This document shows positions 1 through 64,000 of a DNA stretch of 64,000 nucleotides, piece by piece. The notes below the pieces were generated by a model. That model did not search any database. It worked only from the letters and a program-made list of their open reading frames with translations, and was not told the DNA's origin. Location of the stretch: sequence record OP292654.1; one strand, written 5' to 3'. A program made the position numbers and the translations under genes. Numbering within the stretch: the first letter of the stretch is position 1; each line of letters opens with the position of its first letter.

Positions 1-900
1 TATCTGTTCCTGAAGTCCAATGAAAATCTCAGTACTGAAAAATCTAGAACTCACTTCAGCTAAAATCTGAAAAGTACTCTATCCTAAATCTCGATTCTAG
101 AAATTTTGAAGTACCTTTGACCCTCCAGCCTAAATCTCAATAGTACTCGAAATCATTTCTGTACTAGACTATCTCCGAAAGAATATAGAACAAGATGTTG
201 TAACTACAGTTCGAACCACCAGCATATATGTGTATATGTACAGTACTGTAAATGTATCCAGTACTAGAAGAAATATGAAAATAGTGCTGAAAAGGGCTTG
301 ACGGTACGGGGGCGATAGGGTAATATACACACATGGTTCAGGAGGTGGTTAATAGCTGCCAGTACTGAAGCCTAGCCTGGTTGGTGTAGACTGCCTGGTG
401 ACTTGAACCCTCGTGTTCATAGTTTTTCCTCCTTTCTTGCGTTGCTTAGGAAATTGAGTACTAAGCGTATTTGAGTAGCACTTGATGCACTTCGACAGTA
501 CTAGTATTGTGTTCTTGTAAGGTAGATATACCCTAGAGAGTATAGTACTAGTACTGTTAACTTTTAATTGAGAGAGTCCAAGATACGGATACAATTATAG
601 TACTGTATTGGTATTCGATAGACGGATTTATCCCGTCTGCTGTCAGAAGATGGATAGACTTCTGGAAGTGTAGATAGCTGGATGTATAGACGTATAGACG
701 GCTATCCTTCTGGACGGCTAAAAGGCTAGATGGCTATCCGTCTAGATGGCTAGACGTTTAGACGGCTAAATGGTTTTTCTGTCATTTTTCCATTAGCTCC
801 CCTTCCGCGTCTGGTTAGTACCAGGCAGAATCGAAAGCTGTCTTTTCGTGTTGACGTGGTTATATTATCATAGTGAGAGATGAATGCAAGTACTTTTTTC
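1..900. repeat. Non-coding, AGTACT-dense segment with clustered short TAGA(C/T)GGCTA-like repeats (~615-780); possible genome-terminal region
   Basis: No credible ORF; 11 AGTACT sites counted by hand in the first ~605 bp; repeated TAGACGG/TAGATGG/GGCTA words. Confidence 0.6.
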
Positions 901-913
901 AATAAAAATAAAT

Positions 914-945
914 TTGACAGATGAATCCTGGTTATAGTACTATAT
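914..945 (+). promoter_or_regulatory. sigma70-type early promoter
   Basis: TTGACA 914-919; TACTAT 938-943. Confidence 0.75.
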
Positions 946-952
946 CCACACA

Positions 953-993
953 CCAGCGAAATGGGCGACCCTAGAGGGTGGCAAGATCCGTCC
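953..993 (+). ncRNA. Two-hairpin promoter-proximal element, copy 1
   Basis: CCA-GCGAAA-TGG then ACCC-TAGA-GGGT-GGCAAGATCCGTCC; repeated about 10 times in 0.9-16.3 kb. Confidence 0.6.
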
Positions 994-1013
994 GTAGTTT
1001 TTTATATGAATTT

Positions 1014-1059
1014 TGGACGCAATTCCCCACCCCCTGGGGTTCCCGCTTTCTCGCGTCTA
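1014..1059 (-). ncRNA. Two-hairpin element, inverted copy convergent with copy 1
   Basis: Minus strand reads TAGACGCGAGAAAGCGGGAACCCCAGGGGGTGGGGAATTGCGTCCA. Confidence 0.5.
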
Positions 1060-1066
1060 TGTAGTT

Positions 1067-1095
1067 ATTATGCCAGTACTGAGATCATAACGCAA
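1067..1095 (-). promoter_or_regulatory. Minus-strand sigma70 promoter
   Basis: TTGCGT-N17-CATAAT on the minus strand. Confidence 0.65.
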
Positions 1096-1439
1096 GGACT
1101 TTCGACAATCTTTACAAAACTTTTTAGCCCTTCTATATACGCAATATAAAGGCCGTACAGCGTACCAGGAGATTATGTGTCTTAGTACTGTTAAAGGGCT
1201 TAGAACGCGATACAGGAAACAGTAAGTGCATATAAGGAAGGAAAACGAGGATCGAAAGTATTTTAAAGAAAAAGTGAAATAGTCCTTGCATGGTTCATTG
1301 GTTATGATAGTATAGCTCCAACGACAAGAAACACCGCTCTTTAAAAACCTGGCATTCATTACTGAAACAAACATTTACGCGGTTTCGCGAAAAAGATTTG
1401 AGAAAGTACTTGACTGCTGGATTGAGTAGTGTAGAATGT

Positions 1440-1600
1440 CAATTATCGAAAGGCGGTCAGGTTCGCCGGATGATAGGAAACGGAAACAGGGCTAGAATAG
1501 ATAGTACTGTTTCAGCGTATGACCGGATAAGGCAACGTAGCGTTATAAAGGCTAACTAACTGTTAGCGTCCTATCTACCGCCTGGAGATAAACGAAAAAA
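1440..1600 (+). ncRNA. Candidate structured RNA or leader
   Basis: Nested pairings AGGCGGT 1451-57/ACCGCCT 1577-83 and GATAGGA 1472-78/TCCTATC 1569-75; hairpin GCTAAC/GTTAGC 1551-67; downstream of a TTGACT...TAGAAT promoter (~1410-1437). Confidence 0.4.
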
Positions 1601-1725
1601 AAGTTTCTCGAAAGTTGAAAAAGTCCTTGACCGAAAGAAACGAAATGTAGTAAGATGTAATCACTGAGACGCAAGAGCGAATCAGACAAACAAATTAATC
1701 AATCACTTTTAAGAAGGTACATATC

Positions 1726-2427
1726 ATGGCTAAATCTAACAAAACTGTTGTTGCTTCTTCTGTTGAAACTGCTGTTAAAGCTCCGAAAGTAACCCTGAAC
1801 AGCATCGTCCTGGCGACTACTCCGGCTCTGCCAGCCCTGCCGGAAGGTCAGACCGAGCACACTGCCGAAGTACTGGCACAATTTGAAAGCGACGTGACCG
1901 CGTTTGTCAATACTCAGGCTCAGGCACTGGCTGATTACCTGGTAGACAAGTCGGACAGCGTAGAAATCATTTCCCGCCTGCTGGGTGCGACTGTGACGCT
2001 GATCCCTGCGGTACTGGAACGCGAAGCGGAAAACATCGCTAAACGCAAAGCAGAACGCGAAGCGAACCGCAACGCCGCGAAAGCTCAGCGTGAAGCCGAA
2101 GCCGCTGCCGCTCAAAAGGCACTGGAAGAAGAGAAGAAAGCAATGCTGAAACTTCTGCTCGATTCAGGCATGGATCTGACGATGGCGAAAGCAGCGGTTG
2201 AAGCTGGTGCGAAAGCGAAACTGAAAGCGGCTGCGGCTCCGGTTGTGTCTTACGAGCGTGTGACCGTTGAATATAACGGCAAGCAGTACGAAATGCCGGT
2301 AAAAGGTAACATGGGTAACGAACTGAAAGCAATTCTCGCAGAAAGCAAGCTCGACCGCGACGACTTTATCAAGCAATACAAAGTCGAAACCGAAAGCAAC
2401 GCTGAAACCGAAAACGCTGGCGAATAA
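1726..2427 (+). CDS. Ala/Lys-rich coiled-coil protein, possible H-NS/MvaT-like nucleoid protein
   Basis: Strong SD (AAGAAGG), highly expressed-type codon use, long charged helix, C-terminal ...LAESKLDRDDFI; function is inferred. Confidence 0.85.
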   Translation: MAKSNKTVVASSVETAVKAPKVTLNSIVLATTPALPALPEGQTEHTAEVLAQFESDVTAFVNTQAQALADYLVDKSDSVEIISRLLGATVTLIPAVLEREAENIAKRKAEREANRNAAKAQREAEAAAAQKALEEEKKAMLKLLLDSGMDLTMAKAAVEAGAKAKLKAAAAPVVSYERVTVEYNGKQYEMPVKGNMGNELKAILAESKLDRDDFIKQYKVETESNAETENAGE

Positions 2428-2442
2428 TCCCACGGCGTAAAA

Positions 2443-2465
2443 TAAGGGGGCTAAATGCCCCCTTA
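2443..2465 (+). terminator. Intrinsic terminator-like hairpin
   Basis: TAAGGGGGC-TAAAT-GCCCCCTTA directly after the ORF. Confidence 0.65.
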
Positions 2466-2470
2466 AGCAC

Positions 2471-2514
2471 TTCTAACAGTACTGTAATACAATCGGGTAA
2501 CAGTACTGTTAGAA
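2471..2514. repeat. Perfect 15-bp inverted repeat with AGTACT in each arm
   Basis: TTCTAACAGTACTGT 2471-85 / ACAGTACTGTTAGAA 2500-14. Confidence 0.9.
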
Positions 2515-2572
2515 ACGCTTAGAATCAATCCTAGAGCGTTTTAGATACCCTTTTAATTGAGAGTAAACGCCT

Positions 2573-2842
2573 ATGGAACTTAAAGCAATATCAGACCTGA
2601 TTGATCCACGTACCAGGATCGCAAAGACAATGACGGCAACGGGGCCGCGTACTACAGAGTTTAGCGGCTATCTTGCCTTTGTAGTTGGTGGCGTACTGGT
2701 ACAGCGTCGGATCTATGATATGCCTTACAATCATCAATTTGATTCGTGTATGTATATCATTCACAAGAAAGTAAACTATGCCGTAAATCTTCCATGTAAG
2801 CCCATTAGCGGGGCTTTTAACGTAGAATCATTAAAGGCATAA
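2573..2842 (+). CDS. Hypothetical early protein
   Basis: ORF with GAGAG SD-like signal. Confidence 0.65.
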   Translation: MELKAISDLIDPRTRIAKTMTATGPRTTEFSGYLAFVVGGVLVQRRIYDMPYNHQFDSCMYIIHKKVNYAVNLPCKPISGAFNVESLKA

Positions 2843-2982
2843 GCTAACATACAAAACCCCTTAGAACTCGTCACATAGCGTTTTATAAGGGGTTTTATTT
2901 TTGCATCAAAAAAGTAAATTAGTACTTGCATAGTTCGTTCGAATATGGATAATAGAACTTATCGAAACGAGGAGAAACAAAA

Positions 2983-3645
2983 ATGAACTTATTTAAGTTA
3001 GAGCAATATAGAATGGTTCTGGAAGTACTGGAACAAATGAAAGATTGTTTAGACCGTGGCGAGACTTACACTAATGTTAAAGGCAAGCCGTTTAACGTTA
3101 CTCGTCAGTTTGGTATCTGCTGGCACGTATACGCCCATACGCCTAACCAAAAGATGACAGGGATCGGCACTGACTTTATGTGTGGTGCGTTCGCTGAAAT
3201 GGGGTTAGATTCTGCCTATCCGGTAGAGGGACAAAGTACTATCAATCGCGATCATATGCGTATTGCGTTCACTGCTCAGCGTAACTTGTACGACGACGAC
3301 ACGATCCACGGTGCGAACCGGATCAAGCTGGTGGACCGTCTGATTCAGTACTACCGCGAAAAGATGGAAACGCCTGTTAGTGAAACAATGTACCAGCATT
3401 ACTATAACCTTGCGTTATCAGAAATGAAATGGCGTGATACAGCTAACGAGGCTGTTTGGGATGTTCTGGATTTTGAGAACAATCAGATCTGGCCTAGCCT
3501 GGCCGCCTTGATTGTACAGGAAGATCCAACCCTGGGGGAAGTACTGGAAAACTCTGATATTAACTACCCGGACGATCTGACACTGGAAAACATTGTCACG
3601 ACTAACTTACAGGAACGGATTCAGGAAGCGTTAGAAAAGTTATAA
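2983..3645 (+). CDS. Hypothetical early protein
   Basis: GAGGAG SD, upstream promoter. Confidence 0.85.
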   Translation: MNLFKLEQYRMVLEVLEQMKDCLDRGETYTNVKGKPFNVTRQFGICWHVYAHTPNQKMTGIGTDFMCGAFAEMGLDSAYPVEGQSTINRDHMRIAFTAQRNLYDDDTIHGANRIKLVDRLIQYYREKMETPVSETMYQHYYNLALSEMKWRDTANEAVWDVLDFENNQIWPSLAALIVQEDPTLGEVLENSDINYPDDLTLENIVTTNLQERIQEALEKL

Positions 3646-3656
3646 TCTTTACAATT

Positions 3657-3692
3657 TAGGGCTTGACCGTTTCAAGCCCTATATAGTACTAT
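3657..3692 (+). promoter_or_regulatory. Terminator hairpin containing the -35 of the next promoter
   Basis: TAGGGCTTGA-CCGTT-TCAAGCCCTA followed by TAGTACTAT. Confidence 0.7.
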
Positions 3693-3724
3693 GTCAGTAC
3701 ACCAACAAACGGAGCAAAACGAAA

Positions 3725-4066
3725 ATGATGAGATTAAGCGAACTGAAAGGCGTACTTTTCCAACTGGAACAAATCGCACACAAAAGAGGGAACATTGATC
3801 CGATTGTGGAATTGTTCAACGATGATCTTTACGTTGAAGTAGATCTCCAGGCAATCGCAGATGATCCAGAAGGGCAATTGTTGCGTAACGGTACTATTCA
3901 CCTACCAACAAAAGAAATCGTGCGTCGTGGTTTCGCGATAACCTACGGCACGGATCGCGGCGAGGACTCAATCATAATTGACGCCGAAAGTAAAGCCCAG
4001 GCCGAACAATTATTCAAGAAACATTTTAGTTCATACGAATTAAAATTAGTCATCGAAGCAATGTAA
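3725..4066 (+). CDS. Hypothetical early protein
   Basis: GGAG SD, own promoter. Confidence 0.8.
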   Translation: MMRLSELKGVLFQLEQIAHKRGNIDPIVELFNDDLYVEVDLQAIADDPEGQLLRNGTIHLPTKEIVRRGFAITYGTDRGEDSIIIDAESKAQAEQLFKKHFSSYELKLVIEAM

Positions 4067-4080
4067 ATCTTTACAAAACA

Positions 4081-4120
4081 GGGGTTGACTTCGGTTAGCC
4101 CCTTATGTTAAAGTACTATC
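4081..4120 (+). promoter_or_regulatory. Terminator/promoter fusion with cUUCGg hairpin
   Basis: GGGGTTGAC-TTCG-GTTAGCCCC; TTGACT at 4085. Confidence 0.75.
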
Positions 4121-4123
4121 AAT

Positions 4124-4165
4124 CCAGCGAAATGGTCTAACCCACAAGGGTGGGAAGATCCGTCC
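4124..4165 (+). ncRNA. Two-hairpin element, copy 2
   Basis: CCA-GCGAAA-TGG; ACCC-ACAA-GGGT; GGGAAGATCCGTCC. Confidence 0.6.
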
Positions 4166-4185
4166 AGTGATTTTTATATGAATTT

Positions 4186-4230
4186 TAGACAGATCTTCCC
4201 ACTCTCTAGAGTCTCCCGTTTCGCCGGTAT
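4186..4230 (-). ncRNA. Two-hairpin element, inverted copy convergent with copy 2
   Basis: Minus strand: CCG-GCGAAA-CGG and ACTC-TAGA-GAGT (compensatory changes); promoter TTGCTT-N17-CATAAT at 4237-4265. Confidence 0.6.
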
Positions 4231-4329
4231 GTGGTAATTATGCCAGTACTGAAAAAGAAAAGCAAGGAAAAAGAATCGAAAAAAAGTAATTAAATCGCTT
4301 GATCGGTTCTGTGGTTATGATAATATAGC

Positions 4330-4645
4330 TACATCGAAACGACACGGCGAGCCGCCAAAGGAGTTAAGATTTGAACCATCAGGCTGATATCCTGGTGGCA
4401 GTACGTAGAACCCTAAGACGTATAGCGAACCAATAAGACTATACCAGGAATCACAAAGCGAAAGCACATCTATAAGGTGATTGTGATTAGTACTGAAAGA
4501 TTATCAGGTACTTAATAAATTAAACAAACTACTTATTAAATAGCCGCGTAGGTGTGAAGTTCTAATATCGCATTCGTGCCGTGTTAGACGTTCCGAAAGG
4601 AAACCGATTCACCAATTAATGCCCCTCATGCCAGGGGCATTTTTT
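4330..4645 (+). ncRNA. Candidate ~300-nt structured RNA with its own promoter and terminator
   Basis: ACACGGC 4342-48/GCCGTGT 4578-84; TCCTGGT/ACCAGGA; AATCACAA/TTGTGATT; TTCC-GAAA-GGAA 4591-4602; terminator 4618-4645. Confidence 0.55.
4618..4645 (+). terminator. Intrinsic terminator
   Basis: AATGCCCCT/AGGGGCATT plus T-run. Confidence 0.85.
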
Positions 4646-4745
4646 GTTTTAAAATAAAGTAAATTAAAACGAGATAGTACTTGATCATAAATGTGTATGC
4701 TGTATAATTACCTATATCGAAACAGCACTATTAAGGATTTAAAAA

Positions 4746-5129
4746 ATGACCAGAACTGTTTTTCGTACTGTTAAGTTAGAAGATGTTAAGGGCGTTACTA
4801 TCACGGCGAATCGTTGGTTTAATCGTGGCGATGGTAACACATATCATTCTGTTTATTTGGGTGTGTTGATTCCCGTTGAACGTGCTAACGAGTTAGGAGC
4901 TAATTTATATAAGCGTCCTATTTCAGATGGTACTGTATGGATCGACCTGGCACAAGAAACATTCGAATATGGTTACGAGCGTTGTTATGATCAAACGGCA
5001 TTAGCATTGTTTGATGCGGGTTGTTCTGATACAATCGCAGACACTGGAACCCTATCGCGTTTTTGTCGTGAATCAGGGATCGAATTTGCGGAAAATGTTC
5101 ACGATGTTAAACGAAAAAAAGATTTATAA
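4746..5129 (+). CDS. Hypothetical early protein
   Basis: AAGGA SD, upstream promoter with TATAAT. Confidence 0.85.
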   Translation: MTRTVFRTVKLEDVKGVTITANRWFNRGDGNTYHSVYLGVLIPVERANELGANLYKRPISDGTVWIDLAQETFEYGYERCYDQTALALFDAGCSDTIADTGTLSRFCRESGIEFAENVHDVKRKKDL

Positions 5130-5206
5130 TTGATTGTCAAAAGTACTTGCTTATTACGTGCGAGTACTTTACAATGAGTTATCACTTAAGCGAACGAGGT
5201 TTTAAA

Positions 5207-5392
5207 ATGAAAACTGTTAGACCTACCTGGGGTAATGTGGAATGGCCTTTGTTCACTCAGGAGAACGCGAACAAATGCCCTACGGCTCGTTATGTTGGCG
5301 GCATTTCTCGTTGGCTGTGCGAGTGCCGTTTGCCTCGCGAATGTAACGGAATTATTGCGGTAAACGCAATCAAGGCGGTGAAGCATGGCTAA
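5207..5392 (+). CDS. Small hypothetical protein
   Basis: GAGG SD before ATG 5207 (start moved from 5147). Confidence 0.65.
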   Translation: MKTVRPTWGNVEWPLFTQENANKCPTARYVGGISRWLCECRLPRECNGIIAVNAIKAVKHG

Positions 5393-5567
5393 ACAATACG
5401 CAATCGGGTTAGGTAGCAAGGCTTATCCTATTCCGGCAAAGTCAGAACGTGGGGCAAAGAATGCCGCTACTCGCCGTGCTGCTGATAGTGTAGGATATAT
5501 CAGTACTATCAGCAATATGTACATTGAAACACATACGTTTCATAATGGACGCTGGAAACCTGTATAA
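5385..5567 (+). CDS. Small basic hypothetical protein
   Basis: Overlaps the preceding stop; GGTG SD. Confidence 0.7.
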   Translation: MAKQYAIGLGSKAYPIPAKSERGAKNAATRRAADSVGYISTISNMYIETHTFHNGRWKPV

Positions 5568-5623
5568 TCTTTACAAAAGAGGGGTTGACTATTCAATCCC
5601 TTTTATAGTATTATGTATTCACT

Positions 5624-5665
5624 CCAGCGAAATGGACTAACCCTATAGGGTGGCTAAATGCGTCC
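5624..5665 (+). ncRNA. Two-hairpin element, copy 3
   Basis: TCCA-GCGAAA-TGGA; ACCC-TATA-GGGT; follows hairpin-promoter at 5581. Confidence 0.6.
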
Positions 5666-5758
5666 TGAAAATATTATAAATTAAATCGCAAATAGTACTT
5701 GCTTTGTTTGTTGGTTATGGTAATATCTTTATATCAGATACTCTTTGAGGTTAAGAAA

Positions 5759-6340
5759 ATGCGTTACTGGAAAAACTTTGTTAATAGCTTACACAATAGA
5801 ACCAATGATGAAATTATTTCTATGTGTAAATCTGCTGGTCTACAACAATTAGGCAAAGTTAACAAATGGTCTAGTAGAATTGTATTTGCTATAAATGATA
5901 ATTGGGTTATCAAAATCTGTCTATCCGAAATTGGGGTAGAACAAAATGAATGCGAATACCGGTTATGGGATTCTTTAAGTATCGGATGCGAACATTATAA
6001 AAAGTACTTTGCTAAACTTTATCCTGAAATGTGTGATACTGTTGAATATCGTTTTATTGTTATGCAACGTTTAACTAATAGTACTGAAACAAAGAAAGGG
6101 TTAATAGCAGCCGCGAAACGCTATAGCCCAAATACAAAAAAATTCCGTAATGCTATAAAAGATATTGATTTACATTCTGATTTGTGTAACGAGGGAGACA
6201 TTAAAGCATCTAATTTAGGTAAGGATAAAAACGGAAAAATCAAGCTGTTAGACTATGGCTGTAGTCGTAAAGTGGTAAATGCTTTTTATCGGGCACGGTG
6301 GAATAATGACACTGCGAAAGTAATAAAAACTACAATTTAA
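5759..6340 (+). CDS. Hanks-type/PKL-fold protein kinase-like protein
   Basis: Motifs in order: SSRIVF, WVIKI, alphaC E, DIKASNLG, KLLDYG; start moved to ATG 5759 after GAGG. Confidence 0.75.
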   Translation: MRYWKNFVNSLHNRTNDEIISMCKSAGLQQLGKVNKWSSRIVFAINDNWVIKICLSEIGVEQNECEYRLWDSLSIGCEHYKKYFAKLYPEMCDTVEYRFIVMQRLTNSTETKKGLIAAAKRYSPNTKKFRNAIKDIDLHSDLCNEGDIKASNLGKDKNGKIKLLDYGCSRKVVNAFYRARWNNDTAKVIKTTI

Positions 6341-6401
6341 ACTTGCGTTATATGTCAGATTCAAGTACTATGTAATCACACTAAACGATAGGAGCTACAC
6401 A

Positions 6402-6779
6402 ATGAATAAGATCTTCGCAATCCAGGCTGACATTGTAGGTGCACTTTCCCATATCGAAATGATGGGGAAAACAAAAGCTGAATGTCAAAAAGAAGTTGAC
6501 AGATTGAATAAACGCATCAGTACTGAATTGTCATTAGTACGGGAACGTTTCGCCTGTACTACCCTGATTACTTCTATGTTGTGCGTTGTGAATCAGAATA
6601 AAATGTGCCTCGCGTATGAATACAAGGGCAAGCTTTACAGTACTGCTCACAATGTTAAGGGAATGGCAAATACTAACGTTTTACATGATCTCGGTTTACC
6701 TATGGCTGAATGGGATAAGATGCCAAAATTCAGCGTCTGGATCGCATCAGGTAACGTTTACGATAAGTCGGACGTGTAA
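6402..6779 (+). CDS. Hypothetical early protein
   Basis: AGGAG SD. Confidence 0.8.
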   Translation: MNKIFAIQADIVGALSHIEMMGKTKAECQKEVDRLNKRISTELSLVRERFACTTLITSMLCVVNQNKMCLAYEYKGKLYSTAHNVKGMANTNVLHDLGLPMAEWDKMPKFSVWIASGNVYDKSDV

Positions 6780-7068
6780 CCTATAGGGGGCATATTGCCC
6801 CCTCTTAAAACGTGTTGTAGGGGCTTTATGGATCTATTCTATAGTACTAAACGATTAGTTGTAATTTTTACTTGTAGTTCTGATTCGATTTGTTGTATAA
6901 TCTATCGCAAGGGGCAACGGGTAGATAATTGGACTCAGTTACAATCCTATACAATGAAACGGCCAGGCTTTAAACGTCTGGATGACAAAGGCAAAGTGTT
7001 AGCGTGTCGCATGGTACTAAAAGCAATGCGTAATCGTATGACACAATCACTTAAGGTAACGTTAGAAA

Positions 7069-7377
7069 ATGTCTGATAATATTGATAACTTCGCGAAAGC
7101 ATTTACTTATACAACTACTTTCCAGGATGCAACTGGTAATAGAACAGTTGAATGTGATAATGTGTGCCTGGTTAGTCATGGGTACAATCCAGAAGAGATC
7201 TTTACTTCCTGGTTACATGCTGTTAATGTTCGTTATCAGTACGGAAAAGTAATCACCGTACAGGAAGCATTAGCTTTACCTGCTGGTAAAAATCACTTAT
7301 CACTTAAAGGTAAAGTCGATCTTATTGGTGATACTGCTCAATACATCACACATACCACGGCGATCCGTGATTTGTAA
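7069..7377 (+). CDS. Hypothetical protein
   Basis: ORF with AAGG SD. Confidence 0.75.
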   Translation: MSDNIDNFAKAFTYTTTFQDATGNRTVECDNVCLVSHGYNPEEIFTSWLHAVNVRYQYGKVITVQEALALPAGKNHLSLKGKVDLIGDTAQYITHTTAIRDL

Positions 7378-7433
7378 AGTACTAAAAATAGGGGTTGACT
7401 TCGGTTAGCCCTTTGTAGTATTATGTAATCACT

Positions 7434-7475
7434 CCAGCGAAATGGACTAACCCTATAGGGTGGCAAGATCCGTCC
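7434..7475 (+). ncRNA. Two-hairpin element, copy 4 (consensus)
   Basis: CCAGCGAAATGGACTAACCCTATAGGGTGGCAAGATCCGTCC after hairpin-promoter at 7391. Confidence 0.6.
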
Positions 7476-7650
7476 AAAAAAAAGTTATAAATTAAAATGA
7501 AAATAGTACTTGCTTTGTTTGTTCAATGTGGTAATATGTATCACATGGAAGGGCAAGTGAGGATAAAGAAATGAGTCGTAAAGTAGAGTTTCTTTTGTTT
7601 ATCTTTATTGTTATAATGCTATCTGTCGAATTTAATTAAGAGGATATATC

Positions 7651-7881
7651 ATGGCACAGTTTAAAGCAACAGTAACCACTACCGGAATTGGCACAGCGGG
7701 AACTGATACCGTTTTAGTACTGACAGAATATCATAATCTGGAAGACGCAAGCCGATTAATTCAGTTATGGGCAAATGATCAGTATCATGGTAATATTGCT
7801 GTTTGTACTGAAAAACTGAATAACAGCAATGAAGTGTTTGTGTCTGATTTATCAGGTTATCACAAAGTTATTTTGTTGTAA
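7651..7881 (+). CDS. Hypothetical protein
   Basis: GAGG SD. Confidence 0.8.
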   Translation: MAQFKATVTTTGIGTAGTDTVLVLTEYHNLEDASRLIQLWANDQYHGNIAVCTEKLNNSNEVFVSDLSGYHKVILL

Positions 7882-7969
7882 ATCCATTAATAGTACTTGC
7901 TTTCCTTCTGCGAGTACTATATAATGAACTTACTGAAACGCAATAACCATTAATTAAGAGGAAGTTATC

Positions 7970-8173
7970 ATGGCTCAGAAAGATCGTCGTTACTCAATCG
8001 TAGCAGAGTTCACTGGTCACGTATCAGGCAAGAAACGTTTTGTTATTCGTTTCGAAGGTACTCGCGTTTCCGATCATGCGTCACGTCACGAAGCGGAGCA
8101 AGAAGTAAGCCGCTTTAAGAAGTCCGGCCAGGTTCCAAATGTCCAGGGTTCTCGTGTGCTGGTGGAGGCGTAA
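7970..8173 (+). CDS. Small basic hypothetical protein
   Basis: GAGG SD, promoter with TATAAT. Confidence 0.8.
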   Translation: MAQKDRRYSIVAEFTGHVSGKKRFVIRFEGTRVSDHASRHEAEQEVSRFKKSGQVPNVQGSRVLVEA

Positions 8174-8175
8174 CA

Positions 8176-8367
8176 ATGGCTATCCAGATGGTGAAACGTG
8201 AATACACTATCGGCAACGATGATAACACGGATCATCGGTTGAATCTGCTGGATGTTATCAGTACTGTACCGGATTTGACCAACGATGAATTGTGTGCTAT
8301 CATCGATCTGGAAGTGGGAACATCAATTGATATTGATACTAATATCAAAGTGATCCGCACGGCGTAA
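8176..8367 (+). CDS. Small acidic hypothetical protein
   Basis: GGAGG SD. Confidence 0.8.
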   Translation: MAIQMVKREYTIGNDDNTDHRLNLLDVISTVPDLTNDELCAIIDLEVGTSIDIDTNIKVIRTA

Positions 8368-8424
8368 AACATAAAGTACTGGTGAAATATCCAGTACTGT
8401 TTTTATGTACAGCATTATAATTTT

Positions 8425-8470
8425 TAGACGCATCTTGCCACCCTCTGGGGTTCCCGCGTTCTCGCGTCTA
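8425..8470 (-). ncRNA. Two-hairpin element, stand-alone minus-strand copy
   Basis: TAGACGC...ACCC-CAGA-GGGT-GGCAAGAT-GCGTCTA on the minus strand; no downstream ORF on that strand. Confidence 0.6.
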
Positions 8471-8477
8471 TGTAGTA

Positions 8478-8506
8478 ATTATAGGGGAATCTGGTTCTGT
8501 TGTCAA
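8478..8506 (-). promoter_or_regulatory. Perfect-consensus sigma70 promoter, antisense to the gene cassette
   Basis: TTGACA-N17-TATAAT on the minus strand. Confidence 0.85.
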
Positions 8507-8588
8507 GGAAAAGTTTTTGAATTAAATCCTTGCATTCATTCATCGGATAGAGTACTATTATTGTATCGAAACGAAGGAGTGCTTTTAA

Positions 8589-8783
8589 ATGAGAATTCAG
8601 CCAATCAATCCTGTACATGCTTTGTATCTTGACGAACGTAAACGCGAACGTCCTGATGCACCGAAGTTGACAATGGAAAGAGCGATTGAACATTGTAAAG
8701 CAATCGATCCTTCTTTTGTAGTAGATTTAAGCAAGAAAGATATTCCATCTTTCCTGTATAATTCATCCGGTAAATTAACATGA
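8589..8783 (+). CDS. Small hypothetical protein
   Basis: AAGGAG SD. Confidence 0.75.
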   Translation: MRIQPINPVHALYLDERKRERPDAPKLTMERAIEHCKAIDPSFVVDLSKKDIPSFLYNSSGKLT

Positions 8784-8792
8784 GGTAACACT

Positions 8793-9662
8793 ATGTCAAA
8801 GAAAATGATATCCTGGGGTCTGGTCGGTATCGGTGCGTTGGTGCTCCTGATCGGTTTTATTACGGCGGCGTTTACCACGCAAGAAACAGAGCGTACTGTA
8901 GTACTGCGTAATGGTAAATTCGTCGAAGTGGCACAGCCTGGTTTCCATCTGGTGATGCCGTTCGTTACCAGTACTAAGGATATTTCCGTAACAGGCGAAT
9001 CCCGCCGCTGGGAAAAACTTCAGGCATATAGCCGCGATCAGCAGCCAGCAGATATGGCGGTTTCCGTTTCGTTCAACGTGACGCCTGGCCAGGTTGAGGA
9101 TCTGTATAAGAAATATAACACGGTTGAAGCGATGATCGCACGTGTTATTGATCGCCAGGTTCCCCAAGCCCTGGAAAACGTTTTCGGTCAGTATACAGCG
9201 ATTAGTGCTGTACAGGATCGCACACGGCTGGTGGCTGATGTTAACAAGGCCGTGAAAGAGGCTATGAAGAACGAACCTGTAACGATCTCCAGTATTCAGA
9301 TCGAAGGCTTGTCTTTCTCTCCTGCTTATGATAAGGCAGTAGAAGATCGCATGACAGCACAAGTTGCCGTCGAACAGTCGCAGCAGGATCTGGAAAAGGC
9401 TAAGATCACGTCACAGATTCAGTTGACCAATGCCAAAGCCGCCGCTGATTCTAACTATGCTCAGTTGGTAGCAGAGGCGAACGGTATCAAGGCGAAAGGC
9501 GACGCAGAAGCATCGGCAATCCGTGCTAAAGGTGAAGCGTTGAAACAGGCAGGCGACACACTCGTAGCGTATACCTACGCTACCCGCTGGTCTGGTAATT
9601 CTCCTACTACTGTTGTGCCTAATAGCTCACTAACTGGTGTTTCACTGCCAGGCCAGAAGTAA
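8793..9662 (+). CDS. SPFH/Band-7/prohibitin (HflC-like) membrane protein
   Basis: N-terminal TM helix, ERTVVLRNGK...PGFHLVMPF, coiled-coil A-EA-A tail. Confidence 0.9.
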   Translation: MSKKMISWGLVGIGALVLLIGFITAAFTTQETERTVVLRNGKFVEVAQPGFHLVMPFVTSTKDISVTGESRRWEKLQAYSRDQQPADMAVSVSFNVTPGQVEDLYKKYNTVEAMIARVIDRQVPQALENVFGQYTAISAVQDRTRLVADVNKAVKEAMKNEPVTISSIQIEGLSFSPAYDKAVEDRMTAQVAVEQSQQDLEKAKITSQIQLTNAKAAADSNYAQLVAEANGIKAKGDAEASAIRAKGEALKQAGDTLVAYTYATRWSGNSPTTVVPNSSLTGVSLPGQK

Positions 9663-9682
9663 CATAACAGTACTGAAAAGTC

Positions 9683-9706
9683 AAGCCCCTTAATTGGGGC
9701 TTTTTC
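9683..9706 (+). terminator. Intrinsic terminator
   Basis: AAGCCCC-TTAATT-GGGGCTT plus T-run. Confidence 0.85.
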
Positions 9707-9806
9707 TTTTGCATTTTCTTAAAATAACTCTTGCTTTTTATATTCGTTAGTAGTACTATTATCACATCGAAGCGGTTCATGGTGAATCACACGGAGGGTA
9801 GCAAAT

Positions 9807-10007
9807 ATGTTTATCGGTCCATCAATTCCTTTTCCGCTTATGGCTGCTCGTGAAAGTCGCGAAAACCGTGCTAAGTACTTGAAAGGTGCTAGACAGTGGG
9901 AACATAACCACGAATTCCGCAAGATGGATCTTGATCTTGCTCAGTTGTTTAAAGCCCACGAAAAAGCGTGGATGGTAACATATAACCAGGAGATCGCAAA
10001 TGCTTAA
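9807..10007 (+). CDS. Small hypothetical protein
   Basis: GGAGG SD. Confidence 0.75.
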   Translation: MFIGPSIPFPLMAARESRENRAKYLKGARQWEHNHEFRKMDLDLAQLFKAHEKAWMVTYNQEIANA

Positions 10008-10198
10008 GTTTATACTTATCGCCGTTGTGGTATTCTTTGCTTTACGTGGTTGTACTGTCACGTATTCAAATAATAACTGTACCCTGATAATGGGTCAATC
10101 TGGCAATAGCTATACTTGCGAGTAAACATTATCAAAAGTACTTGCTTTATGTATGCGAGTACTTTATAATGATTACATCAAGTGAACGGAGAATTGAA

Positions 10199-10552
10199 AT
10201 GAAAAGAATCGCAGTAGTAGCAATCGCAGTACTGGCATTTTCCGCTGGCATTCATACAGGCCGTTGGGTGGAAGCTAAAAAGAATCCACCTGTTGTTAAC
10301 GTAACAGTAAATCCGGTCAGTACTGTTGAACCGATTTACAATTGTACTATCAAGACGCATGATGATTCTCGTTATATTTCAAACGAAGAATTTACATTAA
10401 CTGCCACACAAATCATTAATATGGAACGTGGGGATATTGTAGGGCATAATCATGTTGTTACCGTTCCTTTATGGAATACTGATAAGAATGAAATGATGGG
10501 GCTTATCAGTACTGAAAATTCATCATTCAATTGTGTATTGGAAAAGAAATAA
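10199..10552 (+). CDS. Secreted or membrane-anchored hypothetical protein
   Basis: MKRIAVVAIAVLAFSA signal-like N-terminus; GGAG SD (start moved). Confidence 0.8.
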   Translation: MKRIAVVAIAVLAFSAGIHTGRWVEAKKNPPVVNVTVNPVSTVEPIYNCTIKTHDDSRYISNEEFTLTATQIINMERGDIVGHNHVVTVPLWNTDKNEMMGLISTENSSFNCVLEKK

Positions 10553-10944
10553 TGGGTCAAAATGTTCATGGGTTGCCTTATGGCGTAGCTAATGCCCTTA
10601 ACGAATTAGCAAAGAATGTTAAGACTGGTCCAGGTGCTGCTAGAAAATACAGAACAGAAGATGATTATTATAACGAATTTGTTCGTCGTAATGGTAATCA
10701 ATCTGGTTTTCCAGTACCGAAAGATGCATTAAGAAAAAGACTGTACAAACGAGCGAAGGAACGTTATAATAAAGACCATCCTCGCGAGTACAAACTAAAG
10801 ACCGTTAATGATATGGTCATGTTTCTGGCGAATAATGGTCAAATCACGGCTTTATGGCAGCACGTAGGTTTAGACATTGAACGGCACGAAATGGCAAAAA
10901 AAGCTATTGACATTTATCAAACAGGTAAGGGGTTACTTAAATGA
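10552..10944 (+). CDS. Basic hypothetical protein
   Basis: TAATG coupling to the previous gene. Confidence 0.75.
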   Translation: MGQNVHGLPYGVANALNELAKNVKTGPGAARKYRTEDDYYNEFVRRNGNQSGFPVPKDALRKRLYKRAKERYNKDHPREYKLKTVNDMVMFLANNGQITALWQHVGLDIERHEMAKKAIDIYQTGKGLLK

Positions 10945-11113
10945 AATATCGTAGCACATACAAGCCAAAACGCAATAGTTATCTGACGGCTGTTACTGGT
11001 TATTATGGTCGGGCACGAAAATAATACTTGCGTTATTCATTCAGTACTGTTATAGTACTTACATCCAGACGGGAAACAAGTTTCCCTGTAAACCACAAAG
11101 AAGGAAAGAACCA

Positions 11114-11482
11114 ATGACTATTCAGACTCACTACTTCGCTACCAGAACTCTTGCTCGTGCTAACGTTGAAGTACTGAACGGCAAGATCAAAGACTTCGGC
11201 AAAGACGCACCAACTGGTGAACGTTGGGCGGTGCTGGTGGAAGTACCAGAACAGCATTCCGAGATTGAGATGCATCAATCAATGGATACTGCGGTTAACA
11301 GTACTATTGACTTCCTGAAGCGTGAACGCCTGATGATGGATGCCAGTACTATCACTAATCAGCGTCCTGGTATCATCGGCGAACAAACTCTGAAAACGCC
11401 AAATAACAAGCCGTGCCGTGTCTCCTGGCGTCGCAGTATGACGGCGGTACGTCTGGCTAAACACTTACAGAAAGTCTCTTAA
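11114..11482 (+). CDS. Hypothetical protein
   Basis: AAGGA SD, upstream promoter. Confidence 0.8.
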   Translation: MTIQTHYFATRTLARANVEVLNGKIKDFGKDAPTGERWAVLVEVPEQHSEIEMHQSMDTAVNSTIDFLKRERLMMDASTITNQRPGIIGEQTLKTPNNKPCRVSWRRSMTAVRLAKHLQKVS

Positions 11483-11532
11483 AATGCGATACAGGGGGTT
11501 ATGTGCCCCCTGTTTATTCCTGGGGTGTATCA

Positions 11533-11775
11533 ATGAAAAAGATAATGGTAGATGATACACAATTACGAATACATTTTAAAGCTCAGACTAAAGTACTTGA
11601 CAAGGCTATTCGTGTTGTGCGAGAATACAAAGGCGGTAATGTAAGACCGCGAAAGCTGAATTGTGGATTGTTCAGTGTGATCGAAGTATCACGCAATGAA
11701 CGTATTGTGATTGACAATGGCAAACTTAACCTAATGACTCATGAACAATATAACAATTTCATCGCTAGGCGTTGA
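11533..11775 (+). CDS. ParE/RelE-like toxin-fold small protein
   Basis: KA..V..Y..G.V.PR.L....S.I.V....R......LM(T/S)HE.YN pattern typical of small ParE-like proteins. Confidence 0.55.
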   Translation: MKKIMVDDTQLRIHFKAQTKVLDKAIRVVREYKGGNVRPRKLNCGLFSVIEVSRNERIVIDNGKLNLMTHEQYNNFIARR

Positions 11776-11822
11776 CAGAATCCCCTAAATATGATTATAA
11801 TAATCGTATAGGGGATTTTATT

Positions 11823-12290
11823 ATGCCAAACAATTTTAAGAACAAGAACGGGGCGTCCATCGCTGGTCATAGTCAAAAATGGGCTAATGATAATCGCCGT
11901 TCAAACAGTCATGATGCTGGTCAAGGTGATCGCGGTTCACGTAACCAGGGAACAGGACTACAAGGCAAGCTAAACACAATGCCTTCTCAGGGTACAGACA
12001 CTTCCCGCATGAATCCAGAAGAAAAGTTAAAGTACTTTAAATCGTTAGGACTTATGCCAGGCCGTGAACCTACACCAGAACCATCTATTAAAGATCTGCC
12101 TAATGTCTTGCGTAAAATGTTCGAAGGTGAACCAACGTACATTAAAGATATTACTACCGCATTAAAGGCCGTGCCACCAGCACAATATCAAGCCGCTGTC
12201 AAGGCAGTATTTCACGCCGCACACAACACAGAATCAGATGATGTTTATGATAAGTATGAAGCTATCATGAACGCAATACAATCAGTTTAA
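11823..12290 (+). CDS. Hypothetical protein with low-complexity N-terminus
   Basis: GGGGA SD; promoter TTGACA 11772...TATAAT. Confidence 0.8.
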   Translation: MPNNFKNKNGASIAGHSQKWANDNRRSNSHDAGQGDRGSRNQGTGLQGKLNTMPSQGTDTSRMNPEEKLKYFKSLGLMPGREPTPEPSIKDLPNVLRKMFEGEPTYIKDITTALKAVPPAQYQAAVKAVFHAAHNTESDDVYDKYEAIMNAIQSV

Positions 12291-12295
12291 AAAAT

Positions 12296-12335
12296 AAGGG
12301 TTGACTTCGGTTAACCCTTTTGTTATTCTATCAGT
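12296..12335 (+). promoter_or_regulatory. Terminator/promoter fusion
   Basis: AAGGGTTGAC-TTCG-GTTAACCCTT, T-run, TATTCT. Confidence 0.75.
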
Positions 12336-12359
12336 ACTGAAAACAACGGAGCAATTGAA

Positions 12360-12710
12360 ATGAGAAAACTTCTTCTGTTAGGTCTGCTGGTGGCTTCATA
12401 CGCGAACGCTGGTACTCAGGTTTACACTTGCCCAAGTTACACACTGTACCAGGGAACGGGGAACGGCAATTATCAGAAAGTAGATAACTCTGCCGCTGAA
12501 CACATTATTCAAATCACTGTAACTGAACCAGTGATTGAAGTACAGGTGAAAGATACTGATATGGAAGTAGTTCAATTCTGGAAAGATTACAGTATCTATC
12601 GTAATGATACTGGCACAATCGAACAGGCCGGATCTATGTTTACCATGAAAACCGCTGTACCACAAAACGGCGTTTATCTTCCTGTCAAGATCGTTTATCA
12701 TTGTAATTAA
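12360..12710 (+). CDS. Exported (signal peptide) protein, possible periplasmic or superinfection factor
   Basis: MRKLLLLGLLVASYANA signal peptide with ANA cleavage site. Confidence 0.8.
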   Translation: MRKLLLLGLLVASYANAGTQVYTCPSYTLYQGTGNGNYQKVDNSAAEHIIQITVTEPVIEVQVKDTDMEVVQFWKDYSIYRNDTGTIEQAGSMFTMKTAVPQNGVYLPVKIVYHCN

Positions 12711-12784
12711 TTTCATTCCAGGGGTTGACATATGTTCGCCCCTGATCAATAATATCAGTACTGAAAACAAACGAGGGTACTACC

Positions 12785-13006
12785 ATGATTGAAGATATGT
12801 TGAGAGAGTTGTTTGCTGAACCAACTGAAGCAGACCTGAAAGCAAATGAAGTTATCGGGCAGATCTGCGAGTTCAATCAGTTTAACCTGATGGGCGTCCT
12901 CCTTCTGAATAACTTCCTGGGTGGATTCGACCGCCAGATCATCGCCGATAAGGTTAGCCCACTGGCAACGCCTTTCGTACTGGCAGATCATAAACTGATG
13001 CATTAA
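12785..13006 (+). CDS. Small hypothetical protein
   Basis: GAGGG SD, own promoter at 12721. Confidence 0.75.
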   Translation: MIEDMLRELFAEPTEADLKANEVIGQICEFNQFNLMGVLLLNNFLGGFDRQIIADKVSPLATPFVLADHKLMH

Positions 13007-13057
13007 GAAAATAAAGGGTTGACTTCGGTTAGCCCTTTTTGCTATACTGTATTCAAT

Positions 13058-13100
13058 CCAGCGAAATGGACTAACCCTATAGGGTGGCAAGTTGCGTCCA
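13058..13100 (+). ncRNA. Two-hairpin element, copy 6
   Basis: TCCA-GCGAAA-TGGA; ACCC-TATA-GGGT; follows hairpin-promoter at 13013. Confidence 0.6.
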
Positions 13101-13251
13101 ATGGATTTTAGTACTAGAAAGTACTGTATAAATGAACAGGTAATTATTTTTAAATTAAAACGTGAATAGTACTTGCGTTATTCATCCAGTACTGTATAAT
13201 CTTTTACATGGATTAGGGAATGGCCTTAATCATTTAAGCGAGAATATCAAA

Positions 13252-13827
13252 ATGAAATTTAACGAACTGAACGCAGAACAGCAAGCTAAAGCAATTGAAA
13301 AGAACAGAGATATTAACGTTGATTTCCAGGAATGGAATGATTGGGTAAAAGAAGAACATCATTCTAAACTGGAAGCTGTTGGCTTCGACGGAGTAGAATC
13401 AGCGTATTCTGGCTTTTGGTCACAAGGCGACGGTGCAAGCTTCACGGCGACTTCCCTTGACATTGAAAAGTTTTTACGTTCACAAAAACGCTGGACGCAT
13501 TATCGCCCACTTCATGAGATGATCCGTATCAATGAAATATGGGCTAAAGTGGTTCGTACCTCGCATATGTACTGCCACGAAAACACTACTCAGGCAGAGT
13601 TACACGGCGAGCATTACATTGATTTAACTCCACGTCAAGAAACTTTGTATGAAGAACTTGAAAAGGAAATTGATACTTATATCACGCAAGCTGGCCAGGT
13701 CTACTATCGTGCTCTTAATGAAGCATACGACGATCTGACAAGTGATGAACAGGTTAAACAAAGTATCATCGCAAATGATATGGACTTCGAAGAAGATCCC
13801 CGCGAACCTGGCGTAACGTATCTCTAA
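13252..13827 (+). CDS. Conserved hypothetical phage protein with SGFWSQGDGASF motif
   Basis: Start moved to ATG 13252; motif recalled from phage/plasmid hypothetical proteins. Confidence 0.8.
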   Translation: MKFNELNAEQQAKAIEKNRDINVDFQEWNDWVKEEHHSKLEAVGFDGVESAYSGFWSQGDGASFTATSLDIEKFLRSQKRWTHYRPLHEMIRINEIWAKVVRTSHMYCHENTTQAELHGEHYIDLTPRQETLYEELEKEIDTYITQAGQVYYRALNEAYDDLTSDEQVKQSIIANDMDFEEDPREPGVTYL

Positions 13828-14244
13828 AAATAATTAATAACAGGGATTGACTAGTTCAATCCCTTTTGCTATTCTATCAGTACTGAAACAGAGGATAGCA
13901 ACATGAAAAAGAAATATGTAGTTGAGTACACAGAAGAAAGTTTAGCACACGTAGAAGCTAAACATATGGAAGATATTTTAGGCCTGGCTATTAGTACAGT
14001 ACTTTCCTTTATCCTGGTATTCTGCTAATGCGTGAACTTAAATCATTCAGAAACGGCAAAGTTAGATTGTATTCCAATCGCGGAGTACTCACACTTAACC
14101 ACGCAGATATTAATAACTGTACTATGACATTTGTCAAGCCCTGGTATGCTCTTTATTATTACAGCCAGGCAGTTACAAAAGAAATGAAATCATTTGCATA
14201 AAGGGCTTGACACAATAAGCCCTTATTGATATACTGTTATCAAT

Positions 14245-14287
14245 CAGGCGAAACTGACTAACCCTATAGGGTGGCGTAGTGTATTCA
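14245..14287 (+). ncRNA. Two-hairpin element, copy 7 (3' end degenerate)
   Basis: TCAG-GCGAAA-CTGA; ACCC-TATA-GGGT. Confidence 0.55.
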
Positions 14288-14409
14288 AAATCTATTAGTA
14301 CTGGATACATGTACAGTAATTATTTTTAAATTAAAACGTGAATAGTACTTGCATTCAAACGTCCATAGTATATAATGAAGTTATTGAAACAGCACTGGAG
14401 CAAAACAAA

Positions 14410-14649
14410 ATGGCTAAATCAGGAATTGAATTTAAAGTAAGAGTCTGGTCTGATACCGCCGCACGTCCGTTCGATGTTGTAGCACTTGACCACGACAACA
14501 ACAAGCAACACTATCAGCCAGGCGTCGAATTCAGTACTGAAAAAGGTGCGGAAGATCACGCAAACACCTTGACAAACGTACTGAAATCTGAACCTAGCCG
14601 TTCTAATTTCATTCGTGATTACTGGCCTGTTGATGGCGGTATCGAGTAA
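14410..14649 (+). CDS. Hypothetical protein
   Basis: GGAG SD before ATG 14410. Confidence 0.8.
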   Translation: MAKSGIEFKVRVWSDTAARPFDVVALDHDNNKQHYQPGVEFSTEKGAEDHANTLTNVLKSEPSRSNFIRDYWPVDGGIE

Positions 14650-14725
14650 TAAAAATCAAAATAGTACTGGACAACTTGAATAGAATCCAGTACTATTACC
14701 TTACACCAAACGAGAGGAACGAATC

Positions 14726-15568
14726 ATGATTAAAATGTATCAGGGTATCAACGGCAAAGCTATCAAAGAAAATCGCCCACTGACCAGAAGTGAACTCCTG
14801 GAAGTAGTACCGTCAGTATTCCAGTACGATGCACACGAATCACGTTCAGCACGTTTCGCACCAGTGCCAACTATCGACGTGATTGATCGTCTCGCTCAGG
14901 AAAACTATTTCCCGATGTTCGCAACTCAGGCACGTGTACGCGACGAATCAAAACGCGAATTCACTAAGCATATGTTGCGTTTCCGTCAACCTGGACAGAA
15001 AGAAGGTGAAGCAAACGAAATCATCCTTCTTAATGCGAACGATGGCACAAGTGCTTACCAGTTGATTAGCGGGCAATTCCGTTTCGTATGTGCTAATGGT
15101 CTGGTAATGGGTAATACCCAAAGCAATACTAAGATCTATCACAAAGGCCAGAACATCATGGATGACGTGATCGAAGGTGTATTCGAGGTTGTTAAAGACT
15201 TCGACCTTATCGACCGTTACAAAGGCGAAATGTCACGCATCCAGTTAGACGACAAACAACGCAAGTCATTTGCCGTTGCTGGTTACTTCGCTAAAGAAGG
15301 TTTACCAAAACCAGGCGAAGCTATCAACTTCCTGTACAGTCCTGAACAGTTGTTGAATACTCGCAACGTTAACAGTACTGATCGCAACAGCAACAGCCTG
15401 TACAGTACGTTTAACATCGTACAGCAAAACGTAATGGCTGGAGGGCAAACAGGCCGTAGCGATTCAGGCCGTCGCCGTACAACTCGCGGCGTGACTAACA
15501 TCGACAAGAATTTAGACTTTAACTCTAAATTGTGGCAGTTGGCAACTTCATTAGTAGATGCCGCATAA
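14726..15568 (+). CDS. DUF932/DUF945 family protein (YafZ/YubP-like)
   Basis: RSARF..VPTIDV..RL; FTKHMLRFR; IILLNANDGTSAYQL..G.FRFVCANGLV. Confidence 0.85.
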   Translation: MIKMYQGINGKAIKENRPLTRSELLEVVPSVFQYDAHESRSARFAPVPTIDVIDRLAQENYFPMFATQARVRDESKREFTKHMLRFRQPGQKEGEANEIILLNANDGTSAYQLISGQFRFVCANGLVMGNTQSNTKIYHKGQNIMDDVIEGVFEVVKDFDLIDRYKGEMSRIQLDDKQRKSFAVAGYFAKEGLPKPGEAINFLYSPEQLLNTRNVNSTDRNSNSLYSTFNIVQQNVMAGGQTGRSDSGRRRTTRGVTNIDKNLDFNSKLWQLATSLVDAA

Positions 15569-15645
15569 AGTACTAATAAGGGGTTGACAAGTATCAGCCC
15601 CTTTGCTATTCTATCAGTACTGAAACAACAACAGGAAGTAAACGA

Positions 15646-15954
15646 ATGTCTAGATTAACCTTTTTTGTACGTCATGACCTGGTAGAGTATAACGGTCAAG
15701 AAGCCTCAAGCTTTTATATCGTCGGTCAAGATACAGAAACAGGCCGTCGCATTGCCCTGAAAACTTCTCACGAAATGACTCAGGAACTCCACGAACAACA
15801 GGCAGTTCGCGAGAAACAGAATCGCCGTATCCTGGCAATTGAGAAACATCTCGCCGCTGGTGGAAGCCTGAACCCTGATCACTGGAATGAGATTGAACCG
15901 GTGTACGGTTCAGAAGCCTGGCAGCTTGCGGATCGTATGGGCTTGTTAGATTAA
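15646..15954 (+). CDS. Hypothetical protein
   Basis: AGGA SD, hairpin-promoter at 15578. Confidence 0.8.
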   Translation: MSRLTFFVRHDLVEYNGQEASSFYIVGQDTETGRRIALKTSHEMTQELHEQQAVREKQNRRILAIEKHLAAGGSLNPDHWNEIEPVYGSEAWQLADRMGLLD

Positions 15955-16025
15955 TCAAATAAGGGGTTGACAACAGTTAGCCCCTGTCATATACTATCAG
16001 TACTGAAACAACGGAGAGTAATAGA

Positions 16026-16223
16026 ATGGCTACTGAAAGAATCAAGCAACTCGCAAACAACGTCCTCGCACGTAAGCACCTCGGCATTAATGAGGCAATG
16101 GAATCAGTACTCGGCGAGTATACCAAAGAAAACGCCAACGTGTACAATGATGTTTTCGATGAAGTCCAGAACATTCTGCATCCACACGGCCAGGGCGAAG
16201 ACGCAGTGCATTGCGATTTTTAA
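16026..16223 (+). CDS. Small acidic hypothetical protein
   Basis: GGAG SD, hairpin-promoter at 15961. Confidence 0.8.
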   Translation: MATERIKQLANNVLARKHLGINEAMESVLGEYTKENANVYNDVFDEVQNILHPHGQGEDAVHCDF

Positions 16224-16273
16224 TTCAGAAAGGGGTTGACTTCGGTCAGCCCTTTTGTTATAGTACTATCAAT

Positions 16274-16315
16274 GCGGCGAAACGCACTAACCCTCTAGGG
16301 TGGCAAGATCCGTCC
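16274..16315 (+). ncRNA. Two-hairpin element, copy 8
   Basis: TGCG-GCGAAA-CGCA; ACCC-TCTA-GGGT; GGCAAGATCCGTCC. Confidence 0.6.
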
Positions 16316-16407
16316 AAAAAATAATATAAATTAAATCGTAAAAAGTACTTGCTTTCTTCCGCTGGTGGACATATACTTAACACATAAACCAACACGAGGG
16401 CACGAAC

Positions 16408-16680
16408 ATGAGAGTAACAACACTGATTAAGAAACTGTTTGGCGAAAACTCTATCCAGGACTACATGGATACACTGGACGAAGAAGATAAAAAGCCAGTA
16501 CTGGAGTACTATAGTATCCAGCGTGACGAAGATGCATGCGAACCAGATTACTTTGTTAAACTGTTCGTTGATGGTCTGTACACTATCAGGGATATTAACG
16601 GGAATATGATTATCCATACTCATAATACCCCAGCATTAAAAAATAAGTTAAAAGAGCTTGCGTCCAGTACTGAACAGTAG
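16408..16680 (+). CDS. Hypothetical protein
   Basis: GAGGG SD. Confidence 0.8.
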   Translation: MRVTTLIKKLFGENSIQDYMDTLDEEDKKPVLEYYSIQRDEDACEPDYFVKLFVDGLYTIRDINGNMIIHTHNTPALKNKLKELASSTEQ

Positions 16681-16737
16681 TATATTAAACACATCGGGAA
16701 GCAATACCGCTTCCCACTCTTAATCAGGAGATTCATC

Positions 16738-17148
16738 ATGGCTACATTCACTACTAACTCTTACAACGATGTTCTGGTACTGGCTAAAACCTTTGGCGTG
16801 GACGCCCTGGAATACGCAGTACAGAACAGTACTGTAGACGTTGCTTTCCCTGCCCTGGTCAGAGAGTGTAAACGTTGGGCGACTCGTCAGGTTATCGAGT
16901 TACAGAACGTCAATGATGGCAACGTAGAATACAGTGTTGATGCTGTATTCAAGGCAGAGTATGAGCCAGCTATCAATCAGTATATCACTAACCTGGATGA
17001 TATTACTATCACCCGGACAGGATTTGGTTCGTTCACTAAGAACGCACGTCAGGCAATGAATGACGGCGACATTAACGCCGACACGTTAGCATTCATCGTG
17101 AATGCTATCCGCGAGAAGGGTGAAGCCCGTATCATCCTCAGTCTCTAA
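16738..17148 (+). CDS. Hypothetical protein
   Basis: AGGAG SD. Confidence 0.85.
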   Translation: MATFTTNSYNDVLVLAKTFGVDALEYAVQNSTVDVAFPALVRECKRWATRQVIELQNVNDGNVEYSVDAVFKAEYEPAINQYITNLDDITITRTGFGSFTKNARQAMNDGDINADTLAFIVNAIREKGEARIILSL

Positions 17149-17215
17149 AGTACTTGACAGTACTCAACAGCCCTGCTAATCTAGCGGGGCTTATTCTTTT
17201 ATAGGAGTACTAAAC

Positions 17216-17416
17216 ATGTTCACTGTCATTGGTTGCTTAGGATCTATTGTAGGTCAGGCTAACAGTACTGACGAGGCTATCACTATCGTTCAGCAACAGA
17301 TACCACTAAGCGATAAGAAGCTACGCACGTTAGGCAACGCCCTTCAGCGGCTGGCTGCTGGCTCAGAGTACCACGTGGAATACGGTGGCTCAGGCTGTAC
17401 TGTACGCCGCTCATAG
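17216..17416 (+). CDS. Small hypothetical protein
   Basis: AGGAG SD. Confidence 0.75.
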   Translation: MFTVIGCLGSIVGQANSTDEAITIVQQQIPLSDKKLRTLGNALQRLAAGSEYHVEYGGSGCTVRRS

Positions 17417-17646
17417 AGCGTTATACGCAGGATTTAAGTACTTTAGGAATTATCTGAAAAAAAGTTAAGCCAGATAAAAAATGCTTGACTTTTAAAATGA
17501 ACAGGTAATCCCTTGACTTTTCTGTATATAACGTTAAAAGACTATGCTAAAAAATTTGACTTAGTAAAGGCCAGTAATGCTTAGCGGCCTTATAAACGGG
17601 GTATAAGTATTACCCCTAACAATAATTCCCCAATTAAGGAAAACAT

Positions 17647-18252
17647 ATGGAAAGCACAGCTTGTGGTTTGGCAAACCGTGAATGGAATTCTCGCCTGAAT
17701 CGTATTAAACAAAATGCTCATAACGGTTTATCCCTCGTAAACCTCGGCGAAGATTACTACACGAAGTTCCTCAAAATCTCGGAAGTACTGATACAGTTAC
17801 TTCTACAAATCGAAGATAAACTTCAAAATGGTCGAACCAGCGTCCTCAGCGATCAGGTCGAACACACTCTTTTAGAAATTGGCGGTACTATAGGTCTTAC
17901 TGTGACATATACTGTACAAGCTAATTCTTCCGCAATCACTATTGGTGACTTCTTTGATCCACACGTTCGCATTGGTATGCTTCGTACTGAATATGATTAT
18001 GAAGTACTGGAAGGTTATTCATTTGTCGGCCAGGGAATGATAGTACTCCAGGGTGCTGATACAGGGTACTATTCATCTAATGGCCTCGGTATGTTTGAAA
18101 CGTTAAAAGAAAGCATTGAGTACTTAAAGAATGACAAGTACCGTACTTTCATGATTTACGGGAAGCACATTGACACACCTATTGATTTAGTGTCATACAA
18201 AGGTGTTGTTGAACAGATTATTGAGAAAGCATCGGAGTTAGGATACATCTAA
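17647..18252 (+). CDS. Hypothetical ~200-aa protein, first of the tandem array
   Basis: AAGGA SD; size matches array members. Confidence 0.8.
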   Translation: MESTACGLANREWNSRLNRIKQNAHNGLSLVNLGEDYYTKFLKISEVLIQLLLQIEDKLQNGRTSVLSDQVEHTLLEIGGTIGLTVTYTVQANSSAITIGDFFDPHVRIGMLRTEYDYEVLEGYSFVGQGMIVLQGADTGYYSSNGLGMFETLKESIEYLKNDKYRTFMIYGKHIDTPIDLVSYKGVVEQIIEKASELGYI

Positions 18253-18253
18253 T

Positions 18254-18856
18254 ATGGATTACGAAAAGTACGAAAAACTGAAAGAAATGTTTCTTGGAAC
18301 GTGGGAACACCTTGTACCTAAGATGCCTATTCAAGATAAAGCATTTGTTCAGTTAACTGATGAATACGGTGCTTCAGTAGCACGATGGAGTGATGGTGAT
18401 GAATACCAGTACATCTTAAAGTTATTTGGTAACGGTGGAGGTTGGCAAGAGGACATTGTTTTCAGTATGTCATTTAACACTAGTACTCAATACTTAAGTA
18501 CTTTTGATCTTAACACTGATGGTATGCGTATTGCGTTCTGGAAAGAATCACATCCACGGTACTACGCATTATATGATCCTACTAATGCTAGGAATGGTCA
18601 GCAGCATACTTTCATATCTTTTCCTTTCCCTGAAGAATATTTCTTCCAGCGTATGACAGTACAGGAAACGTTACCTGAAGAAGATTACGCATTGTGGGAT
18701 GAACAGTGTGAGAAGATGATTAATGTACTAACCAGGAATGACCATCCTGCTTATTCTATTGGGATGGTACTGAAAGATTACAGTTTAGATGTACAGACAG
18801 TACTGGATTTACTAGTACCTTACTTAGAAGGAAAACATGATGCTTCAGACAATTAA
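18254..18856 (+). CDS. Paralogue-array protein (EExxFQxLT family)
   Basis: FPFPEEYFFQRMTV. Confidence 0.85.
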   Translation: MDYEKYEKLKEMFLGTWEHLVPKMPIQDKAFVQLTDEYGASVARWSDGDEYQYILKLFGNGGGWQEDIVFSMSFNTSTQYLSTFDLNTDGMRIAFWKESHPRYYALYDPTNARNGQQHTFISFPFPEEYFFQRMTVQETLPEEDYALWDEQCEKMINVLTRNDHPAYSIGMVLKDYSLDVQTVLDLLVPYLEGKHDASDN

Positions 18857-19463
18857 TTTTCAATATACACTGATTACACATTTACGTGAACTGTACTTGA
18901 AGATGTTTCCCAATATTGAGACATTGAAGACAGCGGGATATGGTAGTACTTTTGCTTATCGTACTACTAAGTACTATCCAGCATTTGGTTCTTCAGTAAC
19001 ATGTAACATTGTTGTCAACTATGATAATGCTAATTTAAGTTTTCATGGTGACAGGTTATATAAAAGTAATTCTGAGCAACTAGTTTCTATGACTACTCAT
19101 GAGCAGCGTCCACAATTAATTAGTACTTATGATGGTCATAGTCTTCGTACTGTTCCTAACGCAGAAAACCCATATTACTTCATGAAGGGCAATCATCCCA
19201 CAAAGGTATTTGAGATGCTTCATGAGAATGATCCAGAAGAATTAGAAGTTATGGAGTTCATGCTTATGTCTAAGTATGGTATGGTAGATTTAACTGCTAT
19301 ACTACTGAATCAGGTTCTTATCAATGAAGACGTTGGTATTCAGAAGTATACTATCAACCTACCGCCATTTGTTGGATTAGGTGAAGAACGAGAATCAGCG
19401 TTAAATGATTTGTATTACAGTACTGTATTAGGATTAGAGCATGAAGCCTCCAAAGTTGGATGA
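18837..19463 (+). CDS. Paralogue-array protein (divergent)
   Basis: ~200 aa, overlapping coupling, weak motif EELEVMEFMLM. Confidence 0.8.
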   Translation: MMLQTINFQYTLITHLRELYLKMFPNIETLKTAGYGSTFAYRTTKYYPAFGSSVTCNIVVNYDNANLSFHGDRLYKSNSEQLVSMTTHEQRPQLISTYDGHSLRTVPNAENPYYFMKGNHPTKVFEMLHENDPEELEVMEFMLMSKYGMVDLTAILLNQVLINEDVGIQKYTINLPPFVGLGEERESALNDLYYSTVLGLEHEASKVG

Positions 19464-20079
19464 AGTTGTACGACTAATGAAAGTACTGGATGACCTGTAT
19501 TGTATGTACAGGTTAGATGATGGATTAGGATTTACATTTCAGGTTAAGCAGTTAAGTACTGGTACAAATTATCGTATATCTGTAAATTCAAGCATAGCAT
19601 ACATAGAGATGCTTGATAAACCATTTGAGGGATGTACTGAATTTTTGTATTACGATGCGAATACCGAGCCATTCACGCCTGAAATATGGGATGATGTAAG
19701 AGCGATATTTCCCACACGATACCCATATTGGATGGCAAGTCGTGGAATCCGTCGTGCAAGTTTAGGAAGGTTAGATATGATGGCTCAGACATATCCTGTA
19801 CTACCGGCTGATATAAGTCTTGAACCTGATATAATTGATCCGATAATCTTTCAGAACCTCACACGTTATACAATGAATGAAGTCCTGACTCAGTTAATTG
19901 CTGTACAGATATATCCTCACAGGATGACTGAGTTTGAGAGGGATGAAAAAGGTTTCTTTAGTACGATGAAGTTAGATTATCGAGTACTGGATATTTTGAC
20001 GGAACAAGAGATATTAGAGTTAATAGAAGTTATTGAGACAGAGATACAGGAGCGGAAAGATGGTACAGACAACGTTTAA
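19441..20079 (+). CDS. Paralogue-array protein
   Basis: DPIIFQNLTR. Confidence 0.8.
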   Translation: MKPPKLDEVVRLMKVLDDLYCMYRLDDGLGFTFQVKQLSTGTNYRISVNSSIAYIEMLDKPFEGCTEFLYYDANTEPFTPEIWDDVRAIFPTRYPYWMASRGIRRASLGRLDMMAQTYPVLPADISLEPDIIDPIIFQNLTRYTMNEVLTQLIAVQIYPHRMTEFERDEKGFFSTMKLDYRVLDILTEQEILELIEVIETEIQERKDGTDNV

Positions 20080-20719
20080 GAACCTTTATGTACAAGATGC
20101 GTTTAAAGATGTATTGAAGATGTTGATGACACCATTTGAGACAAAAGTTCTAAATGACATATCATTCAAGAACGAAAATGTTCGTTGTCGTTTAGTACGA
20201 GCACGTGATGACAGGATGACATTCAATGCTTATGCTATTGGTGAAGATACAGATTATGAAATAATTCATTGTACATGTTTTTACGATACAGGCACAGTAG
20301 TATCTAATTTGCGTTCATCTCATTTCCGATTAAATTCGAATTGTGAGAACATAGGATTCAGTACGTACCGAAAGGGTAGTACCGAATTGTTAATAAGTCA
20401 TGCGATTAATATACAAAATATTGAGCATTGTACATTACAATATCCATTACACGAGGAACAAGTGTTTCAGGAGTTAACACGGTTTCCAGTACCTTTAGAA
20501 TCAGATATTGATTTATTCATGAATATTGGTTCATATGTAATGGAAGGTATTACGAAGTTCAAGGCATATTCATTCAACGCAGGATGGATTGCGGAAGATC
20601 AAATAGATGAAACAAACAAAGAAAGTATGGTACAATCAGTACGAGAAGTATTGGACGGATTGATTCAGGTTGAGAAAGACCGTATCGCAAAAGGTGATGA
20701 TTTTCAAGGAGATAAATAA
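20060..20719 (+). CDS. Paralogue-array protein
   Basis: YPLHEEQVFQELTR. Confidence 0.85.
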   Translation: MVQTTFKNLYVQDAFKDVLKMLMTPFETKVLNDISFKNENVRCRLVRARDDRMTFNAYAIGEDTDYEIIHCTCFYDTGTVVSNLRSSHFRLNSNCENIGFSTYRKGSTELLISHAINIQNIEHCTLQYPLHEEQVFQELTRFPVPLESDIDLFMNIGSYVMEGITKFKAYSFNAGWIAEDQIDETNKESMVQSVREVLDGLIQVEKDRIAKGDDFQGDK

Positions 20720-20810
20720 GTCTTCACCTTAAAAAAGCTGTTCAAAAAATAACCTAAAAAAATTTCCGCTTCTCATTATAGATATTAAGATATAATGGGC
20801 GGCGGCGACC

Positions 20811-21416
20811 GTGCGAGGGAAGCGTGTGAGAAATTGTGAGTTATTGAAGCAGTTTTATGAAGAACAGAATGTTTTAATTCAGATTGTGGATAATTTAGTA
20901 CTTGATAGTGTAAAGAAAGGTTCTTTCAGTACAAGTAATATGGGCGGCAAGAGTGGTACATTAGAGTACAGATTAGTTTGTACTTCTCATTGGGTACAAC
21001 TAAAAATCTTTGATACTAATTACGTATTTGAATACAGTATGGATTTCGAGTTCGATAGTTGGGATTGTTGTCAATTCTTTGGTGAACCATTAAGTTCAGG
21101 TATTAACTTCGGTAGAGTACAGGATGATGATAAGATATGGATACAAGACATAGAACGTCTGAAAGTACTTCAGTATCCTGTACCAGAGGAACAGTACTTT
21201 CAGTACTTAACTTTATTTGATATGAGTACTGAGGATTTATATCAGTACTTTGTGAACATTAAGAAAGAACATCAATGCGTATTACAGTTAATGGCAGAAG
21301 ACAGTACTGGTATTGAACAGTTCACTAATTTTCTTAATGATCCTGGTAGTACAAAGAAAGTACGAGATGATATTAGGATGATAGAGTACGCATTTAGACA
21401 GACGGCAAAATTATGA
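20811..21416 (+). CDS. Paralogue-array protein
   Basis: YPVPEEQYFQYLTL; start uncertain. Confidence 0.8.
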   Translation: MRGKRVRNCELLKQFYEEQNVLIQIVDNLVLDSVKKGSFSTSNMGGKSGTLEYRLVCTSHWVQLKIFDTNYVFEYSMDFEFDSWDCCQFFGEPLSSGINFGRVQDDDKIWIQDIERLKVLQYPVPEEQYFQYLTLFDMSTEDLYQYFVNIKKEHQCVLQLMAEDSTGIEQFTNFLNDPGSTKKVRDDIRMIEYAFRQTAKL

Positions 21417-21994
21417 TAGAAGTACTGAAAACATTACATGAGATAGTGAAAGAACTACCTAAGTTAAGAGATAAACCATTTGTTCTTAAAACAAGTGATA
21501 CTAATATCGAGCATGATTATGTGAGTACTGGTTATCAGATACAGCATTCTTTTAGTGTTAAAGAATCTGACAATCCCGCTCACCACCAAAAGCAAATAAA
21601 TTTCACATTAAGTAGAAGTTCTATTTGTCATGTAGCAGCATCAGTACAAACATTATGTTCATTAAGTGTTGTGTATGATGTAGCTTGGTTTTTCAATAAT
21701 ATTTCCAAGATACATCATCAAATTTCTATGAATAACATTCCTGAGAGTAATGCGTACTTTATGAGTACTGGTGGTAATGTAGTTGCTATATTACCAGAAC
21801 AGATTACAGAGGAATGGATGTTCCAGTTATTAACTTTACATGATATACCGTACTTTGAAGATATGACTGAATATGATGCTATTCACAATACTATCAGAGA
21901 ACTTCCATTCAAAATGAGTTTCAATTTCACCTACAATGAACTGTACTGGAGTACGTTCTTAGAACAAATAAAAAGGTACTTAGATGAAGCGTGA
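21413..21994 (+). CDS. Paralogue-array protein
   Basis: ITEEWMFQLLTL. Confidence 0.85.
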   Translation: MIEVLKTLHEIVKELPKLRDKPFVLKTSDTNIEHDYVSTGYQIQHSFSVKESDNPAHHQKQINFTLSRSSICHVAASVQTLCSLSVVYDVAWFFNNISKIHHQISMNNIPESNAYFMSTGGNVVAILPEQITEEWMFQLLTLHDIPYFEDMTEYDAIHNTIRELPFKMSFNFTYNELYWSTFLEQIKRYLDEA

Positions 21995-22580
21995 AGATTT
22001 CAGTACTCCTGAAACGTTTTATATGATTCGTTATGTATATCAGTTGTATCTTCAGATGGAAGAAAAGTATTCTCATTTGAAGGATATTGAAGAAAGTTAT
22101 AATTTTGAATTCATTAACTTCAGAGGTACTGGTCAGAATGTTGTAATGCGACCCAATTACTTCGCTGTATATGATGAAACGGACACAGAATATCCAGTAT
22201 TTCATATAGAAAGTATTTCACGAGAACACGCAGTTTGGGCTGAATTTTCCTTGTCAGACAGTGAGTTTCAGTGGTACAATGCTAGATACAATGATAGTTT
22301 ATGTATTGTTGTCGGAGATCACCCTAAGAATTGGCAGAAGCGTTACATTGGACTGAATAGTAGTTCTAATGCGAATGAAGTCTTTGATGAATATGGTGAA
22401 GAATATTTCTTCCAACAACTAACAGTACAGAACATTATTCCATACGAATTATTCCAGCAAGAAGTTAACTGGTACTATAATCTAGTTCTTCCTAATTTAT
22501 TACGTGAAGATCTTATGATTAATATTCCCAATATGGAATTATTCAATTTAAAAACACTTGAAGGGTTCAGGGTAATATGA
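21984..22580 (+). CDS. Paralogue-array protein
   Basis: YGEEYFFQQLTV. Confidence 0.85.
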   Translation: MKREDFSTPETFYMIRYVYQLYLQMEEKYSHLKDIEESYNFEFINFRGTGQNVVMRPNYFAVYDETDTEYPVFHIESISREHAVWAEFSLSDSEFQWYNARYNDSLCIVVGDHPKNWQKRYIGLNSSSNANEVFDEYGEEYFFQQLTVQNIIPYELFQQEVNWYYNLVLPNLLREDLMINIPNMELFNLKTLEGFRVI

Positions 22581-23011
22581 TTGTATTTCATGCTAGTACT
22601 GTGAAGATTGAGGAATTCTATATTCCTTATGGTGGTTTACATGTAGGTGGATACCAGAGTGCTATTGAATGTGCTTTACGTAAGTTATATGAAGGCCGTG
22701 GTAAAGGACATAGCATTGACCACATACACATTCATCAGTGCGAACTTATCAGTACTAACCCTTATGAATCTTTTGATGAAGGTTCAGATGATGGATGGCG
22801 TAAATTACATAATGTACTTCTACGTGATAATGTCATTTTCGATTCTATTAAATATATCAACGAATATGAACCGGACATTATGCCATCCTTCTGCCTTTTT
22901 GATACAACAAATATTAAAATTTTAGACCATAGCACAATGCATATGGACGTAGCAGAAGATATACTAAATGGACAATTTACATTCGAAGGCTATAAAGGAA
23001 GCTATTACTAG
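22577..23011 (+). CDS. Possible ADP-ribosyltransferase-fold protein
   Basis: N-terminal VFHAS, GGLHVG, and DSIKYINEYE...SFCLFD pattern resembling phage ART-like domains. Confidence 0.45.
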   Translation: MIVFHASTVKIEEFYIPYGGLHVGGYQSAIECALRKLYEGRGKGHSIDHIHIHQCELISTNPYESFDEGSDDGWRKLHNVLLRDNVIFDSIKYINEYEPDIMPSFCLFDTTNIKILDHSTMHMDVAEDILNGQFTFEGYKGSYY

Positions 23012-23666
23012 CGATGATGACTTTATGGCAGAACTACAAGCAGAATTCGCTGCTCAGATAACCACAGAAATTGATCTTGAATTAACAAAACGAATAATTC
23101 AATTTTGTTATGAGGATTATGAGGATGTGTTTCTTAAAGAATTATATCTAGTTCGACAAATGTTACCACTACTGGAAATTATAGAGAACTATTGTATTTC
23201 TAATCCAGACTTTACTGACATTTATTCTGATTGTGGTCAATTTCGTATTCAGCATGTGAAGGATAATTGTGTACATGTCTATATGAAATTTACATCTAAC
23301 AATCATTCTTCATGGCATGATGCTGCGTTAATTCACTTCAGTGATATTAATGATGGGAATGTTGTTACTCAGGACAAGTTTTCGTATTCTCCATTGAATA
23401 AAGGTATGAAAGTACTTGACTGTACTGATTACCGATTGGATGATAATTTGGAACATGATGAAGCATGGTACTTCCAAAAATTGACTCAGGTAGATTTGCC
23501 GCCAGAAGAATATTTTATTGGAGTTCAACGGACTTTAGAAAATCTTTGGGCTGGTAATTTTGTGTCATTGACGATCAATATGGACAGGATTTTTAATGAC
23601 AGTCATATTGAATCATATAGAAAATTAGTACATAAATTGGAAGAAGATAATGCTGAATATAATTGA
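22968..23666 (+). CDS. Paralogue-array protein
   Basis: HDEAWYFQKLTQ. Confidence 0.85.
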   Translation: MDNLHSKAIKEAITSDDDFMAELQAEFAAQITTEIDLELTKRIIQFCYEDYEDVFLKELYLVRQMLPLLEIIENYCISNPDFTDIYSDCGQFRIQHVKDNCVHVYMKFTSNNHSSWHDAALIHFSDINDGNVVTQDKFSYSPLNKGMKVLDCTDYRLDDNLEHDEAWYFQKLTQVDLPPEEYFIGVQRTLENLWAGNFVSLTINMDRIFNDSHIESYRKLVHKLEEDNAEYN

Positions 23667-24093
23667 AAACATCGATCCTATCAATTTTATTATCCAGGAT
23701 GTTTTAAGTAACATTAATGGATTAGAACTTGCTCCTAAGAATAACTTTTACATAGGCGAAGGATATTCCTTGGATGTTCAGGAAGTACGTAAGAATGTTT
23801 ACAAGTTAAAAGTACGAACACAGAACTTACAAGATTTATGTAACATTGGTATTGACAAGAAGAATCTTGTAATACGTTACAGTCCTGAATTTTTCTTCGT
23901 TCAGGCGGGAACAGAATTGAGTACTAATCTCTTTGAAGGTTCCTTTAGTTTAGAAGAACTCCCTACTGCTTTTGAAAATAATGGTCAGGTTTTTGGCTTG
24001 CCAGTTCAATTTGATTATGATACCATGCAGGAAACGATTACGATGTGCCGTAGAGTCCATGAGGAATTCTTGCGGAAATTAACCACGTCATAA
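23650..24093 (+). CDS. Hypothetical protein
   Basis: Coupled ORF. Confidence 0.75.
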   Translation: MLNIIENIDPINFIIQDVLSNINGLELAPKNNFYIGEGYSLDVQEVRKNVYKLKVRTQNLQDLCNIGIDKKNLVIRYSPEFFFVQAGTELSTNLFEGSFSLEELPTAFENNGQVFGLPVQFDYDTMQETITMCRRVHEEFLRKLTTS

Positions 24094-24173
24094 CAAAACC
24101 GTACTCAAGGATGGGTATAAATACTTTTAGAGCACCAGATCGGTGTATTAAAAGAGTTCAAGGGAGTGAACGC

Positions 24174-24650
24174 ATGAATATTATTCACAAAGAGAACGGG
24201 CCGATTGATGATGTGATCTCAAAAGAAGCCTTTGAAGTACATGGGATTATGTTTAACATCAAGGACATTGTACAATGCCTTTTTCTATGTAGTTCGACAA
24301 TGTACGAATTTTTCAATAATCCAATGTGTAATTGCTTTGCTGTTACGATTAACAGTACTGATAAATGGATTATGGCAACACCCATGACAATGAATACAGA
24401 ATTCAATGAATGTGTGATGCGGAACAATAAAGATAAGACTCCACAATCTGAAGTGGAGAAACTAAGAAACACATATACAAAACCTGATGATAAACATATT
24501 TTGATGTTCTTATCTAAAGGCTATGTCATGGATAATTTTACAGTACGTGAAAGTTATCACGATTTCCTCTTTACAGAGGGTGAGCCACATGTTATGATTA
24601 CCGCTGAAGACATAGAAAGTTTAACACTAAAGAACCCATACGTGGAGTAA
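24174..24650 (+). CDS. Hypothetical protein
   Basis: GGGAG SD before ATG 24174. Confidence 0.75.
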   Translation: MNIIHKENGPIDDVISKEAFEVHGIMFNIKDIVQCLFLCSSTMYEFFNNPMCNCFAVTINSTDKWIMATPMTMNTEFNECVMRNNKDKTPQSEVEKLRNTYTKPDDKHILMFLSKGYVMDNFTVRESYHDFLFTEGEPHVMITAEDIESLTLKNPYVE

Positions 24651-24653
24651 GAA

Positions 24654-24833
24654 ATGGCTAAGTCCAAGAAGAAAAGTACTCAAGAAGTACCTGACGTTCA
24701 GAACTTCGTTGCGAAGCATATGAACACTTTCAACAAAGCAGCAACGCATGTTGATCGTAAAAAAGATTCGAAGAATGGAAAGATTAAACACAAAGGACGC
24801 TATGATGCGTCCTTTGACGTTTCTAAGGGTTAA
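24654..24833 (+). CDS. Small basic protein missing from the ORF track (MAKSKKK...NFVAKHMNTFNKAATHVDRKK...KHKG)
   Basis: GGAG SD; N.VAK....FNKA..H.DRKK..KHK pattern recalled from small basic phage proteins. Confidence 0.7.
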   Translation: MAKSKKKSTQEVPDVQNFVAKHMNTFNKAATHVDRKKDSKNGKIKHKGRYDASFDVSKG

Positions 24834-25695
24834 TACTTTGTTGGACTTTAAAGCACATTCACTTAAGGAACATCTGGATCATATATTCAATGGTCCAATT
24901 GATTCCCCACTTATGTTAGGTCATGATTCACCAAGAACGAACCGTGGCAACACTGGATTCACACAAGATATAAAAACTCATGAAGGTACATTTATTAAAG
25001 CTAGAAGTGTTGTACATCCAACGTTACGAGAATTTAATATCCTCGGAAATCGTATGCACTATCATCTGAGTACTTTTAAGGAGATAATCAGTTTTAAAAA
25101 TGTTTATTCTAAGATTAAAATAAACAAGAAAGGTGAAACTAGGGTTCATTCTAAATCGTACCATTTCGGTGAAAGAAATATTGAAGTTAACTATGAGGAC
25201 AGAACTTATAAATCTATTTGTTTTGGTTCTCATACTTATACTCGTCGTATACTAAAAAATGGAATAACTAATTATTCTATTACATTTCCGTATACTGGTT
25301 GTGAATTGTATGAAACTTATAATAGTAAAGGAGTATGTACAGAAAGTCTCTTTCATTTTCCTTATGAATCAGGAAATGGTTCAATTCAACTTCATCTAAT
25401 TAATGGTTCAGTTGAGTTCTTCTGTAAAGGTGATTCAAAAACTGATTATATGTTAAAGAATATTAAATTACCAGAACTGAAAGATGCGAGTATTGTTAAT
25501 CTGTACAATGAATATAACTGTTTCTTTATTGATTTAATGATTCCAGATTCTGGATTATATGAAGCATATCAATATGGTTTAGAACAGTTGCGTACTTTAG
25601 TACAGGAAAGGTCTGAAACTGCTCCTTACGATAAGGATGTATTTCGGAATATGTTAGCACAAATTAGCGAGAACACAATAAAATATGAAACGTAA
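24748..25695 (+). CDS. Hypothetical protein (true start probably downstream of 24800)
   Basis: Long ORF. Confidence 0.75.
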   Translation: MLIVKKIRRMERLNTKDAMMRPLTFLRVNTLLDFKAHSLKEHLDHIFNGPIDSPLMLGHDSPRTNRGNTGFTQDIKTHEGTFIKARSVVHPTLREFNILGNRMHYHLSTFKEIISFKNVYSKIKINKKGETRVHSKSYHFGERNIEVNYEDRTYKSICFGSHTYTRRILKNGITNYSITFPYTGCELYETYNSKGVCTESLFHFPYESGNGSIQLHLINGSVEFFCKGDSKTDYMLKNIKLPELKDASIVNLYNEYNCFFIDLMIPDSGLYEAYQYGLEQLRTLVQERSETAPYDKDVFRNMLAQISENTIKYET

Positions 25696-26014
25696 ATTGA
25701 AGTTCATTAATGATGCTCCTAAGTACATATGGTTAGGCAAACGTGGGAAACCTCGTATTGCTGAAGAAGTAGAATTCCATGATGGAAGTACTATATACAT
25801 TTCGGATGCTCCTAACTACAAGGCTGCGATGGAACGTATTTTTAATTCATCAATTCAGATGGATGAAAATAGTGCTGCGAAGTACATGTTCGCCCTGGCT
25901 CATGTGATGGATGATGAAGATGAAGATAATTTCTATCTGCTATTGACAGACTTCAGCGAATGGCATACAATGCTAAGTACAGATTATTCCGACACAAAAG
26001 ATGAAACGGAATAA
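25685..26014 (+). CDS. Hypothetical protein
   Basis: Coupled ORF. Confidence 0.75.
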   Translation: MKRKLKFINDAPKYIWLGKRGKPRIAEEVEFHDGSTIYISDAPNYKAAMERIFNSSIQMDENSAAKYMFALAHVMDDEDEDNFYLLLTDFSEWHTMLSTDYSDTKDETE

Positions 26015-26059
26015 ATTATTGTGGTATAATGTACACACCTAAAACGAGAGGGTTATAAA

Positions 26060-26452
26060 ATGAACACATCACATTCGGGTTACTTAAAGGCGATTACTGG
26101 TGTAGTACTAATTAGGAAAGATGGTACTGACATGCTTTGTTGCGTAGAAGATCTCACCCGTACTAAGCACTTCACTATTGGTCAGATCTTCAACGCAGTA
26201 CGTGTACTGTATGGAAAGTCAGTAGAGCAATACGGGAAGTTGTGGCCTCATTACAAAGATGAAAATGAGAACATCTCGAACGACTGGAAAGCCCTGTCGC
26301 AAGCTCATGAAAACTGTGATACTGATTACGAGTTCCTGGTGGAAGCATGTAAGCAGTTGAACGAAGAAGTACCGGAAATTGTTGCTAAAGCAGAAGTTGA
26401 AAAACGTATTCAAATGCTTAAAGACGCAATTACCGAATACACCGCAGAATAA
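26060..26452 (+). CDS. Hypothetical protein
   Basis: GAGG SD; upstream TGGTATAAT. Confidence 0.8.
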   Translation: MNTSHSGYLKAITGVVLIRKDGTDMLCCVEDLTRTKHFTIGQIFNAVRVLYGKSVEQYGKLWPHYKDENENISNDWKALSQAHENCDTDYEFLVEACKQLNEEVPEIVAKAEVEKRIQMLKDAITEYTAE

Positions 26453-26475
26453 ACAAAAACTCAAGGAAGATTATT

Positions 26476-26832
26476 ATGTCAAACGGAAATGACAAATTCA
26501 ACATGTTCGAAGATTTTGAAGAACCAAAAGTACGTAAAGTACTACACGATGACTCTTATGATTCAAATGATGTTGAAAACGAATATGGTGACACTGATGA
26601 AGTTGAAATTGTAAGTGTTACTATGAAAACTGAAAGTCGTAAAAAGTTCGCAGCTTCAGTAATTGCTCGTTCTCAAGAAGAATATGAGACTTACATTGAA
26701 GGTGTATACTTCGAGACGCATAAGCATCCTGTTACTGGTGAAGATTATCAAGTTAAGGTTACAGTACTAAAACCTGAAATCAACCCACAAGAACTTCTAC
26801 GTCCAGCTTACGCTTACAGTACTAACCATTAA
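26476..26832 (+). CDS. Acidic hypothetical protein
   Basis: AAGGA SD; terminator at 26837-26856. Confidence 0.8.
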   Translation: MSNGNDKFNMFEDFEEPKVRKVLHDDSYDSNDVENEYGDTDEVEIVSVTMKTESRKKFAASVIARSQEEYETYIEGVYFETHKHPVTGEDYQVKVTVLKPEINPQELLRPAYAYSTNH

Positions 26833-26868
26833 TAGAAGGGGCTTTTGCCCCTTTTTTGCGTATAAGGT

Positions 26869-27201
26869 TTGAATCTCATGTTAATGTATTTTGCTATTAC
26901 CTATTTTACTATTGGTATCCTGTTCGCATTATATATCATTGGAGCACATTTCCGTGCTTGCTTCGAATATATTCGCCAGCTTTATACTGCTAAGTATGTT
27001 CGTCCTAACGATATTGAAACGTACTTTGGAGTACAATATTGGGGTTGGAGCAACAATGATAGCTGGGGCGAAGTACTTATCATGAGTACTATGCCAGCTC
27101 TCCTATTTGCTATGATTGGGTTTATTGCGTGGCCTATTGGTAGTTTCTTTTTCCTGAACCGCAGCATTCAACGTGCTCGTGAACGTATTGAGAATGAATA
27201 A
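26869..27201 (+). CDS. Membrane protein (2 TM)
   Basis: Two hydrophobic segments. Confidence 0.75.
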   Translation: MNLMLMYFAITYFTIGILFALYIIGAHFRACFEYIRQLYTAKYVRPNDIETYFGVQYWGWSNNDSWGEVLIMSTMPALLFAMIGFIAWPIGSFFFLNRSIQRARERIENE

Positions 27202-27956
27202 TGAAAATTAAAGAGTACATGGATTATCAACATTCTACGTACACTGAAATTATGAACATCGGCAAAAATATTGATCCCAAGTTACTTGGGATCTTAAATT
27301 ATGAAGATTTGTTCAATGATAAGTACAGGAATAGGCAGTACCAAGAATGGTATTATGAATTAATCCATCCAAAGGTTTCTGAATTCAGAAACAATTGTGC
27401 TATGTATCTTCATAACGTATTATCTAATATTATCAATGAAGCATCCTTAGTACTACCCAATACTGGTTATCTTACTAGTACTGGTGAAGAAACAATGACA
27501 TTTGATTGTCGTATCCCATCTGATTACATACCATGTGTAGAACTTGAAGGAATTATTGAAGGCGTTCGTGCTCTTGAATACAAGTATCAGATTCGCCCAT
27601 ATTGGAATCGTAGTCCTTATACTCTAACTGGTAATAACGAAACAATAACTGTTATGACTTATGGTGGAGTAATTGAATTCATTGATGAAAATCGTAAACA
27701 ATTTAGTCGCAGTTTTGGTGAAACAAATTTAGGTAAACTTGAACGTTCAGTTCATTTACGTAATACTAAGTTCGATTATGATATTCACATACCCCAATTA
27801 ACACCTTCTGAAGATCGTTCGGTGTCTGGAAAATATGAAGAAGCAGTACGTCGCCATTTGATTCTACAGAAGCTTATGGAAAATGAATGTACTGGTATCA
27901 TGTATAGCAGTACTATTGATGAAGAAGGTAATGTAACTTTACAAGAGATTGATTAA
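27201..27956 (+). CDS. Hypothetical protein
   Basis: TAATG coupling. Confidence 0.8.
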   Translation: MKIKEYMDYQHSTYTEIMNIGKNIDPKLLGILNYEDLFNDKYRNRQYQEWYYELIHPKVSEFRNNCAMYLHNVLSNIINEASLVLPNTGYLTSTGEETMTFDCRIPSDYIPCVELEGIIEGVRALEYKYQIRPYWNRSPYTLTGNNETITVMTYGGVIEFIDENRKQFSRSFGETNLGKLERSVHLRNTKFDYDIHIPQLTPSEDRSVSGKYEEAVRRHLILQKLMENECTGIMYSSTIDEEGNVTLQEID

Positions 27957-28750
27957 TGTTTTTACGGTTCTTCCTTTCATACAATGATGCTGGTGACTTT
28001 AGGGTTGCTGGGAGTGCAGGCTCCCAGCGGCAAACTGGTTCATCACATAACAACTATAAAGTACCTGAGATTATTTCATTTGAACGTTTAAAATCTGGAC
28101 TTGCTAGAAAGCTTAATCGTGAATCTCAGTACGTACAAAATTCTATCAGTACACGTGAAATCCTTATTAACGTTGAAGACGTAGCAATGTTCCAGCTTGA
28201 AGCATTGTGCGTGGCAGAGTACTCGTACTGTACCTACAACTTAGAAACACTTAAGATTGGTTTCGGTAATACTCCATATAATGCGTATATGGCTACGTGG
28301 GCTGGCGATACTAATAATCGTGCCAGGTCTGTTGGTGGATTTGTAAATGGTAATGAGTCTGAACACTTCTTCAATTATTATCCAGTACGTGTTCAAAAAG
28401 ACGAACCTTTCACTTATACATGCCCTGATAATTTCTATCCTCAAGTACTAGATGAATTGCGTCCGTACATTTCATATGAAAAGAATTATTTGTTCAAAGA
28501 AGTTACTGACATTCTTGAACGTGAAACTAATTTCATTGATTTACTCTTTAATGGGATGATAGAAAAGGATACTGATAAGATTCAGTACACTGGTACGTCT
28601 TTACAGTACAACGCAGTGATGAAAACCTTTGAGTTCTTTATGAATGATGATAAAGACATTATGGAGAACAAAGAAAATCACACTTCTGGATTAAAGCTAA
28701 TGGGTGCTTTGTGTTGGCAAATGATGCAAATATCCGGTGAAACGTTTTAA
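27956..28750 (+). CDS. Hypothetical protein
   Basis: TAATG coupling. Confidence 0.8.
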   Translation: MFLRFFLSYNDAGDFRVAGSAGSQRQTGSSHNNYKVPEIISFERLKSGLARKLNRESQYVQNSISTREILINVEDVAMFQLEALCVAEYSYCTYNLETLKIGFGNTPYNAYMATWAGDTNNRARSVGGFVNGNESEHFFNYYPVRVQKDEPFTYTCPDNFYPQVLDELRPYISYEKNYLFKEVTDILERETNFIDLLFNGMIEKDTDKIQYTGTSLQYNAVMKTFEFFMNDDKDIMENKENHTSGLKLMGALCWQMMQISGETF

Positions 28751-28770
28751 AAATTTGTGCTATAATGTAT

Positions 28771-28799
28771 AGGACGGTGCTACGGCATCGTCCTTTTTT
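28771..28799 (+). terminator. Intrinsic terminator directly after a TGcTATAAT motif
   Basis: AGGACGGTGC-TACG-GCATCGTCCT plus T-run. Confidence 0.75.
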
Positions 28800-28809
28800 A
28801 ATTGAGAAA

Positions 28810-29385
28810 AACTCTGAATGACCTTGAGAACAAGGATAGTTTTGACCCTGATAATCGAAAAGTAGAATATCAGTTGAGTAGTTCATTCAGTACGAACAGC
28901 AAAAGAAACCCGTTAGATGTTGGCATAGTTTGTACCACTCACGGCAATGCGGCTGTATAAAGCATGACAGTACTACATAAGTTCATGCCTGGATAGACAT
29001 ATAGGATCGCACCTACCTAATGTATAAGGGAGTTAAAATTAGCGATTGATTTATACAATATAGATCCGTCTCGATTTTGACAAATACAATGCTGTTCATG
29101 TGGCTATTGTATTAAGTGTAGTAAGACTACGACCGTTGTATGAACCGCGATAGGGAGAAACAGGACAACCCGCTTCCGCTCTAATAAGAAATTCGTGACA
29201 TGAAATTGCTATGACTATCATCGTCAGATTAATTCGTTCCTCTTTCGGGGGATGAAAATGCGTCAACAAATCTCGTCAGTAATAGTACTGAACGTTTATT
29301 AAGTAAGAGAGCGTAAATCTCAAAAGAACGTAACGTAAGTGAAGTTCAGAAGAGATTTACTGGAGCTACCGCAGGTAGTTCCTTG
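28810..29385 (+). ncRNA. Candidate large (~580-nt) structured non-coding RNA; strand inferred
   Basis: No ORF of 60 aa or more in an otherwise gap-free gene array; about 10 hairpins or long-range stems. Confidence 0.6.
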
Positions 29386-29430
29386 TATAATGTGAATCAG
29401 CTAAGTACTGATTCAAAATGTGAGATGTAA

Positions 29431-29958
29431 ATGAAAATTGTATATAAATGCAAGACAACTGGAGTCTTAATGGACTCTGTAGATTTGAATAGTTTTGATG
29501 GCTATCGTATTCAGATAGACCATAATAAGATTAGTAAGGTAACTGAAATGCGGTATAATGAAGTACTAGCACGAATAGATTACCGACCGACACTAACACC
29601 GATTATTCATACAGTTGAATACAATGGACACATAGAAGAACGGTACAATAATAATCGTGTAAGTAATCTTTCATATCGCTTTGATGGTAAACTTTATGGT
29701 GAATATCAGAAGTATTCTGCTCAAGGTGAATTACTTGATAGGAAATATTTTGTCAATGGAATTGACGTAACTAATGACATAATTAAGTTCATTGGATATA
29801 CGGATGATATTTCTAATTTCAAGTACTATGAATTTCGTGAGGACGAAATGTTTAATATAATGGCTAAGTACGGTCATTATTTTAGGTTCGTTGAGGAATC
29901 AGGAAGAAAGAGTACTGACTTCGATTATATTACACAGTACTGTTATAGTAGTTTATAA
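29431..29958 (+). CDS. Hypothetical protein with MORN-variant-like repeat
   Basis: YRFDGKLYGEYQKYSAQGELLDRKYFVNG. Confidence 0.7.
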   Translation: MKIVYKCKTTGVLMDSVDLNSFDGYRIQIDHNKISKVTEMRYNEVLARIDYRPTLTPIIHTVEYNGHIEERYNNNRVSNLSYRFDGKLYGEYQKYSAQGELLDRKYFVNGIDVTNDIIKFIGYTDDISNFKYYEFREDEMFNIMAKYGHYFRFVEESGRKSTDFDYITQYCYSSL

Positions 29959-29973
29959 CATAAGGAAATCTTC

Positions 29974-30519
29974 ATGGAAGAAGAAAAGAACACACAATCT
30001 GTGCACTTTAGTTCAGCATCAAATACTTGGGATACTCCCGATGATTTTTATGAGAAACTAAATGCTGTATGGAACTTCACATTAGATCCTGCTGCGATGG
30101 ATGATACAGCAAAATGTGAGAAGTACTACACACCTGAAACAGACGGCCTAGCACATTCATGGGAAGGCGAAACTGTTTGGTGTAATCCTCCTTACGGTCG
30201 AGAAATCAGTAAATGGTTTAAGAAGATGCATGAGGAATTTACAGAGAACGGTACTACTATCGTAGCTCTACCACCAGCACGTACTGATACTACTTACTTT
30301 CATAAGTATGTAGCTACTGCTGCCACTGCTATTTGTTTTGTGAAAGGTCGTTTAAAATTCGATAACCGGAGTTTACCTTCTTGGACTGAAGATGGTTCAC
30401 ATAAGAAATCCGGTGCTCCATTCCCAAGTATGTTAGTTATCTATGATAACAATCTTACTGAAGAAAAGATTGAAGTACTGAAAAGTCTTGGGTTTGTAGT
30501 TCAACCATACACTGAGTAA
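29974..30519 (+). CDS. Phage DNA N6-adenine methyltransferase (T1/HP1 Dam-like family)
   Basis: W.TP..F...L, F.LDPAA, VWCNPPY, PARTDT.YFH, I.F+KGRL.F. Confidence 0.9.
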   Translation: MEEEKNTQSVHFSSASNTWDTPDDFYEKLNAVWNFTLDPAAMDDTAKCEKYYTPETDGLAHSWEGETVWCNPPYGREISKWFKKMHEEFTENGTTIVALPPARTDTTYFHKYVATAATAICFVKGRLKFDNRSLPSWTEDGSHKKSGAPFPSMLVIYDNNLTEEKIEVLKSLGFVVQPYTE

Positions 30520-30522
30520 ATT

Positions 30523-31059
30523 ATGAAGACTTGCGTAATGACATTTGGACGGTTTAATCCCGTCCATCAAGGACACGGTAAACTTTTGAATACAGCGTTA
30601 ACTATTCATAAAAACAATCCGTATTCTGAGCTTAAAATATATTCTAGTACTACCGAGAATGATACTAATATTCTTCCGTACCAGTTCAAGTTAGATATGA
30701 TTAAAGATTATTATCCTTGGACAGCACAATACATTCAGGAAGAACATAGCAGTACTTTGTTTGGAATATTAGAAGAACTTGATGAATCATATAGTGATAT
30801 AATCATTGTTAGTGGTTCTGATAGGACATTTGAGTTTCAAAAACTCCTTGACAAGTACAACGGATTATTGTATAACTTTGATAGCATTAATTCTGTATGT
30901 GCTGGAAAACGTGATGACAATAAATTTAGCAGTACTAATGTTCGCAAGTCCATAATGAACAAAGACTTTGGTGAATTCTGTTCTCTTATGCCCTATGGTT
31001 CATATGGTAGGAACAAAAAGTACTTTGACGAAATAAGTAAACTGATGGGTGTAAAATGA
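30523..31059 (+). CDS. Cytidyltransferase-like (HxGH) nucleotidyltransferase
   Basis: TFGRFNPVHQGH, GSDR, SSTNVR. Confidence 0.85.
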   Translation: MKTCVMTFGRFNPVHQGHGKLLNTALTIHKNNPYSELKIYSSTTENDTNILPYQFKLDMIKDYYPWTAQYIQEEHSSTLFGILEELDESYSDIIIVSGSDRTFEFQKLLDKYNGLLYNFDSINSVCAGKRDDNKFSSTNVRKSIMNKDFGEFCSLMPYGSYGRNKKYFDEISKLMGVK

Positions 31060-31346
31060 TCTTCAAGACTAAACGTATGTTTTGGGATGAAAATGAAAGT
31101 ACTGGATACCGACACATCTCAGTAGAACATAATGACCGAGTATTAATGGTTGTAACGGCTCATAGGATTGCTGGTGAATGGATGACTCAGGTAGTACCGA
31201 TGGGCTTTTCATTCAAGCAGGACGAGGTACAGACGTTCTCTGATATGTTTTCAGTACTGCCTGGGCTGATGGAATTTTTATGCACTGAATCTTTAACAAT
31301 CGACGAAATTCAAAATTTCCTTGACAGCATCGAAGGAAATGTGTAG
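31056..31346 (+). CDS. Hypothetical protein
   Basis: Coupled ORF. Confidence 0.7.
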   Translation: MIFKTKRMFWDENESTGYRHISVEHNDRVLMVVTAHRIAGEWMTQVVPMGFSFKQDEVQTFSDMFSVLPGLMEFLCTESLTIDEIQNFLDSIEGNV

Positions 31347-31379
31347 GATTAAATTTTCACACCTAAAAGGAAATTAACT

Positions 31380-31946
31380 ATGCCGCAAAGTCGTATGACT
31401 AAAACGTTCGCGAAGTACTTGCGTATGGGTATCATTCCACGTACCGTTCGGGGGAACTGGAAAGATGGTGACTACATGTACAGCCTGTACCATGATAATG
31501 TACAATACGCTATAGATGACATGGGAGACTATGAAATCGACTCAGACGTATCGTACATACTGGAATGCCTCGAAGCACGTGAACTGATGATTGAACGTCA
31601 TCATGAAGTGATTGCTGCGATCTACGCAGAGGCTAAATCCAAAATCGGTTCAGATGTATGGGTGCGTGTAGGTTGTGGACAACAACTGAATTGTACTTTT
31701 GGTGATCGCGATGGTGAGTTTGCTCACTTCATGATGGACTTCATTGATCCTGCTGCTTTTGATGCTGCTGTATCACGTTTGAAGAAACTGATTGGAGAAC
31801 AAACTGGCGAAGAACCAGAGTTCACACCAGCAGAGAACTTCGTCCTGATGGTAACTGGACAAGGCAACAACTTCATCTTCGAAGATTTCAGCCATCCGAA
31901 AGTAGATGTACTGAACCTCGATGATATTGAAGGTGGACATAAGTAA
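31380..31946 (+). CDS. Acidic hypothetical protein
   Basis: AAGGA SD. Confidence 0.8.
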   Translation: MPQSRMTKTFAKYLRMGIIPRTVRGNWKDGDYMYSLYHDNVQYAIDDMGDYEIDSDVSYILECLEARELMIERHHEVIAAIYAEAKSKIGSDVWVRVGCGQQLNCTFGDRDGEFAHFMMDFIDPAAFDAAVSRLKKLIGEQTGEEPEFTPAENFVLMVTGQGNNFIFEDFSHPKVDVLNLDDIEGGHK

Positions 31947-32131
31947 AATTTGAGCGAGAATTTCTCGCTCTTTTCATTGGAAAATAATATGCGTGATCAT
32001 AAGAAAGAAGACCGTGAATACTTAAATCAATTCAAGGACAAAACTGTTGGTGAACTCCTGGACATTTTAAGTACTGAAGCTGATAAACTCAAAACCTTAA
32101 TCAAAGGTATTGTTGAACGAGCTAAGAAAAA

Positions 32132-32473
32132 ATGATTAATATAACTCCTGAACAATTTCAGCAGTTGTGTAATGGCGAAAGTATTATCATTTCTGATGAA
32201 GATGGTAGTACTTTAACTATTTCGTCAGAAGTTGCTGTTAAACAAAAAGAAATTCGTGAACGTAATGAAAATATCAAACGTCTCATGAAAGAAATGGAAG
32301 AACAAACTGAGTCTGAAGAAGCTACTGAAAATAGGGAAGTACGATGGGGTACATGCCCCGTTATCACTGGTGAGCAAAGTAAAGCTATTCGTAAGATGTT
32401 AGTAGAAAAACATAAACTTGAAAAACAAAATAACTCCGCCTTATACAAGGATAATAACAATGGAAAAGACTGA
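32132..32473 (+). CDS. Hypothetical protein
   Basis: Coupled ORF. Confidence 0.7.
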   Translation: MINITPEQFQQLCNGESIIISDEDGSTLTISSEVAVKQKEIRERNENIKRLMKEMEEQTESEEATENREVRWGTCPVITGEQSKAIRKMLVEKHKLEKQNNSALYKDNNNGKD

Positions 32474-33155
32474 ATATGCTAAACTCCGTACTAAAATCCT
32501 TGGCATCATCGAAGGACTAACTTTGTCTGATGCACGGTACTTTAACGTGCGTCGAGCTATTGTATACGCAGAAGGTGTACATAGTAATCAACGCCGTGAT
32601 GGTACTCCTGAGTTCTCACATCAATTGGAAATGCTTTCGTTAGCACTGAGTTTACACAACTCGCTGATTGATCCGTATTCAGTTTATATGGCTATCATTG
32701 TACATGATACCATTGAAGACTATCCTGAAACTCAACCAACACTACAAGACATGTTTCCTGATTCAGTACAGTACAGCCAGCGTCTTGCTAAGTTCAAAGA
32801 TGCTTCGCAATATGAAGATCTGTATTATGGTTATTTCGGTCGCCTTGCTGAATGTGAAGTATGTTCAGTAGTGAAGCTGATCGACCGCATTCATAATCTC
32901 AGTACTGCTGTAGGTGTTTTCAGCAATGAGAAACTTACTGAGTACTGTAATGAAGTAGAAAAATACTTCATGGATATGATGCATAAAGCGAAAAGTAACT
33001 TTAATCAACGTGAAGTATATGAAGTACTAAAATTCATGTTGATTAATCAAGTAAGTACTATTCGCAAGTTCCTGTCTATAATTGATGTTCAGGAAGAAGA
33101 ACGTAAGAAAACTTATACCGCAGAACAATTGGTAAACCGCCTCAAAGGGATTTAA
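32460..33155 (+). CDS. RelA/SpoT-type HD hydrolase (small alarmone hydrolase/Mesh1-like)
   Basis: A..VHSNQRRDG.P...H, AIIVHDTIED, VKLIDRIHNL. Confidence 0.85.
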   Translation: MEKTEYAKLRTKILGIIEGLTLSDARYFNVRRAIVYAEGVHSNQRRDGTPEFSHQLEMLSLALSLHNSLIDPYSVYMAIIVHDTIEDYPETQPTLQDMFPDSVQYSQRLAKFKDASQYEDLYYGYFGRLAECEVCSVVKLIDRIHNLSTAVGVFSNEKLTEYCNEVEKYFMDMMHKAKSNFNQREVYEVLKFMLINQVSTIRKFLSIIDVQEEERKKTYTAEQLVNRLKGI

Positions 33156-34270
33156 TGCAATACGAACGCTATAAGACCATTCTTCTCCGTATTCTCGGAG
33201 AAGATATGGTTTCACTTCTAAAAAAATCAAATGCTATCATCGCAGGTGGTAGCATTACTTCATTGTTCAGCCAATCTCAAATTAATGACTTCGATATATA
33301 TTTCCGTTCAAAGGAAGATATGGTCGTATTCATTCGTAATGCGTATCAAACGCCAGGAGATCCGAATAAGAAAGAAAACCTTTACGCTCTTTCTGACGAA
33401 CAAATAGTAAAATTCGAAAAGCCTTTCAATATTACCTGTCAAAATCGAACTGATCGAAGTATTACATTTACCCAAAATGGAAACACTATTCAGTTAATTC
33501 ATTTTGCGTACTTCGAGAACGCTGAAGAAATCTTTGAAAGCTACGACTTCCATATCAATATGGCTGCATATGACTTCACCACTGATGACTTCATTCTACA
33601 TCCGTATTTCTTAGAAAGTGTTGCTGCTCGTAGGTTAACATTCAATGAGAAAACTCGTTATCCTATTATGAGTACTTTGCGTGTTCAGAAATATATTGAA
33701 CGTGGTTATACAATCAATCGTAAAGAAATGTTCAAGATTGGATTAACTTGTAGTATGTTGAATCTGGATTCGTGGGAGAAACTTATTGATCAGTTGAGTG
33801 GATTCTATGGTGTTAATGTGTCTGAAATATTTGACACAACAGTACCGTTTACAATGGAAGCCGCATTAGATATGCTTGATAAGGTTTATGAATTGCCTGA
33901 AAGTGAACCCGTCATTCCAAACTTTGAACAGATTATGTTCTTCATTGCTGGCAATCCATTTGAAGGACAGAATATCGTTTACCGCTTCCTTAACATTGTT
34001 GAAGAAAATGGTAAACAGTACTACAAAGATGAAAGTACTGGTATTCTTTTCCCTACGGATGGTACGCCAGTTAATGTTCAAAAAACTGAATCATGGCATA
34101 ATGGTATGCCGATTGATTATACTGTTGAATCATTCTATCCTTGGATGATGAATACAAAACGGGTATACGCACTATTACAGTTAGGTAAAGATGTTGAAGT
34201 GACTCGTGGTGCTGTAAATTATCATGTTAAAGGTAATGTTAGTGTAATTGGTATCAAGAATCAAAAATAA
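33155..34270 (+). CDS. Pol-beta-superfamily nucleotidyltransferase-like protein
   Basis: IIAGGSI...INDFDIYF; SYDFHINMAAYD. Confidence 0.7.
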   Translation: MQYERYKTILLRILGEDMVSLLKKSNAIIAGGSITSLFSQSQINDFDIYFRSKEDMVVFIRNAYQTPGDPNKKENLYALSDEQIVKFEKPFNITCQNRTDRSITFTQNGNTIQLIHFAYFENAEEIFESYDFHINMAAYDFTTDDFILHPYFLESVAARRLTFNEKTRYPIMSTLRVQKYIERGYTINRKEMFKIGLTCSMLNLDSWEKLIDQLSGFYGVNVSEIFDTTVPFTMEAALDMLDKVYELPESEPVIPNFEQIMFFIAGNPFEGQNIVYRFLNIVEENGKQYYKDESTGILFPTDGTPVNVQKTESWHNGMPIDYTVESFYPWMMNTKRVYALLQLGKDVEVTRGAVNYHVKGNVSVIGIKNQK

Positions 34271-34317
34271 ATTTTTAAGGGAGTACTAGCAGATTTATTC
34301 ACAAGGAGTGTGGAGCG

Positions 34318-35049
34318 ATGATTGATCGTATTAAATTTGCAACAGAAATGGCGAATGAACTCAATATGTCAAACTTTCAAACATTGACTTCCGTTATGGC
34401 AGAATACGCGACTGCTGGAAGTGTAGATGGTGTACAGTGTGGACAAGCTAATATGTTGGCAGATGTATTCAGTACTTTAAACAGTACTCAATACTCAGTT
34501 AAAACATATAAGGATGATTTCGTAGCACATTTCATGAACGGTGTAGTTCAGGAAGAAAGACGATATACTGATCCTATTATAGAACGTAGGATTTCTGGAG
34601 TAACCAATCCTAATGGTGATCCAGTTGAAGTACTAAGAGAGGTACTTCAGGATATAAAAGATAATGAATCTAAAAGTTTAGAACACTATGGAGTCACTAA
34701 TACTGAGACTATCTTAGTGGGTTATTCAGAGGATGAATCACATTATTACTTTCGTCTAACTGAAATGCCATATGAATATGAAGAACCAGCTATGGTTGAA
34801 GTGAAGTATTTCACTGAACGTAGTAAGAACTTCAATAGACATGATGGGAACCGTACAAGTATAGTTGGATATAACGATGAAGGAATTCAGGTTTATGAAT
34901 GGGTTCACCCAAACAATTCAACTTATACAAGATGTTTGAAGAAGCGTTACTGTTTAGAAGATGCTGATTCATTCTATTTCAAAATTGAAAAACAATCATA
35001 TTCTCGTCCTGATGATTCAGTACTGATGGGTATGGTTCAACTATTCTAA
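34318..35049 (+). CDS. Hypothetical protein
   Basis: GGAG SD; terminator ~35054-35075. Confidence 0.8.
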   Translation: MIDRIKFATEMANELNMSNFQTLTSVMAEYATAGSVDGVQCGQANMLADVFSTLNSTQYSVKTYKDDFVAHFMNGVVQEERRYTDPIIERRISGVTNPNGDPVEVLREVLQDIKDNESKSLEHYGVTNTETILVGYSEDESHYYFRLTEMPYEYEEPAMVEVKYFTERSKNFNRHDGNRTSIVGYNDEGIQVYEWVHPNNSTYTRCLKKRYCLEDADSFYFKIEKQSYSRPDDSVLMGMVQLF

Positions 35050-35088
35050 TGTTTGCCCCTTAATTGGGGCTTTCTTTAAGGAAAAGAA

Positions 35089-35388
35089 ATGACTATAAGC
35101 GTAAGATACATGCCAGAAGATATTCGTTTACTTCTAAAAGCAAAATACATAGATGATGGTGCTACAGTAACGAAACCAACTGGACAAAAGAAATATGCTT
35201 TACGTAGAAGTATTAAAATCTACGGAGAGAATCAGCAGGAAATTGCATGTGATGTTGATAATGTGTTCTTAGTTGATGAACAAGGAAACATTAACATGAT
35301 TTCTGATAGTACTGAATTGATGGTTCATATGAATGTTGGTGATTTATATTATGACTTACAAGATGTAGTTATGTGGGATGACAAATGA
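35089..35388 (+). CDS. Hypothetical protein (paralogue of the next gene)
   Basis: DGATVTKPTGQKKY. Confidence 0.8.
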   Translation: MTISVRYMPEDIRLLLKAKYIDDGATVTKPTGQKKYALRRSIKIYGENQQEIACDVDNVFLVDEQGNINMISDSTELMVHMNVGDLYYDLQDVVMWDDK

Positions 35389-35678
35389 TTGATTTAACTA
35401 ATATTGATTATGTCACAGTACTAGTTCCGGCTGGAAGAATTGAAGAAGGTACAGTTGTACAAAAACCATCTGGAGAAGTACTTTACACAATAACTCACGA
35501 AAAGCCAGCACAACATTTACTGAGAACAAATTATAACCGTTATGGTCGTGATGTTGATATGGTTTATTTGCGTCATGATAACGGAATATGTTATCATTAC
35601 CCAGCAGATCTGATGCTCAAGGTACGCATGTACAAATATGACCTTCAGAAAAATATCGACGACACTTGCGAATATTGA
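35385..35678 (+). CDS. Hypothetical protein (paralogue of the previous gene)
   Basis: EGTVVQKPSGEVLY. Confidence 0.8.
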   Translation: MIDLTNIDYVTVLVPAGRIEEGTVVQKPSGEVLYTITHEKPAQHLLRTNYNRYGRDVDMVYLRHDNGICYHYPADLMLKVRMYKYDLQKNIDDTCEY

Positions 35679-35739
35679 GTTGACAGACAGGCTGCTTTAG
35701 TGTAGACTGTTCCCTTACTTAATTAATGAGGATTAAAGA

Positions 35740-36888
35740 ATGTGTACTGAAACTATTTTTAACGATCTGATGGCTTTAACCGCTAAGAACGATGCGTTTT
35801 CGTGGAAAGACTTCACCTCTGTTGGTGGCGGTATCTTCCGTATTTTCTCATATCGCCTGGCGAGTTATTCAGATTTCCTTGAGCCTAGTGCTCTTGAAGG
35901 TCGCGGCTCTATGTTTAAAGTAGATGCTGAAGGTAATTATATTACCATTGCTTCGCGACCACCGAAGAAGTTCTTTAATGCGTATGAGAATCCATTCACT
36001 ATGTTTGATAAAAGTACTCCAAGTACTGAAATCGCTGTTGTGATGGATAAACTGGACGGGTCAATCATCAGTACCTTTATGGATGAAGATTATAAAGTCC
36101 GTACCAAATCTCAGGCATCATTACAATCGGATCACGCGATTAACAGTACTGCGATGCTTCATGCGGATAAAGCATTCTATGAGGATGTATATCAGGCAGA
36201 AATCCTTGGTTACACGGTGAATATGGAATATACATCACCGGAGTATCGTATTGTTCTTCCGTATCAAGAAGACGGATTAACAGTACTGAACGTTCGTCAT
36301 CGTCATACTGGTGAAATGCTGGTGGGTAATGCTTTGAAAGAAGTATTCCCTGAATTATACGCACGTTCAGTATCAGCCAAGTTTGGTGATATTGACGAAA
36401 CTTTCCCGATGAAGGAAACGTTATTTGATAGCATCGAAGCATGTCGTGCGATGACCGATGTTGAAGGTTTCGTACTGATCCTGAAAGATGGTCGCATTTG
36501 TAAGATCAAAACTGATTGGTATTGTGCTCTGCACTTTACTAAAGACGGCATCAACGTTGATTCTCGTTTGTACGAAACAGTAGTACAGGGAGCGTCAGAT
36601 GATCTGAAACAGATGTTCAGTACTGACGTGTACGCAATGAAAAAGATTGAAAAAATGGAACAGCTTGTATTTTCGTGCTATAATGCTTTAGTCACTGAAA
36701 GTGAAGCGTTTTACAATCAGAACAAGCATCTTGAACGTAAGGAATATGCTTTACAAGTTCAGAAGGTTCTGCCTAACGAACTCGGTAAGCCAGGTATTGC
36801 GTTCAGCCTTTATCAAAACAAGCCCGTTGATTATAAAGGTGTGATGTTGAAATACATGAAAGAAGTACTGAAGGATTTCGAAGTCTAA
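35740..36888 (+). CDS. rnlA: RNA ligase 1 (T4 Rnl1-like)
   Basis: RPPKKFFN, KLDGS (motif I), EYTSP, EGFVL, KIKTDWY. Confidence 0.92.
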   Translation: MCTETIFNDLMALTAKNDAFSWKDFTSVGGGIFRIFSYRLASYSDFLEPSALEGRGSMFKVDAEGNYITIASRPPKKFFNAYENPFTMFDKSTPSTEIAVVMDKLDGSIISTFMDEDYKVRTKSQASLQSDHAINSTAMLHADKAFYEDVYQAEILGYTVNMEYTSPEYRIVLPYQEDGLTVLNVRHRHTGEMLVGNALKEVFPELYARSVSAKFGDIDETFPMKETLFDSIEACRAMTDVEGFVLILKDGRICKIKTDWYCALHFTKDGINVDSRLYETVVQGASDDLKQMFSTDVYAMKKIEKMEQLVFSCYNALVTESEAFYNQNKHLERKEYALQVQKVLPNELGKPGIAFSLYQNKPVDYKGVMLKYMKEVLKDFEV

Positions 36889-36920
36889 CAGTACTTCTAA
36901 ATAGCCTACCACAAGGAGTA

Positions 36921-37160
36921 GTGATGGCTAAACCAAAGTATAAAGCAACAAAGGGCGAAGTACGAACTCCTGAAGAACACAGAAGAATACTACAAGAGAT
37001 AGACGCTTTACAGTCTGAACGCTCAAGGAAAGGGGTTCAGAAATCTGCCAAGCGTCTTAAAAATACTTTTGGAGTTAGTTCATCTGCGTATAAGAAGGAT
37101 CGTAAGCCCAAAAACAAAAAACCAAAAATTTATGATTTAGGAAGATACGCACGTGAGTAA
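36921..37160 (+). CDS. Small very basic protein
   Basis: AAGGAG SD; K/R-rich. Confidence 0.7.
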   Translation: MMAKPKYKATKGEVRTPEEHRRILQEIDALQSERSRKGVQKSAKRLKNTFGVSSSAYKKDRKPKNKKPKIYDLGRYARE

Positions 37161-37377
37161 ACAAGTAACATTACAAACGTCTAAAGTACTATACCGAGAT
37201 CAGGAATTTTCAGTTATCCCAAATACAGCACTGCCGACATATACAATGCGTCAGATGCTTGAATATGTAAGAAATATAGGTGACGTGGCCTTTATTGTCG
37301 ATGGTGAATTCTACTTCGACGAAGGAGCTTTCTTCAATTTGACAATGAAGTACCATGAAAAGTACATTATAATCTAA
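37153..37377 (+). CDS. Hypothetical protein
   Basis: Coupled ORF. Confidence 0.7.
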   Translation: MSKQVTLQTSKVLYRDQEFSVIPNTALPTYTMRQMLEYVRNIGDVAFIVDGEFYFDEGAFFNLTMKYHEKYIII

Positions 37378-37388
37378 AGGAGAATCTC

Positions 37389-37646
37389 ATGAAAGTACAA
37401 GTGCAACATAGCATCGTCCAGGATATGACCGTAATCAAATTTAATTCGTTAAAAGATTACTTCCGTGGGCTTGACTTTCTCGATTCAAGTGGGTTAGAAT
37501 GGACACCGTTGAAATACAGTTCACGTGAGGATACGGCGAGCATTCGTTTATCCGAAAATGTACTGAAAAAATTCTCTGATAAATTTGGAATAGGAAAAGA
37601 AAATGCCACAAGTAACAGTAACAATCGGACTGCCAGGGTGCGGTAA
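37389..37646 (+). CDS. Hypothetical protein
   Basis: AAGGAG SD. Confidence 0.7.
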   Translation: MKVQVQHSIVQDMTVIKFNSLKDYFRGLDFLDSSGLEWTPLKYSSREDTASIRLSENVLKKFSDKFGIGKENATSNSNNRTARVR

Positions 37647-38529
37647 GACCACCTGGGCGAATGAACAAGTGAAATCAGCACGGTCAAAGACTGTTATTGT
37701 AAACCTTGATGACATTCGCCAGACAATGGCTGGTTCACATAGCAACTACAAGTTCCGTAAAGACAACGAACAGTACGTGCAAAACGCTCAGTACAGTGCT
37801 GCGGTACATGCGGCTGCTAACAAGTGGAACATCATTGTTGGTGACACTGGACTGAATCCTTCCGTTCGTGCGAAGTGGAAAGAGTTCGCTAAAGAGCACG
37901 GTTACACTTACAAAGAACAAAACTTCTTTGAAGAATTCAAGAAAGGTAAAACTTTCATTCATGAGTTCTTCGCAGTTAAAGAGTATGTTAAACTGTGTAA
38001 AGAACGTAACCTGCTGCGTGAAAAATCAGTACCGGAAGAAGTAATTGACGGTATGGCAGAGAAGTACTTCTACAGTGCTTTCACTGCTCCAGTACCTACG
38101 AATACCGATCTTCCAGAAGCCATCGTTGTTGATATTGACGGTACTTTGGCTCACATGAATGGCAAACGTGGTCCATACGAAGAAAAGAAAGTCTCTGTTG
38201 ATGATCCAGACGCAGAAGTAATTCTGTCTGTACTGGCAGAAAAGAACTATCTTGGTCGTACTGTGATCATCATGAGTGGTCGTCACGAAACCTGTAAAGA
38301 AGATACTGAAGCATGGTTACAGAAGTACGGTATTCCATACGACCATATCTTCATGCGTGGTGCTGAAGACAGTCGCTCCGATGACATTGTTAAGTACGAA
38401 CTGTACATGAACAATGTCTTTGATAAGTTCGATGTGAAAAAAGTTTATGATGACCGCGATCAAGTTGTTCGTATGTGGCGTAAACTGCTGAAGTTGAAAG
38501 TACTTCAAGTCGAGTACGGTAACTTCTAA
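37603..38529 (+). CDS. pseT: Polynucleotide 5'-kinase/3'-phosphatase
   Basis: GLPGCGKTT P-loop; HAD motifs DIDGTLA, SGR, YDDR. Confidence 0.93.
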   Translation: MPQVTVTIGLPGCGKTTWANEQVKSARSKTVIVNLDDIRQTMAGSHSNYKFRKDNEQYVQNAQYSAAVHAAANKWNIIVGDTGLNPSVRAKWKEFAKEHGYTYKEQNFFEEFKKGKTFIHEFFAVKEYVKLCKERNLLREKSVPEEVIDGMAEKYFYSAFTAPVPTNTDLPEAIVVDIDGTLAHMNGKRGPYEEKKVSVDDPDAEVILSVLAEKNYLGRTVIIMSGRHETCKEDTEAWLQKYGIPYDHIFMRGAEDSRSDDIVKYELYMNNVFDKFDVKKVYDDRDQVVRMWRKLLKLKVLQVEYGNF

Positions 38530-38533
38530 CCCA

Positions 38534-38564
38534 AAAAGGGATACTTCGGTATCCCTTTCTTTTT
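38534..38564 (+). terminator. Intrinsic terminator with UUCG loop
   Basis: AAAGGGATAC-TTCG-GTATCCCTTT plus T-run. Confidence 0.85.
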
Positions 38565-39152
38565 AATTAAACAATATAAGGAGTACAACATGATTCACGT
38601 TGTATATACGATTTATAAAAAAGATAGCAAAGAACCTTACGATATTATCGCACAAAGTTCTGAAACTTACATCACCGCAATTGGTAGTACACTAGGTGTT
38701 GGTGGTCGTATGGATTCTCTTCGTAATATCTATCCAGAATCTGAATATGATATTTCCGTTGATGTACTTACCAGTTCTGGAAATCAAAATGAGTGATAAG
38801 ATAGTATTTGCTTGTGTAGTACTAGGATTTTTTGATGAAAATAACTACTCTTGGAGTGATATGTTTATTAACGCATCTCCAGAAGAAATTCATAATAGTC
38901 TTAAGACTAAGATTGATGTTTTCCGAAATAATCCAAACTACGAAATTTGTGATATAACCATTCATACTAAACATCATGGTTTTGATGAAGATGAATTCAT
39001 TGATGACTATTATGATATTATCATGGATGGAATGTATGACTGATTTCTTAAAGTACTTAGAAGAAGCAAGCCGAATTGTGGCTACTTGGCCTAAGTGGAA
39101 ACAAGATGGTTCAGATGTAACTAAATTTATTAAAACTGATAAGGATTAAAAT

Positions 39153-39317
39153 ATGAGCATTCTTTTCACCCTGATTTGGTTCGCGGCATTCATTCTGGTT
39201 ATTGTTTTCGCTAACAATCAGAATCGTAATGTTTTCATTTGGGGTTTAGTAGCATTAGTATTCTCCCCACTACTGGCACTTCTTGGCCTGTGGTTATTTG
39301 GTAAAAATTATGGCTAA
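39153..39317 (+). CDS. Small 2-TM membrane protein missing from the ORF track
   Basis: MSILFTLIWFAAFILVIVFANNQNRNVFIWGLVALVFSPLLALLGLWLFGKNYG; AAGGA SD. Confidence 0.65.
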   Translation: MSILFTLIWFAAFILVIVFANNQNRNVFIWGLVALVFSPLLALLGLWLFGKNYG

Positions 39318-39585
39318 CGAAGTACAATTTGTATTCCCCGAAGACCAATCAGAAGAAGTACAATTCGATTACATATCAGATATGATGGATGCTATCGAAG
39401 AAAGTACTTTTCATGAATTGGTCTTAAAAATTGATATTAACTATAAAAAAGAATGGATGATTGAAATCTACGAACATGCGGAAGAAGATGATCGTGATTC
39501 ATTTGATAGCTTAGAAATGGTTGATTGGTATACTGGAAAAACATTGAAGGATGTTTTTGATTATTTTATGGAGCGTTATATATGA
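39310..39585 (+). CDS. Acidic hypothetical protein
   Basis: ORF; start moved to MANEVQF. Confidence 0.7.
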   Translation: MANEVQFVFPEDQSEEVQFDYISDMMDAIEESTFHELVLKIDINYKKEWMIEIYEHAEEDDRDSFDSLEMVDWYTGKTLKDVFDYFMERYI

Positions 39586-39935
39586 GTGACGAACGTACAT
39601 TTGGAAAACTTCAGAATGAATTAGAAATTAACGGTTCATTTCGTAATGATGCTGACCGCGATTCTTTCATTCGTGACCTCCGAACTATGTATGATCTAGT
39701 TGTAGAATTCGACCGTGAATACTATGGCGATGATGAAGACGTAGACCCTAATGATTTATTTGAAAACTACACCCCTCTAACCTTAGAAGTACTAGACAAT
39801 ATATCTAAATCAATTCCGGTTGATGGTGATATGGTTTCTGAAGAAATCGAATTCATGATTAGCATTCTTGATGCTGGTGATCAAGACGATGCATTTGGTA
39901 GTAACGGTTGGCGTTATCGTTTAGGATGGGATTAA
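39582..39935 (+). CDS. Acidic hypothetical protein
   Basis: GGAG SD. Confidence 0.75.
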   Translation: MSDERTFGKLQNELEINGSFRNDADRDSFIRDLRTMYDLVVEFDREYYGDDEDVDPNDLFENYTPLTLEVLDNISKSIPVDGDMVSEEIEFMISILDAGDQDDAFGSNGWRYRLGWD

Positions 39936-40129
39936 TGATTGACATTCTTATTATTGTAGGAATTGCTTATCTAATTGGATTAGCCTTGACAATTATTGTA
40001 GGTAATACAATTGGTAAAAGCTGGGATGAACCACTTGGTTTTTGTATTGTAGCTGGTGTAGCAGTACTGTGGCCTGTTCTCGTTCCTGCCATTATCTATG
40101 AAGAATATAAGGACAGGAAAAGTAAATGA
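39935..40129 (+). CDS. Small 2-TM membrane protein
   Basis: Hydrophobic, LWP motif. Confidence 0.7.
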   Translation: MIDILIIVGIAYLIGLALTIIVGNTIGKSWDEPLGFCIVAGVAVLWPVLVPAIIYEEYKDRKSK

Positions 40130-40362
40130 CCACATTCCTCTCGATACTATGTATAGTACTGGTGGTTTATATCATCGGTGCTATCGTATCATTTGTACAT
40201 CATTTCGGTGAACTAACTGACGAAATTGATGTTGATAGTAGTCTAGGTATTATTTTTGCTTTATTCGCTTTCTTGATGGCGGTATTCGCAGGTGTGTTCT
40301 GGCCTATGATAATCTATCTAAAGATTGAAGAATATTTCAAAAAGGATAAGACTAATGTCTAA
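40126..40362 (+). CDS. Small 2-TM membrane protein
   Basis: Hydrophobic, FWP motif. Confidence 0.7.
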   Translation: MTTFLSILCIVLVVYIIGAIVSFVHHFGELTDEIDVDSSLGIIFALFAFLMAVFAGVFWPMIIYLKIEEYFKKDKTNV

Positions 40363-40714
40363 AATTTATGTAACTCCTGATGGTACAGAATTCACTTCTA
40401 AAGAAAGTGCTATGGAATATCAGGAACTTAAAAATTCTGATGACCAAGAATTTGCGTCACAAAGATTACAATATCTTAAACTAGCTGAAACTTCAGCTAT
40501 TGCTTTAGATGCTTTGCTTACTTTTCGTGAAAATTGCGAACATAAGTATGTTAAAGTTGAAGCCCATTCTGATACTGGTAATTGGTGTAAATCTGACGAT
40601 TCATATTGGTACAGCATTGAATGTAAATGCTGTGATAAACGTTGGAATGAAGATCAAAGTACTAGTCAATATCGTCGCGGTAATGACAAAAATGTTGAAT
40701 GGGTTGGAAGATGA
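40355..40714 (+). CDS. Hypothetical protein with Cys motifs
   Basis: CEH...C...CKCC. Confidence 0.7.
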   Translation: MSKIYVTPDGTEFTSKESAMEYQELKNSDDQEFASQRLQYLKLAETSAIALDALLTFRENCEHKYVKVEAHSDTGNWCKSDDSYWYSIECKCCDKRWNEDQSTSQYRRGNDKNVEWVGR

Positions 40715-40958
40715 TTGTAGCATTACACATTATTAGTGAATCATCAGATCACTATACTGAGTTGTTCGTTAACAAAACAGTTGAAGAAATTAAAACTGAA
40801 TTGTATGAGGGCATGGAATGGTTTGCACCTGTTGGTGACTATTATTATGCGTTTGATGATGAAACAACTGATGCAGAAGAAAAAGCAGTTAAACAAATGA
40901 TTTCACAATGGGTAGATGATTCGTGGAATCGTGAAGATAATGAAGAAGAAGATTACTA

Positions 40959-41207
40959 ATGAGTGAATTAACTCCACGTGAACAACTGGCTGTAGCAGTA
41001 AACAAAATTGACCAAGCAATTGCCGATGCTATCGCAATTGCCGATGAACACGGTCTAAGCTTTGATCTTGATGTATCTTATGGTATGGGTGGTACATATT
41101 ACCCACCAGCAATGCTTCAGGATGAAGAAGATGGTTCGTGGTTAGTGGAAGAATACTATCTTGACGCAGATCAAGGTGGTTGGGTAGCATCAAGTCAAAC
41201 TTGTTAA
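40959..41207 (+). CDS. Small acidic protein (W..SS..C C-terminus)
   Basis: GGWVASSQTC. Confidence 0.75.
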   Translation: MSELTPREQLAVAVNKIDQAIADAIAIADEHGLSFDLDVSYGMGGTYYPPAMLQDEEDGSWLVEEYYLDADQGGWVASSQTC

Positions 41208-41216
41208 GGTACTGTA

Positions 41217-41459
41217 ATGAGCAAAGCAAAACGTTTATCTCAAATTGAGAAAGAAATTAAAGCACTAATCAAAGAAGGTGAAGAACTGGCTAATGAAACT
41301 GGTCAGGAATTCAGCGTCATGGATGAAACATTCTATCCAGGCAGCAAGATTAAAGAAATGTGCGATGAAGATTCAGATAACTATCAATATCTGGATGATT
41401 GGTACGCTGAAGAATACGGTGATACTGGTCGTTGGATGGGTAGCTCTGACTTCTGCTAA
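41217..41459 (+). CDS. Small acidic protein (W..SS..C C-terminus)
   Basis: GRWMGSSDFC. Confidence 0.75.
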   Translation: MSKAKRLSQIEKEIKALIKEGEELANETGQEFSVMDETFYPGSKIKEMCDEDSDNYQYLDDWYAEEYGDTGRWMGSSDFC

Positions 41460-41508
41460 TATCATTGGGGAATTATATTCCCCATTTTAATTTAAACTGG
41501 AGATAATT

Positions 41509-42168
41509 ATGACAGTTATCGAAGCAATTGAAGCACGTATTGAAGAATTAACTAAAAAACGTGAATCTAACAAACAAGCTATGCAACCACTGTATAAAGA
41601 AAACAGCATGTTAACTGATGAAATTCAGGAACTACAGGCTCAAGTACTGAAATTACAAGCAGAGGCTATTAGTACTGAAGAAGATATGATCAAGTTCTAT
41701 ATCAAGGATGATGGTATGTCTCATGGTATGGATCATTATCATGCTCGTAAACGTTTCTTTGAATCTATCGGCCTTGATGTAAGTGGTTATTATCCAAAAA
41801 CTGAACAATGTGGGTTCCAAGTAAGCATTGATAGCTCTGGTTCTAATATTGACAGTACTGTTGCTGGTATTAACAAAGTACTTCCATACATGATTCCGTT
41901 CGATGGTTCTGAATATGATCGTGGTGAAATCATTCACTTCAGTATTTTTGAATACACTTGTTCTGAATATGGTTCTTATAGTCTTATCTACGATAAAGAT
42001 AAAGAAGAATGGGCTATTTCTATTATCGCATGGCATCGCCGCCGTGAAGTAAAAGCATTTAAACTTTTACGTGAAGCATTAGAATATCTTGCTGAACACC
42101 ATCATTCTGATTATCCAGAAGATGAAGAAGAAGACGACGATGAATTTGACGGCTATCATATGCCTTAA
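41509..42168 (+). CDS. Hypothetical protein with N-terminal coiled coil
   Basis: GGAG SD. Confidence 0.8.
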   Translation: MTVIEAIEARIEELTKKRESNKQAMQPLYKENSMLTDEIQELQAQVLKLQAEAISTEEDMIKFYIKDDGMSHGMDHYHARKRFFESIGLDVSGYYPKTEQCGFQVSIDSSGSNIDSTVAGINKVLPYMIPFDGSEYDRGEIIHFSIFEYTCSEYGSYSLIYDKDKEEWAISIIAWHRRREVKAFKLLREALEYLAEHHHSDYPEDEEEDDDEFDGYHMP

Positions 42169-42171
42169 CCA

Positions 42172-43086
42172 TTGGTGATTATTATGTTGATTATTGGTAG
42201 TAATAGTGAAGTTAATTTCATGCGTAAAAATAATATTCGTGATTTTGACGCAATGATGACTCATGCAGAATATGAAAAATGGTCTGCACGATTACAAGAT
42301 ACTGTAGAAATTGAACGTACTGAAGATTATGCACATCTGTTATATACAGACAGTGAAATGCCAGAATTTCAGAAAAATATTGAAATCTATTTTGGTCATT
42401 CTAATAACAGTACTGAACAATTGATCAATTATTGTAATGCTGATAATCGTACTGTTCGTGCTGGGTTAAATGTTATGTACGCAATTAAAATGTCACATCG
42501 CTATCTGCGTAATTCACCGCACTTCATTAAAACGCATCGTGATATTATGATGATGCGTAAGATGGGTGCTAATATGGATGATCCTGTATTATACGAAATC
42601 TTCAAACTTCGTGAGAAAGAAACGTATAACTACAAACATCCAGTACTGGATCAGGCTAAAGCCTCATTCTTTAGTGGTGATGGGGTTAATTACATATATG
42701 ACCATGATACTATTCATGAAGCAATTATGATTGACGATAAACCAGCGTACATGAATTATATTGTTGAAGGTGCTGATGTAATGACGAGTAAAGAGAAATT
42801 CTTTGCTCAACCTGAACGTATTAAATTGCTCGGTGTTTATGAGGAAACTTGTGTTCTAGCTTTAGAGCGTTCACAAATTCCTAATAACTTCGAGATTGAT
42901 CCTCGCAGTTCTTTTGTAACTGCGTTAATTAAAGTGTGTACCAGCATTACCTCTGGATGGTTCAGGGAATACGCTTGGGAAAACTTTAACACTATCATTA
43001 CTATGTATCGTGAACGTGGTGAAACTGATTATGTAAATAGGTTCCACCAGAACGAAGAAGTACTGAAACCACATGAGGTAAAATGA
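42172..43086 (+). CDS. Nucleotidyltransferase-like conserved phage protein
   Basis: LIIGS...RDFD; YDHDTIHEAI; start uncertain. Confidence 0.6.
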   Translation: MVIIMLIIGSNSEVNFMRKNNIRDFDAMMTHAEYEKWSARLQDTVEIERTEDYAHLLYTDSEMPEFQKNIEIYFGHSNNSTEQLINYCNADNRTVRAGLNVMYAIKMSHRYLRNSPHFIKTHRDIMMMRKMGANMDDPVLYEIFKLREKETYNYKHPVLDQAKASFFSGDGVNYIYDHDTIHEAIMIDDKPAYMNYIVEGADVMTSKEKFFAQPERIKLLGVYEETCVLALERSQIPNNFEIDPRSSFVTALIKVCTSITSGWFREYAWENFNTIITMYRERGETDYVNRFHQNEEVLKPHEVK

Positions 43087-43328
43087 TGAACATCAATTGG
43101 GATTTATTGATTTGCCTATATGGGTTGGGTGCTGCCATTTCGTTCATTACCTATATAATTTTTCTTCATAAACAAGAAGAACGTGATATTAGTATGAATG
43201 CCTTACAATTGTTTGGTATGTTACTACTTATCATTATTTTTTGGTGGCTTGAAGTAATTTGTCAAATAGGTTTATTGTTATACAAATGGTTATCTAAACC
43301 TATTATTAAAAAGAGGAAAGCCACATGA
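43083..43328 (+). CDS. Small membrane protein
   Basis: Two hydrophobic segments. Confidence 0.7.
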   Translation: MMNINWDLLICLYGLGAAISFITYIIFLHKQEERDISMNALQLFGMLLLIIIFWWLEVICQIGLLLYKWLSKPIIKKRKAT

Positions 43329-44104
43329 GCTTTGTAAAAGTTATTGACATTCCTGATGATAAAAATGTTTATTTCATTGGTGATATTCATGGGAACTTCG
43401 AATTGTTCCAACGTTCATTGAATGAACTAGGCATCACTGATGATGATGTATTAATTAGTGTTGGTGATTTAGTTGACCGTGGTCAATATAATGCCAAAAC
43501 TTTATTCGAATTCCTGAATAAAGAAAACCGTCATATGGTTCTAGGCAACCATGAACGTATGATGATGGACGCACGTAATAGCCGTGAATGGGATATGTGC
43601 TGGAAACAAAATGGTGGTCAGAAAACTCTTGATGAAATTGGTCAGCCTGGTATTAATCACTTCTGTACTTTACTAGAAGAAGTACCATATTTGATTGAAG
43701 TAAATCATCGTGGATATAAAATTGGTGTAGCACATGCTGGTATACCACACTATCCAAGCATCAATACATGGGATCTCATTAAGGAATATACTGAAAATAA
43801 TCCTGAGTACCGTTATCAGTTGATTTGGGATCGTGATGCGATTCAGTACGCAATTTATGATCATCAAGTACCACCAAAAGAAAAATTAGAAGCTGTAGTT
43901 GAAGGTGTTGATTATGTAATTCATGGTCATACTGGAGTTGAAGAACCTTTGGTATTTGGGAACCGTGTCTGGTTAGATACCCAATTCCGAAATGGTTCAT
44001 TTACTATTGGACAGATGGATACAGAAACAATGACGATGAAATTTGTCGCCGCTGTTCCTGATGCATGGGGTCCACAAGCAGGTTTCACAATCAAGGAATA
44101 CTAA
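43325..44104 (+). CDS. Ser/Thr protein phosphatase (lambda NinI/PrpA-like)
   Basis: GDIHG, GDLVDRG, GNHE, HAG, HGHT. Confidence 0.92.
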   Translation: MSFVKVIDIPDDKNVYFIGDIHGNFELFQRSLNELGITDDDVLISVGDLVDRGQYNAKTLFEFLNKENRHMVLGNHERMMMDARNSREWDMCWKQNGGQKTLDEIGQPGINHFCTLLEEVPYLIEVNHRGYKIGVAHAGIPHYPSINTWDLIKEYTENNPEYRYQLIWDRDAIQYAIYDHQVPPKEKLEAVVEGVDYVIHGHTGVEEPLVFGNRVWLDTQFRNGSFTIGQMDTETMTMKFVAAVPDAWGPQAGFTIKEY

Positions 44105-44574
44105 TGCGTTTATATAGCATCACAAATATGTATATGGCTGGCATTCATGCTGGCATCCAGACTCAGCATAGTACTGCTGAGTTGTTTGTAAAATATCCAA
44201 TGACTAATTCAGCAACTTCCCATTTAGGAAATGTTGTGTACACTTGGGCTAAGTATGCTAAAACTACTGTTGTTTTAAATGGTGGTATGCATGATGCTTT
44301 GTGTAGTCTTCTGGAATTGATGGAAGAATGGGAACGACATGACCCACAAGAAGTAATGCCGTTCGCCCCGTTCTTCGAACCAGGTGTAAATAACGCACTG
44401 ACAAGTATCAGTATTGTTATGGATGATGTTGCTGTTGATTATATGTCACGTATTCGCAGTACTAAACCTGATACTGAAGAATACGCACAATTAAAACTGG
44501 AAATGCATGACTCATACGGTCGTTACGGTATTCCAGTACTTGAAGCAATCGCATTTTTACCACTAGCAAAATAA
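44104..44574 (+). CDS. Pth2-like peptidyl-tRNA hydrolase family protein
   Basis: GIHAGIQTQHS, W...KTTVVLNGG, FFEPGVNNALTS. Confidence 0.6.
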   Translation: MRLYSITNMYMAGIHAGIQTQHSTAELFVKYPMTNSATSHLGNVVYTWAKYAKTTVVLNGGMHDALCSLLELMEEWERHDPQEVMPFAPFFEPGVNNALTSISIVMDDVAVDYMSRIRSTKPDTEEYAQLKLEMHDSYGRYGIPVLEAIAFLPLAK

Positions 44575-44587
44575 GAGAGCAAAAACT

Positions 44588-45814
44588 ATGGCTGTTATTC
44601 CTGAGAAGTTTTATGTTACACGTGTATATCGTTCAGCAGAAGAAATGCTTGGTTGGATGGTTGTAGCAGATAACGAAGAAACAAAAAAATTCAAACAAAC
44701 AAAAGAACGTGCTGATCGTTGGGCTACTCCATATCATAATTCTACTCAGAAAGCTATGGAACCAATCTATGTTGATAATACCCCACGTACTGGTTTCCGT
44801 ATGGTTACTAACGTAAGTCGTTATAGTACTTCTAACGTTGTGTGGCGTATTATGCATCCAGAAGGTTTCGAGTTCGAGATTACTTCTGATAATCTTTGTG
44901 ATCTTCTGGAAACGAACACTATTGTTGAGGGTGAATTCCAGGATGCGTTGTTCTTCACACATAATAAGAAATTGGTTAATGAGAAAACAAAACTGTTCGC
45001 AGATTTGATTGCTCGTGAAGAACATAAACAAGAGCAAAAGAAGAATGCTCAAGAAGTTGAAGTTGGTGATATTCTAACTTTTCCATTAGAGCAAACTACT
45101 GCTAATTCTGGTAATCAGCAACAAAGCCCAGCTTCAGTAACTGTTGTGTATTGTGGTAAGTATCATGCTATCAACATTTCTAAAAATAATAGTTCTGAAT
45201 TCACATCAAAAAGCTCTCTTAAATTTGTTGTGAAGAATACTGCTGATAATCGTTATTATGCTCTTAGTAAACTGCCAGATTTTAATATTGGTGGTAATGT
45301 TGAAGTTGATCGTGCCACTGTTATTTCAGAAATGAATGAACAAATTCGTAATACACACGAATACACTGGTTCAGCATATTATCAGATTAACTATATTCCA
45401 AATGCTTTGGAAATTATGTTCCTGAACGAGAAGCCATATAAGCTTGAAGATACTCATGTAGAATATCATGAAGTACCGTTCAGTACTGTAAATTACTTAG
45501 AAAATAATAAAATTTATCGTATTGACCAAAATAACAAAATGACTTCATTCCGTCAGGAATACACTCAACAAACATATAACGGTCCACGTACTGATTATTC
45601 TCATTACAGTTCACGTGATCCACAAACCAGTTACTTCAACTATTATAGTAATGTAAATTATACATTAGCTGGGATTGTTTGTGTTCGTATTACTGGATAT
45701 AATGAAAATGGTTCACCTATTACTAATGTAGGTCGGTATTCTTCATATCGCAATAGTGATTACACGAACTATCCACTACCTCAAACAATTGAAGTAGGTT
45801 ATTACACTCTATAA
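44588..45814 (+). CDS. Conserved hypothetical phage protein
   Basis: Long ORF; HPEGFEFEITSDNL. Confidence 0.8.
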   Translation: MAVIPEKFYVTRVYRSAEEMLGWMVVADNEETKKFKQTKERADRWATPYHNSTQKAMEPIYVDNTPRTGFRMVTNVSRYSTSNVVWRIMHPEGFEFEITSDNLCDLLETNTIVEGEFQDALFFTHNKKLVNEKTKLFADLIAREEHKQEQKKNAQEVEVGDILTFPLEQTTANSGNQQQSPASVTVVYCGKYHAINISKNNSSEFTSKSSLKFVVKNTADNRYYALSKLPDFNIGGNVEVDRATVISEMNEQIRNTHEYTGSAYYQINYIPNALEIMFLNEKPYKLEDTHVEYHEVPFSTVNYLENNKIYRIDQNNKMTSFRQEYTQQTYNGPRTDYSHYSSRDPQTSYFNYYSNVNYTLAGIVCVRITGYNENGSPITNVGRYSSYRNSDYTNYPLPQTIEVGYYTL

Positions 45815-45823
45815 GGAAATAGA

Positions 45824-47242
45824 ATGTCTGTTTTAGATATTATCTTAGAAATTAAAGAAACTTCTAGTACTAATGCTAAGAAGGAAATTCTCACTGAGAA
45901 TATCAATAACGTAGACCTCAAACGTGCCATTCATTTGGCACTTGAGCCATCTATTGTTAGTGGGATTAAAAAGATTCCAGAACCATTTGAGACAGACCAA
46001 AAGCTGACTCTAAGTGAAGCACTGGATCAATTGGACAATCTATATAACCGTGAAGTAACTGGTAATGCTGCTCGTCACTTTCTAAGTGAACTACTCGGTT
46101 CTTTAGATGAAGACGACGCTGAAGTTATTCGTCGGGTAGTACTGAAGAATCTTGATTGTGGTATTCAAGAAAAAAATGCTAATGATGTATATGGTAAGGA
46201 TTTCATTAAAGATGAACCTTATATGCGTTGTTCATTAGTAACAGAAAAGACTATTCCAAATATCACTTCATTCAAAACTCATGGCTATGCTGTCTCTGAG
46301 ATTAAGATGGATGGTCAATATTTGAACAGTGCTGTAGTTAATAACACCTTGCTTTGTACCTCACGAAATGGTAAAATCTATGACTTCCTGGGACATAAAG
46401 ACCAGGACATGATTGAATTAGCTACTGCTGTACAGAATATTGATGACCGTTTTGAAAGTGGTGTAGTCTTTAACGGTGAATGCCTAGTACTTGATACTAA
46501 CGGGAATATTCTTCCACGTGAAACCGGTAATGGTATTATTCAGAAAGCTGGAAAAGATAGTATTTCTGACTCAGAAGCTATGCGTGTAGTATTCGTACTA
46601 TGGGATGTAATACCATTTGATTGTTTCCGTAATGGGTTATGGAATGTTGAACGTAAAGAGCGTCGTGAACTTCTGGAAGCAGCGATCAGTACTATTGATT
46701 CAGAGTTTGTTCGTTTAGTTGAGTACCGTAAAGTTTCTGACATTGGTGAAGCATTCGACCATAATACTCAAGCAATTGAGAATGGAGAAGAAGGTGTTAT
46801 TCTAAAATGTGAAAGTGGCATTTGGAAGTCTCATACTTCACCTAAACAGCTTAAATTGAAACTGAAGATGCAAATTGATTTGCGTGTAATTGGTTACAAT
46901 GAAGGCGAAGGAAAACGTAAAGGTATGATTGGCTCCTTGATTTTAGAATCAGAGGATGGTATACTTGAAGTCGGTTGCGGTACTGGTATCAAAGAAAAAG
47001 GTGCTGAGTGGACATTCCAAACGATGATGGATCGTTGGGATGAAATTGAGAACTGTATTTGTACCGTTGAAAGTACTGCGATTACTGTTGATAAGCGTAC
47101 TGGTCGTCCGAGTTTGTTCTTACCTGTTTGGGTAGAATTCCGCTTCGATAAAGACACTGGTGATACTTATGAGCGTATTCAAGAAATTCGTGACAGTGCT
47201 GTACATGTTTTACGCGAGAAATTAGCTCGTTTAGAAGGATAA
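45824..47242 (+). CDS. ATP-dependent DNA ligase (T4 gp30-like)
   Basis: EIKMDG, FNGEC, LWDVI, EGVILK, FLPV. Confidence 0.93.
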   Translation: MSVLDIILEIKETSSTNAKKEILTENINNVDLKRAIHLALEPSIVSGIKKIPEPFETDQKLTLSEALDQLDNLYNREVTGNAARHFLSELLGSLDEDDAEVIRRVVLKNLDCGIQEKNANDVYGKDFIKDEPYMRCSLVTEKTIPNITSFKTHGYAVSEIKMDGQYLNSAVVNNTLLCTSRNGKIYDFLGHKDQDMIELATAVQNIDDRFESGVVFNGECLVLDTNGNILPRETGNGIIQKAGKDSISDSEAMRVVFVLWDVIPFDCFRNGLWNVERKERRELLEAAISTIDSEFVRLVEYRKVSDIGEAFDHNTQAIENGEEGVILKCESGIWKSHTSPKQLKLKLKMQIDLRVIGYNEGEGKRKGMIGSLILESEDGILEVGCGTGIKEKGAEWTFQTMMDRWDEIENCICTVESTAITVDKRTGRPSLFLPVWVEFRFDKDTGDTYERIQEIRDSAVHVLREKLARLEG

Positions 47243-47302
47243 AAAGTCCTTGACAGGCGGCGGATTTCTGGTAGAATGATTCACATCAAAGGGAGATTCA
47301 CT

Positions 47303-48088
47303 ATGAAATTCGCTGTTATGTCCGACATGCACGGATATATTAATTTTATCCATGAACTGGAAGATCAGAAAGATACTATTCTGCTGATTCCTGGTGATTT
47401 GGGAGAAGTTTGTCGTACTTCTTACGGCGAACATGTTCAAATTCTGGCTGATAAGTACAAAGAAGTACTGTTGGTTCCAGGCAACCATGAATACTACAAA
47501 GGTAATATTCATCGAACCCATGATCGTTTAACTAAGCTGGATGATTCAATTGAGAACTTCCATTTCTTACAAGATAACTTCCACATCTTTGATGATGTAA
47601 TGGTTATTGGAAGTACTTTGTGGACTGATTTTGACGGGAGCAATCCATTGACCCGTTATCTGGCATCTATTGAGATGAACGATTACAAACATATTAGGCA
47701 CGGACCAGTGACCGTGCCGTGGCAACGCAAGCTGAAACCTGAAGACGTTGAGGCTATGCACCACATATCCAAAACTTATATCAAAAAAGCGGTTGACAAC
47801 GTTCGTGAAACGTGCGATACTATGAAAGTACTGGTGATGACTCACCATGCTCCTAGTTTCCAAAGTGTACCTGAAATGTATATCGGTGATAAACTGAATG
47901 GTTGTTATTGTTCATTCATGGATTATTATATCGGTGAGTTGAATCCGCAAGTTTGGGTACATGGTCACATACATCAATCAGCAGATTATATGATTGGCGA
48001 TACTCGCGTAATCTGTAATCCTCGTGGTTATGGTCAACGTGCGTCTGAAAATCCAAACTTTAACAGTAACTTAACGTTCGAGGTATAA
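47303..48088 (+). CDS. Calcineurin-like metallophosphoesterase
   Basis: SDMH, PGD, PGNHEYY, THHAP, HGHIH; upstream TTGACA...TAGAAT. Confidence 0.88.
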   Translation: MKFAVMSDMHGYINFIHELEDQKDTILLIPGDLGEVCRTSYGEHVQILADKYKEVLLVPGNHEYYKGNIHRTHDRLTKLDDSIENFHFLQDNFHIFDDVMVIGSTLWTDFDGSNPLTRYLASIEMNDYKHIRHGPVTVPWQRKLKPEDVEAMHHISKTYIKKAVDNVRETCDTMKVLVMTHHAPSFQSVPEMYIGDKLNGCYCSFMDYYIGELNPQVWVHGHIHQSADYMIGDTRVICNPRGYGQRASENPNFNSNLTFEV

Positions 48089-48090
48089 TC

Positions 48091-48516
48091 GTGGCAGGTA
48101 ATGACTCTTTAATGCGTCTTATGCAAATGGTTGCTAAGAACACGCAAGTAACTGTTAATGGTCAAACAACCATTTTTAGTGAAATGGTAGTAAAGAAAAC
48201 TTCTGATGGCGGTACTGTCGTTATGATTGACGGGATACCAGTTGTTGGAGATGATGTTGAAATAAACATCGAAGTAAATGGTGATGTTGAATCCATTACT
48301 CTAGGTTCAGGCACAATTACTTGTGCGAATGTAACCAATGGAATTAGTACTGTCTCCGGTGATGTATGCTGTAATGATGTTCAAGGTAACATCACCACTA
48401 CATCTGGAGACATTGATTGTGATGATGTTGCTGGGAATGTGAATACTATTTCTGGCGATGTTAACTGTGATGATATTAATGGTAACGTAAGTACCATTTC
48501 TGGCGATATTTACTAA
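48091..48516 (+). CDS. Beta-solenoid repeat protein (DUF4097/bactofilin-like)
   Basis: Repeats of (S/T)T(V/I)SGD(V/I).C.D(V/I).GN. Confidence 0.7.
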   Translation: MAGNDSLMRLMQMVAKNTQVTVNGQTTIFSEMVVKKTSDGGTVVMIDGIPVVGDDVEINIEVNGDVESITLGSGTITCANVTNGISTVSGDVCCNDVQGNITTTSGDIDCDDVAGNVNTISGDVNCDDINGNVSTISGDIY

Positions 48517-48527
48517 AGGATAAAATT

Positions 48528-49208
48528 ATGACCGATACCAACAAAAATGTAGCACCAACTTCTATCTCTATCCCGTTCGTACTGGAAAAATCCGCTGAAG
48601 GTGAGCGTTCGTATGATCTGGCATCACGTATGATGCAAGAGCGTATCATTATGATTGATACTGATTTCAACGAACACATGGCTCATATTATCAAGATGCA
48701 GTTGATGTATCTGGATTCTCGCAGTTCACAGCCAATTACCATCTTCGTTACCTCCCCTGGTGGTTCCGTACATGATGGCCTCGGCATTAAAGATGTTGCG
48801 AAGAACTGTCGTTCACCGATCAAAACTATCGTAATGGGTTATGCTGCTTCTATGGGTTGCTACACTCAGTCAGTAGTTGGTACGCCAGGTATGCGTCTGA
48901 TGGGTGCTGATGCGTTCATTATGGCACACCAGGTATCATCTGGTACTAAGGGTCTTATCACTGACCAGAAGATTGCTCTGGCTCATTCAGACCGTCTGAA
49001 TACCCTTCTGACGACTCAGATCGCTGAAGCGGTAGGTCAGGACTACGAACAGTTTATGAAAGACTGTGACCGTGACCTGTGGCTGAATGCTGAAGAAGCA
49101 CTTCAGTACGGTACTAAAGGTTTTGTTGATGGTATTCTGGTTGGTGAGCGTAATGCTAAAGGCCAGTACAAAGTTAAGCGTCGCGATGGCTCATTTGATT
49201 GGGTGTAA
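48528..49208 (+). CDS. clpP: ClpP-like ATP-dependent protease proteolytic subunit
   Basis: SYDLASRMMQERII, TSPGGSV, AASMG, HQ, RDLWLNAEEALQYG. Confidence 0.9.
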   Translation: MTDTNKNVAPTSISIPFVLEKSAEGERSYDLASRMMQERIIMIDTDFNEHMAHIIKMQLMYLDSRSSQPITIFVTSPGGSVHDGLGIKDVAKNCRSPIKTIVMGYAASMGCYTQSVVGTPGMRLMGADAFIMAHQVSSGTKGLITDQKIALAHSDRLNTLLTTQIAEAVGQDYEQFMKDCDRDLWLNAEEALQYGTKGFVDGILVGERNAKGQYKVKRRDGSFDWV

Positions 49209-49498
49209 TGATGACTAAACAATTAGTTCGCGGGAACGAGGTTCCCGCTAATTCTGAAACTCTAAGTACTTCAGAATTTATGGATGTGGCACTTGAACAA
49301 ATTGCGAGTACCGCATTGGCAGTGAAAGGTTCAGATGAAGCTGAACCAGTACTGGATGCTATGTCAGATATTCTCGAATTAATGCGTGAATTCCTGGTAG
49401 CTAAAAATATTCAACCAGATTTTCTGTTTGAACACGCAAGTGAATTACGTAACACCAAAGGAACTTTCGATAAGAAAGTGGCAGTACCAAAGGACTAA
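49208..49498 (+). CDS. MazG-superfamily (phosphoribosyl-ATP pyrophosphohydrolase-like) small protein
   Basis: DAMSDILELM....A..I....L.......R..KG.F. Confidence 0.5.
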   Translation: MMTKQLVRGNEVPANSETLSTSEFMDVALEQIASTALAVKGSDEAEPVLDAMSDILELMREFLVAKNIQPDFLFEHASELRNTKGTFDKKVAVPKD

Positions 49499-49504
49499 AT
49501 TTTT

Positions 49505-49957
49505 ATGGCTACAAATGATCAATACACTCTAGGATATACGTTCTTTCAGGACAAACGAAATGAACCTCTAACTCCTGAAGCATTAAAACAAATGCATCCG
49601 TTCTTCCGTCGCGGTTATCGTACTGCTCAGGAAGATCAAATGAAGAAGAATAATCAAAACTTCCCATTTGTTCTTTCTGAGATTCCGACTCGTGGGGAAG
49701 TATTTGTACCGGATTGGAACGATATTCTGGCGGCAACACGCCGTCCACGTTTCGCTAAGCTACATAATATCCCTGCTCTGGCTCCAGTACTAAATGAGCT
49801 AATCAAGGCTGTAGAAAATAACAAAGACAAAATTCGCCGTTACTCAGATGTTATACGTATGGTTGATGAAGGATTTGATATTATTCTTCAGTACGGATAT
49901 GATAGTGGTATCCTAGATGAACATGATCTCAGTAAGTACAATTACGTACCGAAATAA
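49505..49957 (+). CDS. Hypothetical protein
   Basis: ORF. Confidence 0.75.
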   Translation: MATNDQYTLGYTFFQDKRNEPLTPEALKQMHPFFRRGYRTAQEDQMKKNNQNFPFVLSEIPTRGEVFVPDWNDILAATRRPRFAKLHNIPALAPVLNELIKAVENNKDKIRRYSDVIRMVDEGFDIILQYGYDSGILDEHDLSKYNYVPK

Positions 49958-50048
49958 TCTTAAAGGCTGCTGGATATGATAGTGGTATCCTAGATGAACA
50001 TGATCTCAGTAAGTACAATTACGTACCGAAATAATCTTAAAGGCTGCT
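49895..50048. repeat. Perfect 77-bp tandem duplication (probable assembly artefact)
   Basis: 49895-49971 is identical to 49972-50048. Confidence 0.95.
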
Positions 50049-50078
50049 TCGGCGGCCTTTTTCTATTAAGGAAATGAA

Positions 50079-50657
50079 ATGAAATTACGTGTATATACGG
50101 CACAAGAAACTGATAATCTTATTGCGAATATTAAACTAATTTGTAATCATATTGTCGATGTTAACAAAGACGCAATAGAACTGTTCGATGCTAAGTATAA
50201 AGAATACTTGGCAGCATTCAAACCAGGTTTAATCTTTAAACGTAAACCTCTTACTCGAAATAAATTCATTTCTAAGTGCTTCTATAATCAAAGTACTATG
50301 ACTTCAATTTATGATCATAAAGATTCATATATGGCTTCATATATCTTTTTCGAAGAAAACTTTACTGAAACATTCGAGTACTGTCGATTTGAACCTAAAC
50401 TGCGTTACTTTGATAATCACTTTACCAAATATGGTGTTCAGGGCTGGACGCAAGAGGATACGGAAGTACTAAATCGTGCTGGTGGTAGTACTAACTATTT
50501 CTTTGAACGTTGGACTTTCCGTGAATGGTATGCTATTCTCGTGAAATACGCACATCGTCCTTTTGAGTTTGATAAGGATGATGTAGAAATTTTAGAAATT
50601 ATCGAACGTAAAACTAAACGAGCTAAAGAATATTACGAGGCTAAGAATGCTGTATAA
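50079..50657 (+). CDS. Hypothetical protein (paralogue of the next gene)
   Basis: KYAHRPFEFDKDDV. Confidence 0.8.
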   Translation: MKLRVYTAQETDNLIANIKLICNHIVDVNKDAIELFDAKYKEYLAAFKPGLIFKRKPLTRNKFISKCFYNQSTMTSIYDHKDSYMASYIFFEENFTETFEYCRFEPKLRYFDNHFTKYGVQGWTQEDTEVLNRAGGSTNYFFERWTFREWYAILVKYAHRPFEFDKDDVEILEIIERKTKRAKEYYEAKNAV

Positions 50658-51144
50658 AGAATTGACTGAACGTAATACTAATGTTTGGATTAACAATCTT
50701 GAAAAAGTAATTAAACTAAATGAATTGCTGTTGGAAAAATCAAAAGACCGTCACATTATTATGTTGAATGAGTATCAGGAAAAATACCGTTCCAATTTTT
50801 TAGGTAAATTTCTTTATAAAGAACAGTGTGAACTTATTGGCTCACGAATTTATGAAGGATATAATTCACTTTTCGCTCTAAAATTAATGACTCCATATAC
50901 TGAAGCTGAATTGATTATGGAAGATCATACTGACGAGTACTTTTACCAAAAGAAAGAAGAACTCGAAAAGACGTTCGAACGCTGGAGTAAATACGCAGAC
51001 CGCCCATTCAAGATAGAAGAAAAAGATGTTATCTACTATCAAGAACTGGTAGCGTATCATAATGAAACTATTGAAGTGGCAAAAGGACTTGGATTAGACT
51101 ATGAAGCATTCAACTTGGATGAATATCGCAGCAATCGTGGCTGA
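50647..51144 (+). CDS. Hypothetical protein (paralogue of the previous gene)
   Basis: KYADRPFKIEEKDV. Confidence 0.8.
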   Translation: MLYKELTERNTNVWINNLEKVIKLNELLLEKSKDRHIIMLNEYQEKYRSNFLGKFLYKEQCELIGSRIYEGYNSLFALKLMTPYTEAELIMEDHTDEYFYQKKEELEKTFERWSKYADRPFKIEEKDVIYYQELVAYHNETIEVAKGLGLDYEAFNLDEYRSNRG

Positions 51145-51580
51145 TGAAAGTAAATGTATCTCACAGCATGTAGGTGCTGTTATCGTAAAGAATGACCGAA
51201 TTGTTAGTACTGGATACAATGGTTCTCCAACTAAGCAAGAAAATTGTTGTGATGCTAATTCACATTTAGTACATAACGGGGAATTCCAAAATTGGGTTTC
51301 CGATGAAGCAAAACATGAGCATCATGAATGGAGTCAACTCCATGAACTTCATGCTGAACATAATGCACTTTTATTTGCGAATCCAGTTGACAGAGACGGT
51401 GCAACCCTGTATTGTACTCTACAGCCGTGCTACGTCTGTTCTCTGCTCATTGCGGGTAGTGGGATAAAACGTGTCATTTATGATAAAGAATATCACCGGA
51501 CACCTGAACAAGCACTTGACGTGCTCAGAAATGCTGGTATAATTGTAGAAAGACTATCGGACATAGAGGATACAAAATGA
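51101..51580 (+). CDS. cd: dCMP deaminase
   Basis: VGAVIVK, STGYNG, HAEHNA, PCYVC. Confidence 0.92.
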   Translation: MKHSTWMNIAAIVADESKCISQHVGAVIVKNDRIVSTGYNGSPTKQENCCDANSHLVHNGEFQNWVSDEAKHEHHEWSQLHELHAEHNALLFANPVDRDGATLYCTLQPCYVCSLLIAGSGIKRVIYDKEYHRTPEQALDVLRNAGIIVERLSDIEDTK

Positions 51581-51843
51581 AAACTATCATTATCTTAATC
51601 ATGATTCTTCTCGCAATTGCTTTCGTCGCAGCAGTACTGTACTCAGTTGCCAAAGACAAAAAGCCAGTTACGAAGAAAAACATTCAGAACCACAAAGTGC
51701 GGTTTGACGCAGCACAAGAAAAGTACTTCATCGTGAACGAAATGGACACGTATGATGAACCTGTAACTAATGCTTTCGGGTTCCGTGTGATGTACAAAGA
51801 CAAGGTGAAAGCCGACTTTGTATGTCAAAAATTGAATTCATAA
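51577..51843 (+). CDS. Membrane-anchored small protein
   Basis: N-terminal TM. Confidence 0.75.
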   Translation: MKTIIILIMILLAIAFVAAVLYSVAKDKKPVTKKNIQNHKVRFDAAQEKYFIVNEMDTYDEPVTNAFGFRVMYKDKVKADFVCQKLNS

Positions 51844-51870
51844 AAAAAGGACGCTTCGGCGTCCTTTTTT
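51844..51870. terminator. Bidirectional intrinsic terminator
   Basis: AAAAAAGGACGC-TTCG-GCGTCCTTTTTT between convergent genes. Confidence 0.9.
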
Positions 51871-51883
51871 GTTTTAAGTAATA

Positions 51884-52540
51884 TTAAGCTGTAACTGTAA
51901 TAACAGTAGTATCAGTAAATGATCCATCTACAGTAGTAACAGTAATAGTCGCAGAACCAACTGCTACCGCAGTAACTAGTCCAGTAGAACTAACTGTTGC
52001 GATGCTTGGTGCTGAAGACACATAAGTAACTGCTGAATTTGTTGCGTTAACTGGTGCTACAGCAGCAGTAAGTTGCTGTGTAGTTGTTCCAGCTAGACTT
52101 AAAGTTGCGGTAGCTGGAGTTAAACTAACGCCAGTAACGTAAACTGTCAAATCACCTTGACCAGTATAATCAGAAAGATATTGTACTGAACCGTCTTGTA
52201 GAACTACTTTGTTTAGTAGTAAACGAACAGCAAATCCAACAACATCACCCTCTGTATCAACTACACTGATACAGAAAGTACCATTAGCTAGTTTACCTGC
52301 TAGTGTTGAAGCACTATCAGAAACAGAAAGATTAGCACCGTTAGCATCAACACCAGTGATTTTCACGAATGGATATAGAGTAGTACCATCAGCACTGATT
52401 AGATCAAATACGTGGATGGAACGTTGTTTGCTAATGCGAACATTAGTCAATTGTGTACCATCGGATAAAACAGCAGCATCTACATTGATACCATCTACAC
52501 CGAATGGAGATTTATTACGACCAGCAATTGGTTTTCCCAT
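51884..52540 (-). CDS. Ig-like (Big_2) domain protein, probable virion decoration or tail accessory
   Basis: C-terminal VTGVSL...LTAAVAP.NATN..V.Y.SS.PSIATV...G.VTAV..G.ATIT; AGGAG SD. Confidence 0.88.
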   Translation of the reverse strand: MGKPIAGRNKSPFGVDGINVDAAVLSDGTQLTNVRISKQRSIHVFDLISADGTTLYPFVKITGVDANGANLSVSDSASTLAGKLANGTFCISVVDTEGDVVGFAVRLLLNKVVLQDGSVQYLSDYTGQGDLTVYVTGVSLTPATATLSLAGTTTQQLTAAVAPVNATNSAVTYVSSAPSIATVSSTGLVTAVAVGSATITVTTVDGSFTDTTVITVTA

Positions 52541-52742
52541 TTTTAGTCTCCTAAGAAAGTTATATAATTATATTCAGTATTTATTAAGATACCGAAAACT
52601 AGCTATTGCTATTAATATTTACTTTTGAAGCACAAAAAGTGCTTGACGATCTCAAAGAAATTTGATAGTATCATATTGTTCTAGCAAATTGGCGACCAAA
52701 AAACTTGGAACGCCATTGATTTTTATGCTATAATGTACACAT

Positions 52743-52789
52743 CAAGGCGTTGTAGCCTTGTCTCAATAATGACTAAGGGAGTCTTAGAA
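52743..52789 (+). promoter_or_regulatory. Shared two-hairpin leader of the NMNAT-Nudix gene
   Basis: CAAGGC-GTTGTA-GCCTTG then CTAAG-GGAGT-CTTAG, 2 nt before ATG. Confidence 0.7.
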
Positions 52790-53857
52790 ATGAAAAACGA
52801 AAAAGTTTATGTATATATTGGTCGTTTCCAAATGGCACATGCTGGTCATGAAGCTACCATTAAACACGCATTAGAAAATTCAGACCGTTTGGTAATCCTG
52901 GTTGGTTCTTCTGATATGGCACGTGATTCAAAGAATCCGTTCACTTTCGATGAACGCAAGCAAGTACTGGATGCTATGTCTAGTCGTTTAGCACAAGCAG
53001 AATGGGCTAAAGGACGTTCGGTTAAGGTTAATATCCTTCCAATCCACGACTACGTATATAACAACAGCAAATGGCTGATGGAAGTTCATGAGCAAGTTAA
53101 ATCTGTAACTCAGAGTGAAAATATTTTCATTACTGGTTGTCAGAAAGAAGCTGACTCAAGTACTTTCTACCTGAACTTCTTCCCTCAGTGGAATCAGGAT
53201 TTTATTGCTGAAGAAAAAGCTGATGAAGCAACTATTAACAGTACTGCTATGCGTCAACAATTCTTCAGTACTAAACAAGTTCCAGAAAGTCTGCCAGAAG
53301 AAACTAAAGAGTTTCTTGAGAAGTTCATGAAAACTAAACCAATGGTTTTCGATAATCTGATTGGCGAATTCAACTTTGTACAACGTTATCGTTCAGAGAT
53401 GAAAGAAAAACTTCCATATGACAATATCCCGTTCTTGACGGGTGACGCATTGGTAATCTGTGCTGGTCATGTACTGTTGGTTAAGCGTCGCACTTTCCCA
53501 GGCAAAGGTTTATACGCACTTCCTGGCGGTTTCTTTGACGCATGGCAAGACAAAGATCAGGTTCAAACCGCACTACGTGAACTCAAAGAAGAAACAAAGA
53601 TTGATGTTCCGATGAAAGTACTTGAAGGTTCAATTCGTGAAAGTATGGAATTCGGTGATTTCAATCGTTCACTTCGTTGGCGTATCATTACTCGCTGTGC
53701 TCATATCCAGCTTCAGGACAATACTTTACCAAAAGTAAAAGGTTCTGATGATGCTGAAAAAGCATTCTGGATGCCGCTTGGTGAGTTGGTTAAGAATCGT
53801 GATAAATTCTTTGAAGACCATTTGAGTATCATTGATACTTTCCTGGGAATTCTGTAA
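52790..53857 (+). CDS. Bifunctional NMN adenylyltransferase/ADP-ribose pyrophosphatase (NadM-Nudix, NatV-like)
   Basis: YIGRFQMAHAGH, KNPFTFDER, NSTAMR; Nudix LPGGF...ALRELKEET, GSDDA. Confidence 0.92.
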   Translation: MKNEKVYVYIGRFQMAHAGHEATIKHALENSDRLVILVGSSDMARDSKNPFTFDERKQVLDAMSSRLAQAEWAKGRSVKVNILPIHDYVYNNSKWLMEVHEQVKSVTQSENIFITGCQKEADSSTFYLNFFPQWNQDFIAEEKADEATINSTAMRQQFFSTKQVPESLPEETKEFLEKFMKTKPMVFDNLIGEFNFVQRYRSEMKEKLPYDNIPFLTGDALVICAGHVLLVKRRTFPGKGLYALPGGFFDAWQDKDQVQTALRELKEETKIDVPMKVLEGSIRESMEFGDFNRSLRWRIITRCAHIQLQDNTLPKVKGSDDAEKAFWMPLGELVKNRDKFFEDHLSIIDTFLGIL

Positions 53858-53904
53858 GAGTTTTGGAGTACTGAAAGGTACTCCATTTTAATTGAGAGGA
53901 TGAT

Positions 53905-54423
53905 ATGTTATTTTGTCAACCAGAACGCTTTTATAAAGAAATGAAATATATTTCTGATAATCGTGAAAGTTTTATCAAAAAAATCTGCTTGACAGAATAC
54001 CAAATACCTGATAAGATTGAATATATTGATCCAATTCAATATCTAATTAAGATGGTTCTGAGTGAACCAGAAACCGAAGACCCGAATCGTGTATTCGCAC
54101 TACGAACTTATGGCACAAATAATGGTCTAGAACCGCATAAGAGTGATCGAATGGCACAAACGTACTTTGGTCAGATAGAACGTGGCAATTTATTCATATC
54201 TCGAAGTGTTTCGGATATTGTAGTACAGGATAATGGTACAATTCATTACCGGGACTCTGATGAATTTGGTGATGAATACGAGTTTTCACTCGACGCAATT
54301 GCGTTGAACCTGTACAACAATCCATATGATATACCTTCATATATTAGGCTAAATCCTAATATGTTTGAACCTAATAATTTATTGGCTAAAATACCAGTAA
54401 ATTTACTACAGCATTTGGTATAA
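53905..54423 (+). CDS. Hypothetical protein
   Basis: GAGG SD. Confidence 0.75.
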   Translation: MLFCQPERFYKEMKYISDNRESFIKKICLTEYQIPDKIEYIDPIQYLIKMVLSEPETEDPNRVFALRTYGTNNGLEPHKSDRMAQTYFGQIERGNLFISRSVSDIVVQDNGTIHYRDSDEFGDEYEFSLDAIALNLYNNPYDIPSYIRLNPNMFEPNNLLAKIPVNLLQHLV

Positions 54424-54432
54424 ACCAAATAA

Positions 54433-54483
54433 TGAAAGCGTTGTAGCTTTCACTTAAACTTAATAACTAAGGGAGTCTTAGAT
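54433..54483 (+). promoter_or_regulatory. Shared two-hairpin leader of the NAMPT gene
   Basis: TGAAAGC-GTTGTA-GCTTTCA then CTAAG-GGAGT-CTTAG, 2 nt before ATG. Confidence 0.7.
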
Positions 54484-55998
54484 ATGACTATTACTAACAA
54501 AAATTTTAATGACGTTATTGATTTCTCTGATAACGTAAACTTTATCCTCAACGTTGACTCGTATAAAACTGGTCACGGCTTTATGATGAAAGAGGGCGTA
54601 GTAGCTCTTGAAAGTAACATCATTGCTCGTAAACCGTCCAAGTACGCAACGCACGTTGTAATGGCTGGTCTTCAGTACTACATTCAGAAGTACTTGAACA
54701 TCACTATCACACTTGAGGATATTGACGAAGCTGAACTTGAAACCGAACAACGTGGCGACGATTTTGATCGCGGTTTTTGGGAACATATTCTGGAAGTACA
54801 CGGCGGTAAAATTCCTGTACATATCCGTGCTGTTCCTGAAGGTACTGTAGTTCCGGTTGGTTGCCCTTTGGTACGTTCTTTCAGTACTGATCCTCGTGTT
54901 TGCGTTATCGCAAGTTATATCGAGACTCAGTTACAACGTGCTGTATGGTTCCCTACAACTGTAGCAAGTAATGCTCGTAGCATTAAAGAGTTTTTGGCAG
55001 ACACAATGGAACGTCATGCGGGGCATCGCTTCGTGGACTACCATCTTCACAACTTCGGTGATCGCGGTGCTTCCAGCTATGAATCAGCAATTCTGGCGGG
55101 TATGTCTCACGCAATGATCTTCAGTGGTTCTGATTGTCTGTCTGCGAACCGTTACATTAAAAAGTACTTCCACACTGATAAAGCATATCTGAGTTCCGTA
55201 ACTGCTTCTGAGCATAGTGCTACCTGCTCTAACTCTGACGCAGACAAACGCGATGACTTCAATATGGCTCTGAAAATGGTTCGCCTGTGGGAGAAAAAAG
55301 TTGATGCGTATATTGCTAAAGGTTCAGTTGGTGTTCCACCAATCGTTTCAGTAGTAATTGATACGTATGATGCTTACCGCTTCGTTCGTGAATTCATCGG
55401 TACTCGTCTGAAAGAGATGATCCTTGAAATCGCGGCTCGTTGTCCTGGTGCTAAACTTGTCATGCGTCCAGATAGTGGTGATCCAACTACTATGCCTATT
55501 GAGATCCTGGATATTCTGGCAGATAAATTCGGTACTACTGTGAATGCTAATGGCTTCAAAGTACTGCCAAGTTTCATCGGTGTAATTCAGGGTGACGGTA
55601 TCAACGAAGACAGCATTCGCCAAATCGTTGCGAATCTGGAAGCTAAGAACTACTCTATTGAGAACCTTGTGTTCGGTATGGGTGGTAAACTGGTTCATCC
55701 AGAAAAAGGTCGCGATACCTATTCATTCGCAATGAAAGGTTCTGCTCAGCAATTGGCTGACGGTACTTGGGAAGATCTGTTCAAAGACCCAATTACCGAT
55801 GTGGGTAAACGTTCTCTGCGTGGTCGCGTGACTACCTATGAATGTACTAATTCCCACAAGATCATTGCTGAACGCATTGAGCTTCAAGAAGTCAACCACT
55901 TCATTAAAGATATGATGGTTGATATGTACATTAACGGTGAGATTTTCAATCTCAGTAACTTCGATGAAGTCCGTGAACGTGCTAACAAAGGTTTGTAA
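54484..55998 (+). CDS. nadV: Nicotinamide phosphoribosyltransferase
   Basis: DSYKTGH, LHNFGDRG, ASEHS, DTYD, RPDSGDP, IQGDG, FGMGG. Confidence 0.93.
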   Translation: MTITNKNFNDVIDFSDNVNFILNVDSYKTGHGFMMKEGVVALESNIIARKPSKYATHVVMAGLQYYIQKYLNITITLEDIDEAELETEQRGDDFDRGFWEHILEVHGGKIPVHIRAVPEGTVVPVGCPLVRSFSTDPRVCVIASYIETQLQRAVWFPTTVASNARSIKEFLADTMERHAGHRFVDYHLHNFGDRGASSYESAILAGMSHAMIFSGSDCLSANRYIKKYFHTDKAYLSSVTASEHSATCSNSDADKRDDFNMALKMVRLWEKKVDAYIAKGSVGVPPIVSVVIDTYDAYRFVREFIGTRLKEMILEIAARCPGAKLVMRPDSGDPTTMPIEILDILADKFGTTVNANGFKVLPSFIGVIQGDGINEDSIRQIVANLEAKNYSIENLVFGMGGKLVHPEKGRDTYSFAMKGSAQQLADGTWEDLFKDPITDVGKRSLRGRVTTYECTNSHKIIAERIELQEVNHFIKDMMVDMYINGEIFNLSNFDEVRERANKGL

Positions 55999-56052
55999 TA
56001 TTTTAGGAGAGCTTCGGCTCTCCTTTCTTTTAATTTACCGAGAGTAACACAT

Positions 56053-56514
56053 ATGAATATTTTAGAGTCTTATTCAAGAAATACTTGTGCTTTAGCAAAT
56101 ATGTATTTTGACAATCCAAAAGTTGAAGGTATAATGAAAAAATTCCAAGATATTTTTGGTAATACACATCTTTCATATTGTGTATATTGGTCTAGTAAAA
56201 TCTTTAAAAAGGAATTACTACGAAAAAACTTCGTTGAGTACCATGATTTTATTGGTTACATAAAAAGTGAACGTAAAAATCATGGAAAGACCTCAGCAAA
56301 TAATAATTATAGTACTGTTATTGAATTTAATCGTGATAATCAACGGATAACTTGGAAATTTAATCCATCTAAATCTCTTCGCAAAAAACTTTCAGGTGCG
56401 TTTCGCGTTCTTTCAGTTAATACTGATGGAAATAACATACATATGGTATATTCCAAAAATGGAAAATCAAAATATATCAAATTCGATTATAATAATATCG
56501 AGGTTTTGATATGA
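56053..56514 (+). CDS. Hypothetical protein
   Basis: ORF after terminator. Confidence 0.7.
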   Translation: MNILESYSRNTCALANMYFDNPKVEGIMKKFQDIFGNTHLSYCVYWSSKIFKKELLRKNFVEYHDFIGYIKSERKNHGKTSANNNYSTVIEFNRDNQRITWKFNPSKSLRKKLSGAFRVLSVNTDGNNIHMVYSKNGKSKYIKFDYNNIEVLI

Positions 56515-56747
56515 TAGATTTTCTTAAAGATATTGCCCTAACTATAATGGCAGTTGGTTTTGGGTTAGCCGTACTATTTCCAGTACTATTGAACATGTTT
56601 GTTGCTATTGGAATGATGGCAATAGTTCATACAACTAACTGGAAAGATACATTAATACAATATAGTTTATACATAGTAACAGTACTGGCAACTATCGCTT
56701 TTGGTGCTTATTATGCTATAACAATTTACTACATTTGGATATACTAA
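56511..56747 (+). CDS. Small membrane protein
   Basis: Hydrophobic. Confidence 0.7.
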   Translation: MIDFLKDIALTIMAVGFGLAVLFPVLLNMFVAIGMMAIVHTTNWKDTLIQYSLYIVTVLATIAFGAYYAITIYYIWIY

Positions 56748-57670
56748 TGGGTTCTTTTAATACTTCTTGTGCTGTATCTCAACTTCCTATTGGTGAAAAA
56801 GATGAAGTTGTAATTTTGTTAGCAGTCGCTGCTCCTGGTATAGACCGTACCAAAATCTTATACAACGATCATTTCTACAACCTTATAGGCTTGCCTATGA
56901 CTGGTTATTATAACGATTATGGTAAGTATAAGCTTGAAGAAACTACAAGGAATCGTGAAATTTGGGAAATTTATAATCGGTTTCTTTGTTCTAATTTGAA
57001 AAAAGAAGATTTCCTTCTTGAAGAAGATATGGATAACCCTGAATCTTGGTCATTTACATTTGATGATGTTCAGGATATTATCTGGAATGATGGCATCAAT
57101 ATTCAATATACAGGTTATGATCAAGTTACCGTTCATGAATTGCCTATTTCGATTTATGCCGTACATAAACATATCTACGAAACTTTAAGTTCAGAATTCA
57201 CGTACTATGCTGGTACATTCAGTACTAATGAATGTGTAGAGAAAATCCGCAGTCATCCACATTATGATTATTTCATTAATCATGAAACTTTTATTCCTGA
57301 ATATGAAGCAAAAGTTGTTGATGAAAATCCTGAAGAAGAAACGTTCGAAGAAAAGGTATGGGCTGAAATTACTATGGCATTGATGTTGGCAGATTTCCAG
57401 CGTCCACCATTACCTTTTTATGAAGATGTTCATATTGAACGTTCCGGTGTTCAGCGTAAATTTGATTTCAAGTTGACTGATTATTTGGTATATGCTGAAG
57501 AAATTATTGGTTTATCTGTATTTGAAACGAACCTTCGTCAACTTAACATTCAGGTAGTTCCATCAATTACTGGTGGTCAATCATTTAATTACAATACACA
57601 CATTGCTTTTCATAATAGTGTTGCTGAGTTAGCTGAAAAGTACCGTGTTGACAAAGAACGGGATTATTAA
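56746..57670 (+). CDS. Conserved hypothetical phage protein
   Basis: MGSFNTSCAVSQLPI...YNDYG. Confidence 0.8.
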
Positions 57671-57672
57671 AT

Positions 57673-57870
57673 ATGTTAACATACATGCTATTTCTAACAG
57701 TACTGGCGTATTTCGTAATTTGTTTTCTGACTTATTCAGAGTATAAATCGAAATTCAAAGAACGTCCTATGACGTTCAAGAAAGGATTTTATATCTTTGC
57801 TGGGTTATCTTTATTCGTTATAGCAGGTGTGTTCCTATTTGTATTAGGATACTTGATTTTAACGATGTAA
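57673..57870 (+). CDS. Small membrane protein
   Basis: 2 TM. Confidence 0.7.
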   Translation: MLTYMLFLTVLAYFVICFLTYSEYKSKFKERPMTFKKGFYIFAGLSLFVIAGVFLFVLGYLILTM

Positions 57871-57879
57871 GGATATATA

Positions 57880-58326
57880 ATGGCAGGGAAAGGTTACGTG
57901 GGTCTAGATCTAGATATTGATCAAGCAAAAGAGATCCAAAAAATATTTAAAATTGCTGGGGTTGATTGCTTGACACCCTCTCAGTTTCATGTTACAGTGA
58001 TGCAAGATGAAAGTAATCCTGAAATAGATTTACTTTCAAATGATAAGACTTATACAGCAAAGATTACTGGTGTTGAAAGACTTGGTAAGCCAGGTGGTGA
58101 ATGGGAAGCGATAGTACTGTTACTTGATGCTCCAGAAATTCAGCAACGCCATAAAGAGCTAGTCAATGCTGGGTTTAAACATAAATTCGATGACCTAAAA
58201 TGTCATATGAGTATTGTTTATAAACCAAAAGATACAGATGAAGATCTGATCAATTTAGTCTACAATCTTGGGGTTCTTCCCGAAGAATTAACCTTTGGGA
58301 ATGAGCAATTGAAAGTCACCGTTTAA
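57880..58326 (+). CDS. 2H phosphoesterase, T4 gp57B/Acb1 anti-CBASS-like
   Basis: GYV; HVTV; IVLLLD....QQRH; G.KH.FDD...HMSIVY, matching the Acb1 layout. Confidence 0.8.
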   Translation: MAGKGYVGLDLDIDQAKEIQKIFKIAGVDCLTPSQFHVTVMQDESNPEIDLLSNDKTYTAKITGVERLGKPGGEWEAIVLLLDAPEIQQRHKELVNAGFKHKFDDLKCHMSIVYKPKDTDEDLINLVYNLGVLPEELTFGNEQLKVTV

Positions 58327-58338
58327 TGGAAAACGAAC

Positions 58339-58557
58339 ATGACTCCAGAAGAATTAGAAGCACACTTAAAAAAGCTACATTCTGGCAAATGGGTTGATGA
58401 ACATCCAGCAGCTAATAACTCAGTAACTTGTACTCGCTGTTTCCATGTATATGTAATCAAGGACGCACCACGTACTGTTCCAGGTACTGATGGATATTAC
58501 ATCAAAGAACCTAAGTGTCCAAGTTGTGGATGCCGACTATATTTCTCACACTTATAA
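58339..58557 (+). CDS. Small zinc-ribbon protein
   Basis: CTRC...CPSC. Confidence 0.75.
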   Translation: MTPEELEAHLKKLHSGKWVDEHPAANNSVTCTRCFHVYVIKDAPRTVPGTDGYYIKEPKCPSCGCRLYFSHL

Positions 58558-58566
58558 GGGTAAACA

Positions 58567-59358
58567 ATGAATCTCGAACGCTTTCTAGCGAATAAAGGCC
58601 GACCGCGACTGGTATTCGCAACTGGTGCAGGACTATCTAAAGAATCTGGTATTCAGACTTTCCGTGATGCCGCCGGAGAAGGCTTGTGGGATGGTGTAAG
58701 TGTCGATACTGTTTGTAACATTGCGACATTTGACATTAACTATGATCTGATTCATCGTTTCTATAATCAGATGCGTGTTGGTCTGAAAGACTATGAACCA
58801 AATATTGGTCATGAGTTTATCGCACGTATGCAACAAATCTATGGTGATGATAATGTGATTCACATTACTGCCAACGTAGATGATCTGGCTGAACGTGCTG
58901 GCGGTACTGCGATGCACGTACACGGTTTCTTAACAGAAATTGTAGAACCGTATAGTACTAATAGTCCGAACTACGAAGTTCGTGACATTGGTTATACTGA
59001 ACACACACCAACCAAAGGTGTTATTTCTAAACCGAATATTGTAATGTTCGGTGAAACCTTCTGGTTCAAAGATGGTGTTCGCAAGAACATTTATGATGAT
59101 CTGTATAAAGTACTGGACAGTTTAACTGCCGAAGATACAGTAATTGTAATTGGTTCTTCTGATACTGTAATTCCGTGGAGCATCTATGCGGGTCTTGCGA
59201 CCAATGCTGAAGTCGTTAATGTGAATCCAGAAGCACATGATAACGATGACTACTTTACTTATAACTTGTACCAGCCAATTACTGAGGCTGTTGAACTTCT
59301 TGAACAGTACGCACATCAGCGTTTACATGTTCCTGATTTTACCAAAGAAGAATACTAA
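58567..59358 (+). CDS. Sir2/CobB-family NAD-dependent deacylase
   Basis: TGAGLSKESGIQTFR, TANVDDL.ERAG, HVHG, KPNIVMFGE. Confidence 0.9.
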   Translation: MNLERFLANKGRPRLVFATGAGLSKESGIQTFRDAAGEGLWDGVSVDTVCNIATFDINYDLIHRFYNQMRVGLKDYEPNIGHEFIARMQQIYGDDNVIHITANVDDLAERAGGTAMHVHGFLTEIVEPYSTNSPNYEVRDIGYTEHTPTKGVISKPNIVMFGETFWFKDGVRKNIYDDLYKVLDSLTAEDTVIVIGSSDTVIPWSIYAGLATNAEVVNVNPEAHDNDDYFTYNLYQPITEAVELLEQYAHQRLHVPDFTKEEY

Positions 59359-59369
59359 GGGTACTCAAA

Positions 59370-60275
59370 GTGGCTATGTATCAAGAAATCCCATTCGGCA
59401 CACGTTCTGAACGTTATGATTGTGTGTTCGTATGGATTTATGCGAAAAACTGTACTCCATATGCGAACTATCCGTATAATGACATTCCTAACGTGAGCTT
59501 AGTACTGTCAGAACTACGTTATGATGGTTTGCTGGGGGCAGTAGGTGGAATGGTAGAACACGATGATCCAAATCTGGAAATCGCTGTTATGCGTGAAGCC
59601 AAAGAAGAAATTGATTATGATTTACCAATTGAACGCTTACAGCCGTTGGTAAGTTATAAAAATACCGTAATCGGTTCCCACAATCATGCGTTTTCTTTAG
59701 AAGTATCTTATGAAGAACTTCTGGAGATTCGTAACAACGCACATAATGGCGTACACTTTGCTGCGGAAAATGCAGGTGTGAACTTATTACATACGTGTCG
59801 TTACCTCAAGGGTAACAAGATTGAATGTGGATGGAACATTCTGTTAGAACAAAACTTTGTCGGTACTGCTAAGATGGAACTGATGAAACTTGTTCGTACA
59901 AAGAATCTGCTAATTGATTACGTGGATGACGATAAAACTGACACTTCATATAAGATGTTCTTAGATGATCTTCGTGATGCTGAAAAGTACTATCCTAATG
60001 AAGAAATGGTAGTTTGTCGCACGTATAAAGAAGCAGTTGATTACGTCAATGAACATGGTTTGCCGTCATTTATCTCTTTCGACCACGATTTAGGTGATAC
60101 CGAAAATGAAGATGAAGAAACTGGCTATACCTTTGCGAAATTTTTAGTCGAGTACATGATGGACAATCAAATTGGGAAACCATTTGAATATCATGTTCAT
60201 AGTGCTAATCCAATCGGTGCGATGAATATCGTTGCTTATCTGGATAACGCATTTAAATTTATTCGGAGCTTATAA
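59370..60275 (+). CDS. Fusion: N-terminal Nudix hydrolase plus C-terminal cyclic-phosphate-processing receiver-like domain
   Basis: GGMVE...MREAKEEI; FLDDLR...ISFDHDLG...TGY...HSANPIG. Confidence 0.8.
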   Translation: MAMYQEIPFGTRSERYDCVFVWIYAKNCTPYANYPYNDIPNVSLVLSELRYDGLLGAVGGMVEHDDPNLEIAVMREAKEEIDYDLPIERLQPLVSYKNTVIGSHNHAFSLEVSYEELLEIRNNAHNGVHFAAENAGVNLLHTCRYLKGNKIECGWNILLEQNFVGTAKMELMKLVRTKNLLIDYVDDDKTDTSYKMFLDDLRDAEKYYPNEEMVVCRTYKEAVDYVNEHGLPSFISFDHDLGDTENEDEETGYTFAKFLVEYMMDNQIGKPFEYHVHSANPIGAMNIVAYLDNAFKFIRSL

Positions 60276-60580
60276 TGAAACGTTTAATCTGGAGTTTAAT
60301 ATTTTCTGCTGTACTGACATGGGGTTTCTACACCATTGTTACTAACACTAAAAGTACTGAACACCAGAACGTTTATTATAACGTCGGGCAAATTTATGGC
60401 TTAGGCCAATGTACTTCTGACAATAAATGCTCGTTTCAATACACCGATAAATTCGGTGCTAATAAGTCGGCTATCTCAGATACACCAGTTTTCTTAGGAC
60501 AATTGGTGTATCAAGAATGTTGGTATGAAGAAGCAAAAGGAGATCGTTGCTATGTGGATTATCAACCTGCCAAAAACTAA
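60275..60580 (+). CDS. Membrane-anchored or exported small protein
   Basis: N-terminal TM; paired Cys. Confidence 0.75.
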   Translation: MKRLIWSLIFSAVLTWGFYTIVTNTKSTEHQNVYYNVGQIYGLGQCTSDNKCSFQYTDKFGANKSAISDTPVFLGQLVYQECWYEEAKGDRCYVDYQPAKN

Positions 60581-60651
60581 CTGTATTTTGGAGCATTAAA
60601 TACAGTTAGGAAAACAACGTGTTACCACACACAAACACAAAAAGGATGTTT

Positions 60652-62097
60652 ATGAAAAAATATGTTCTTGACACAAACGTGATTCTTGGTGATCCTAACG
60701 CAGTCCTGGCGTTCGAAGGTTCACATGTAATTCTACCGTTCAAAGTACTGGAAGAATTAGATTCCATCAAGAGTCGTAAAGTTGATATTTCACGTGATGC
60801 TCGTGTTGCTATCCGCAACATTAGTACTATCCTTGAAACAGCAACTCATGAAGAAATCAGCACTGAAGGTGTTCAGATTTCTAAAACCCACCCTCACATC
60901 AACGTAGATACTCGTCTATTCGTACTAACAATTGAAGAACTTACAGCTATCTGGCATTTGGCGAACCCAAATATTGGTGAATCTGATAGCTTCGATCCTA
61001 AGCTTGAAACTCTTTTCAAAAGTACTGTGCCGGATGATGAAATCATCCTCGTTGCTAAACTATCCCAAGCAGTTCTCGTAACCCGCGACATTAATATGCG
61101 TATTAAAGCACTGGCATACGGTGTTGAAGTACAAGATTATCGTCATGATGTAACTATCGAAGACTCTGACCTAATCCATACTGGTAATCATGAATTAGAA
61201 GTAGAAGATTTCTGGTCAGAAATTGGTGACGTAGTTTACTCAAATCAGGAAGGCTCAAAACTCATTCATATGATTCCAGAAGAAAATGTTAAACACATTC
61301 TTCCAGATGATTTGTGTATCGGTGACTATGTTTATGATCAAGCAGATGGTCTATTCGTATTTGAAGGTTATGCTTCAGTACTTGATCATGATGATGATCG
61401 TGATATGGTTTGTTTCAGCGATGTAGGTTTAGCGAAAGCTCTATCTCGTAAAGTATGGGGAATTAAAGCCAAGAACATTCAGCAAGCTATGGCAATCAAC
61501 TCTATCATGGATAAAGATGTACATCTAACTATCCTACTAGGTCCAGCAGGTACTGGTAAGACGTTGATCACCGTTGCTTCTGCTCTTGAATTAGTACTAG
61601 AGAAGAAGAAATATGACCGTATTATTTTCTCTAAAACTCAAGATTCTCAGTTCGAAGAAATCGGCTTCTTGCCTGGTTCAGAACTGGAAAAAGTAATGCC
61701 ATTCTGTGGTGCTGCGGTGGATGCCCTTGAGTATCTACACAAAGATGATGCGAACCCACAAGGTTCAATTGAAGAAATTATGAAACGTAATGTCTTCCAA
61801 TTTAAAGCATTGAACTTTGTTCGTGGTCGTAGTTTCATCAATACAATCTTGATTGTCGATGAATTCCAGAACATTACTCCTGCTCAGGCAAAAACAATTC
61901 TAACTCGTGCTGGTGAAAACTGTAAAGTAATCATCATGGGTAACTTATCTCAGATTGACAATAAGTTCATCAGTCCTACCAACTCAGGTTTGACTTATGT
62001 AACTGAAAAGTTCAAAGATTGGGAAGGTTGCCGTATCATTGAGCTAGAGGGCGTACAGCGTTCAGTTCTTGCTGCGTTTGCGGAAGAAAATCTATAA
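60652..62097 (+). CDS. phoH: PIN-PhoH family protein
   Basis: YVLDTNV, EELD, D..I, TRD.NMR.KA (PIN); GPAGTGKT, RGRS, DEFQN, GNLSQID (PhoH). Confidence 0.92.
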   Translation: MKKYVLDTNVILGDPNAVLAFEGSHVILPFKVLEELDSIKSRKVDISRDARVAIRNISTILETATHEEISTEGVQISKTHPHINVDTRLFVLTIEELTAIWHLANPNIGESDSFDPKLETLFKSTVPDDEIILVAKLSQAVLVTRDINMRIKALAYGVEVQDYRHDVTIEDSDLIHTGNHELEVEDFWSEIGDVVYSNQEGSKLIHMIPEENVKHILPDDLCIGDYVYDQADGLFVFEGYASVLDHDDDRDMVCFSDVGLAKALSRKVWGIKAKNIQQAMAINSIMDKDVHLTILLGPAGTGKTLITVASALELVLEKKKYDRIIFSKTQDSQFEEIGFLPGSELEKVMPFCGAAVDALEYLHKDDANPQGSIEEIMKRNVFQFKALNFVRGRSFINTILIVDEFQNITPAQAKTILTRAGENCKVIIMGNLSQIDNKFISPTNSGLTYVTEKFKDWEGCRIIELEGVQRSVLAAFAEENL

Positions 62098-62130
62098 CAA
62101 CTTTAGGGGATACATTGTATCCCCTTTTTA

Positions 62131-62325
62131 ATGGACAATAATATGAAAGTATCATTCTACGCTAAAGCTGATCCGCAAGTTGGTGATTCAGATATAGTAT
62201 TCTATAAGTGTATTAAAGTTCGGCACTTCTGGTGCTTCAAATTCAGTACTGAAATATCTTACGGTACTGAAACAGAGATGAAAACACTTGCTGATAATCT
62301 CACAAAAATTTATGGAACGTCCTGA
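62131..62325 (+). CDS. Small hypothetical protein
   Basis: ORF. Confidence 0.55.
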   Translation: MDNNMKVSFYAKADPQVGDSDIVFYKCIKVRHFWCFKFSTEISYGTETEMKTLADNLTKIYGTS

Positions 62326-62332
62326 TTTTTTG

Positions 62333-62484
62333 TGCTATAATGTGTATATTAAACAGCAAAATGGCTCTCCATTTCTGGCCTGTAGAATGACAAACAACAT
62401 AAATAGTTACATAACAATAATAATATTTTGACTCCATGTTGTTTTATTACATTCTTTATAGGCCACGCAATGTGGCCTTTTTTA
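62333..62484 (+). promoter_or_regulatory. Promoter plus structured leader with overlapping terminator (attenuator-like)
   Basis: TGCTATAAT 62333-41; long stem 62376-62465 shares GGCCA with terminator AGGCCAC/GTGGCCT-T6. Confidence 0.5.
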
Positions 62485-62497
62485 TTGGATAAAGAAA

Positions 62498-63196
62498 ATG
62501 AATATCACACCTGAACAACAATTAGTACTGGATAAGATTCACGAATATTTCAACGAATTGGGATACCATAATATCATTATCTATGGTTCTTATGTTGAAC
62601 AGTTTCACGGTTTCGATGTTCAACCAAATGACATTGACGTAACTCTTGTGATCGATGAAGAACCACCAGAGAAACGTCACAAAACATTCTACTTGGGATT
62701 CACTGAACTTCCAATTAATGTAGAAATTATGCATCGCAAATCATTCGAAGGTGAACTTCGTTCGATGCAACCAAAGTACTTCATGTGTATTTGTAATCCA
62801 GCTATTCAGAAAGATATTGATATTGCGTTTGATTCTAAATTACCTCATGAAGTGCGTTCATGTATTAGTTCAATTGCTTCTAAAGCATTTGACAAAGGTA
62901 AGAAGAAACTCACCGTAGAAGAAGATTACGATGAAGTACTTGGACTGAAAAATATTTGTCATGCTTTCAAGTTCCCATATTACGCTAAGTGGAAATATCA
63001 TCCTGATACAGCAACCACTAAAGAGCAAGATATTGAGTACTTGAATGAGATTCATAATACAGTGTATGAACTGTACAAAAACAGTACTGGAACACTTGAC
63101 GAGCGTTGTCAGGTTGTGTTAAACTACGCAAAAGCAACGCATAATGCGACAATGACAGGATTCCGAATCCTATTCCCTAAAGAGGTGAAATCATGA
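62498..63196 (+). CDS. Pol-beta-like (minimal) nucleotidyltransferase
   Basis: IYGSYV...PNDIDV...INVE. Confidence 0.7.
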   Translation: MNITPEQQLVLDKIHEYFNELGYHNIIIYGSYVEQFHGFDVQPNDIDVTLVIDEEPPEKRHKTFYLGFTELPINVEIMHRKSFEGELRSMQPKYFMCICNPAIQKDIDIAFDSKLPHEVRSCISSIASKAFDKGKKKLTVEEDYDEVLGLKNICHAFKFPYYAKWKYHPDTATTKEQDIEYLNEIHNTVYELYKNSTGTLDERCQVVLNYAKATHNATMTGFRILFPKEVKS

Positions 63197-63399
63197 TGTT
63201 CGTACTGGCAACAGTTTTATTTTTACTTTTCCTCACAATTGGTGTAGGATTAATAGTACTTGGGGTAGCTCTGTACATGTTCGCATGGGCTGCCAATGGT
63301 AAACATACTTTAGCACCTGTACTTATTTTCGGTTCAGCAGTATCATTTGGATTGTTTACTATCTGGATGGCTTGCATTAACTACATTCAGGTGCTATAA
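63193..63399 (+). CDS. Small membrane protein
   Basis: Hydrophobic, GAGG SD. Confidence 0.7.
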   Translation: MMFVLATVLFLLFLTIGVGLIVLGVALYMFAWAANGKHTLAPVLIFGSAVSFGLFTIWMACINYIQVL

Positions 63400-63641
63400 T
63401 GTCACCTGAAAAGATGTTAACTGATTTGATGGCAGTTGGACCAACCATTCTTCACTTTATTATTTCTATATTAGGAATTGCTTTAGTGATTGGTGGTATG
63501 CGTGACATAAACAAATCAACGCATTTTCAACATATAGTAGAAGTGCCAATTGGATTTACTGGTGTAATCGTTGGTCTAGTACTAATGTATTACGGTGGAG
63601 CATTCCCTGTTATCTGGAGAATCATTAAATGGGTGAGTTAG
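63399..63641 (+). CDS. Small membrane protein
   Basis: 2 TM, TAATG coupling. Confidence 0.7.
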   Translation: MSPEKMLTDLMAVGPTILHFIISILGIALVIGGMRDINKSTHFQHIVEVPIGFTGVIVGLVLMYYGGAFPVIWRIIKWVS

Positions 63642-64000
63642 CATTCGCTTTGATTGAAATGATTGTAGAACTGTTATGTATGGGTGCGGCGGGTCGTTGG
63701 ATTCTGCTTTGTCTTATCACGCTCGGAGCTATTGTGGGCTTCGGGTATTGGGCTTATATTAGCTAAGGAACACAAATGAAACAATTCACTAAGGGTCGTA
63801 TGTCATTCCGTTAAGGTACTTTAACTTAACGAAGGAGGACATATGTTCTTTGATCAAACCTTTAAAATCTACTTCGATGATGGACGTTTTGTAGAAACAG
63901 ACGATTTGTTGGGATGGCTTCGTACCTATCCTGGCGGTGCTGAGAAATTTTACTACCGCATGAAATGGTTATGTAAATATGACCGTCCAAAGTGGGGATA

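Follow-up and report, generated by a model that had tools for sequence, protein, structure and literature searches.

A diverged family of small, single-domain tandem paralogues beside the terminal repeat of Xanthomonas phage XbC2

In the Rak2-like jumbo myovirus XbC2, a phage of Xanthomonas, a run of small genes lies immediately beyond the terminal repeat, and many of their products carry the same short FQ motif. Are these genes related, and what might the phage gain from keeping so many of them? In Rak2-like jumbo phages over 70% of genes lack an assigned function (∼75% in XbC2 and 83% in phAPEC6), and several of these phages, XbC2 included, have been considered for biocontrol or therapy, which gives a practical value to the role of their largest gene family. 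The window that we analysed is the 64,000-nucleotide stretch at positions 1–64,000 of XbC2 (OP292654.1).

The direct terminal repeat of XbC2 is 17,581 bp long and ends at position 17,581, as determined with PhageTerm (PMC11273794). In the composition profile of the window, GC content at ∼17.5 kb falls from 0.43–0.46 through 0.39 to 0.33; the sharp drop pointed out in the preliminary description therefore begins at the junction and marks the end of the repeat. The array genes start 66 bp into unique DNA, directly after the repeat, and form a dense block on one strand. Likewise, the first array gene of phage CBB lies 64 bp past its 22,456-bp repeat. The features of the region, with genes numbered g01 to g11 in order, are as follows.

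17582–17646, plus strand: junction from the end of the terminal repeat to the first array gene (PhageTerm repeat length, PMC11273794; composition profile).
17647–18252, plus strand: g01 (XbC2_35), 201 aa, acidic; like a member in size and position, without the motif.
18254–18856, plus strand: g02 (XbC2_36), 200 aa, member, PEEYFFQRMT (HMM, hhalign, phrog_23172).
18840–19463, plus strand: g03 (XbC2_37), 207 aa, divergent member with a decayed motif, LEVMEFMLMSKY (hhalign).
19441–20079, plus strand: g04 (XbC2_38), 212 aa, divergent member, DPIIFQNLT (AlphaFold model, BFVD matches).
20060–20719, plus strand: g05 (XbC2_39), 219 aa, member, HEEQVFQELT (HMM, hhalign, phrog_27532).
20720–20825, plus strand: conserved 106-nt intergenic element between g05 and g06, splitting the array into two blocks.
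20826–21416, plus strand: g06 (XbC2_40), 196 aa, GTG start as annotated, member, PEEQYFQYLT (AlphaFold).
21413–21994, plus strand: g07 (XbC2_41), 193 aa, member, TEEWMFQLLT (HMM, hhalign, phrog_23379).
21984–22580, plus strand: g08 (XbC2_42), 198 aa, member, GEEYFFQQLT (HMM, hhalign).
22577–23011, plus strand: g09 (XbC2_43), 144 aa, non-member embedded in the array (phrog_11632; hhalign ∼0).
23025–23666, plus strand: g10 (XbC2_44), 213 aa, or 232 aa from an upstream ATG at 22,968; member, DEAWYFQKLT (HMM, hhalign).
23650–24093, plus strand: g11 (XbC2_45), 147 aa, non-member that closes the block (phrog_15293).

The recurrence of the motif at a similar position in each protein, which had been noted earlier, proved to be far above chance. 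Of the 11 proteins encoded between 17,647 and 24,093, seven carry FQx[LM]T (g02, g04, g05, g06, g07, g08 and g10; it is absent from g01, g09 and g11), every time at 0.62–0.72 of their length. Composition-preserving shuffling, repeated 20,000 times, placed it in at most two proteins, and the six-frame translation of the whole window holds just three further occurrences. Orthologues in Kaldavass, CBB, GAP32 and fHe-Yen9-04 retain it. In g03 the motif has decayed to EFMLMS, and the GAP32 and Yen9-04 orthologues of this gene retain FQLLT and FQMLT. The full motif reads [YF]P-x-x-E-[EA]-x-[YF]-F-Q-x-[LM]-T, with the F invariant, the Q conserved in 98%, the T in 96% and the E in 88%.

Together, comparisons of profiles, iterative HMM searching and AlphaFold models of two members establish that XbC2_36–42 and XbC2_44 are eight true, old tandem paralogues, which are now very diverged (just 11–17% identical to one another). 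When orthogroup profiles were compared with hhalign, six orthogroups were connected at 80–97.5% probability in alignments of up to 137 columns, reaching well past the motif, while unrelated neighbouring genes used as controls scored ∼0. The g05 group matched the g06 group at 97.5% over 137 columns, and the g02 and g08 groups matched at 95.6% over 113 columns; g02 also matched the g06 group at 93%, and g10 matched the g05, g06, g07 and g08 groups at 94%, 92%, 82% and 80% respectively. An iterated HMM search converged on 79 proteins, with E-values between 3e-32 and 1e-49 for six array members (g02, 5e-49; g05, 1e-49; g07, 2e-36; g08, 3e-32; g10, 3e-34). The g03 and g04 groups match each other at 96.8% and lie further from the main group (63% and 42%); g03, which had been missing from the earlier list of motifs, is thus a member. 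The impression that the N-terminal halves are unrelated was not supported, as several pairs align by profile over 100–137 columns.

The earlier estimate of about 8–10 paralogues was accordingly right about a diverged family and needs trimming in its count, which is eight (g02–g08 and g10). The embedded g09 is an unrelated, slowly evolving protein, with a cross-genus identity of 56–66% as against 23–50% for the members, and g11 is a conserved unrelated protein (73–82% across genera; hhalign ≤1% to all family groups). For g01 no link was detected, the hhalign probability being ≤2% with each of the family's orthogroups and 1.6% with the profile of the whole family, and it gave no PHROG or Pfam match. 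It is found in XbC2-like genomes only, other phages having different genes at this place.

What kind of protein is this? The AlphaFold model of g06 (pLDDT 95.7, pTM 0.91) is one compact alpha + beta domain, comprising a helix hairpin (residues 2–31), eight antiparallel strands (37–116), the motif helix (121–128), a helix (136–143), a strand (150–157) and terminal helices (160–193). The N-terminal part builds the beta-sheet in this model and the motif forms a short helix in mid-domain, so that the proposed division into a constant C-terminal anchor and a variable N-terminal domain is not seen. The shared fold was assessed on two modelled members, g06 and g04. The g04 model is less confident (pLDDT 76.9, pTM 0.78) and has the same order of secondary structure; a common set of BFVD entries is matched by both at probability 1.00 (K4F9F5, A0A2C9CX39, H6X4N8 and others), K4F9F5 being a g06 orthologue. 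Almost all of the BFVD matches come from proteins of Rak2-like phages, RaK2 included. One entry matched by both models, from Yen9-04, is 207 aa long, the length of the g03 orthologue, and is identified with it by length only.

Searches of solved structures gave no convincing match to this fold (best Foldseek E 0.05; best VIA Z 4.8, 4.1 and 3.5), and the family sequence profile matched no PDB sequence. Two superficially similar folds were considered and set aside. The p32/gC1qBP/MAM33 proteins have a similar order of elements (N-terminal helix, antiparallel sheet, C-terminal helices) and the same strong acidity; however, structural comparison scores no better than noise (Foldseek E 0.17–0.26, TM 0.17–0.19; VIA Z 3.3 for 3jv1 and 2.7 for 6szw) and there is no sequence similarity, and we do not count the family among them. 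Ferredoxin-dependent bilin reductases (PebS, PF05996) gave no Pfam match and equally noise-level scores (Foldseek probability 0.12–0.21, TM 0.2–0.25; VIA Z 2.9; Atlas cosine 0.87, under the 0.9 threshold for a lead). The members are acidic (pI 4.5–5.4) and soluble, and no transmembrane segment, signal peptide or hydrophobic segment was found in them. Many phage proteins are likewise small and acidic, which makes these traits uninformative.

The variable positions of the motif (−5, −2, +2 and +5/+6) lie on one helical stripe, the remainder being conserved. This pattern suggests a packed structural helix rather than a docking epitope shared by all members. The helix may serve as a structural keystone, holding the fold constant while the remaining sequence, and hence probably the surface, diverges; we draw this reading from the helical periodicity together with the predicted model. 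The series E-x-x-[YF]-F-Q also looks like the recognition site of TEV-type proteases, ENLYFQ|S. Because the motif is helical in both models and the residue after Q is variable, not G or S, we treat the resemblance as coincidence.

The suggestion that similar arrays occur in enterobacterial jumbo myoviruses was well founded: that of XbC2 is syntenic in GAP32, CBB, BF and fHe-Yen9-04. Copy number varies between relatives, from six to nine among isolates to at least 10 in one metagenomic contig, and individual groups (g03, g07, g08 and g10, and the extra groups OG41 and OG45) have been gained or lost between genomes. A recent accordion-type expansion does not account for the family; since the paralogues are only 11–17% identical and can each be paired with an orthologue of their own in two genera, it is an old birth-and-death family. 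The members are under purifying selection, with dN/dS values of 0.07–0.36 as against 0.03–0.18 for the non-members g09, g11 and g12, and dN/dS was <1 throughout, with no gene-wide positive selection. Even so, their rate of divergence is about double that of the neighbouring genes, cross-genus identity being 23–50% for members and 56–93% for g09, g11 and g12. The order of most orthogroups is kept across the two genera, which stable, non-redundant functions would fit at least as well as an arms race.

The family extends beyond the array, and we detected it in no phages other than Rak2-like jumbo phages (Mimasvirus, Eneladusvirus, Alcyoneusvirus and Asteriusvirus). Outside the window, the XbC2 genome contains further copies, at least six to eight in number, that are shorter (111–177 aa) and dispersed at 269–322 kb, in a stretch rich in tRNA genes and short hypothetical ORFs. 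A profile built from the 13 copies of XbC2 itself gave, at E ≤ 0.05, 15 matches in XbC2 (13 of them the profile copies themselves), 18 in GAP32, 27 in RaK2 and 29 in 121Q; at E ≤ 1e-3 the numbers were 14, 16, 10 and 10 respectively. In PA5oct there were no matches at E ≤ 0.05. Among 1.84 billion protein representatives only 68 clusters matched, all of 65–234 aa, with no fusion proteins among them.

Why, then, does the phage carry this family? We suggest, with a probability of about one in two, that the whole is explained by eight old tandem duplicates of a single-domain protein that have diversified as binders of host factors on one scaffold. The array genes would probably be expressed as intracellular, non-virion proteins, each paralogue probably binding, and then neutralizing or redirecting, a different host factor or defence protein; gene birth and death would keep up this assortment of binding proteins, all built on the same stable scaffold. 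Most plausibly they act early, in taking over the host or in countering its defences, to judge from the position beside the terminal repeat and the neighbouring genes of counter-defence type. A Dam methylase gene lies ∼6 kb downstream of the array; RNA ligase 1 follows in the syntenic regions of CBB, GAP32, Kaldavass and Yen9-04, as does a polynucleotide kinase in GAP32 and Yen9-04. Such neighbour functions are known from T4-type counter-defence. The CBB paper treats the terminal repeat and CBB_390–546 as early regions, and this predicted-early region resembles the 269–322 kb stretch of XbC2 in gene content, the likeness being one of content only.

The conserved order of the genes across two genera, their overlaps of 4–23 nt, the retention of every orthogroup under purifying selection, and the fixed positions of the slowly evolving, unrelated g09 and g11 could also point to subunits of one hetero-oligomeric phage assembly, for instance an intracellular ring or scaffold, with order and coupling ensuring stoichiometric co-production. 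We think this unlikely, although it deserves to be kept in mind, because gain and loss of members between genomes is awkward for an obligate complex, and because divergence is fast and short copies are dispersed elsewhere in the genome. If the members were such housekeeping subunits, their interest would be mainly structural, the fold having been absent so far from solved structures.

That they are enzymes, acting on host or phage nucleic acid or on a small molecule with the invariant Q and the conserved E and T as active site, seems to us improbable. Four polar or acidic positions are near-invariant over 76 distinct sequences, and enzymes of nucleic acids are encoded nearby (the methylase and a cytidylyltransferase in the window, the RNA ligase in the syntenic regions of relatives); yet no His, Cys, Ser, Lys or Arg is conserved beyond one short helix, no enzyme family was matched by sequence or fold, bilin reductases giving only noise-level hints, and a genome rarely needs 14 or more copies of one enzyme. 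Slighter still is the chance that the proteins are packaged in the virion and ejected to act on entry. Some ejected-protein genes share a position at the genome end, and XbC2_366, with a structural-protein annotation, adjoins the short member XbC2_367. However, in the CBB virion proteome CBB_53–58 carry no mass-spectrometry flag, and CBB_29 and CBB_38 are listed but none of CBB_53–60; the lack of signal peptides and hydrophobic segments in the family also argues against ejection.

The preliminary description had also raised adaptors that deliver substrates to a phage-encoded ClpP. Rak2-like phages do encode ClpP (CBB_104), and a family of adaptors could be expected to combine variable bodies with a conserved motif. 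We consider this very improbable all the same, because the array is not linked to the clpP gene, the ClpP of CBB is among the virion-associated proteins, indicating a role in head maturation, the motif appears packed, with its variable positions on one helical face, unlike a docking peptide, and Pfam and fold searches revealed no likeness to known Clp adaptors. Hardly credible, finally, is that the array is largely functionless duplicate DNA in decay with the motif as its slowest-decaying remnant, as the low identity between paralogues, the decayed motif of g03 and the loss of members in some genomes might hint, given that all frames are intact, dN/dS is 0.07–0.36, orthologues are kept over two genera, and the models are confident and well packed.

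The family has been visible only in fragments. Pfam and NCBIfam, with whatever anti-restriction families they contain, gave nothing significant for g01–g10, and for g11 there was one chance-level Pfam match below the cutoff. PHROGs contain the same proteins, split into about a dozen seemingly unrelated, unannotated groups, all those matched being of unknown function (23172, 26432, 27532, 24375 and 23379 for array members; 28490, 27549, 30746 and 25164 as best matches of the short dispersed members), without a record of the unifying motif, the shared fold or the genome-wide copy number; most members match one of these groups strongly, and g03, g08 and XbC2_511 matched none. Cross-matches between groups (27532 with 24375; 27549 common to three short members) hint at the kinship. 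Many internal duplications were recognized, as here, in the RaK2 and CBB papers: the former states that 'nearly 10% of gene products are paralogues' and names no family, and the BLASTP-based paralogue list of the latter (Table S1) does not include CBB_53–58. We found no description of the family, and no paper addressing these genes, in the searchable literature. Our analysis unites about a dozen groups of 'unknown function' in one family, and provides a confident model without a solved counterpart and a sequence signature by which members can be found.

In large eukaryotic DNA viruses such as African swine fever virus (MGF360/505) and the poxviruses (the ankyrin and Bcl-2-like families), diverged paralogues lie beside terminal repeats in numbers that vary between strains, and these terminal multigene families serve to determine host range and to evade immune responses. 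The phage family has in common with them the many diverged paralogues on one scaffold, the clustering by a terminal repeat and the variable copy number; folds and hosts differ, and the role in host interaction, which is demonstrated there, is only inferred for the phage family. Tentatively, it may be a phage counterpart of such families, built on an undescribed FQ-helix fold, in which ∼14 to nearly 30 genes per genome (2–5% of the total) form a battery of inhibitors of host defences or takeover targets, one host protein per paralogue. Were the members host-directed binders, they would offer a compact, tractable source of new inhibitors of bacterial proteins and defence systems, and would clearly exemplify the use of a multigene family by a phage.

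Some observations bear on how the array may be expressed. Adjacent genes overlap by 4–23 nt or are separated by a 1-nt spacer everywhere except at the 106-nt gap between g05 and g06; the tight packing behind the earlier claim of translational coupling is thus evident, and the coupling itself may be presumed from it. Upstream of the array no sigma-70-type promoter scored above chance, and no RNA-seq run of infection was found for this sequence. The 106-nt element shows no significant RNA fold. Its core is near-identical in nine loci from two genera and unique within the window, and we regard it as a candidate internal promoter.

The eleven genes from 17,647 to 24,093 of Xanthomonas phage XbC2 (XbC2_35–45, here g01–g11) all carry the annotation hypothetical protein. 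The XbC2 genome (OP292654.1, 367,901 bp) is classified in Mimasvirus; by megablast, window positions 17,000–25,000 are 100% identical to the same coordinates of this genome, and the closest other matches are Erwinia phage Kaldavass (88%), then CBB, GAP32 and fHe-Yen9-03/04. Successive array genes overlap by 4–23 nt or lie 1 nt apart, the exceptions being a short gap 5′ of g10 and a 106-nt gap between g05 and g06. The following features of the locus are referred to individually.

Features within and next to the array
20720–20825: intergenic element between g05 and g06, near-identical in nine loci from two genera
22577–23011: XbC2_43 (g09)
23650–24093: XbC2_45 (g11)
24174–24650: XbC2_46 (g12), 158 aa, phrog_16362; 89–93% identity across genera, dN/dS 0.03–0.06

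The preliminary description had placed the array at a drop in GC at about 17.5 kb. This drop is seen in the composition profile, where GC falls from 0.43–0.46 to 0.39 at 17.5 kb and to 0.33 further on, and it coincides with the end of the terminal repeat. The direct terminal repeat of XbC2 is 17,581 bp long, non-permuted and of the T5 type (PMC11273794), and the array therefore starts 66 bp past the repeat end. The CBB repeat measures 22,456 bp, with the first array gene starting at 22,520; the Kaldavass record has its last base exactly at the array start. The GC step thus marks where the repeat gives way to unique DNA, of which the array forms the first block. Three TTGACT boxes lie within 80 nt at 17485–17561, just 5′ of the published repeat end; none of the three is matched by a good −10 box at the distance expected for sigma-70, and they may represent a promoter, packaging or boundary signal. 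A sigma-70 promoter scan gave a chance-level count (34 found, 34.6 expected).

The open reading frames and recurring motifs of the array are as originally reported, and the proposal that they represent a diverged paralogue family was borne out by profile–profile comparison. Pairwise BLASTP gave weak, motif-centred matches among the paralogues, the best being g05–g06 (E = 3e-6); BLASTP is nearly blind to this relationship, so that paralogue lists compiled with BLAST overlook the family. With g11, a conserved neighbour, serving as bait, we retrieved the corresponding arrays from nine IMG/VR genomes, sorted their genes into orthogroups and compared these with hhalign.

Profile–profile matches between array orthogroups (hhalign probability)
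g05–g06: 97.5%, 137 columns aligned
g03–g04: 96.8%
g02–g08: 95.6%, 113 columns aligned
g05–g10: 94%
g02–g06: 93%
g06–g10: 92%
g07–g10: 82%
g08–g10: 80%

Control comparisons with five orthogroups of unrelated neighbouring genes gave probabilities of ∼0, and an iterated HMM search of the open reading frames from all loci converged on 79 proteins. No tie to the family was detected for g01 (≤ 2% against the orthogroups and the family profile), and g09 and g11 belong to families distinct from that of the array. Judged by this network of profile homology, with g01, g09 and g11 outside it, the array consists of eight paralogues, g02–g08 and g10, and these tandem copies occupy the first unique DNA past the terminal repeat. 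Within this set, g03 and g04 stand apart as a divergent subgroup; when the two groups are aligned together, the g03 motif reads FMLMS in XbC2, but FQLLT and FQMLT in the GAP32 and Yen9-04 orthologues. Two extra orthogroups at the array locus of relatives, OG41 and OG45, scored 71% and 44% against the family profile, and their membership is provisional.

The short motif FQx[LM]T is carried by g02, g04, g05, g06, g07, g08 and g10, at 62–72% of protein length, and is retained in orthologues from four other phages. It exceeds expectation: when the eleven proteins were shuffled 20,000 times with their composition preserved, it never appeared in more than two of them. Six-frame translation of the whole window yielded three further occurrences. 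Across 76 distinct sequences, F is conserved in 100%, Q in 98%, T in 96% and the first E in 88%, within an extended signature, [LI]-x-Y-P-x-x-E-[EA]-x-[YF]-F-Q-x-[LM]-T-x-x-[DN]-[LIV]-P-x-E-E. The variable positions (−5, −2, +2 and +5/+6) follow a helical periodicity, which suggests a motif helix with one exposed stripe and the remainder packed; on the strength of this periodicity, we would favour a structural keystone over a common docking epitope. A resemblance to the TEV site was set aside, as the motif is helical in both structural models and the residue after Q is variable.

AlphaFold2 modelling of g06, with a 50-sequence family alignment, predicted one compact domain (pLDDT 95.7, pTM 0.91) in which an N-terminal helical hairpin is followed by an eight-stranded antiparallel sheet, the motif helix (residues 121–128, EEQYFQYL), a second helix, a strand and two C-terminal helices. 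The model of g04, made with a separate 14-sequence alignment, has an identical order of elements (pLDDT 76.9, pTM 0.78), and the two models share BFVD matches, among them the GAP32 g06 orthologue and a protein of RaK2, each with a probability of 1.00. The preliminary description had envisaged a constant C-terminal module joined to a variable N-terminal domain; in the g06 model, the motif helix is instead internal to a single domain. Its central observation is thus confirmed and extended, while its domain architecture is corrected. Among solved structures, the best Foldseek match had E = 0.05, three VIA-align searches of the PDB gave best Z-scores of 4.8, 4.1 and 3.5 (typical noise is 7–8), and the family profile matched no PDB sequence. 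Hints of p32, polo-box, Arp2/3 p34, MHC-like folds, TipC2 and PebS were all rejected on score. The predicted fold appears to have no detectable solved counterpart, although we do not claim its novelty as proven.

These proteins belong to a large family confined to one lineage; its members are single-domain proteins that contain a conserved internal helix, and their fold is matched by no solved structure. Pfam and NCBIfam returned nothing significant, ESM Atlas returned nothing at ≥ 0.9, and a word-index protein search gave 11 matches, close orthologues only. By tblastn, g02 orthologues occur in 17 phage records only, from Mimasvirus and Eneladusvirus. Among 1.84 billion representative proteins, only 68 clusters were recovered by profile search, all of 65–234 aa and none a fusion protein; those that were traced lie on metagenomic jumbo-phage-like contigs. 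Whole records of individual phages were also searched, first with the family profile and afterwards with one covering the motif region.

Motif-profile matches per phage (profile made from the 13 copies of XbC2 itself)
XbC2: 15 at E ≤ 0.05, 13 of them by construction; 14 at E ≤ 1e-3
GAP32: 18 at E ≤ 0.05; 16 at E ≤ 1e-3
RaK2: 27 at E ≤ 0.05; 10 at E ≤ 1e-3
121Q: 29 at E ≤ 0.05; 10 at E ≤ 1e-3
PA5oct, a distant jumbo phage: 0 at E ≤ 0.05; 0 at E ≤ 1e-3

At least seven short XbC2 copies (111–177 aa) lie outside the window, scattered among tRNA genes at OP292654.1 269027–322288. XbC2_367, 387, 394, 467, 486 and 511 were first found with a full-length profile containing no XbC2 short copy; XbC2_392 and, more weakly, 485 and 512 are further examples. 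They carry clear motifs, such as ISEEWHFQLST and ADEAWHFQKMT, and end ∼30 residues past the motif. With its many tRNA genes and short hypothetical open reading frames, the 269–322 kb region resembles CBB_390–546, predicted to be early by the CBB authors; the likeness is one of gene content. In 121Q (164000–188000), the syntenic array (genes 392–405) is preceded by ∼40 small genes, many with weak family matches; Asteriusvirus may have a considerably larger set of members. One member, EBS4516655.1, comes from a bacterial genome assembly, that of Salmonella enterica Braenderup, where its contig of 371,314 bp has the size of a jumbo phage; the probable source is a Rak2-like phage that accompanied the isolate or contaminated it. 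PHROGs splits the family over about a dozen groups, all function-unassigned. The CBB paralogue table does not list the array genes, the RaK2 paper states that ∼10% of RaK2 genes are paralogues and nothing further on them, and the family is mentioned neither in a comparative review of jumbo phages nor in more recent papers on Asteriusvirus.

All members are acidic (pI 4.5–5.4, net charge −9 to −21) and none has a hydrophobic segment. Genes for a Dam-type methylase and a cytidylyltransferase lie 3′ of the array in the window; syntenic regions of relatives encode RNA ligase 1, together with an HD protein in CBB and polynucleotide kinase in GAP32 and Yen9-04. We infer that the members are intracellular and probably expressed early, and that they may be a diversified set of proteins, each binding host factors or defence proteins. 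The most serious rival is that they are subunits of a hetero-oligomeric assembly; an enzymatic role is a less likely alternative. As for the rival that they are virion proteins, CBB_29 and CBB_38 are flagged in CBB virion proteomics and none of the array genes CBB_53–60 is. The suggestion that the members are ClpP adaptors was set aside, since they lack linkage to clpP and the motif looks packed rather than like a docking peptide.

That the members are decaying duplicates fits poorly with their evolution. Between XbC2 and GAP32, CBB, BF or Yen9-04 they share 23–50% identity, compared with 56–66% for g09, 73–82% for g11 and 89–93% for g12; against three close relatives, their dN/dS is 0.07–0.36, compared with 0.03–0.18 for g09, g11 and g12. 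These values indicate real genes under purifying selection, with constraint two- to threefold weaker than in the three neighbours. Copy number, compared across relatives as had been proposed, is 6–9 members per array in isolates, with g03, g07, g08, g10 and two extra groups gained or lost. A 9.5-kb metagenomic contig (1–9551) exceeds every isolate examined, with 15 consecutive genes of 174–221 aa, at least 10 of them HMM-positive, followed by g09-like and g11-like genes. The array had been proposed to be of the accordion type; it is instead an old birth-and-death family and not a recent amplification. XbC2_43 and XbC2_45 may be functional partners of the family, and XbC2_46 is by far the most constrained gene of a fast-evolving neighbourhood.

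The 106-nt gap between g05 and g06 occurs once in the window. Rfam and RNA folding revealed no RNA element in the array region or in the gap, whose fold was not significant. Its core is AAAAAAATTTCCGCTTCTCATTATAG...GATAAAATGG, its 5′ end is ATAAATAAG, the late-type motif described for CBB, and its 3′ end is a TATAAT-like box. It is a candidate internal promoter that would divide the array into two blocks.

What the first reader, a model, noticed from the sequence alone, without database searches (positions are those of the whole stretch)
28810..29385. ~580-nt ORF-free, hairpin-dense region: candidate large ornate ncRNA
Seen: the only ~600-bp gap in 45 kb of tightly coupled genes. Stems found by eye: CTGAATGA(28814)/TCATTCAG(28883) enclosing CCTTG-AGAA-CAAGG and CTGATA/TATCAG (a three-way junction); GCATGA/TCATGC; AATACAAT/ATTGTATT; GTAGT-AAG-ACTAC; TGAC/GTCA; TCCTC-TTTC-GGGGA; TCAGTA-ATAG-TACTGA; GTAAATCTC/GAGATTTAC enclosing GAAC/GTTC; closing GGAGCTACC-GCA-GGTAGTTCC. 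Established: large phage-borne ncRNAs such as ROOL (~600 nt) and GOLLD (~800 nt) exist, mainly in Firmicutes phages. Inference: a large structured RNA, possibly a new class in an enterobacterial-type phage. No tmRNA, RNase P or tRNA hallmarks were recognised.
Basis: partly seen in the sequence, partly recalled or inferred. Interest (0 to 1): 0.85.

Follow-up and report, generated by a model that had tools for sequence, protein, structure and literature searches.

The report
New large structured phage RNA family
The gene-free gap holds a gene for a roughly 600-base, intricately folded non-coding RNA of a family I found described nowhere; giant phages of enterobacteria carry four or five diverged copies, and some bacterial defence islands carry one.

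Summary
The window is Xanthomonas phage XbC2 (GAP32-like jumbo myovirus), bases 1-64000. The gap 28751-29430 has no conserved ORF and no Rfam, tRNA or tmRNA match. At aligned positions its core is 70-89% identical across six other phages that I compared. The flanking genes are 44-65% identical.

Comparative analysis of about 100 copies supports about 18 helices and two pseudoknots, with abundant compensatory changes. In the tool test, 95.5% of cells were paired, against 73% after shuffling and about 40% after sliding; 37 of 41 pairs changed on both sides. G-U pairs place the RNA on the + strand. A conserved sigma-70-type promoter (GTGAAA-18-TATAAT, preceded by TG) lies upstream.

XbC2 has five paralogs (about 29, 95, 175, 259 and 339 kb), all on the + strand. 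All five are found at matching positions in GAP32, CBB, BF and Yen9-04. 121Q has four and XaC1 has five. Full-length copies also sit one gene or less from an integrase, or beside ParB-like genes, in Serratia, Enterobacter, Buttiauxella and E. coli islands; the one island read in full carries defence genes.

The function is unknown. My leading reading is a trans-acting folded RNA in the manner of ROOL and GOLLD. The main rival is an origin or pre-primer RNA. I found no publication describing it.

The parts
28737..28766 (+). Sigma-70-type promoter: -35-like GTGAAA (28737-42), 18-nt spacer, TG at 28758-59, -10 TATAAT (28761-66). It belongs to the 'TGAAAC(G) + TATA' class described for CBB and GAP32.
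   Evidence: The scan scores it 10/12 with an upstream TG. TGAAAC/TGGGAC..N17..TGnTATAAT is conserved in at least 90% of 52 copies and in the bacterial copies. The motif class is described in PMC5259590.
28771..28800 (+). 5' hairpin (AGGACGGTGC-TACG-GCATCGTCCT) followed by T6. It looks like a terminator for the upstream operon, and it also forms the first ~25 nt of the predicted transcript. It is specific to A-type and B-type copies.
   Evidence: The terminator scan finds it. The GAP32 annotation marks the same element as a terminator. The hairpin is kept with different sequences in all seven orthologues. It is absent from copies C, D and E.
28773..29383 (+). Predicted transcript of copy A, about 610 nt. 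The 5' end is inferred from the -10 element and the 3' end from the last conserved hairpin; neither end has been mapped.
   Evidence: Inference from the promoter position and from the extent of conservation and covariation.
28808..29285 (+). Core shared by all paralogs, with invariant blocks: TTCAGTACG, ACCCGT, CACGGCAAT, GATAGACATAT, TAAGGGA, CGACCGTTG, GAAACnGnnCAACCCGC, GGGGGAT, CGTCAG.
   Evidence: Alignments. nhmmer E-values of 1e-126 to 1e-150 for the five XbC2 copies. Identity of 70-89% at aligned positions, against 44-65% for the flanking CDSs.
28814..28890 (+). Domain 1, a three-way junction: P1 (28814-21/28883-90), P1a hairpin (28822-26/28831-35), P1b (28848-53/28868-73).
   Evidence: Up to 6 pair types per P1 position. 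P1 is 89% paired against 19-47% when slid.
28896..28956 (+). P2 (28896-900/28952-56) enclosing P3 (28910-13/28941-44, plus 28916-17/28939-40), a variable hairpin, and a conserved internal loop (AAAAGAAAC / CAAUGCG).
   Evidence: P2 is paired in 49/49 copies with AU/UA and GC/CG swaps. P2 and P3 are 100% paired in 101 sequences.
28962..28988 (+). P4, a variable hairpin (28962-68/28982-88).
   Evidence: 43-45 of 45 copies are paired over five positions, with 3-5 pair types each.
29002..29015 (+). P5 hairpin (UAGG/CCUA), inside the conserved GAUAGACAUAUAGG...UAAGGGAG segment.
   Evidence: AGG/CCU changes to GAG/CUC across copies.
29053..29080 (+). Peripheral module UACAAUAUAGAUCCGUC..UUUG. It sits at this site in copies A, C and E, inside the P8 multiloop in B and D, and at both sites in the bacterial copies.
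   Evidence: Alignments.
29083..29113 (+). P6 (29083-90/29106-13) and P6a (29091-93/29102-04). The loop 29095-29101 forms the 5' strand of pseudoknot PK2.
   Evidence: All 11 pairs show changes on both sides. P6a is 99% paired, with G-U to A-C cells at 91:2.
29117..29131 (+). P7 hairpin (29117-21/29127-31).
   Evidence: 91% paired.
29135..29169 (+). PK1 pseudoknot: GUUGU (29135-39) pairs with ACAAC (29165-69) in the invariant 15-nt loop of P9.
   Evidence: 100% paired in 101 sequences. The closing pair switches from U-A to C-G (13 of 31 sequences change on both sides at that pair).
29146..29197 (+). P8 (29146-50/29193-97) enclosing P9 (29153-57/29173-77; loop GAAACAGGACAACCCG) and P9a (29180-82/29187-89).
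   Evidence: P8 and P9 are paired in 46/46 copies with 2-4 pair types. They are 99-100% paired.
29095..29204 (+). PK2, a long-range pseudoknot: loop UUCAUGU (29095-101) pairs with ACAUGAA (29198-204). The pairing sequence differs between paralogs: B CUGAAUU/AAUUCAG, C AUUGCAU/AUGCAAU, D GUCGAAU/AUUCGAC, E AUUGUAU/AUACAAU.
   Evidence: 99.5% of cells are paired and all 7 pairs change on both sides. 702 of 706 cells are paired in 101 sequences. The sequences were read. Whether the pairing is within one molecule or between molecules is not determined.
29213..29227 (+). Conserved GACUAUCAUCGUCAG. Copies C, D, 121Q and the E. coli island copy have a terminator-like hairpin plus U7 inserted just after it; copy A does not.
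   Evidence: Alignments. The pairing partner is unresolved because the sequence is invariant.
29238..29283 (+). P11 hairpin (UCCUC-UUUC-GGGGA, 29238-52), with a G-run in all copies seen (five to seven G), then the conserved GAUGAAAAUG..UCAACAAAUCUCGUCAGUA.
   Evidence: Variation is only C-G to U-G on the 5' side, which keeps the pair in + strand RNA only. Invariant columns are listed.
29313..29382 (+). Variable 3' domain: P12t (29313-21/29352-60), inner helix (29326-29/29344-47), closing hairpin P13 (29362-70/29374-82).
   Evidence: Compensatory changes among the A orthologues. Global-alignment figures are lower (0.60-0.63), because this region aligns poorly between paralogs.

Best explanation
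The gap is a gene for a non-coding RNA of about 610 nt on the + strand. It is copy A of a family that has five diverged paralogs in this phage.

How I think it works:
1. Host sigma-70 RNA polymerase starts at the conserved GTGAAA-18-(TG)TATAAT promoter.
2. The transcript folds into a multi-domain structure: a 5' three-way junction, a P2/P3 domain, several hairpins, and a 3' core in which two pseudoknots (PK1, PK2) lock P6-P9 together.
3. Invariant purine-rich loops and junctions are left exposed.
4. The RNA acts through this fold, not as an mRNA and not as an antisense RNA.

My leading reading is that it acts in trans as a stand-alone RNA machine or scaffold. It may self-assemble or bind a protein, as ROOL and GOLLD do in Firmicutes phages. 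It would serve the phage in its dealings with the host or with rival mobile elements, because related copies are carried by integrative defence islands of the same host group.

Shown: the structure, its conservation, the strand, the promoter motif, the paralogy, and the distribution.
Inferred: that it is transcribed, where the transcript ends, that it acts in trans, and any role in conflict between phage and host or island.
For: - No coding potential and no match to any known RNA family.
- Synteny: hyp-GAP-hyp-Dam-cytidylyltransferase in five genomes of four groups; XaC1 keeps hyp-GAP-hyp-Dam.
- The core is 70-89% identical at aligned positions, while the flanking CDSs are 44-65%.
- Covariation in the 3' core: 95.5% of cells paired against 73.4% shuffled (0/500) and 37-44% slid; 37 of 41 pairs change on both sides.
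- Whole structure: 83% paired against 38-45% slid in 101 sequences. P2, P3, P8, P9, PK1 and PK2 are 99-100% paired.
- Strand: G-U to A-C cells are 91:2, 57:6, 34:1 and 55:0 in four well-aligned helices.
- Promoter conserved in all clades, including the bacterial copies.
- Five paralogs in XbC2, each found at the matching position in GAP32, CBB, BF and Yen9-04; four in 121Q; five in XaC1.
- Copy C lies on the + strand between - strand genes, so it is its own transcription unit.
- Full-length copies occur in integrative islands; the one read in full carries defence genes.
- In isolated phages the family was found only in large jumbo phages of enterobacteria and Xanthomonas.
- Precedent for abundant long non-coding RNAs in a related jumbo phage: PA5oct ncRNA002 makes up about 5% of phage reads early and mid-infection (PMC7318152).
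Against: - There are no transcript data for this phage or its close relatives.
- No partner protein is shared between the islands and the phage.
- A trans-acting RNA gives no reason for five co-oriented copies spread 58-84 kb apart (P about 0.002 for that regularity in XbC2).
- It also does not explain why every paralog is kept in each of these genera.
- The MFE z-score is modest and the same on both strands.
- Several copies contain an internal terminator-like hairpin, so the full-length fold may not always be made.
Confidence: 0.45

Rival explanations
1. Origin or pre-primer RNA acting in cis. Each copy would mark a replication origin of the T4 R-loop type or the ColE1 RNA II type. The promoter-driven, structured transcript stays hybridised to its template and is processed (the phage encodes RNase H-type enzymes) to prime leading-strand synthesis. 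The islands would carry a copy so that the infecting phage's replisome replicates them.
For: - Five co-oriented copies lie 66-84 kb apart. With the second terminal repeat the two end segments are 29 and 47 kb, which is close to the ideal layout for five origins on a linear 385-kb chromosome.
- Each paralog is kept at its syntenic place in GAP32, CBB, BF and Yen9-04.
- The size (about 0.6 kb), the sigma-70 promoter and the conserved fold recall ColE1 RNA II (my own knowledge). T4 oriF and oriG are promoter-driven R-loop origins (my own knowledge).
- The phage encodes RNase HI and a T4-type RNase H.
- A G-run is present in all copies seen.
- The islands show no recognisable replication gene.
Against: - None of 72,556 plasmids carries the element, so it is not a general host-driven origin.
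- The spacing is much less even in 121Q (55-112 kb) and XaC1 (34-94 kb). The positions are syntenic, so the layout is a single ancestral event.
- GC skew shows no origin-like switches, although this test is weak in this genome.
- Invariant loops and two pseudoknots are more than known primer RNAs need.
- No conserved antisense regulator promoter was found.
Confidence: 0.2
2. Cis-acting transcription element. The nascent RNA would modify the polymerase that makes it (processive antitermination, as with HK022 put RNA), or it would act as a long attenuator or leader, so that each copy controls expression of the gene block downstream of it.
For: - All copies point rightward, as most genes do.
- They are dispersed along the genome.
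- Terminator-like hairpins lie at the 5' end of copy A and inside copies C and D.
Against: - Known antiterminator RNAs are 70-120 nt, not 600 nt.
- Copy C is followed by - strand genes and has its own terminator.
- In the islands the RNA runs head-on into the cI gene.
- The gene downstream of copy A has a -10-like TATAAT (29386-91) just upstream, read by eye.
Confidence: 0.07
3. A highly diverged member of a known catalytic or housekeeping RNA class: group I intron, RNase P RNA, tmRNA or a group II domain.
For: Its size, its pseudoknots and its invariant single-stranded segments are typical of ribozymes. There is a superficial likeness between ACAACCCGCUU and RNase P CR-V (from memory only).
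Against: - cmscan finds nothing, even at E<=10. ARAGORN finds nothing.
- The CUU of that motif pairs within P9, with covariation, so it cannot form a P4-like helix.
- There are no exons. The flanks are separate genes, and copy C lies antisense to its neighbours.
- The order of helix strands differs from that of group I introns and RNase P (inference).
Confidence: 0.03
4. A DNA-level repeat (protein-binding, packaging or recombination site) or a decayed or small-protein gene, with no function for the RNA fold.
For: It is repeated and dispersed. One 52-aa ORF with a TTG start lies at 28802-28960.
Against: - The compensatory changes keep Watson-Crick and G-U pairs on one strand only. That is not expected for a duplex DNA site.
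- The ORF's reading frame is broken by 1- and 2-nt indels in the orthologues.
- The promoter is conserved.
Confidence: 0.03

Closest known systems
ROOL and GOLLD (large ornate RNAs of Firmicutes phages and prophages)
   Same: They are non-coding RNAs of 0.5-0.8 kb, carried by phages and other mobile elements. They have many helices, pseudoknots and conserved loops, and no known function. ROOL and GOLLD are reported to form RNA-only multimers (bioRxiv 10.1101/2024.12.08.627333, listed).
   Different: There is no sequence or covariance-model similarity. The hosts are Enterobacterales rather than Firmicutes or rumen bacteria. There are four to five diverged, syntenic, co-oriented paralogs per genome. 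Copies also sit in integrative islands next to an integrase. The copies are not placed next to tRNA genes. Multimerisation has not been tested.
PA5oct ncRNA001-004 (RNA-seq-defined 'putative lncRNA' of a related Pseudomonas jumbo phage)
   Same: There are four non-coding transcripts of 236-619 nt on the + strand of a jumbo phage related to this clade. Two are highly expressed, and one (ncRNA004) lies between - strand genes, as copy C does here.
   Different: nhmmer with the family profile finds no significant similarity; the best E-value is 0.2, over a C-run/G-run hairpin. No structure or paralogy was reported for them.
ColE1 RNA II / T4 oriF-oriG origin transcripts
   Same: These are untranslated, promoter-driven transcripts. 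For RNA II, a fold of about 550 nt matters. Both come from elements that need no initiator protein. T4 has several such origins per genome (my own knowledge).
   Different: The element is absent from plasmids. No antisense RNA I equivalent was found. The tertiary-style conservation is far greater. Replication function is untested.
'Divergent RpoD-like promoter' of CBB and GAP32 (-35 TGAAACG, -10 TATA)
   Same: The promoter upstream of every copy has this motif.
   Different: The CBB paper reports the motif upstream of ORFs, 11 of 18 near DNA-synthesis genes. It does not mention the RNA genes.

Membership tests
ROOL / GOLLD / OLE / raiA / HEARO and every other Rfam 15 family | Match to the family covariance model at or near its gathering score | tested here: not met
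   There are 0 hits in the whole window at gathering thresholds. Only chance hits (E 0.3-9, 12-21 bits against cut-offs of 40-100) appear at 28600-29600.
Large ornate non-coding RNA (operational class, not a homology family) | At least about 400 nt, no conserved ORF, and many helices supported by covariation, including pseudoknots | tested here: met
Large ornate non-coding RNA (operational class) | Expressed as a discrete stable RNA | not testable with these tools
   Only a conserved promoter and the precedent in PA5oct are available.
ROOL/GOLLD-like RNA-only multimer | Homo-oligomer held together by intermolecular loop contacts | not testable with these tools
   PK2 could be within one molecule or between molecules. 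Covariation within one sequence cannot tell the two apart.
Group I intron | Interrupts a gene, with the flanking exons joining into one reading frame or RNA | tested here: not met
   The upstream gene ends with a stop codon followed by a terminator. The downstream gene has its own start. Copy C lies antisense to its neighbours.
Group I intron | P3-P9 core recognised by the Intron_gpI model | tested here: not met
RNase P RNA / tmRNA | Match to the covariance model or to ARAGORN; a P4 helix or a tRNA-like domain with a tag ORF | tested here: not met
   The CR-V-like CCCGCUU is engaged in P9.
ColE1-type RNA II origin | Found on replicons that depend on it (plasmids) | tested here: not met
   No match in 72,556 plasmids.
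ColE1-type RNA II origin | An antisense RNA I gene overlapping the 5' part | tested here: inconclusive
   The scan finds one weak - strand promoter-like site at 29083-29055. It is not in the 5' part, and its conservation was not checked.
T4-type R-loop origin | Promoter-driven transcript at a site where replication starts | not testable with these tools
   The promoter is present. The multi-copy dispersed layout fits. GC skew is uninformative.

The most novel reading that the evidence does not exclude
The copies may not be redundant genes for a free RNA. Instead they could be a position-specific system: each folded transcript works at its own locus, as the pre-primer of one of about five regularly placed replication origins of a 385-kb linear chromosome. 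Alternatively, the five RNAs, each with its own PK2 'address', could assemble into one hetero-oligomeric particle. On either version, the single copies in Enterobacterales defence islands would be piracy or mimicry of that system. The island would either get itself replicated or expressed by an infecting jumbo phage (a satellite), or poison the phage's RNA-dependent step (a decoy defence).
Probability: 0.2. Interest if true: 0.92.

Novelty: new variant of a known kind. Interest (0 to 1): 0.8.

Why it matters
Large, intricately folded RNAs without a known job are rare, and most come from Firmicutes. This one belongs to phages that grow on laboratory E. coli: 121Q-like phages, one of which (Sharanji) is recorded on K-12 MG1655. 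Knock-outs, antisense knock-down, probing and cryo-EM are therefore all within reach.

Several features make the question of what such RNAs do unusually testable here:
- four to five ancient paralogs held at fixed places in the genome
- a pseudoknot whose sequence is specific to each paralog
- relatives in integrative islands of the same host group, one of which carries anti-phage defence genes

These features point either to a new RNA player in conflicts between phages and mobile elements, or to RNA-defined replication origins in jumbo phages.

The finding also corrects annotations. Several deposited genomes call short 'hypothetical proteins' across these loci.

Tried and rejected
- Rfam at gathering and at E<=10, and ARAGORN: nothing.
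- Paralog inside the window: none. The self-BLAST finds only the query itself.
- The 15-mer CACGGCAATGCGGCT in IMG/VR mostly gave chance hits, which had to be filtered by BLAST.
- RNAalifold on one global MAFFT alignment gave a poor structure. Realigning region by region and scanning all column pairs worked.
- RNase P-like P4 pairing (AAUGCGG with CCGCUU, bulged U): rejected, because CUU is part of the covarying P9.
- Group I intron: rejected, because there are no exons.
- GC-skew search for origins: the skew only follows gene orientation.
- Shared neighbouring protein between the islands and the phage: none convincing. There was one ADP-ribosylglycohydrolase hit 4 kb away in one island.
- Homology to the PA5oct ncRNAs: not detected.
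- Plasmids: no hit. Temperate phages: none. E. coli: only 2 of 5,426 complete genomes.
- Strict even spacing as a general rule: weakened by 121Q and XaC1.
- Four literature searches found no description of this RNA; one search was too broad to be useful.
- Not attempted: a search for loop-loop complementarity between paralogs, a full-length covariance model (too long for the tool), and R-scape.
Full report
**What the window is.** The 681-base query (28750-29430) is 100% identical to Xanthomonas phage XbC2 (OP292654.1) at the same coordinates. The window is therefore bases 1-64000 of this 367,901-bp jumbo myovirus of the genus Mimasvirus, the GAP32 group. The gap lies between XbC2_54 (27956-28750) and XbC2_55 (ORF from 29431). 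Only chance ORFs of 57 aa or less lie within it; a 75-aa minus-strand ORF (28659-28886) overlaps its 5' edge.

**Known families.** cmscan against all 4,227 Rfam 15 families gives no hit in the whole window at gathering thresholds. On 28600-29600 at E<=10 it gives only chance hits. ARAGORN finds no tRNA or tmRNA.

**Conservation.** blastn finds the region in 62 phage records, all of them jumbo phages of Escherichia, Salmonella, Erwinia, Yersinia, Serratia, Cronobacter, Pectobacterium, Klebsiella and Xanthomonas hosts. The gene order hyp-GAP-hyp-Dam methylase-cytidylyltransferase is kept in GAP32, BF, Yen9-04, CBB and PBECO4. Phage 7t3 keeps hyp-GAP-hyp-methylase, and XaC1 keeps hyp-GAP-hyp-Dam. 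Several annotators left the gap empty. Others called short hypothetical ORFs in it, on either strand. The seven-way alignment shows long invariant blocks separated by variable hairpins, with indels that are not multiples of three. Against XbC2, the core is 70-89% identical at aligned positions. The upstream CDS is 44-58% identical, the downstream CDS 47-65% and the Dam gene 55-84%.

**Paralogs.** Pattern scans of IMG/VR and local searches showed several copies per genome. I fetched almost all of XbC2 (1-364000) and found five copies with a profile search: A 28714-29403, B 94601-95290, C 175108-175803, D 259151-259867 and E 338947-339576. All are on the + strand, and each lies in its own unannotated gap. 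They are about 65-70% identical to one another in the core. Each paralog is found at the corresponding position in GAP32, CBB, BF and Yen9-04, and related Erwinia phages also match each query. Copy B is 94% identical between XbC2 and GAP32. Copy C sits between - strand genes but is itself on the + strand. Phage 121Q has four copies, at 90.3, 192.9, 247.5 and 326.7 kb. XaC1 has five, at 14.8, 48.6, 117.7, 208.9 and 303.2 kb.

**Structure.** I scanned all column pairs of 52 unique copies and ran RNAalifold on realigned sub-regions. Together these support the following helices:
- P1, P1a and P1b, a three-way junction
- P2 and P3
- P4, P5, P6/P6a and P7
- P8, P9 and P9a
- P11
- a variable 3' domain (P12, P13)

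Two pseudoknots are also supported. PK1 pairs 29135-39 with the invariant loop of P9. PK2 pairs the P6a loop (29095-101) with 29198-204.

On a tool-made alignment of 31 diverse copies of the 3' core, 95.5% of cells are standard pairs. The figure is 73.4% in shuffles (0 of 500 reach the observed value) and 37-44% when the 3' partners are slid. 37 of 41 pairs show changes on both sides, and PK2 is 99.5% paired with all seven pairs covarying. On a global alignment of 101 copies the whole model is 83% paired, against 38-45% when slid. P2, P3, P8, P9, PK1 and PK2 are 99-100% paired.

G-U pairs far outnumber A-C in the well-aligned helices: 91:2, 57:6, 34:1 and 55:0. The RNA is therefore the + strand. 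The MFE z-score is only -2.4 on either strand.

The PK2 sequence differs between paralogs. A small hairpin module (UACAAUAUAG...) occupies different insertion sites in different paralogs. Some copies carry an internal terminator-like hairpin plus a U-run before P11.

**Transcription signals.** GTGAAA-18-TATAAT with an upstream TG lies at 28737-28766. The motif TGAAAC/TGGGAC-N17-TGnTATAAT is conserved upstream of nearly all copies. It matches the 'divergent RpoD-like' promoter class reported for CBB and GAP32 (PMC5259590). In A-type copies a hairpin plus T6 lies directly after the -10 element. That hairpin would end the upstream operon, and it also forms the 5' end of the RNA.

**Outside the jumbo phages.** The same pattern hit seven bacterial assemblies: Serratia fonticola (a complete chromosome), Serratia sp., Enterobacter chinensis, an Enterobacteriaceae isolate, two MAGs, and one 2.8-kb contig that is probably mis-binned. 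All seven are full-length homologues that include the promoter. The metagenome scan gave 72 loci.

In these genomes the RNA follows a tyrosine integrase or a large serine recombinase. It is followed by a divergent cI-like S24 repressor, or else it lies next to two ParB-like genes. One island was read in full. It is about 12 kb long and runs, from corC to msrA: int, RNA, cI, cro-like, two unknown genes, an invertase, nSTAND3, AbiGi and DUF4238. It has no capsid or replication genes.

An E. coli island next to ffs has a full-length copy in a gap that PGAP leaves unannotated. Only 2 of 5,426 complete E. coli genomes match. No plasmid matches, and no phage outside the jumbo group matches. In a tree, the island copies group with copies from a 349-kb metagenomic contig that is probably phage-derived. 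This group is sister to paralog B; by BLAST the island copy's best phage match is XaC1's 303-kb copy.

**Layout in the genome.** In XbC2 the intervals are 65.9, 80.5, 84.0 and 79.8 kb, with 57.7 kb across the ends. For five random points on a circle, the chance that every gap is at least that wide is about 0.002 (my calculation). XbC2 has a 17.6-kb direct terminal repeat (PMC11273794). With the second repeat copy the end segments are 28.7 and 46.6 kb. The 121Q and XaC1 layouts are dispersed but less even, with P about 0.05 and 0.07. The positions are syntenic, so this is essentially one ancestral arrangement. GC skew only tracks gene orientation.

**Interpretation.** It is well supported (about 0.9) that this is a gene for a large structured RNA of a family not in Rfam and not found in the literature I searched. 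What it does is open. I rank the readings as follows:
1. A trans-acting folded RNA in the manner of ROOL and GOLLD (0.45). Invariant loops and pseudoknots are typical of RNA machines and scaffolds, and the gene moves between phages and islands as a self-contained unit.
2. An origin or pre-primer RNA (0.2). This best explains the retention of every paralog, their common orientation and their spacing. It is weakened by the absence from plasmids, the looser spacing in other lineages and the uninformative skew.
3. Cis-acting transcription control (0.07).
4. A diverged member of a known ribozyme class (0.03).
5. A DNA-only or coding explanation (0.03).

PA5oct, a related jumbo phage, has four RNA-seq-defined long non-coding RNAs. 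They are the nearest published parallel, but they show no detectable homology to this family.

**Limits.**
- Transcript ends, expression and any activity are all inferred.
- The last 3.9 kb of XbC2 and parts of XaC1 were not read.
- Alignments of the variable hairpins are imperfect.
- The spacing statistic was computed after I had noticed the pattern.

Noticed in passing
window 29386-29414: Directly after the RNA's last hairpin there is a -10-like TATAAT (29386-91). A hairpin GAATCAGCTAAGTACTGATTC follows, just before the start of XbC2_55. The arrangement of promoter followed by a 5' hairpin is the same as at the start of the RNA gene. The ORF can start at 29431, whereas the record annotates 29470.
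   Followed up: no
window 26022-26033 and 52726-52737: There are two further exact matches to TGNTATAATRTA on the + strand (3 found against 0.24 expected). They are probably other promoters of the same class.
   Followed up: no
XbC2 genome 332530-334102 (L143 18530-20102), outside the window: A 1.57-kb stretch has no annotated gene and does not match the RNA family profile. It could hold another non-coding element or missed genes.
   Followed up: no
XbC2 genome 299897-300011 and 307294-307415 (L107), outside the window: Two annotated tRNAs are unusually long: tRNA-Phe(AAA) at 115 nt and tRNA-Lys(TTT) at 122 nt. They may be intron-containing tRNAs or mis-calls. A 'tRNA-Pyl (CTA)', in effect a suppressor-type tRNA, is also annotated at 292074-292147.
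   Followed up: no
XbC2 genome 104031-105545 (L103), outside the window: The phage encodes a DUF2828 protein (possibly Ro60/TROVE-like, from memory and not checked) together with an RNA ligase, a tRNA nucleotidyltransferase, a tRNA-His guanylyltransferase, a TyrRS, IF-3-like and ribosome-hibernation-factor-like genes. This is a rich RNA-handling repertoire that could include partners of the RNA.
   Followed up: no
L223/L224 6000-18000 (Buttiauxella-type island) and L226 4900-15400 (E. coli LR-29-1): These are small integrative islands. The Buttiauxella-type one carries the RNA plus nSTAND3, AbiGi and DUF4238; the E. coli one carries DUF4326, DUF488 and a dual-OB protein, which look defence-like but were not checked against a defence library. 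They are inserted at corC/msrA and next to ffs. The E. coli integrase is cut by an IS3.
   Followed up: partly
L228 1117-1735 (PA5oct ncRNA004): This published 619-nt long non-coding RNA lies on the + strand between - strand genes. It starts after a TTGACA..TAAACT promoter and ends near a C-run/G-run hairpin (CCUUCCCAAACGGGGAGG) that resembles P11. It may be a very distant analogue.
   Followed up: partly
whole record: XbC2 is recorded on Xanthomonas vesicatoria, yet the five RNA loci are 90-97% identical to Erwinia phage Kaldavass, and all relatives of the RNA come from phages or islands of Enterobacterales. Genome G+C is about 37%, against about 65% for Xanthomonas. The recorded host deserves a second look.
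   Followed up: no
XaC1 14770-15378 (L229): In XaC1 one copy of the RNA gene lies inside the 32-kb direct terminal repeat. The virion chromosome would therefore carry it twice, once near each end.
   Followed up: partly

Follow-up and report, generated by a model that had tools for sequence, protein, structure and literature searches.

In the genome of Xanthomonas phage XbC2, a GAP32-like jumbo phage of 367,901 bp, two NAD-salvage genes are each preceded by a short leader with two hairpins, the second of which presents the Shine-Dalgarno (SD) sequence in its loop, and this arrangement raises the question of whether a dedicated RNA element controls both genes. The first gene, natV, encodes a bifunctional NMN adenylyltransferase/Nudix ADP-ribose pyrophosphatase (NadM-Nudix; Pfam domains CTP_transf_like PF01467 and NUDIX PF00293), and the second, nadV, encodes a nicotinamide phosphoribosyltransferase (NAMPT; Pfam domains NAMPT_N PF18127 and NAPRTase PF04095). 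Nampt and Nmnat together constitute NARP2, as the original prediction had assumed in agreement with the literature, and with this pathway phages can withstand NAD-depleting defences (Thoeris, DSR and SIR2-HerA among them). Because NARP2 costs PRPP and overproduces NAD+, and because the cloned KVP40 operon proved toxic in E. coli, tight control of the pathway is plausible; the NARP2 study does not address pathway control. The window analyzed here is a stretch of 64,000 nt from sequence record OP292654.1, within which the locus comprises the following features:

52705–52734, + strand: sigma-70-like promoter inferred from a consensus scan (TTGGAA, 18 nt, TATAAT, with TG extension)
52743–52760, + strand: natV hairpin A, 6-bp stem CAAGGC/GCCUUG with loop GUUGUA, −8.7 kcal/mol
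52761–52772, + strand: natV linker, 12 nt, A/U-rich, single-stranded
52773–52787, + strand: natV hairpin B, CUAAG-GGAGU-CUUAG, with the SD GGAG (52778–52781) in its loop
52790–53857, + strand: natV, bifunctional NadM-Nudix enzyme (GenBank XbC2_100)
53864–53885, + strand: terminator-like hairpin followed by a T-run, 3′ of natV
53905–54423, + strand: ORF of 172 aa between natV and nadV (orf172), with no leader motif of its own
54433–54452, + strand: nadV hairpin A, 7-bp stem UGAAAGC/GCUUUCA with loop GUUGUA, −8.2 kcal/mol
54453–54466, + strand: nadV linker, 14 nt, A/U-rich
54467–54481, + strand: nadV hairpin B, the same 15-mer as in natV, with the SD GGAG at 54472–54475
54484–55998, + strand: nadV, NAMPT (annotation XbC2_102)
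56005–56024, + strand: terminator-like hairpin 3′ of nadV, likely the end of the unit

Both leaders were recovered with every feature, and at every position, that had been described for them. Hairpin B is followed by AA and the ATG at 52790 in natV, and by AT and the ATG at 54484 in nadV, so that its 3′ arm forms the spacer between SD and AUG, and 25 of the 27 nt around hairpin B are common to the two copies. RNA folding returned the two hairpins as the minimum free energy structure of both leaders. Hairpin A is stable in natV and nadV alike (z about −4), whereas hairpin B is no more than marginally stable (−2.2 to −3.3 kcal/mol, z about −1), and the support for hairpin B therefore comes from covariation in relatives rather than from its energy. 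An intrinsic terminator was rejected as an identity for hairpin A, which has no U-run 3′ of it on the + strand. The two genes are indeed separated by a terminator-like hairpin and an unrelated ORF; orf172, whose stop codon lies 9 nt upstream of nadV hairpin A, yielded no Pfam domain and no PDB relative, and its PHROGs match (phrog_25832) is of unknown function. This ORF is syntenic in Mimasvirus and Eneladusvirus, and in a RaK2-like contig its position is taken by an unrelated 341-aa zinc-finger ORF.

Within XbC2 the motif proved to be confined to these two genes. The hairpin B 15-mer occurs exactly twice in the window, and allowing up to three mismatches gave four matches against 1.04 expected, a number reached in 0 of 100 shuffles. 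Over the complete 367,901-bp genome no further copy with zero to two mismatches was found, and a class-2 covariance model gave scores of 69 and 64 bits to the two leaders and 17 bits to the next match. The claim that no other gene carries the motif thus extends from the window to the entire phage, where exact, mismatch and covariance-model scans gave two copies only and did not place the motif before many unrelated genes. The XbC2 pnuC locus (nadR-pnuC, genome positions 264872–266717) did not match covariance models R1 or R2. A trans-acting antisense RNA was rejected, as a search of both strands of the whole genome for the 15-mer with up to three mismatches yielded no complementary copy.

The same architecture was found before NAD genes in other phages and in bacteria. 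Both hairpins were present in 132 of 170 unique natV/nadV leaders drawn from IMG/VR loci on diverse phage contigs, and the exact 15-mer occurred 19 times in IMG/VR, always identical and each time 1–4 nt upstream of a NatV or NadV ATG. Cultured phages with the architecture include cyanophage (Synechococcus phage) B23, Rhodobacter phage RcXuper and Xanthomonas phage LucasX, and in two phage contigs the two-hairpin leader also precedes nadA. A covariance model (R1) built from distant phages only, without any GAP32-group sequence, ranked 54433–54482 first and 52743–52788 second when run on both strands of the XbC2 genome, although the E-values (0.36 and 0.41) are weak by themselves. R1 also matched cultured phages outside its training set, namely B23, RcXuper, LucasX (natV and nadV) and RSP15 (nadV), as well as chromosomal nadM-nadV operons of Marinobacter, Marinicella, Burkholderia and others, and its matches lay on the same strand as the gene downstream. 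The family thereby spans natV, nadV and nadA in several phage families and nadM-nadV in gamma-, beta- and epsilon-proteobacteria.

The scans placed it mostly before NAD genes. A strict hairpin B was present in 116 of 150 NAD-gene leaders as compared to 16 of 1527 other SD-preceded ATGs (1%) on the same contigs, and 10 of these 16 had hairpin A as well. In a looser scan the clear cases outside natV and nadV preceded nadA or small ORFs heading natV operons; Pfam, PHROGs and PDB returned only "unknown function" for small ORFs downstream of the motif in other phages. A sequence-only pattern gave 26 matches in 2.9 million viral contigs, 21 of them directly before NatV or NadV, and in a metagenome pattern scan 28 of the 34 matches with real hairpins preceded the same two genes. 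Some natV/nadV genes had no hairpin A, namely those of Miller and Aeromonas phage 25, both T4-like Straboviridae, and those of RAS14, Astolliot and phiN3; in Miller, RAS14 and Astolliot a B-like hairpin alone was seen. In two further loci, L027 and L030, nadV lacked hairpin B. The real unit is far wider than a single-phage motif and includes chromosomal bacterial nadM-nadV operons, and the XbC2 leaders appear to be a local variant of a widespread and apparently undescribed RNA leader that marks NAD genes.

Comparison of these leaders showed which parts are conserved. The loop of hairpin A reads A-N-R-G-A in most lineages, as AUAGA in 83 leaders and as AGAGA in 13, whereas the GAP32/RaK2 group that includes XbC2 has G-N-N-G-U-A (GUUGUA or GAUGUA in 22); since the XbC2 group departs from the majority sequence, the A hairpins of the two classes can be called homologous only provisionally. 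In class 1, whose 100 sequences come from different phage families and bacterial phyla, positions 1, 4 and 5 of this loop never varied, and neither did GGA at positions 1–3 of loop B (100/100), where GGAG (65%) and GGAU (25%) are the commonest cores. The linker is A/U-rich and variable in sequence and length (4–19 nt), hairpin B ends 0–4 nt upstream of the AUG, and 34–46 nt consistently separate loop A from the AUG. The covariation anticipated by the original prediction was found in both stems, in distant phages as well as in bacteria. Five of the six pairs of the natV hairpin A stem show double changes among relatives. In an alignment of 100 sequences (A4), 90.6% of cells were paired versus 52.3% in shuffles, double changes occurred at all 13 pairs, and the covariation score was 0.90 versus 0.18 when shuffled (0 of 500 shuffles) and 0.09–0.17 in slid controls; a hairpin detector had picked the leaders for alignments A3 and A4 in advance, which partly ensures their inner pairs but neither the outer pairs nor the independent searches. 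An unbiased ranking by mutual information placed predicted base pairs in all of its top 11 column pairs, and RNAalifold gave the same fold for the XbC2 group.

Hairpin B, which had been called identical in the two leaders, is invariant throughout the GAP32/RaK2 group, but its stem covaries freely elsewhere. Together with the 25 shared nucleotides in XbC2, this local uniformity could be read as a by-product of duplication or gene conversion, with the motif being a mobile promoter/stem-loop cassette for recombination that has no gene-specific role. T4-type phages do contain such repeated cassettes (PeSLs), which lie in hyperplastic regions as numerous, nearly identical copies upstream of variable ORFans (PMC4122927), and the XbC2 leaders resemble them in that a promoter is followed by a stem-loop and the arrangement is repeated within a phage genome. 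The leaders differ from PeSLs in having only two copies per genome, always tied to the same two defined genes, and in keeping their architecture with wholly different stems across unrelated phage families and on bacterial chromosomes. In class 1, moreover, the B arms of natV and nadV were no more alike within a genome (2.14 of 5 positions) than between genomes (2.41 of 5), on which basis two ideas were rejected for class 1, concerted evolution and recognition of both stems of a genome by a common sequence; concerted evolution does not explain the family. An origin as a recombination by-product is consequently considered very unlikely.

Inverted repeats upstream of genes may also act as DNA, as operators for a dimeric transcription factor such as NrtR or NadR. 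NrtR is an ADP-ribose-responsive, Nudix-related regulator that controls transcription through 21-bp double-stranded palindromes with conserved arms (GT-N7-AC), and its regulon in Synechocystis (nadM-nadV, nadA, nadE) nearly coincides with the set of motif-bearing genes (PMC2330246). The two systems thus share target genes and pathway-specific control, and they occur side by side in the Marinobacter and Marinicella loci, where divergent NrtR genes (NUDIX plus NrtR_WHD) adjoin nadM. A strand-asymmetry test comparing G-U with A-C cells was uninformative and did not favour RNA (29 versus 30, with inner pairs pre-selected and the A-C cells probably coming largely from a recurrent internal loop in one hairpin A subclass). 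Against operators at the DNA level, the arms vary even between the two XbC2 copies (CAAGGC versus UGAAAGC), the conserved part is an asymmetric centre on the strand of the gene and at a fixed distance from the ATG, the centre of hairpin B is the SD itself, and the XbC2 annotation includes no protein that combines NUDIX with a winged helix. With variable arms, a conserved asymmetric centre and no GT-N7-AC in either hairpin, the NrtR operator was rejected, and a DNA operator of any kind appears extremely unlikely.

A structured leader could still contribute to expression without sensing anything. According to this explanation, a constitutive cassette would have moved horizontally with its genes and been kept for a suitable, fixed expression level, with hairpin A as a 5′-terminal or intercistronic stabiliser against RNase E and 5′-end-dependent decay, the A/U linker as an S1 enhancer, and hairpin B merely displaying the SD in its loop. 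In XbC2 the extended −10 promoter has a predicted start at about 52741, 2 nt upstream of natV hairpin A; TGnTATAAT lies 8 nt upstream of hairpin A in the natV leaders of Kaldavass, GAP32, CBB, BF and a RaK2-like phage too, and TATAAATA or TATAAT was found in 42 of 70 natV leaders, most often 3–9 nt upstream of hairpin A. The stability of hairpin A and the unpaired SD in hairpin B suit such a cassette, as does the tiny conserved core, which consists of a pentaloop with its closing pair plus the SD loop, the conservation of which could be explained by the ribosome alone. Mutual information over all column pairs revealed no alternative pairing, pseudoknot or loop-loop covariation, and hence no expression-platform switch is visible; an anti-SD in the 3′ arm of hairpin A was seen by eye in a subset of leaders and is not general. 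A stabiliser, however, could do its work with any loop, yet loop A is fixed at positions 1, 4 and 5 throughout class 1; 57 of 62 nadV copies are intercistronic and have no promoter-like box upstream; and a generic good ribosome binding site would be expected before other genes as well, rather than being restricted to one pathway. On balance, a constitutive cassette of this kind is regarded as unlikely.

We therefore favour a dedicated cis-regulatory leader RNA of NAD-synthesis genes that would act at translation initiation, a reading to which we assign a probability of roughly 0.7. A structured, covarying and pathway-restricted element that recurs across distant phages and bacteria has the comparative signature of a pathway-specific cis-regulator, and that the leader is dedicated to the two NAD-salvage genes is borne out in XbC2, where these are its sole copies, and by its travelling with natV and nadV. 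The original interpretation as an operator or switch of the NAD pathway is thus partly supported. In the mechanism we propose, the 30S subunit would initiate only when hairpin B opens, since its 3′ arm is the SD-AUG spacer, and the weakness of hairpin B would allow it to open unaided. A partner recognising loop A, and perhaps loop B as well, may stabilise or bridge the hairpins and would set the translation rate of each cistron separately, whereby natV and nadV would become coupled, and this partner would report NAD status. It could be a small molecule (NAD+, NMN or ADP-ribose) that acts directly on a minimal riboswitch, an assignment we regard as tentative, or possibly a protein, either universal or encoded by the cassette, such as NatV itself. 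Two general hallmarks of riboswitches, a covarying structured RNA in 5′ leaders and an association with one pathway across distant taxa, are present. It is conceivable, if doubtful, that the leader represents a third, minimal class of NAD-related riboswitch sensing NAD+, NMN or ADP-ribose directly; equally tentatively, such a riboswitch might control how nadM/natV, nadV and nadA are translated in bacteria and, in phages, the genes of the NARP2 counter-defence pathway.

The leader common to natV/nadV, phage nadA and bacterial nadM-nadV offers a concrete and testable control point of about 50 nt. Binding of a metabolite would make it a new class of riboswitch for a central cofactor, as well as the first regulatory sensor known from a phage counter-defence pathway, and phages would then start NAD reconstitution upon the metabolite change caused by NAD-depleting defences; with a protein as its partner, the leader would instead define a new RNA operator, transferred horizontally together with the genes it precedes. 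In practice, the motif can also serve to recognise members of the NAD regulon, and it flags the phage unknowns phrog_1843, phrog_33851 and phrog_12218 as candidates for NAD-related functions.

Comparison with known RNAs gave no direct counterpart for the leader. Rfam 15 at permissive thresholds produced no leader match in the XbC2 region, six distant phage loci or a bacterial locus, and the Rfam model of the nadA motif did not match at E≤10 (52600–54600 and the Marinobacter locus) or E≤1 (the six distant loci). The literature searched held no paper linking nadV or nadM to an RNA motif or riboswitch, and two catalogues of candidate structured RNAs list no nadV- or nadM-linked motif. Two riboswitches are known to act in cis before NAD-pathway genes, as the leader would: NAD+-I (nadA motif), found upstream of nadA in Acidobacteria with two tandem bulged-stem aptamers, and NAD+-II (pnuC motif), found in Streptococcus, which consists of P1, an internal loop and P1a with a 3-bp pseudoknot to the ribosome binding site and represses translation by tying up the SD (PMC9841397). 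Unlike in NAD+-I, the two hairpins of the leader are dissimilar and hairpin B is a plain 5–6 bp stem with the SD in a pentaloop; unlike NAD+-II, the leader has no signal of a pseudoknot or long-range pair, no copy at XbC2 pnuC and no Rfam match.

Short hairpin-plus-SD operators are also used by T4 (gene 43, gene 32, RegA), where a phage protein shuts off translation, each such operator being tied to a single phage lineage and the protein of that lineage. RegB cleaves GGAG, more rarely GGAU, within SD sequences, and these are the two commonest cores of loop B. In contrast to these T4 operators, the leader also resides on bacterial chromosomes with no phage context. Leaders bound by CsrA/RsmA likewise have two hairpin loops tens of nucleotides apart, one of which contains the SD GGA, and are repressed by occupancy of the SD. 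The GGA in the SD hairpin loop is shared with them as an automatic consequence of placing an SD in a loop, but loop A (AUAGA, AGAGA or GUUGUA) is not ANGGA, and only Ralstonia phage RSP15 combines AGGGA with ACGGA. A cyanophage and alpha-proteobacterial phages also carry the motif, and CsrA is not known to be general in the lineages concerned.

The guanidine-II riboswitch (mini-ykkC) is built from two small hairpins with equivalent, kissing ACGR tetraloops and is associated with guanidine export genes. The loops of the NAD leader are not ACGR, differ from one another (ANRGA or GNNGUA in hairpin A, GGAGU in hairpin B) and do not covary mutually, the SD forms the loop of the second hairpin, the genes downstream serve NAD synthesis, and there is no Rfam match. 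Overall, the leader nevertheless resembles guanidine-II in its two small hairpins with covarying stems, conserved loops and closing pairs and a short variable linker, placed at the ribosome binding site where translation would be controlled.

The two-hairpin leader in front of natV (NMNAT-Nudix) and nadV (NAMPT) of Xanthomonas phage XbC2 is a structured, probably cis-acting RNA specific to NAD-synthesis genes. XbC2 (OP292654.1, genus Mimasvirus), to which the region is 100% identical, has a genome of 367,901 bp, on which window and genome coordinates are the same. DNA searches identified Erwinia phage Kaldavass (94%) as its nearest relative. The Cronobacter, Pectobacterium and Serratia phages GAP32, CBB and BF follow at ~82%, and RaK2-like Klebsiella phages are more distant.

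Features of the natV-nadV locus of XbC2 (window coordinates)
52705-52734, sigma-70-like promoter with extended -10, predicted start ~2 nt 5' of natV hairpin A
52743-52760, hairpin A of the natV leader, loop GUUGUA
52773-52787, hairpin B of the natV leader, a 15-mer with GGAG in the loop, ATG 2 nt past the stem
52790-53857, natV, Pfam cytidylyltransferase-like and NUDIX domains
53864-53885, terminator-like hairpin 3' of natV
53905-54423, 172-aa ORF, phrog_25832, unknown function
54433-54452, hairpin A of the nadV leader, loop GUUGUA, stem unlike the natV copy
54467-54481, hairpin B of the nadV leader, same 15-mer, ATG 2 nt past the stem
54484-55998, nadV, Pfam NAMPT_N and NAPRTase domains
56005-56024, terminator-like hairpin 3' of nadV

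All features of the shared architecture described in the original prediction were found, with linkers of 12 nt (natV) and 14 nt (nadV) between the hairpins, and RNA folding of both leaders returned precisely hairpins A and B. At -8.7 and -8.2 kcal/mol hairpin A is stable; hairpin B is marginal at -2.2 to -3.3 kcal/mol, an energy that does not separate it from shuffles. The genes are indeed split by a terminator-like hairpin (53864-53885) and an unrelated ORF, for which Pfam and PDB searches returned no domain or relative. This ORF keeps its synteny in Kaldavass, GAP32, CBB and BF and is replaced in a RaK2-like contig by a 341-aa zinc-finger protein (DUF4379/CapR).

The further claim that the motif precedes no other gene of the phage was upheld when the whole genome was scanned on both strands. 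The hairpin B 15-mer occurs twice, with no additional copy at 1-2 mismatches, and with a covariance model of GAP32/RaK2-group leaders (R2) the natV and nadV leaders scored 69 and 64 bits, against 17 bits for the next-best site. XbC2 encodes further NAD- or ADPR-related proteins (window 58567-60275; genome 260095-261021 and 264872-266717), namely a Sir2-like protein, a Nudt16-like Nudix fused to cREC_REC, an ADP-ribosylglycohydrolase, and PnuC with a NadR-like protein consisting of NMNAT and kinase, in which an HTH domain was not detected. The genome scan found the motif before none of these genes, and with only two copies genome-wide it is not a generic ribosome-binding site of XbC2.

Xanthomonas is G+C-rich. 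The host given in the record, Xanthomonas vesicatoria, therefore looks odd for a phage with a G+C content of 37.5%, whose closest relatives by DNA search are phages of Enterobacterales (Erwinia, Cronobacter, Pectobacterium, Serratia, Yersinia). Within its large tRNA region, XbC2 also has a tRNA annotated 'tRNA-Pyl' (genome 292074-292147; 28074-28147 of L010, L-numbers denoting the DNA loci analysed), whose anticodon CTA would make it an amber-suppressor type.

An exact search for hairpin B in 2.9 million IMG/VR contigs returned 11 DNA stretches, nearly all in jumbo-phage contigs of 345-378 kb, and each of the 19 occurrences of the 15-mer preceded a gene for a NatV or NadV homologue, 1-4 nt 5' of its ATG. 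Within this GAP32/RaK2 group, loop A is constant as GNNGUA while the hairpin A stem is wholly variable (CAAGGC, CAAAGC, GAAAGC, GACAGC, GCCGCU, AGAGAAC, AGAGAGU), with compensatory double changes at five of six pairs and 98% of cells paired; RNAalifold gave the same fold. Hairpin B does not vary except in the RaK2-like natV leader, where its arms are exchanged (CUUAG-GGAGUA-CUAAG), itself a compensatory change.

A wider family was assembled from proteins, using NadV and NatV loci of IMG/VR, and the leader plan was kept upstream of both genes in phages whose enzymes are just 35-50% identical to those of XbC2. Here, the stem of hairpin A is free to vary and carries an ANRGA pentaloop (AUAGA in 83 leaders, AGAGA in 13; AGUGA, ACAGA and AAAGA rarer), for which the closing pair is usually G-C or C-G. 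Hairpin B combines an unconstrained 4-7 bp stem with a GGAGU, GGAUU, GGAGC or GGAAC loop; the ATG follows within 0-4 nt, and the loop A-to-ATG distance stays within 34-46 nt. The XbC2 leaders are a lineage-specific variant of this family, in which loop A reads GNNGUA and hairpin B is fixed; homology of the two hairpin A forms is plausible.

Recurrence with covariation in other phages, which the original prediction set as a check, was observed: both hairpins were present in 132 of 170 unique natV/nadV leaders, and an alignment of 100 sequences (A4) showed double changes at 13/13 pairs. Paired cells amounted to 90.6% (52.3% in shuffles) and the covariation score was 0.90 (0.18 shuffled, 0/500 shuffles; 0.09-0.17 in slid registers), although preselection of A4 leaders by a hairpin detector partly guarantees the inner pairs, leaving outer pairs and separate searches unaffected. 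Unbiased ranking of column pairs by mutual information put predicted base pairs in all of the first 11 places; no signal beyond the two helices, and no alternative switching structure, was seen over the leader alignment. The strand test on leader stems gave 29 G-U against 30 A-C. In one subclass of hairpin A (e.g. L112:2604-2648, L047:3941-3986) an internal loop recurs with the form CAAAG(N)G ... C(N)C(C/U)GAG (A4 columns 1-7, 13-19), built from a 3-bp inner stem, three unpaired positions and an outer C-G pair; it may reflect additional tertiary structure or a surface for recognition.

A covariance model built from A4 (R1), which holds no GAP32-group sequence, ranked 54433-54482 and 52743-52788 first and second across the two strands of the XbC2 genome taken together (18.7 and 18.4 bits, next 14.9). 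On 828 kb of IMG/VR loci every R1 match lay on the strand of the gene 3' of it, and 129 of 146 (E up to ~0.03; many are training loci) were directly 5' of NatV/NadV. Of the cultured phages left out of training, Synechococcus phage B23 (Kyanoviridae), Rhodobacter phage RcXuper and Xanthomonas phage LucasX had matches 5' of natV and nadV alike, and Ralstonia phage RSP15 had one 5' of nadV. In bacterial genomes, matches preceded nadM and also the nadV beside it in Marinobacter, Marinicella, Burkholderia, Thiorhodococcus, Neptuniibacter, Methylophilaceae and Sulfurovaceae, and three inspected loci had ordinary chromosomal neighbours (LysR, AraC, aminotransferase). The leader is common to phages of several families and to bacteria, and evidently travels with the genes. 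A sequence-only pattern (GGATAGACC, 12-26 nt, AAAGGAGTTT) lay directly 5' of NatV or NadV in 21 of 26 IMG/VR matches; metagenome matches were mostly chance hits without hairpins, but where genuine hairpins were present (34 matches), 28 preceded NatV/NadV. No matching family was found in Rfam 15 for window positions 52600-54600, six distant phage loci or the Marinobacter locus, nor any nadV or nadM RNA motif in the searchable literature.

Strict hairpin B was present at 116/150 NAD-gene leaders versus 16 of the 1527 remaining SD-preceded ATGs on that DNA; hairpin A accompanied it at ten of the 16. Other motif-bearing genes, from a looser scan and the model search, were nadA and small unknown ORFs opening natV operons. 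The nadA genes (quinolinate synthase, Pfam E ~1e-81 to 1e-83) lie just 5' of natV in two uncultivated phage contigs (L065:1914-2804; L113:1834-2745), so in some phages this control seems to extend to a step of de novo NAD synthesis. The small ORFs, directly 3' of the motif, fall into recurrent families, phrog_1843 (L066:2268, L100:2335, L355:600), phrog_33851 (L115:2096, L117:846) and phrog_12218 (L098:2673, L126:2415), with further cases at L112:2648 and L121:2645. Because they have the leader in common, their products may serve NAD-related functions, or one of them may be the regulator. ORFs in L277 and L335 resemble phrog_33851 by eye. Some natV/nadV genes have no hairpin A; leaders of Citrobacter phage Miller (L214), RAS14 (L216) and Astolliot (L133) show a B-type hairpin (stem, GGAGU or GGGGU, stem, AUG) without it. 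Hairpin B may have come first, or be the more general of the two.

As the 3' arm of hairpin B forms the SD-AUG spacer, initiation should require hairpin B to open. Its inner three pairs are mostly A-U (73-96%), retained even in the inspected G+C-rich bacterial leaders, and it appears to be kept weak; hairpin A is strong. Conservation resides in loops and spacing rather than stems, and stems of two copies within one genome are no more similar than those across genomes, suggesting a partner that reads loops and geometry. By stabilising the hairpins or bridging them, such a partner would tune how strongly each cistron is translated, and natV and nadV would be coupled despite the intervening terminator-like hairpin and unrelated ORF. 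Since the motif ranges from cyanophages and phages infecting alpha-, beta- or gamma-proteobacteria to epsilon-proteobacterial genomes, there are three candidates for the partner: a small molecule, a cell component that is universal, or something encoded by the cassette. Direct metabolite sensing by the leader has a probability of roughly 0.3 in our estimate, and a protein operator is a possibility of about equal standing. A constitutive stabiliser or ribosome-binding cassette is rather unlikely and ranks below both: the conserved core is small and the ribosome alone could explain conservation of the SD loop, but natV copies usually lie just 3' of a promoter-like box (T4-late TATAAATA or TATAAT) whereas nadV copies are mostly intercistronic, which argues against a pure 5'-end stabiliser. 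KVP40 is an experimentally studied phage with NARP2, the NAD-rebuilding pathway formed by natV and nadV.

In bacteria, the same genes are regulated through NrtR operators; these are palindromic, conserved in their arms, and share a GT-N7-AC core (PMC2330246), whereas the leader motif has variable arms and a conserved asymmetric centre. A divergent NrtR gene (L154:1639-2475; L143:1663-2475) adjoins nadM, a few tens of bp away, in two of the three inspected bacterial loci (Marinobacter and Marinicella), where the operon would combine DNA-level (NrtR/ADPR) control with an RNA leader. RSP15 (L129, Ackermannviridae; 2440-2500 and 3522-3566) has loop A sequences AGGGA and ACGGA, which fit the CsrA/RsmA consensus ANGGA, while the AUAGA of most leaders does not. 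PeSL-type cassettes, in turn, are multi-copy and not gene-specific (PMC4122927), in contrast to the leader motif with its two copies in XbC2, at natV and nadV.
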